A stretch of DNA of 18,361 nucleotides. Origin: Candidatus Micrarchaeota archaeon (GTDB lineage: Archaea; Micrarchaeota; Micrarchaeia; Anstonellales; Bilamarchaeaceae). Both the position numbers and the translations under genes were made by a program. Shown here one piece after another: positions 1 to 18,361 of the stretch. Location: assembly GCA_040754495.1 (NCBI GenBank), contig JBFMCO010000044.1, positions 1-18,361 of the forward strand, read 5' to 3'. Below the pieces are notes generated by a model that was given only the letters and a program-made list of their open reading frames with translations, had not been told where the DNA came from and did no database searches. Within the stretch, counting starts at the first letter, position 1, and each line of letters starts with the position of its first letter.

Positions 1-13
1 CATCGGGGGCATA

Positions 14-1279
14 ATGTCCGCCCTCGTCCCGCCTTTCGACAACAACCTCACCCGCCTGCTGCGCGGGAGCGCCGAGCGCGAACGCCTGGACCAGCTCGCA
101 ATCAGATACAGGGGCTTCGGCCTCGACGGCCCGGTCTCGAGCATCGTGCTCATCACGTACGAGGACGAGGTGCAGATGCTCGCGTTCCGCGACAGGAACA
201 CCTTCAGGCCCCTGAAAATCGTGGTCGACCATGAGAACGGGCGCGTTTTCGCAGCTAGCGAGCTGCGCCAGATAATCGCGGCCACAGGCCTGGACACATT
301 CTCGTCCAAGGTGGAATCCTACTCCCCCGAGCCCGGCAAGTTCCTCTGGGTGTCGTCGAAGGCAGGCATAGTGGCGTCCGGCAGGAGCAGGAGGCCGTTC
401 ATCCCGGCCCCTGCAGCGGCGAAGCAGCCCGTTCCGCTCGCCGGCGCCCCCCACGAATTCGCAGGCGAGCGCATCGAAGGCCATATCCTCTCCGCCGGGA
501 TCCTGGGGAGCCACGGCGGGAGCTACTCCTCGGGGGACGGGACTCTCGAGGTGGTGGGCTGCGTCCAGGACAACTGCTTCGAGGCATCGAGCGTCCGCAA
601 TGTCATCGTGCACGGGACGGCGGGCATGATGCTCGGAAACGCATTCCAGGGCGGGCGCTTCTTCGTCCGCGGCTCCGTGGATTCGCGCGCCTTCCAGCAG
701 CTCCGGCCCAAGGACGGGCGCGAGCCGCTCGCCATAATCGGCGAGAGCGCCGGCCAGTACCTGGGCAAGATGATGAGCGGGGGGAAGCTCGTGGTGCTCG
801 GCCTCGAGAACCTCGGCAGGGAGGACGTGGATTCCCCGATAGTCGGGGAGTTCGTGGGGACGGGAATGGTGCGCGGCACGATTTACGTCCGCGGCTACGT
901 GATTGACGATTACATAAAGAGGCCGCCCCAGCGGCGCGATGTCATTGCGGTATGCGCGCAGCTCAGGGACGAGGGCCTGATTTCCGAATCCGCCATGCGC
1001 GAGATACGGCACAACCCGCTCAGCCTTCCCAGGATACGGAAAATCCTCGAAGGCTCGCGCCTGAGCCTTGCGAACCCGGATTGCGTCGGGAAGGCGATTT
1101 CGCGCCTCTCTCCGCTATACGACCAGGCGCTCGATGTCGAGCGCAGGGGCCTCAGCGAGCAGGAGGCCGCGGAGCTCGGTCCGGCCCTTGAGGACTATTT
1201 CAGGGCTTTCGGCCTTCCGGAAGAGGGATTGAGGCGCGTCCTTTCCTCCAATTACACCGTGATAGGTGTCAGGCCATGA
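14..1279 (+). CDS. Glutamate-synthase-like fusion: C-terminal part of a class II glutamine amidotransferase domain (GltB1-like) plus GXGXG domain (GltB3-like); probably 5'-truncated by the window edge
   Basis: LDGPVSS...RDRNTFRP...FAASE matches the end of Ntn/GATase-II domains. HGTAGMMLG, GESAGQYLGKMMSGG and GEFVGTGMVRG are GXGXG repeats. The frame stays open to position 2 (I-G-G-I before the ATG) and the N-terminal catalytic Cys region is not in the window. Confidence 0.8.
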   Translation: MSALVPPFDNNLTRLLRGSAERERLDQLAIRYRGFGLDGPVSSIVLITYEDEVQMLAFRDRNTFRPLKIVVDHENGRVFAASELRQIIAATGLDTFSSKVESYSPEPGKFLWVSSKAGIVASGRSRRPFIPAPAAAKQPVPLAGAPHEFAGERIEGHILSAGILGSHGGSYSSGDGTLEVVGCVQDNCFEASSVRNVIVHGTAGMMLGNAFQGGRFFVRGSVDSRAFQQLRPKDGREPLAIIGESAGQYLGKMMSGGKLVVLGLENLGREDVDSPIVGEFVGTGMVRGTIYVRGYVIDDYIKRPPQRRDVIAVCAQLRDEGLISESAMREIRHNPLSLPRIRKILEGSRLSLANPDCVGKAISRLSPLYDQALDVERRGLSEQEAAELGPALEDYFRAFGLPEEGLRRVLSSNYTVIGVRP

Positions 1280-2064
1280 TGCGCTTTGAGCGCCGGCTGA
1301 TGCGCGTGGAGCTCTGCCACCGCGCGTTCGCGGACGCGCGCACCGTGCGCAATCTCAAGGACGAGCTGCTTGGCGCGATGGGCGACTTCAAGGCCACCCG
1401 CGCCGTGCTCCGCGTGCTGACCGAGGGGCCAAGGGGGGATGCGCATTTCAGGCTGGAGGCGAATGTCCGGACCCATGCCGGGGAGCTCGCGGTCTTCGGC
1501 TGCAACGCCCCGGAGAGGACGCCGCCGGAAATGGAGTTGCACCGGGAAACGACCTATCTCGCCAAAACCCTGTGCCAGCAAAGGCGCCCTCTCCGGCAGG
1601 GCCTCGGGATAATCCGGCTTGATTCGGACCGCTCGGCGGCTGAGGAGGTTTCGGCGCTCCTTTGCAAAACATACTCGTCTCATCCGATGGGGCTGGACCC
1701 CGTGTCGGTCCTCGGCTACATGGAGCGGTTCATCTGCTATGGAGTTCTCGAGCGCGGCGCCATCGTGTCCGCGCTTTTCGGGCAGCCGCATGATTTCGGC
1801 CCGCTCAGAGCCGTGGAATTCACCCTCAGCGCGACATCCAAGGCGGCCCGGGGAACCGGCCTGACCACGGCGCTTGCAGCGCGCATAAAATCCGAGGCCG
1901 AATCGCGCTATGAGCGCCCGCTGATGATTGCAGAGACGATCGCGGCGCCCGTCATGCGCTCATGCCACGACCTAGGCATGCAGTGCAGCGGGGTCCTGCG
2001 CAGCCACTACAGCATCGGCATAGGGGAAAGGCTTTTTACCAACCTCTACCTATGGTCGTTATGA
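1276..2064 (+). CDS. GNAT-family N-acetyltransferase resembling beta-lysine N-acetyltransferase (AblB/YodP-like)
   Basis: C-terminal half (AEEVSALLCKTYSSHP...GAIVSA...VEFTLSAT..AARGTGLTTAL...LGMQCSGVL...NLYLW) follows the recalled AblB pattern (A-E-x-T-D-C-A-T, RGxGL acetyl-CoA loop, terminal N-x-W). ATGA overlaps with both neighbours. Confidence 0.6.
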   Translation: MMRFERRLMRVELCHRAFADARTVRNLKDELLGAMGDFKATRAVLRVLTEGPRGDAHFRLEANVRTHAGELAVFGCNAPERTPPEMELHRETTYLAKTLCQQRRPLRQGLGIIRLDSDRSAAEEVSALLCKTYSSHPMGLDPVSVLGYMERFICYGVLERGAIVSALFGQPHDFGPLRAVEFTLSATSKAARGTGLTTALAARIKSEAESRYERPLMIAETIAAPVMRSCHDLGMQCSGVLRSHYSIGIGERLFTNLYLWSL

Positions 2065-2852
2065 GGCTCGCTCTCGCGCAGATGGAGATAACGTACGATG
2101 ATGCAGAGGCCAACCTGGGGAAGATGCGCAGATTCATCGCCCGCGCGAAAAAAAGGAAAGCGGACGTAGTAGTATTCCCGGAAGACTCCCTTTCCGGCCC
2201 TGTCCGTGGGCGGAAGGAGCACGTCGACGGGAACGGCCTCTCCCGGAAGCGCCTCTCGTCTCTTGCGCGCAGCGGCCGCATCGATGTCGTCGGCTGCTTC
2301 ATCGAGTCCGTGGAAGGGAGATGGCTCAACACCGCGTGCTATTTCGACCGCAGCGGCAGGCTTCTTGGCGAGTATCGGAAAATCAACCTCTGGCATGGCG
2401 AGCGGCAGTATATCTCTCCGGGGAAGGACGTCCGCGTCTTCGATACCCGCTTCGGCAAGGCCGGCCTCGCCATCTGCTGGGACCTGGCGAACCCGCTTCT
2501 CTTCCGCCGCATGGCAGGGCTCGGCGCGAGGGTGATTTTCGTCCCGAGCTTCTGGAGCGATGCCGGCATAAGCAATTACCGGTACGAATCCCGCAACATA
2601 GACTCCCTCTGCTTCGTCCGGGCCCTCGAGAACGAGTGCGCGATTGCGTACGCGAACGCCGCAGGCTCATACCGGCCCGGGGACAGCCTCATCGGCCACT
2701 CGCAGGTTACGGTCCCCATCCGCGGGGCGCTGAAAAAAGCCGCGCACAACCGCGAAACCCTTATCGTGGCGGACGTCCCGGAGGCTCCGCTTGCGCGCGC
2801 AGCCAAGGTTTATAAGATAAGGAAGGATATCCTCTCCGGTTATCCCGGATGA
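2061..2852 (+). CDS. Carbon-nitrogen hydrolase (nitrilase superfamily amidohydrolase), 263 aa
   Basis: MRLALAQM start at 2061 (ATGA overlap with the upstream stop). Catalytic E-K-C motifs VVFPE, YRKINL and AICWD are present. Confidence 0.92.
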   Translation: MRLALAQMEITYDDAEANLGKMRRFIARAKKRKADVVVFPEDSLSGPVRGRKEHVDGNGLSRKRLSSLARSGRIDVVGCFIESVEGRWLNTACYFDRSGRLLGEYRKINLWHGERQYISPGKDVRVFDTRFGKAGLAICWDLANPLLFRRMAGLGARVIFVPSFWSDAGISNYRYESRNIDSLCFVRALENECAIAYANAAGSYRPGDSLIGHSQVTVPIRGALKKAAHNRETLIVADVPEAPLARAAKVYKIRKDILSGYPG

Positions 2853-4129
2853 AGCTGAAGCGCGAACTCGGTCTCGTCAGCACCACCCTTTACGGCATCG
2901 GAGTCATACTCGGCGCGGGCATATACGCCCTGATATCGGTGGGGGCGGGCCTTGCCGGAAACATGCTCTGGCTGGCGTTCGTCATCTCCGCCTTCATCGC
3001 CGTCTTCTCCGCCTTCAGCTACGCGGAGCTTTCAAGCATGTTCCCGAGGGAAGCCGCGGAATACAATTACACCCGCAAAGCGTTCGGATGGGAAAGGCTC
3101 TCCTTCCTGGTGGGGTGGGTGCTGGCCGCCGGGACCGTCATCGCCGCATCCACCGTGGCGCTCGGATTCGGCGGCTATTTCAGCTCGCTCACAGGAATCG
3201 AGCCGAAAGCCGCGGCGCTCGGCCTCATATGCGTAATGACGCTCCTGAATTACCTTGGCATAAAGGAATCGGCCAGCTTCAACAACATCGCCACTTCGCT
3301 TGAGATGCTCGGCCTGCTCATCGTGATCGCGGCTGCATTCTTCGTCCCCCCTCAGGTGGAGGCGGACCTGCTCCAGCTTCCGCCGGAGGGATTCGGCGGC
3401 ATAATGGCCGCGGTGTCCGTCATCTTCTTCGCTTATATAGGCTTCGAGAACATAGCGAACCTGGCCGAGGAGGTGAAGGACAGCCGGCGGACGCTCCCGA
3501 AGGCGCTCATCCTGGCCCTCGGCATCTCCACGCTCCTCTACATCATGGTCGCGGTCGCCGCGGTGCGCGAGCTGGGGTGGGAGGCGCTCTCGGAGTCCAA
3601 GGCCCCGCTCACGCTCGTGGTATCCCGCGCCATGGGGCAGTACGCCGGCCTGCTGTCCTACATCGCGCTGTTCGCGACCGCGAACACCGTCCTGATGTTC
3701 CTTATAGTCCCCTCCAGGATACTCTACGGCATGTCCTCGGGCGGCTCTCTTCCTATGCCTCTCTCGGCAATAGGCACGCGCGGAACGCCCTATCTCTCGG
3801 TCGCCCTTGTCGGCCTCGCTGCGGCGCTCATGGCCTACGCCGCGGACATCAAGACGGTCGCCCAGCTCACGGACATGGGGGTATTCATAGCCTACATTGC
3901 GGTTAACGCCTCGTTGATTGCGCTCGCAGGCTCCGGCCTGAAGAGGGGGTTCCTCAGCCCGCGCGTGGCTGGGGTGCCGCTGCTTGCCTGGCTCGGCGTT
4001 CTAGCCTCGCTCGGCATGCTGCTTTTCTTCCCGCCGTGGCTCTGGCTCGCCGAGGCAGGCATAGTCGGCCTGGGGCTTGCCCTCTACTATCTTACGAAGA
4101 GAGTTCCTGTGCCTGCAGGAAGAAAATGA
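2849..4129 (+). CDS. APC-family amino acid/polyamine permease
   Basis: LKRELG start, TM1 GVILGAGIY, SYAELSSMFP, FFAYIGFE and SRILYGMS motifs, about 12 hydrophobic segments. ATGA overlap with the nitrilase gene. Confidence 0.93.
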   Translation: MKLKRELGLVSTTLYGIGVILGAGIYALISVGAGLAGNMLWLAFVISAFIAVFSAFSYAELSSMFPREAAEYNYTRKAFGWERLSFLVGWVLAAGTVIAASTVALGFGGYFSSLTGIEPKAAALGLICVMTLLNYLGIKESASFNNIATSLEMLGLLIVIAAAFFVPPQVEADLLQLPPEGFGGIMAAVSVIFFAYIGFENIANLAEEVKDSRRTLPKALILALGISTLLYIMVAVAAVRELGWEALSESKAPLTLVVSRAMGQYAGLLSYIALFATANTVLMFLIVPSRILYGMSSGGSLPMPLSAIGTRGTPYLSVALVGLAAALMAYAADIKTVAQLTDMGVFIAYIAVNASLIALAGSGLKRGFLSPRVAGVPLLAWLGVLASLGMLLFFPPWLWLAEAGIVGLGLALYYLTKRVPVPAGRK

Positions 4130-5060
4130 CGGCCAGATATACGACATATAGGACGATGAACAGCGCGCCGCCAAGCCGGTGTATCTTCTTATTCACCGCG
4201 GCCGCATAGAGGAGCAGCATGTTCGCGATGACCGCAAAAAGCAGGGCGGCTATGAATACCGGCAGCGTAACCGATATCGGGTTGATGGCCGCGGCCGTCC
4301 CCAGGACGAGGGTTATGTTGGCCATGTTGCTCCCTATTGCGTCGCCAAGGGCGATGCCATAGTGCTTCTTCCTTATTGCCTGCAGGTCTATGGACAGCTC
4401 CGGAAGCGAAGTGCCGACCGCTATTATGGTGGCGCCTATGAAGCTCTCGGCGACCCCAAGAAGGCGCGCCAGCGCCACGGCGGAATTCACTACAAACCCC
4501 GAGCTGACTATGACGATTACGACGCCAGCACCGAACAGCAGGAACGCCCTGAGCGCCTCCTTTTTCGATACCTCCCCGTTGTCGCCATTGTTCTCTACGG
4601 ATTTCCTCTGCATGGAGTACCAGGCGAATGCCGCGAACACTGCGAGCAGCAGCGCCCCCTCCATGAAGCCCAGAGCCCTCTGCTGTACCGAGCTGTTGAA
4701 TATGATGTAGACGGAGATGATGGTGGTGAGGAGCAGGACCAAGCCTATATCCCTCAGGTTCGCCGGGCTTATCCTCAGGCCGTAGAGGAACGAGCCAATA
4801 CCGAGTATCAGCAGTATGTTCGCTATATTGGAGCCGAAGACGTTGCCTGCCGCTATCGCCCCCTCTCCAATGGTAGACGAAACGACCGAGACCGAGAGCT
4901 CGGGCAGGCTGGTAGCCACTGCAAGGAGGAGGAACCCTATCGCGACCTGGCTTATGCTGAAGAATCTCGAGAGCTTCGCAATGTTGCCGACTACTAGACT
5001 GGAAGAGCGCGAGAGGACGACAACCGAAATGACCAGCGTCGCTACTTCTGCGAAAACCAT
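4092..5060 (-). CDS. Ca2+/Na+ (CaCA, YrbG-like) antiporter, 322 aa
   Basis: Two alpha-repeats, LAVATSLPEL...GNVFGSNIAN and IAVGTSLPEL...GDAIGSNMAN. Start moved to ATG 5060 because the longer ORF overlaps the divergent gene and a TATA-like box lies about 26 bp upstream of 5060. Confidence 0.92.
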   Translation of the reverse strand: MVFAEVATLVISVVVLSRSSSLVVGNIAKLSRFFSISQVAIGFLLLAVATSLPELSVSVVSSTIGEGAIAAGNVFGSNIANILLILGIGSFLYGLRISPANLRDIGLVLLLTTIISVYIIFNSSVQQRALGFMEGALLLAVFAAFAWYSMQRKSVENNGDNGEVSKKEALRAFLLFGAGVVIVIVSSGFVVNSAVALARLLGVAESFIGATIIAVGTSLPELSIDLQAIRKKHYGIALGDAIGSNMANITLVLGTAAAINPISVTLPVFIAALLFAVIANMLLLYAAAVNKKIHRLGGALFIVLYVVYLAVIFFLQAQELSS

Positions 5061-5073
5061 CCCTGTAGCAACC

Positions 5074-5090
5074 CATATAAATTTTAAATG
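5074..5090. promoter_or_regulatory. Near-palindromic bidirectional TATA element between the two antiporter genes
   Basis: CATATAAA-T-TTTAAATG (7/8 inverted match) sits in a 43-bp gap, roughly 26 bp from each start codon (5060 and 5104). Confidence 0.6.
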
Positions 5091-5103
5091 CCTAACGGCC
5101 TCG

Positions 5104-6390
5104 ATGAAACAAGCAATAGGCAGACTGGCGCCTCTGGCCCTGCTGGCGGTCTTCTTCATCCTCGTTCTGTCTGTATTGCGCGCGAGCGTGTTCGGGCAGG
5201 TGGAGGAGGAGAAGCACGTCTATTTCGAGATAGTCTTCCTGCTGCTTCTTGCCGTAGTGGGCGAGCTTTCGGTTCTTTATTTCCGCCAGCCGTCCGTCAT
5301 GGTCCTGATGCTCCTGGGCATAATGATGAGCCCGACCTTCCTCGCCCTCGAGTGGGGCCTGCTGAAGTCGCTGCCCCTCGGTCTTCCCCAGGAGCCACCC
5401 GAGATATTGCGCTCCGAGGCGATAATCCACGTTTTCGCTCAGCTGGGCGCCATCGTCCTGCTTTTCAAGGTCGGCCTGCACAATAAGATTGAGGGCATAT
5501 TCGCCCTGGACAACCTGGTAGTGGCCGCCGCCGGCGTCATCCTTCCGTTCGCCGTGGGCTACGTTTATGCATCTTCGGCCGGCGGCGATTTCGCATACTC
5601 CATGTTCATGGGCGCTGCCCTCACTGCCACGAGCGTGGGCGTAACGGTTGCGCTCCTCAAGGAAGCGGGACTCATGCAGGAGCGTTTCGCGCAGATTATC
5701 ATCGGCGCGGCGGTGCTTGACGATGTCCTGGGCCTGCTCGTGCTCTCATTCGTGATAAACCTGACCGGCGGCGCCGTGTCGCTTGAGCCCCTCGTCCTCA
5801 CCCTAGTCACTGCCGCCGTCTTCCTGGCAGGGGGCGTGGTTGCCGGGGAGCACTTCCTGTCCTATCTTGACAGGAAGGAGATGAGCCCGAGGCGTTTCCT
5901 GCTCGTCCTGGCCTTCATGCTCTTCTACTCGTACGTGGCCGAGTACATCCGCCTCTCGGCCATCGTGGGGGCATTCATAGCGGGAGTAATACTCAACAGG
6001 AGCAGGCACATAAAGGACATTGAGGAGAAGACCTACGGACTCGAAATGCTTTTTATGCCCATCTTCTTCATCTCGCTCGGCATCCTGGTGGATGTGAATG
6101 CACTCGCTGCCTTCGCGGTGCCTATACTCCTCCTCACAGTGCTCGCCATGCTGAGCAAGGTCGTAGCTTGCGGCGCGGCAGGGCTGTGGGCGAAACTGAA
6201 AGCAAGGGAAGCGCTGATGGTGGGTATAGGCATGGCACCCCGCGGCGAGGTCGCGCTCATCGTGGCTTCGCTCGGCCTCACGACGGGCGTACTGACCGCG
6301 GCACAATATTCGGTCATCTCGGCGATGGCCCTGCTGACTACTTTCGCCGCCCCGCCTCTCCTAGGGCTTCTCATGGAGAAGAAGGGATAA
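5104..6390 (+). CDS. Cation:proton antiporter, CPA2 (NapA/Kef-like) family, 428 aa
   Basis: LLFKVGL, GAALTATSVGVT, AAVLDDVLGL, FMPIFFISLG and GMAPRGEVALI motifs, polytopic hydrophobic. Start set at ATG 5104. Confidence 0.92.
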   Translation: MKQAIGRLAPLALLAVFFILVLSVLRASVFGQVEEEKHVYFEIVFLLLLAVVGELSVLYFRQPSVMVLMLLGIMMSPTFLALEWGLLKSLPLGLPQEPPEILRSEAIIHVFAQLGAIVLLFKVGLHNKIEGIFALDNLVVAAAGVILPFAVGYVYASSAGGDFAYSMFMGAALTATSVGVTVALLKEAGLMQERFAQIIIGAAVLDDVLGLLVLSFVINLTGGAVSLEPLVLTLVTAAVFLAGGVVAGEHFLSYLDRKEMSPRRFLLVLAFMLFYSYVAEYIRLSAIVGAFIAGVILNRSRHIKDIEEKTYGLEMLFMPIFFISLGILVDVNALAAFAVPILLLTVLAMLSKVVACGAAGLWAKLKAREALMVGIGMAPRGEVALIVASLGLTTGVLTAAQYSVISAMALLTTFAAPPLLGLLMEKKG

Positions 6391-6422
6391 TCATTTTATA
6401 CCCCGTGCGCCGAGAGAACCCT

Positions 6423-7790
6423 ATGGGAAAAGTCAGCATAGTAATACCTGCCCTCAACGAGGGGCGGACAATAGGCCCGACAGTGAGGGAATGCCTGAAA
6501 TCCCGCGCGGTTCTGGAAGTGGTAGTAGTCGATGATAAATCCAGCGACAGGACTGCGGAGCTTGCGCGGGAGGCCGGGGCTCGCGTACTGGTCAGCCAGG
6601 TCCGGGGAAAGGGCAAGTCAATGGAGGACGGCCTTGCCGCGGCGCGAGGGGAAATCGTGGTTTTCGTTGACGCGGACATAAGGAATTTCAGCAGCGGCAT
6701 GATAGACGCAATAACCAGCCCGATTCTCGAGGACCGGTGCGATTTCGTGAAATCGGCGTACGGCCGCAGGAGCGGGCGCGTCACGGAAATCCTCGTCAAG
6801 CCGCTTCTATCCGAGCTTTTTCCGCCTCTCGTAGATTTCAGGCAACCTCTCAGCGGCATCATCGCGGGCAAGGCCGGATTCTTCAGGAAGGTGGGCTTCG
6901 AGAACGATTACGGTGTGGACGTAGGCATTCTCATAGACATGGTGAACGCCGGCGCGAGGATAATGGAGGTGGACATCGGCTACATCGAGCACAAGATGAA
7001 GCCGTGGAGGAAGCTGCGGGGGATGGCCGGGGAGGTCACACGCTCCATTTTGAAACGGGCGAAGATGACCAACCGCATGCTACAGGACGGGCTCATCGCG
7101 GAAGCGTCCCTGCTGGGAGGCATCGTGACGAAAAGCGCCGAGGTCGCATTTCCCATTGACCGCATCGCATTCATCGACATAGACGGGACCCTCATCCGCC
7201 AGAGGTTCATCTTCGCATTCGCGAAGAAGCGGTCTTTCCATGACGCCCTCGCAAGCCTCTCGTCTTCTGTCATAGAGGGGTACTCCCGGACCAAGGCAAT
7301 CGCCGGCCTAATGAAAGGGGCCATGCGCGATGAAATCTCTGCCTTCTCGAAGCGCATGCGTCTCAGTTCCAACGTCGATTCGTTCATGGGCCGCCTCAGG
7401 AAAAACGGCTATTACACCGTCCTGGTGACCGACGGCTACGAGGCCGTGGCCAAGGCTGTCGCGGACCGCGTAGGGGCAGACGCCATCATAGCGAACCGCC
7501 TCAGGTACGATAAAGGTGTGTGCACTGGTGATATCGAGATAAACCCCCTCTTCCTTCCCCTCGGTCCGTCATGCGCGAATCATGCTGTATGCAAGCTGAC
7601 TGCGGCCATGCGGTTCTGCAGGATGCATGAAGTGGCTTTCGAGAAGACCTTTGCCATAGGCAATAGCGAAAACGACGCCTGCCTGCTCCGTTTCGCCAAC
7701 ATCAGCTACGCCTACCGCCCCGCGGGCGCGGAAGTGGCCGCCTCCGCAAAATACGTGATAAAAGACATGGCCGAAGCCAAGATATTCTGA
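6423..7790 (+). CDS. Fusion of a GT-A glycosyltransferase (glucosyl-3-phosphoglycerate synthase-like) and a HAD-IB phosphatase, 455 aa
   Basis: N-terminal VIPALNE, VVDD.S.D.T, FVDAD (DxD), QPLSG and YGVDVGILID. C-terminal FIDIDGTL (HAD motif I), VLVTDG (II), CKL (III) and AIGNSEND (IV). Confidence 0.85.
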   Translation: MGKVSIVIPALNEGRTIGPTVRECLKSRAVLEVVVVDDKSSDRTAELAREAGARVLVSQVRGKGKSMEDGLAAARGEIVVFVDADIRNFSSGMIDAITSPILEDRCDFVKSAYGRRSGRVTEILVKPLLSELFPPLVDFRQPLSGIIAGKAGFFRKVGFENDYGVDVGILIDMVNAGARIMEVDIGYIEHKMKPWRKLRGMAGEVTRSILKRAKMTNRMLQDGLIAEASLLGGIVTKSAEVAFPIDRIAFIDIDGTLIRQRFIFAFAKKRSFHDALASLSSSVIEGYSRTKAIAGLMKGAMRDEISAFSKRMRLSSNVDSFMGRLRKNGYYTVLVTDGYEAVAKAVADRVGADAIIANRLRYDKGVCTGDIEINPLFLPLGPSCANHAVCKLTAAMRFCRMHEVAFEKTFAIGNSENDACLLRFANISYAYRPAGAEVAASAKYVIKDMAEAKIF

Positions 7791-7810
7791 TTTGCCCCAT
7801 CAGCCCTCTA

Positions 7811-7840
7811 CACCCGAAACTGGGAACTGGAAACCGGGTG
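7811..7840. repeat. Short inverted repeat enclosing three tandem heptamers, between convergent genes
   Basis: CACCCG (7811-7816) and CGGGTG (7835-7840); AAACTGG GAACTGG AAACCGG at 7817-7837. Confidence 0.5.
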
Positions 7841-7843
7841 CAT

Positions 7844-9280
7844 CTAAGCCGTCTCGGGCCCGGCCTTCTCGCTACGCACGCCGAAATCAGCGACCTCGGC
7901 GGACCACCAGTTGCCGTATTTCTCGCGCAGCTTCTCCTCAATCGGCCTGGACTCCTTAATAGCGATTTCGACGTCTTTCCTTTCGATGAACTCCTTCTTC
8001 CCGGTCGCGGCCATGTCGCCGGCCATCTTGATTATGCCGCTGAGGTTCCTCAGCCTGAGGGTGAAGCCCTTCGCGTTGTCTATGCGCCTCGCTATGTTCC
8101 TCGCCTCGTCCACGACCAGCTTCACTCCTGCCTTCTCCATGTGCGGTATCTTGCCGTCCTTGATTATCTCCTGGGCCATGAACTGGACGAGCCTGTCCTC
8201 GTTTTCCGGCGAATCATCCATGTATCCGTTCATGAGCACCTCGTAGCCGTCGCCCCTTATGCGCGAGCGCAGCGGGGGGACTATGTTCTTCATGTCGTTG
8301 ATGTTGCAGGCGCCGACGAATATGAAATCGCAGGGCACGCCCTCGACGCGGACGGCCGCGCCGCTGCTCATGGGGTTGCGGCCGACAATCGGGAACTGCT
8401 TGTCCTGCATGGCCGTGAGTATGAACCGCTGGATGTTCCCTAGGGTGGAAAGCTCGTCTATGAAGAGCACACCCTCGTGGGCCTCGTGCACTGCACCTGG
8501 CACGACGCGCATGTAAGCAGGCGTGCCGAGGCTCTGGTGGCCGCCGTACGGGTCGTGCCGGATGTCGCCGAGGAGCTCGGTCTCGCTCCCGCCGCTCGCC
8601 TGCACGAACGTGGAGCGCTTGAGCGGGACGATGACCTTCCTTTTGGCCTTCTTGCTCATTTCCTCGATTTTCTTTATCTCGTCCTGCCTGAGCATGATGA
8701 TTTTGCCCTCAGGCGTCCTCTCGTAGATTATGACCTCCTCCTTGCCGTCGATTGCGCGCCTCGTAGTGGCCACGCGCATCCTGTCCGGCTCCGGCGGGAG
8801 GTTCATCTGCGGGGGCATCCCGTAGCGGTCGAACACGTTCTTCTGGTTCTTGGCCGCTCCGCACTGCGGGCAGATGGTCTCTGTGAACGGGCTGAGGGCG
8901 GCGCACCTGCGGCAGCGGAATCCCAGCCTTTCCGATACGAACGTGGGCACGTCCAGGGGGGATATCTCCGTCCCGATCTGCCTCTCCTGCTTCTTGTCCC
9001 TCTTTATGCTGCCCTCGTCCCTGATTTCCACGATGGGGCGCTCCGGATTCTCGGCATTTTCAAGCACCGAGACTTCGAATCTGGGCTTCGTGAGCACGCT
9101 CGCTATGGCCTGCGCAATCATGCTTTTGCCGGTTCCCGGGGGGCCGACCAGAAAGAGGTGCCTCCGCTGGTACGGGACCATCTTCGCTATGGCAACTGCC
9201 TCAGGCTGGCCTATGATTCTCTCGAAAGGGTCCTTCGGGATTAATACGTCTCTGGTCGTCTCGAACTCGAGCTGGGGCAT
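7844..9280 (-). CDS. Archaeal LonB-like AAA+ ATPase lacking the C-terminal Lon protease domain, with a Zn-ribbon insertion, 478 aa
   Basis: LonB-type N-terminus (IPKDPFERIIGQ..A), Walker A GPPGTGKS, GAVHEAHEGVLFIDE (Walker B), LRSRIRG.GYEV and TLRLRNLSG. The protein ends shortly after the lid helices. CRRC-x10-CPQC insertion and no obvious transmembrane segment. Confidence 0.85.
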   Translation of the reverse strand: MPQLEFETTRDVLIPKDPFERIIGQPEAVAIAKMVPYQRRHLFLVGPPGTGKSMIAQAIASVLTKPRFEVSVLENAENPERPIVEIRDEGSIKRDKKQERQIGTEISPLDVPTFVSERLGFRCRRCAALSPFTETICPQCGAAKNQKNVFDRYGMPPQMNLPPEPDRMRVATTRRAIDGKEEVIIYERTPEGKIIMLRQDEIKKIEEMSKKAKRKVIVPLKRSTFVQASGGSETELLGDIRHDPYGGHQSLGTPAYMRVVPGAVHEAHEGVLFIDELSTLGNIQRFILTAMQDKQFPIVGRNPMSSGAAVRVEGVPCDFIFVGACNINDMKNIVPPLRSRIRGDGYEVLMNGYMDDSPENEDRLVQFMAQEIIKDGKIPHMEKAGVKLVVDEARNIARRIDNAKGFTLRLRNLSGIIKMAGDMAATGKKEFIERKDVEIAIKESRPIEEKLREKYGNWWSAEVADFGVRSEKAGPETA

Positions 9281-9303
9281 GGATATAATCTGCCACCAAC
9301 TAC

Positions 9304-9313
9304 TATTTATAAG
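9304..9313. promoter_or_regulatory. Shared TATA-like element for the divergent Lon-like and small-protein genes
   Basis: TATTTATAAG with palindromic core TTATAA (9307-9312), about 24-28 bp from ATG 9333 (+) and ATG 9280 (-). Confidence 0.55.
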
Positions 9314-9332
9314 TGCGTCCCCGTATCCTGGC

Positions 9333-9494
9333 ATGGTCTCCGTCCAGACTGTCCCGGACCTGGCGCCAAGCCCTGACAAGCTCAGCCTTGAGCCGCTGTT
9401 CCAGTCCTCTTACGCCGTGTGCCTCGGGGTGGCGGCAATATTCCTGGCCCTGATAATAATCTACTTCCTCCTGAGGGGGAGGAAACAATATTAA
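9333..9494 (+). CDS. Small single-pass membrane protein, 53 aa
   Basis: MVSVQ...AVCLGVAAIFLALIIIYFLL-RGRKQY: one hydrophobic helix followed by a basic tail. TATA-like box at a leaderless-type distance. Confidence 0.6.
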   Translation: MVSVQTVPDLAPSPDKLSLEPLFQSSYAVCLGVAAIFLALIIIYFLLRGRKQY

Positions 9495-9495
9495 G

Positions 9496-9563
9496 ACAAG
9501 TAAGGAACGGACCAAAATAACGAGTTGAGAGAGGCGGGAGGTACGGTCCGTTCCATTACTTGT
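9496..9563 (-). ncRNA. Putative structured RNA hairpin, copy 1
   Basis: On + strand ACAAGTAA-GGAACGGACC [31-nt loop] GGTCCGTTCC-A-TTACTTGT gives 18 Watson-Crick pairs with one bulge. Strand inferred from copy 2. Confidence 0.5.
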
Positions 9564-9573
9564 ACAGTATGAC

Positions 9574-9592
9574 GAAGGGGAAGTTCCCCTTC
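9574..9592. repeat. Perfect 9-bp inverted repeat with a 1-nt spacer
   Basis: GAAGGGGAA-G-TTCCCCTTC. Confidence 0.7.
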
Positions 9593-9617
9593 CTTTTCTA
9601 ATGATTCCTATGAGCAT

Positions 9618-9660
9618 AAAAAAAAGAGGTTGGCTAGAAACCCTGGTCGGGAGTTTCTAG
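9618..9660 (-). terminator. Candidate terminator for minus-strand transcription: hairpin followed by a T8 tract
   Basis: CTAGAAAC...GTTTCTAG inverted repeat (9634-9660), then eight A on + strand (9618-9625), i.e. T8 on the minus strand, downstream of the wHTH gene. Confidence 0.5.
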
Positions 9661-9692
9661 TCCCCGGTCTTACCGGGTTGTTTTGGGAGGAT

Positions 9693-9759
9693 AACAAGTT
9701 GAGAACGGACTAAAATAATTTGAGAGAGGCGGGAGGTATAGCCCGTTCTCAGCCTTGCC
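9693..9759 (-). ncRNA. Putative structured RNA hairpin, copy 2
   Basis: Minus strand GGCAAG-GC-U-GAGAACGGGCUA [loop] UAGUCCGUUCUC-A-A-CUUGUU. Three positions are G-U wobbles on the minus strand but A-C mismatches on the plus strand. Shares a 19-nt loop sequence with copy 1. Confidence 0.5.
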
Positions 9760-9780
9760 ATCAGTATCTGACTTTATGCT

Positions 9781-10224
9781 TCATACCGGAAAGAAGTAAA
9801 CCTTCTTCCCGACCTGCTGCTTTCCCAGCAGCCCCATGTCACACAGGCGGTTGAGCCTGGCGGATGCCGCGTTCTTTCCGCGATAGTTGAACTTCGCCCG
9901 GACCTCTTCGGCCGTGGCGCGTCCGCTCTCCTTCACGAACCCGAGTATCTGCTCGTCGATTTCAGGCAGGAGCGGCTCGGCCGCAGGCGCGCCCGTCTGG
10001 GGGGCCGCGCCAACCCTGGCTTCCATCGCCTCCAGCTTCTGGAGGACGTTCTTGAGCAGCCTGTTCGTGTTCTCGCGCTCCTCAAGAAGCCGGTAAACCA
10101 GCTCGCCGAGGACGATTGGGTCGCGGAACTTGTCCATGTTCGCTTCCAGGTCGCTTCGTATTTCTCTGGTGAACGCGTTGTCGCTAGGTTTATATTCTTT
10201 GTCGTCGTTGTTCTTCACGAGCAT
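9781..10224 (-). CDS. Coiled-coil plus C-terminal winged-helix DNA-binding protein
   Basis: LLEERENTNRLLKNVLQKLEAME (coiled-coil-like) and IDEQILGFVKESGRATAEEV...ASARLNRLCDMGLL..QQVGKKVYF (wHTH with wing). Start uncertain: TTG 10230, ATG 10224 or GTG 10218. Confidence 0.75.
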   Translation of the reverse strand: MLVKNNDDKEYKPSDNAFTREIRSDLEANMDKFRDPIVLGELVYRLLEERENTNRLLKNVLQKLEAMEARVGAAPQTGAPAAEPLLPEIDEQILGFVKESGRATAEEVRAKFNYRGKNAASARLNRLCDMGLLGKQQVGKKVYFFPV

Positions 10225-10271
10225 CACCAACGCATTGCGATGAAATCACGCAACTGTCATGACATAATCAT

Positions 10272-10291
10272 GATACATTTTTAAATCTATC
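10272..10291. promoter_or_regulatory. Inverted repeat overlapping the TATA-like element of the divergent promoter; candidate operator
   Basis: GATACATTT-TT-AAATCTATC (8/9 inverted match) containing TTTTTAAAT. Confidence 0.45.
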
Positions 10292-10317
10292 GCTTTTTTC
10301 CTATCATAGGTGACCAC

Positions 10318-10869
10318 TTGAACCGACTCACCCCCCTTGCCTCGAAGGTCCTGTCCGCTTTCCACAAGCGGAACCAGCGCAACCTCCGCAAGCTCAACGA
10401 CGAGATACTCAAGGGCACGGCCATGGAATGCGACACGGTATGCTTCGACATGGCCGTCTTCTCTTACGTCCTCTCGAAGATAGTGTCCAAGCCCCGCTTC
10501 CTCCGGCCCGAATACAAGAGCGGCCTGGATGGCATCGAGCGCGCACTCTCGCGCCTCGTGGAGCGCCTCGATAGCGCCGAGGAGTCGGAGCTCCTCTCGC
10601 TGTTCCAGGAGCTCGAGAGGGCGATAGCGCACCTCGAGGAGAAGGACCCTCGCTTCGTGGTGGACCTGGTCACGAAGGGCAAGCTCAAGATGGCCGCGAC
10701 GTTCTACGCCCAGGGCATGAGCCTCGGCGTGGCCGCGGAGATGACCGGCCTCGAAAAGCAGGAAATCCTCGATTACGCCGGCGAGACGATGATGTTCGAC
10801 CGTTTCAAGAACGAGAGAAGCATATCCGAGAGGATGAGGATGGCGAGGAAGGTCCTCTCGACCGGATGA
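10318..10869 (+). CDS. Conserved hypothetical protein with C-terminal UPF0175-like HTH
   Basis: TTG start preceded by SD AGGTGA (10308-10313). C-terminal FYAQGMSLGVAAEMTGLEKQEILDY resembles the UPF0175 HTH pattern (Y..G.ISLG.AAE..G). Confidence 0.65.
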   Translation: MNRLTPLASKVLSAFHKRNQRNLRKLNDEILKGTAMECDTVCFDMAVFSYVLSKIVSKPRFLRPEYKSGLDGIERALSRLVERLDSAEESELLSLFQELERAIAHLEEKDPRFVVDLVTKGKLKMAATFYAQGMSLGVAAEMTGLEKQEILDYAGETMMFDRFKNERSISERMRMARKVLSTG

Positions 10870-10893
10870 TTTTATAAGAACAGCCGAATTAAG

Positions 10894-11580
10894 ATGGCCA
10901 TGGCCCGCGACATCCTCTGCGATTCCGGCGTACTGATATCCCTGACGGCTGGCTGCCTCGACAGGATCCTCTACTTCTTCGCCGAGCACCATGACGTGCG
11001 GTTCGTCATCCCGCCCTCGGTCGAATACGAGACCGTGACAAGGCCCATGTACAACGGCCTCAAGAAGCACCTCTTCTCGGCCATCCGCATCAAGGACGCA
11101 ATCGAGGACGGCGTCGTGGTGGTCGTCGACGCGAAGGTCGAGGACGAGGCGAAGAGGATGATGCACGCGGCGAACAACCTCCTTTTCGTCAAGGGGAAGC
11201 CCATCCGCCTCATCCAGTTCGGCGAATCCGAGATGCTGGCCCTCGCCATCGAGCTGGGAATCGCGAACATCCTCGTGGATGAACGGACTACGCGCATGCT
11301 CATCGAGGCCCCCTTCAGGCTCAAGGAGCACCTCGAATCCGAGTTCCAGGTGAATGTGATGGTCAACAAGAACAGCTACCGGGACCTGTCATCGCGGGTG
11401 TCCGGCCTGAACGTCCTGCGCAGCAGCGAGCTGGTCATGCTCGCCTACGAGCGGGGTTTCTTCAAGAATTTCGGGAACCTCCAGAGGGCGGCGCTCGAGG
11501 CGGCGCTCTACAAGATGAAATACTCCGGCTGCTCGATAAGCTTCGAAGAGATCCACGGATACCTGGAGACGGTGAAATAG
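10894..11580 (+). CDS. PIN-domain protein (COG2405/DUF3368-like)
   Basis: ILCDSGVLI (first acidic residue), SVEYE and GESEMLALAIELG...ILVDERTTR match PIN acidic motifs. Alternative ATG at 10900. Confidence 0.75.
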   Translation: MAMARDILCDSGVLISLTAGCLDRILYFFAEHHDVRFVIPPSVEYETVTRPMYNGLKKHLFSAIRIKDAIEDGVVVVVDAKVEDEAKRMMHAANNLLFVKGKPIRLIQFGESEMLALAIELGIANILVDERTTRMLIEAPFRLKEHLESEFQVNVMVNKNSYRDLSSRVSGLNVLRSSELVMLAYERGFFKNFGNLQRAALEAALYKMKYSGCSISFEEIHGYLETVK

Positions 11581-11593
11581 CGCTAGTGATAAG

Positions 11594-12280
11594 ATGCAGC
11601 AGTTCCTCGATTCCCCTGAATCCCCGCAGGTGCGCATAGCCGTGGACCAGCGCGAGGACGCCGTTTTCGACTCCATGCTGGAGGGGATGGGCGCGATTGT
11701 GGAGCGGCGCGTGCTGGGCGTGGGCGACTTCCTCTGCTCGGCGCGATTGGCAATCGAGCGCAAGACGCGGGCGGATTTCGAGCAGTCCGTGATTGACGGA
11801 AGGCTTTTTTCGCAGCTTCCCAATCTTGTCTCGAACTACGGGCGCGTCGTGGTCATCGTCGAGGGCATGAGCGACGAGGAGCGGCTTTCAAGGGACTCGC
11901 TGCTCGGCGCGTATTCGTCCATAATCGCGGATTTCGGGGCATCTCTCATATTCACGCGCGACAAGGCCGGAACGGCCGAGCTCGTGTTCCATCTGGCGAA
12001 GCACGAGCAGCTTGCAAGGAAGCAGCCGATGCGCATCTACGCGAAGAAGAAGGCGCTGACGCCGTCGCAATCGTCCCGCGCCATCGTGGAGTCCCTTCCC
12101 ATGGTCGGGCCGAAGCTGGCAAAGAGCCTGCTCCGGCATTTCGGGAGCGTGGAGGCGCTCGCGCACGCGTCCGAGCGTGACATCTCCGAGGTCCCCGGGC
12201 TCGGGAAGAAAAGGGCGAAGGTCATAAAGGCGATACTATCCTATCCTTACAACGAGGACGAGGACCGGTCGGAGTATTAA
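11594..12280 (+). CDS. xpf: Short-form XPF/ERCC4 structure-specific endonuclease with tandem HhH
   Basis: VDQRE, GDF...IERKT..DF (GDx-ERKx3D), IIDGRLFSQ-like segment, C-terminal LPMVGPKLAKSLLRHFGSV and VPGLGKKRA HhH motifs. No helicase domain. Confidence 0.9.
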   Translation: MQQFLDSPESPQVRIAVDQREDAVFDSMLEGMGAIVERRVLGVGDFLCSARLAIERKTRADFEQSVIDGRLFSQLPNLVSNYGRVVVIVEGMSDEERLSRDSLLGAYSSIIADFGASLIFTRDKAGTAELVFHLAKHEQLARKQPMRIYAKKKALTPSQSSRAIVESLPMVGPKLAKSLLRHFGSVEALAHASERDISEVPGLGKKRAKVIKAILSYPYNEDEDRSEY

Positions 12281-12305
12281 TATTTTTTAGCCGCGTATTC
12301 CCCCC

Positions 12306-13190
12306 ATGCGGGTCCCATGCAACGGAATTCACATCGGCCTTGACAGCCCCGAGGGGGAGCTCTCTTTCCTCTCGCATGCCCACTCCGACCACACGAACGG
12401 CCTGAAAAGGCTGGAGCGCATGATATCCACCCGGGCCACGCTGGACCTTGCCGGAATAAATGCAAAACTCGAAACCCCTCAAAACACGAAACTCCTCGAT
12501 GCCGGCCACATCCTCGGGGCCAGGCAGCTCAGCGTCGAATCGGACGGCGAGAGCGTCGTATACACGGGGGACTTCTGCCTCAAGCCGAACGTCTTCGGGA
12601 TGAAGGCCGAGATTCCCCGCTGCGAGCGCCTGATAATGGAGGCCACCTACGGGGACCCTGCATACGTCTTCCCGCCCCTCGAGACCATCCATGCCGACAT
12701 CCAGCGCTGGGTGCGCGGGAACGACAAGGCGAACCTCGTAATCGGATGCTACGAACTCGGCAAGGCGCAGGAGGTAATCAAGGTCCTGAACGAGTGCGGC
12801 ATCGCGCCTGTGGTCACGCCGAAAACCGAATCCTTCTGCTCGGTCTATGAGAAGCACGGCCTGAAGCTCGACCGAATCGTCGTCGGGAGCGGAGAGGCGG
12901 AGGAAGCGATGTCCCGGCCATTTGTAGCCATCGTCCAGATGGGCAAGGCAAAGCGGTATTTCGCGAAGCGGCTTGCCGAGGCATTCGAGCGCGAAACACT
13001 CTGCGCGGTCGCGACGGGCTGGGCGCTACATTACCGCTTCAACGCCGACGCGGCGTTCCCGCTGAGCGACCACGCGGATTTCAACGACCTCGTGCATTTT
13101 GTCGAGCAGAGCGAGGCAAAGAAGGTGGAATTCTTCTGCGGGGACGGCTCCCGCGTCCTTCAGGCCCTTGGAACAGCTTTTAATGCTTGA
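12306..13190 (+). CDS. Metallo-beta-lactamase/beta-CASP nuclease
   Basis: SHAHSDH (HxHxDH), AGHILGA, YTGD, LIMEATYG and LSDHADF motifs. Confidence 0.88.
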   Translation: MRVPCNGIHIGLDSPEGELSFLSHAHSDHTNGLKRLERMISTRATLDLAGINAKLETPQNTKLLDAGHILGARQLSVESDGESVVYTGDFCLKPNVFGMKAEIPRCERLIMEATYGDPAYVFPPLETIHADIQRWVRGNDKANLVIGCYELGKAQEVIKVLNECGIAPVVTPKTESFCSVYEKHGLKLDRIVVGSGEAEEAMSRPFVAIVQMGKAKRYFAKRLAEAFERETLCAVATGWALHYRFNADAAFPLSDHADFNDLVHFVEQSEAKKVEFFCGDGSRVLQALGTAFNA

Positions 13191-13215
13191 AGTTCCTTTC
13201 ACTGCTGGTGATATA

Positions 13216-13533
13216 TTGGCAGTCAAGAAAAGGAATCCGATATTCGTCGTCGTGGCGAGCTTCCTGACGTTTTTCATATACGCCCTCTACTGGTTCTACG
13301 CGACTAGGGAGGAGCTGAACGGCCTCACCGGCGGCAAGACAAGCGCGCTTCTCTGGACAATCGGCCTCTTTGTGCCGCTTGTGAACCTCTACGTCCTGTG
13401 GAAATACTGCGAGGACAGCGAGAAGGCGACGAAAGGCGCACTGGGCAAGATACTGATGTTCGTTGTCTGGATAGTTTTCTTCCCGGCCGCGCAGTTCCTT
13501 GTGCAGACCGAGCTGAACAAGCTGGCCAAATAA
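13216..13533 (+). CDS. DUF4234-like small membrane protein, about 105 aa
   Basis: KKRNP..V...FLTFFIYALYWFY...EEL and C-terminal VQTELN match the recalled DUF4234 pattern. TTG 13216 follows SD GGTGA (13207-13211); alternative ATG at 13183. Confidence 0.72.
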   Translation: MAVKKRNPIFVVVASFLTFFIYALYWFYATREELNGLTGGKTSALLWTIGLFVPLVNLYVLWKYCEDSEKATKGALGKILMFVVWIVFFPAAQFLVQTELNKLAK

Positions 13534-13597
13534 GTTATAAATTGTTCATTCCTTTTTTTATTTATCAAAGCCACACTATTTTGTGAGCCAGTTGTTG

Positions 13598-13702
13598 ATG
13601 GCCACGATATAGCCGAACGGCGGTGTCAAGGTCGGCGTTCCGACCTTGAGCATGCTCGCGAACGAATCGTCGTTCGCGACACCGTTCGTCTATCTCGGCC
13701 AT
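13598..13702. other. Highly structured three-way-junction element immediately upstream of tRNA-His
   Basis: Imperfect terminal inverted arms (13598-13625 with 13680-13702) enclose two perfect 10-bp hairpins, TCAAGGTCGG-cgtt-CCGACCTTGA (13626-13649) and TCGCGAACGA-atcg-TCGTTCGCGA (13656-13679), separated by GCATGC. Confidence 0.8.
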
Positions 13703-13721
13703 GCTCACTTGCGTTCGCATG

Positions 13722-13792
13722 GCCACGATGGCGTAATGGTAGCGTGAGAGGCTGTGGCCCTCTAGGCCCGTGTTCGATTCACGGTCGTGGCC
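13722..13792 (+). tRNA. trnH: tRNA-His (GTG), intronless, CCA not encoded, genomic G at -1 (13721)
   Basis: Acceptor GCCACGA/TCGTGGC with discriminator C; D-arm GCGT-AATGGTA-GCGT; anticodon arm AGAGG-CTGTGGC-CCTCT; T-arm CCGTG-TTCGATT-CACGG. Confidence 0.95.
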
Positions 13793-13949
13793 CTTATATT
13801 CAAGTTCGAGTCCCGGGCATACGCGGAAACACAAACCGCGACAACTCCGGGGCTTTGCGCCGAGGCCCTTGCTTTGGCCGGATTCGCATCTCGCAAACAT
13901 GCAACATCTTGCATGAAAAAACAAAAAGACTGGAAGCGAGGTGTTGGGT

Positions 13950-15155
13950 ATGAATCCGGCGAAGTACGACATACATAGCATATCAAGGCGGCTGAAAACT
14001 GCCTTGAAGCTTATCGATGGGGATAGCAATCTCATCCCAGAGAACAAGAAGCTGATTCTTGACTTTGACAAGTATATCTTGAGCCTGGGCCTTAAACCAG
14101 AAAGGCGCTACAAGTACCTCCACCAGCTCAGGTGGCTGTCAAAGATGCTGGGAAAGCGGTTCGCAGATGCCACCAAGGAGGACATGATTCGAATCGTCGG
14201 AGGGGTCGAGAAGGAGAATATAACCGAATGGAGCAAGGTTGACCGGAAAGTAGCGATAAAGCGGTTTTACAAATGGTTCAAATGCAACGACGACTCTTAT
14301 CCCGATGAAGTCCGATGGTTCAGATGCCGGATAAAGAATGACCGTTGCATGTTGCCCGAGCAGCTCCTGAACGAAGAGGATGTCAAAAAGCTCTCCGACG
14401 CCGCCATCCAGCCTAGGGACAAGGCGCTAATCCAGGTTCTTTACGAATCCGGCTGCCGAATCTCTGAGATATTGACAATCCAGATAAAGAACGTCAGCTT
14501 CGACGGGGCCGGGGCGCTTCTCAGGGTAACGGGGAAGACCGGAGACCGACGCGTAAGGATAGTTGCATCAGTCCCAGCCTTAGCCGCCTGGCTTGAGCGC
14601 CATCCTTACAAAGACGAGCAGGACGCCTACGTTTGGCTCAGATACCTCCATAGAAACGCGAAAGACACCTATCCGCTGGGCTATAACTCGGTTCGCCATC
14701 TCCTTATCCGGCTCGCCTCGGACGCTGGCGTAAAAAAGCGCGTCAATCCCCACCTTTTCAGGCATTCCCGCGCTACCTCCCTCGCTAACCGGCTAACTGA
14801 GGCCCAAATGAAAGAGTTTTTCGGCTGGGTTCAAGGCTCGGACATGGCCGGGGTGTATGTCCACCTTAGCGGGAGGGACGTTGACGACGCAATCCTGAAA
14901 ACCTACGGGAAAAAAGCGCCGGAAAAGACTGAGCAGCCTAAGCCAAACGGTTTCGTCTGTGAGAGTTGCAACACGAGCAATATCGCTGGCTCAAAATTCT
15001 GCAACAATTGCGGGAAGGCCTTTGGAAATGAGCTGTGGGTCGAAAAAGTAGCCCCTCCCAAAAGGCAGAGCAATTTCATGGGCCAGTTGATGCAAGACCC
15101 GGACTTCCGCGACCTGATGCTCAAGAAGATGGCCGAGGCCATAACAAACGAATGA
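13950..15155 (+). CDS. Tyrosine recombinase/integrase with C-terminal zinc ribbon, 401 aa
   Basis: ESGCRISE (R), GKTG (K), HLFRHS (HxxR), FGW (W at the His/Trp position) and VYVH (catalytic Y); CESC...FCNNCG. SD GAGGTG at 13938-13943. Confidence 0.93.
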   Translation: MNPAKYDIHSISRRLKTALKLIDGDSNLIPENKKLILDFDKYILSLGLKPERRYKYLHQLRWLSKMLGKRFADATKEDMIRIVGGVEKENITEWSKVDRKVAIKRFYKWFKCNDDSYPDEVRWFRCRIKNDRCMLPEQLLNEEDVKKLSDAAIQPRDKALIQVLYESGCRISEILTIQIKNVSFDGAGALLRVTGKTGDRRVRIVASVPALAAWLERHPYKDEQDAYVWLRYLHRNAKDTYPLGYNSVRHLLIRLASDAGVKKRVNPHLFRHSRATSLANRLTEAQMKEFFGWVQGSDMAGVYVHLSGRDVDDAILKTYGKKAPEKTEQPKPNGFVCESCNTSNIAGSKFCNNCGKAFGNELWVEKVAPPKRQSNFMGQLMQDPDFRDLMLKKMAEAITNE

Positions 15156-15163
15156 GGTGAAAA

Positions 15164-16321
15164 ATGATGATATACAACCCGTTTACGCCGAAATCTGGGA
15201 TAGAGCCGCGTTTCTTCATGGGACGCGAGAAAGAGGTCGAGTTCTTCAAGAAGGCCTTGAAGGACACCGAAGCAGGACGGCCTAGCCATTTCATTGTTAT
15301 CGGAGGCTGGGGGTCTGGGAAGACTAGCCTTCTTAGGGAGTTCAAGAAGATTGCCCAGCAAGAAGGCTCGGTATGCTCTTTTGTCTCCATGAGAGGGTTT
15401 GAAGGCCGCGACACCCTACGTGATAGCATAGAATACCTGGTAGGCGAGGTCGCCATACGCCTTCCCCTCGATGTAAGCAAATTGACCAAATTCACGAAAG
15501 AGCTGAACTCGGTAGGGGTAAGCATTGCGGGAACCGGATTCCAGTTTTCGAAAGACATAATCCGGGGCGACCCTCAGACTTTTTTCTATTCGAATATGCT
15601 GAACCTTTGGTCAGACCTCAAGAACGAGACCAAAGTAGTTGTTGTCCTGATTGACGACGTTCAGAATCTAAATTCAGTTTCAGTTGCCATGAGCGTCATA
15701 AGGAACACTCTGGCAGACGAGAAGATAGTAAAAGAGACTAAATTCCTCTTTGTTCTCGCATCAACGCCGGACGGCTGGAAACCGTTCTTGCAGAGAGACC
15801 ATCCCATAGGGCGGTATTTCACGCCGAGAATGAAGCTAACAAATCTCAGCGAAGCGGAGACGACAAAACTGATAGAGACCTACTTGAAAGGCTCTGGCGT
15901 CAAATTCTCCCAAGAGGTCAAGAAAAAGGTGTTTGCGTACACGCGAGGCCATCTCTATGAAACTCAGGTCTTGTGCAATCACCTTTTTGAGAACCAGCTC
16001 AAGGGAGAAGTTAAAGGAGATGCTTTTGAACCAGCCCTCATAACGACCCTTGAGACGCTAGGGGAGGAGATTTTTGATAATCTTTATGATTCCGCAAGCG
16101 AAAGAGAGAAACGAGTTCTCGGAATTGTCGCAATCTTAGGTGAAAACACCCACCTAAACGGGATAACAAAAGAAGCAAAAGAAAGGCACCAAATTTCATA
16201 CGATGCCGTTTGTGTCAGCCTTGAAAGGTTGGTGAATAAGGGAATTATCAATAAAGCCCACCGGTCTGTTTATACAATTGAGGATACGCTATTCAGAACT
16301 TATATCGTTAAAGTGAGGTAA
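15164..16321 (+). CDS. P-loop ATPase of the archaeal ATPase/AAA_16 type with probable C-terminal winged helix
   Basis: YNPF...FMGREKE, Walker A GGWGSGKTS, Walker B VVLIDDVQ; C-terminal SLERLVNKGII...YTIED..F. SD GAGGTGA at 15154-15160; alternative ATG at 15167. Confidence 0.85.
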   Translation: MMIYNPFTPKSGIEPRFFMGREKEVEFFKKALKDTEAGRPSHFIVIGGWGSGKTSLLREFKKIAQQEGSVCSFVSMRGFEGRDTLRDSIEYLVGEVAIRLPLDVSKLTKFTKELNSVGVSIAGTGFQFSKDIIRGDPQTFFYSNMLNLWSDLKNETKVVVVLIDDVQNLNSVSVAMSVIRNTLADEKIVKETKFLFVLASTPDGWKPFLQRDHPIGRYFTPRMKLTNLSEAETTKLIETYLKGSGVKFSQEVKKKVFAYTRGHLYETQVLCNHLFENQLKGEVKGDAFEPALITTLETLGEEIFDNLYDSASEREKRVLGIVAILGENTHLNGITKEAKERHQISYDAVCVSLERLVNKGIINKAHRSVYTIEDTLFRTYIVKVR

Positions 16322-16323
16322 GT

Positions 16324-16366
16324 TATCAAAACTATCAATTTTTCAACTTTTTTGATAGTTCTGATA
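16324..16366. repeat. 15-bp inverted repeat (14/15) with a 13-nt T-rich spacer between convergent genes; candidate bidirectional terminator or protein-binding site
   Basis: TATCAAAACTATCAA (16324-16338) and TTGATAGTTCTGATA (16352-16366). Confidence 0.65.
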
Positions 16367-16379
16367 GTCGAGGCTGACT

Positions 16380-18023
16380 CTATTCAAACAATCTTTCTAA
16401 GTCGTACTTCAGATGTTTTGGCACGGCATCTTTCATGTCATCATAGCTTGAGCGTACCCTGAAATAATCTCGTTCCCCGTAAGGTATTTGGCTGTATTCG
16501 GATTTATCGAATTTTTGATATGCGATATCAAAAAGTTTTCTCACTGGTTCTTCATCGAATTCAAAGAAATTCTCCCGTAATTTCTCGCCAATATCATGCA
16601 TCTTGAGAGAATTCGTAATGTCCGGGGTATCGTCGTAAATTAGCCTGAGTACATGGAAAGTTGCATACTTATGGAATCTCTGGCGCTTTTTCCCTCGATA
16701 ATTCTTACCGATATAAGAAACAAGTCTCCAAACCAGGTAGGGTAGAAGGTAGTCGATAGCCGTTTTATTTTCTTTGAATACATCGTTGAAGTGAGACGTG
16801 AACAAATCATCTTCATTTGCTTGAGCCGAATGTGGGGCTTTCACTATCGCGGTGTTTGCCCTTAAAAGCTCTATATTCTTAATGCATTCAAGACTAGCGA
16901 TTCTCCTAGATTTACCCCGTTCTTGTTTATACTGTCCCTCCTTTCTCTCAAAATAATACCCCAAATCTTCTAATTTTCTCTGGAGGCGCACTTGAAGAGG
17001 GTGGTTTGACTTTAAGATTCTCTCGTCAACAGGAGTTTGTCTGTTATTGGCCTCGATTATGGTGTCTATAAAATTCTGGTTTATCAATTCGTCTCCAATC
17101 TCAATAATTTTGGCAAAAATCAACGCATCCTGAACAATGTTTGGTGCTAATTCCCCAATTGTGCTAACAGTCTGACAACCGTTAATTATCTGAGGATTTT
17201 TTAAGATAATTTTGCTTGCATTTTTAGTTGCTTTCTCGGATAATATCGTAACGCCGTTATTGAAGTACCAAAAGTTTTTGGGTTCTTTATTTAATGTTAA
17301 TTTCATTGCTGTATTTGCTTTTTTTGAAGTGCCATAGAAAATCCTGACATTTCTTGAGAAAAGTTTTTCTTTCCATTTTAAGTATGCCTTTCTTAGAACC
17401 TCAGCACGGATATTGACTATATAAGACTTAGGCACTCCTGGCCCCTCAACAATATTCTCAAAATCCAATTCCACCTCCCCTAGTTCGGGAGTATGTCCAT
17501 GACGCCATTCTTCGTATTTTCTTTCGATTTCTCTTGAACTGATTAGCTCTAGTCTCATGTCAGAAGGCAGATAAATCTCATAATGGGGGTTCATTCTATG
17601 CGTAGTAATAAAGAAAAACTTCAACGTATACCCCTGTTCCTTGATTAAAAGTAATGCTTTGTCAAGTTTTTCTCTTAATGAGGTGTGAATATAGTCTCTA
17701 ATTTTATAGAAGTCCTCTTTTCCAGAAAGATACTCGTATATCTTGGATGTTTTGGTTAATTCGTCTTTATCAAACGGAGAAGACCCTATCTCTTTTGTAA
17801 ATTTGCTTTGAATAATTTTTACGTTTTTTTGAGTATAATCAATTACTACTGCATCGCTCCCAGCGTCTTTAGGCCTATCGGTAATACATTCCCATATCTC
17901 GGAATCGGGTAAGTCCTCACTGGCCTTTAGATACCAAAATAAGAAGGCCCTGTAGTCTTTAACTTTAAATTTGGAAACGATATCCTCTATCTCTTGTAAA
18001 AATAAGTCTTTCCAGATAGCCAT
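16380..18023 (-). CDS. AIPR-family (abortive infection phage resistance) protein, 547 aa
   Basis: NVRIFYG, EPKNFWYFNNGVTI, PQIINGCQT, NNRQTPV and YFERK motifs; N-terminal DAGSDAV...IIQSKF resembles a PD-(D/E)xK-like segment. ATG 18023 lies about 23 bp from the TATTTAAATA palindrome (18042-18051). Confidence 0.88.
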   Translation of the reverse strand: MAIWKDLFLQEIEDIVSKFKVKDYRAFLFWYLKASEDLPDSEIWECITDRPKDAGSDAVVIDYTQKNVKIIQSKFTKEIGSSPFDKDELTKTSKIYEYLSGKEDFYKIRDYIHTSLREKLDKALLLIKEQGYTLKFFFITTHRMNPHYEIYLPSDMRLELISSREIERKYEEWRHGHTPELGEVELDFENIVEGPGVPKSYIVNIRAEVLRKAYLKWKEKLFSRNVRIFYGTSKKANTAMKLTLNKEPKNFWYFNNGVTILSEKATKNASKIILKNPQIINGCQTVSTIGELAPNIVQDALIFAKIIEIGDELINQNFIDTIIEANNRQTPVDERILKSNHPLQVRLQRKLEDLGYYFERKEGQYKQERGKSRRIASLECIKNIELLRANTAIVKAPHSAQANEDDLFTSHFNDVFKENKTAIDYLLPYLVWRLVSYIGKNYRGKKRQRFHKYATFHVLRLIYDDTPDITNSLKMHDIGEKLRENFFEFDEEPVRKLFDIAYQKFDKSEYSQIPYGERDYFRVRSSYDDMKDAVPKHLKYDLERLFE

Positions 18024-18092
18024 AATCAAGATTCTCTCTTATATTTAAATACTTTTTTTGTTTGTTTGATGATGGCATATAGCGTGTTTCTA

Positions 18093-18131
18093 TTTCCGCA
18101 GAAATCCGTTTCCGCAGCAATTTTTCCGTGG
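18093..18131 (+). repeat. Three spaced direct repeats TTTCCG(CA/TG)G in the divergent promoter region
   Basis: TTTCCGCAG at 18093 and 18109; TTTCCGTGG at 18123. Confidence 0.5.
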
Positions 18132-18196
18132 CTGTTTCACATATGTACGCGAAATCCAATTATATTAATCCTGAGAGCTTCTTTCGGGGTGGATAA

Positions 18197-18361
18197 ATGA
18201 GGACACAGAGGGAGGTTTTCGAGAAGATTCTACATGCAGTGAGCGCAGAGCCGCTTTCCTTCATGAAACTATGTCGGCAATGCGGATTCAACTACCGGAC
18301 AATGAAGAAAAGCCTTGAGCTGATGGAATACCTCCAAAGAGAGCAAAATAGGATTGAGATT
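18197..18361 (+). CDS. Partial ORF (3'-truncated), winged-helix/HTH-like protein
   Basis: Manual translation MRTQREVFEKILHAVSAEPLSFMKLCRQCGFNYRTMKKSLELMEYLQREQNRIEI with no stop before the window end. GGGGTGG SD-like motif upstream. NYRTMKKSL resembles an HTH recognition helix. Confidence 0.55.
   Translation, partial: MRTQREVFEKILHAVSAEPLSFMKLCRQCGFNYRTMKKSLELMEYLQREQNRIEI

Follow-up and report, generated by a model that had tools for sequence, protein, structure and literature searches.

What is the structured DNA that precedes the tRNA-His gene of the Micrarchaeota (DPANN) genome G000, and does it belong to the tRNA or to something that has landed in front of it? The question comes from a sequence-only reading of the window, which is the whole 18.4-kb contig of this MAG (1.63 Mb, 80% complete, GC 59.5%). 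That reading noticed that the 11 nucleotides at the tRNA 5' end are repeated upstream, described the DNA between the copies as a 105-nt three-way junction, and offered three explanations: (a) a folded pre-tRNA leader acting as a decoy or switch for 5' processing, (b) a 121-bp mini-element inserted with target duplication and possibly mobilised by the adjacent integrase, or (c) an independent, co-transcribed ncRNA. We compared the locus across related genomes (G-numbers denote the genomes compared, G000 being the window's own; L-numbers denote extracted loci and C-numbers the contigs of G000). The structured DNA before tRNA-His is a composite, in which a REP-like repeat sits inside an older leader hairpin that copies the tRNA 5' end (Table 1).

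Table 1. Coordinates of the tRNA-His locus and its surroundings in the window.
Feature	Position	Strand	Remarks
TATA-like box TTATAAAT	13535..13542	+	Same box and downstream leader start in G022, G054 and G011
Leader motif GCCACAC	13570..13576	+	GCACAGC in relatives; recurs in most leaders of the genus, in two otherwise unlike types
U, upstream copy of tRNA-His -3 to +8 (candidate decoy 5' acceptor strand)	13598..13608	+	Exact repeat
Leader hairpin H, 5' arm up to the insertion point in its loop	13609..13623	+	Colinear with relatives, core removed
Core: REP-like head-to-head dimer, 58 nt	13624..13681		Five copies in G000; absent at the same site in relatives
Core, TGTC end	13624..13627		
Core, first hairpin	13628..13647		
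Core, GAGCATGCTC	13648..13657		10-nt palindrome between the two hairpins
Core, second hairpin	13658..13677		
Core, GACA end	13678..13681		
Leader hairpin H, 3' arm	13682..13693	+	From the fold and the core-removed alignment
X', complementary to both U and the tRNA 5' strand	13692..13702	+	A4.C mismatch; two mismatches in G000
Tail between X' and tRNA	13703..13718	+	Conserved in G010, G054, G041 and G048; related in G125 and G134
T5, second 11-mer copy	13719..13729	+	Leader -3 and -2, G-1 and tRNA nt 1-8
tRNA-His(GTG)	13721..13792	+	ARAGORN (13722-13792/3) and Rfam RF00005, 61 bits
Tyrosine-recombinase integrase	13941..15155	+	Pfam PF00589, E 1.9e-19; context, outside the element
STAND/KAP-type AAA ATPase	15164..16321		Island gene
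AIPR abortive-infection protein	16380..18029	-	Island gene

The repeat on which the earlier reading was built is real. The 11-mer ATGGCCACGAT matches exactly at its two sites (U and T5) and at no third site in the window, against 0.01 matches expected from shuffles, and 0 of 200 shuffles contained it twice. Its second copy does span positions -3 to +8 of tRNA-His, as had been claimed. In this gene G-1 is encoded (13721), C73 is position 13792, and the CCA end is not encoded. G000 has a full-length match to RNase P RNA (71 bits, E 5e-20, under the gathering score), and a search of this 80% complete genome for Thg1 found none. With an RNase P RNA in the genome and no Thg1 found, cleavage by RNase P must leave the encoded G-1 in place.

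The structural claims held up in most respects. The RNA fold of 13583-13729 has an energy of -75.1 kcal/mol, against a mean of -49.9 kcal/mol for dinucleotide shuffles (z = -6.4). The two perfect hairpins are there, with stems of 8 bp that reach 10 bp once the flanking TC/GA is counted, and the pairing of 13697-13704 with 13717-13724, proposed as an alternative, is already the minimum free energy (MFE) pairing. There is indeed no TATA sequence right before the tRNA, the nearest TATA-like box lying upstream of the whole element. The Rfam covariance models, searched at the gathering score and at E values up to 10, returned the tRNA as their sole match and no known family for the element. What did not survive is the three-way junction as a single unit: the structure is strong, but it consists of a 58-nt repeat nested in the apical loop of an older hairpin.

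The inner layer, hereafter the core, is the part that recurs. G000 holds five copies, four of them on other contigs. The core pattern is found in 19 of the 40 genomes of the genus, with 0-6 copies per genome, and in 29 of 176 genomes of the order, every one of them in family f1, where it is spread over 10 genera; the 77 genomes from 11 other families of the order have none. A control search with the reversed pattern gave 0 matches in the same 176 genomes. Across GTDB, 40 of 49 matches are Micrarchaeota, and the remaining nine are bacterial matches without the hairpins, consistent with chance since roughly 17 chance matches are estimated from the pattern and the database size. A scan of viral contigs gave no match.

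Among 35 distinct copies of the core, 98.9% of cells are paired. In 15 of the 16 pairs that vary, both sides change, and covariation scores 0.53 (0.16 after shuffling). G.U pairs are as rare as mismatches, and the pairing is almost purely Watson-Crick. In its modal form the core has stems of 8 bp, loops of 4 nt and GAG as a 3-nt tail, between TGTC and GACA ends that are invariant in all copies by construction of the search pattern. With CGNN in the loop of the left hairpin and NNCG in that of the right, the core is two-fold symmetric as DNA, a dyad symmetry that is not expected for a strand-specific RNA.

These features bear directly on explanation (c), in which the block, co-transcribed with the tRNA, would be a structured ncRNA gene of its own or else a riboswitch aptamer formed around a four-way junction. 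The strong fold and the co-varying hairpins are what such an RNA would show; however, the element has no Rfam match even at E 10, its conserved positions are dyad-symmetric as DNA, it has no conserved unpaired nucleotides, and G.U pairs are rare. Moreover, relatives have the same leader without the core, and core copies occur in unrelated contexts and inside larger repeats. We give an independent RNA next to no credence.

The absence from relatives also bears on how the core arrived. No core is present in the same leader of G021, G011, G010, G054 and G041, and the G000 leader without it is colinear with those of all five at 79-85% identity, in an alignment made with the core taken out. The insertion point lies within the tetraloop of a hairpin and has no target duplication. 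In a second filled/empty pair, G016 against G022, 58 nt are likewise inserted without duplication. Other core copies also lie in or beside small hairpins, and hairpin 2 of the core resembles the leader hairpin that hosts it. Together, the core is probably a selfish REP-like insertion and a passenger in the tRNA-His leader.

The closest parallel in anatomy is with bacterial REPs tagged with CGTC or TGTC, whose head-to-head dimers have stems of 8 bp, loops of 4 nt and tails of 3 nt and often lie inside small palindromes (PMC3733652). Their definition admits stems of 8-9 bp and loops of 4-5 nt, with a short unpaired tail (PMC3733652). These elements have no dedicated transposase, and their CGTC tag is often TGTC, with CCTC as a further variant; the family CGTC-1 of Di Nocera et al. 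(2013) takes in Neisseria dRS3 and Rickettsia RPE-6 (PMC3733652). The core shares with CGTC-1 head-to-head dimers a terminal tetranucleotide tag, the placing of the tags on the outside, and the stem, loop and tail lengths; it also shares heterodimers with unlike stems, insertion in small palindromes and the lack of a dedicated transposase (PMC3733652). Indeed, it has the tag, the stem/loop/tail design and a dispersed, intergenic, multi-copy distribution that varies between related genomes. It differs in its archaeal host, the paper describing bacteria only, and in a GAG tail where the consensus is CCA (PMC3733652). It is also unlike CGTC-1 REPs in that its partners are joined by a fixed 4-nt spacer, which yields the invariant 10-nt palindrome, and its copy number (1-6 per carrier genome) is very low for a REP family. 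We would therefore class the core by its anatomy as an archaeal variant of the tagged REP dimer, its units being too short and variable for a test of homology. REPIN/BIME elements, associated with RAYT Y1 HUH transposases, are similar as inverted pairs of short hairpin repeats dispersed in intergenic DNA; unlike them, the core has no GTAG tag, and its halves fold separately without pairing with each other.

Two candidate classes of mobile DNA were considered and rejected. A Y1 transposase does not appear to be the mobiliser: PF01797 is absent from G000 (80% complete), and its occurrence within the genus, in 9 of 40 genomes, does not follow repeat content. The 58-nt core is not a MITE, the target-site duplication being missing in both filled/empty comparisons. 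Separately, G003 carries five identical core copies (L035, L042, L050, L054 and L072), all at contig ends, whose common flanks measure about 52 nt to one side and 47 nt or more to the other; there, judging by these flanks, the core appears to be part of a larger, recently amplified repeat that breaks the five contigs, such as a MITE or an IS end. In G000, one copy lies about 90 nt 3' of an intron-containing tRNA-Arg, past its T-run (L002 229-550, contig C24), and the L032 copy also stands behind a tRNA 3' end.

With the core set aside, an outer layer remains that is a leader of tRNA-His in the relatives as well. All relatives in the genus have a TATA box 60-200 nt upstream of tRNA-His. In G000 the box TTATAAAT is probably the promoter of the tRNA-His transcript, which would give a leader of about 155 nt; it is from this conserved box only that we infer the transcription start and the co-transcription of leader and tRNA. 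Near the start of the predicted leader is its most conserved motif (13570-13576), which contains CACA, the complement of tRNA-His anticodon-loop nucleotides 33-36 (His codon CAC), and which commonly falls in a hairpin loop some 10-35 nt from the predicted transcript start.

The outer module has a fixed order: U, a short linker, a 7-8-bp hairpin, a linker, X', the tail and the tRNA. We found 17 modules in 15 genomes of three genera, 13 of these genomes belonging to the genus and two to other genera of the family; G047 and G048 each have two modules in tandem. Tails are of two types, A, as in G000, and B, with an extra tail hairpin. Between species, hairpins and linkers show almost complete divergence, the changes compensating one another, yet 11 of the 17 modules have a U that matches the local tRNA 5' end exactly. 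U equals T5 across four acceptor variants (CACGAT, CATGAT, CACAAT and CACGGT), of which type A modules show three and type B modules all four. X' follows suit, tracking acceptor positions 5, 6 and 7 in G021, G010, G012, G006 and G005 (A6 faces T in G010 and G012, for example, and U5 faces A in G021 and G006), although the rps17-region species tree is too poorly resolved at depth to count these as independent co-changes. At the level of sequence, the tracking points to direct pairing of module strands with tRNA strands. A helix-recognising protein is an unlikely cause, because recognition of a tRNA-His-like helix needs no tracking of species-specific pairs.

The module is private to this gene and is not essential to it. 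G000 has no further copy, so that a genome-wide search for copies of the element gave a divided result, the core being repeated and the outer module single. None of the other detectable tRNAs of G000 has an upstream copy of its own 5' end (a weak test, as ARAGORN, with and without intron search, detected just 7-17 tRNAs, most G000 tRNAs having long introns). About half of the readable tRNA-His loci in the genus are without the module, sisters of carriers included, and the module is therefore dispensable. Comparison of relatives, proposed at the outset as a check, thus yielded the module-free loci in the carrier/non-carrier sisters G041/G046, G044/G022, G047/G051 and G005/G018, which differ by exactly one repeat period. 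Such a difference fits either insertion with duplication or slippage loss between direct repeats. Being flanked by an 11-nt direct repeat, the module should be easily lost by slippage, which would explain its patchy distribution.

This pattern bears on explanation (b). In its strongest form the whole block would be selfish DNA, either an insertion with an 11-bp target duplication or a product of slippage and template switching, without any RNA role; U, X' and T5 would be alike through recent origin, re-insertion, cassette exchange or templated correction, and RNase P would simply discard the leader. The one-period difference between sisters (G005 against G018, G044 against G022) and the dispensability of the module in half of the genus are in keeping with this, as are stems that are perfectly Watson-Crick throughout, which is typical of DNA-level repeats, and templated mutation between inverted repeats could in principle hold U, X' and T5 in step. 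A further parallel is the rps17 locus of G000, where a 16-nt direct repeat surrounds a core-bearing hairpin that is missing from about 20 relatives. However, the outer module has no second copy in G000, and X' is complementary to the target, so that it cannot be a generic transposon end. The modules of three genera have tails and architecture in common, and U equals T5 in spite of nearly complete divergence of the hairpins and linkers. Finally, the A4.C mismatch of X' is kept in 9 of 14 tabulated modules; homogenising correction would erase it, and its conservation, hard to square with simple homogenisation of inverted repeats, argues against that process. We consider purely selfish DNA rather unlikely for the block as a whole. 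Of the proposed 121-bp mini-element, presence and absence by one repeat period stands, but the unit that is repeated measures only 58 nt and made no duplication.

The rps17 locus deserves description in its own right (L003 1484-1605, contig C19, compared with L102-L121). Its 16-nt repeat is the ribosome-binding site plus start codon, and the block between the repeats consists of the core-bearing hairpin and a partial complement. The rps17 gene of relatives has a TATA box in front of it and, about 170 nt long, a non-coding leader that is structured and conserved; in another genus rpl10 is preceded by a homologous composite. A 28-codon ORF through the rps17 core copy was judged to be chance. The decoy-hairpin-anti-real layout at rps17 looks like a recent insertion, and it hints at a mechanism of origin rather than a function. 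Our confidence that the tRNA-His leader has a function is moderate, mainly because the rps17 layout may show how such insertions arise.

The integrase directly downstream of tRNA-His could suggest another origin for the repeats. It is the first gene of a low-GC island 3' of the tRNA (window 13941-18029), at which GC drops from about 0.60 to 0.35-0.50 and which is probably an integrated defence island; the contig ends before any second att site could show. In G011 (L022), the 3' acceptor strand of tRNA-His is of the CATGA type and the 5' strand is CACGA, resulting in a C5.A68 mismatch, and the matching original 3' end is displaced about 20 nt downstream. It has the look of a scar, left when an integrative element replaced the 3' end of the tRNA.

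Could the direct repeats before the tRNA then be attachment-site scars of elements mobilised by the neighbouring integrase? The position of the integrase and its island, the replaced and displaced 3' end in G011, and the tandem modules in G047 and G048 could all be taken that way, and a short direct repeat of a tRNA end near an integrase island is reminiscent of tRNA duplications at the attachment sites of integrative elements. Those duplications, however, copy the 3' part of the tRNA and enclose foreign DNA of kilobase length. In the present case it is the 5' end that is repeated, on the opposite side of the gene from the island, and the repeat does not abut the integrated element; it surrounds a conserved hairpin of 50-110 nt. 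In the modules the intervening 50-63 nt are a conserved co-varying hairpin and not decayed element DNA, and modules are present whatever lies downstream. We found no link between the block and the island, which lies on the 3' side of the tRNA, and the suggested mobilisation by the integrase is left without support; repeats of attachment-site origin are very improbable.

A different use of the same direct repeat would be splicing. In this reading the block is an optional bulge-helix-bulge (BHB) intron, and an endonuclease would excise 121 nt between acceptor positions 5 and 6, leaving the same tRNA as the RNase P route. A BHB motif can be drawn from the two 11-mers, with a 4-bp GGCC:GGCC central helix, nucleotides 4-6 as 3-nt bulges and AU:AU outside. 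G000 also encodes splicing-endonuclease homologues, one of them a 421-aa two-domain form, many of its tRNAs have long introns with the same hairpin types, and G014, in the same genus, has a 38-nt D-loop intron in tRNA-His of like design (a direct repeat of a palindromic tetranucleotide and a flanking 4-bp helix). As structured DNA inserted towards the 5' end of a tRNA gene, the block moreover resembles the non-canonical BHB introns of archaea, including ultrasmall archaea with a broad-specificity endonuclease (PMC3239211). Against this, the outer helices of the drawn motif have just 2 bp, the flanks extend them in no species, and the GGCC palindrome follows from the acceptor stem itself, so that the motif may be a coincidence. 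In 15 of 15 genomes the downstream copy leaves an intact tRNA, which means that splicing is never required; a search for genomes with a decayed downstream copy, in which the intron would be obligate, found none. The leader block therefore differs from the introns of PMC3239211 in its 2-bp flanking helices, its always complete downstream tRNA and an excision that is not needed. An intron is improbable.

Some observations on introns in these genomes may be recorded here. The 38-nt D-loop insertion of G014 (L082) is missing in G001 and G052; its ends repeat the 5' strand of the D-stem, and it can be drawn with the GCGU:GCGC central helix of a relaxed BHB and a 4-bp inner helix, so that by its sequence it would be a recent non-canonical intron. 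Many tRNA genes of G000 have introns, which measure 76-213 nt and have a common conserved module (contigs C9, C14, C24, C28, C31, C50 and C59); 8-bp hairpins of the GAACG type occur both in these introns and in the intergenic repeats. Run without intron search, ARAGORN reports only seven G000 tRNAs.

We return to the folded leader of explanation (a), which fits the outer module best: the module is present in 15 genomes, co-varies with the acceptor stem and has two pairing states of similar predicted energy. The two states were compared with the cloverleaf arms fixed. In state 1, U pairs with X' and the acceptor stem is normal; in state 2, X' pairs with T5 and U pairs with T3, the 3' acceptor strand of the tRNA. 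State 2 is the more stable by 0.7-6.6 kcal/mol in eight of nine species, in a nearest-neighbour model that ignores tRNA tertiary structure and co-transcriptional folding, and in several species it is the unconstrained MFE. By this model the two states are near-isoenergetic, a few kcal/mol apart, and state 1 should be the first to form during transcription. The type A tail has a conserved GC at either end, which brings the X':T5 helix of the MFE structure to 13 bp. Changing in step with the tRNA 5' end across species, the outer module points to an apparently undescribed RNA pairing switch in tRNA maturation.

Such a switch could work as follows. Transcription from the TATA box at 13535 would yield the leader module (13598-13718 minus the core) joined to tRNA-His. 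As long as X' is paired with U, the tRNA would fold freely and RNase P would cut at G-1; once X' is on the real 5' strand, U would pair with the 3' acceptor strand instead. Selection for this four-strand exchange may be what holds U identical to the tRNA 5' end, and the likely effect would be to gate or time the 5' maturation and folding of tRNA-His. Into the tetraloop of this pre-existing leader hairpin the REP-like core has landed, with no target duplication.

The closest functional analogues of the proposed switch are attenuators, T-box leaders and riboswitch expression platforms. There too, one strand (here X') can take either of two identical partners, a decoy (U) and the real site; the two states are almost equal in energy, and during transcription the upstream pairing is the first to form. 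In contrast to them, the controlled site would be the 5' acceptor strand of a tRNA and its RNase P site, rather than a terminator or ribosome-binding site. The leader module has no aptamer, specifier, leader peptide or known signal, and there is no homology.

On balance we lean towards two nested layers, a tRNA-His leader with a decoy/anti-strand switch that carries a REP-like passenger. A more specific proposal, that the pre-tRNA is programmed for two states and either gates RNase P at G-1 or hands 121 nt to the splicing endonuclease via the BHB, is tentative, and we regard it as possible rather than likely.

For the inner layer, these results add DPANN archaea to the hosts of REP-type tagged palindromes, which had been described in bacteria, and they provide clean filled/empty sites at which such a repeat has landed in hairpin loops without target duplication. 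For the outer layer, a two-state pre-tRNA, if true, would be a new kind of archaeal cis control of tRNA maturation, kept in register through at least four acceptor variants. If the leader acts as RNA, it would be the first case known to us, after a literature search, of a tRNA gene with a co-evolving copy of its acceptor strand, and the complement of that copy, in the leader. It would then also offer a simple, testable system for the way in which precursor folding controls RNase P cleavage, a question that matters for this tRNA-His in particular, with its encoded G-1 in a genome where Thg1 was not found.
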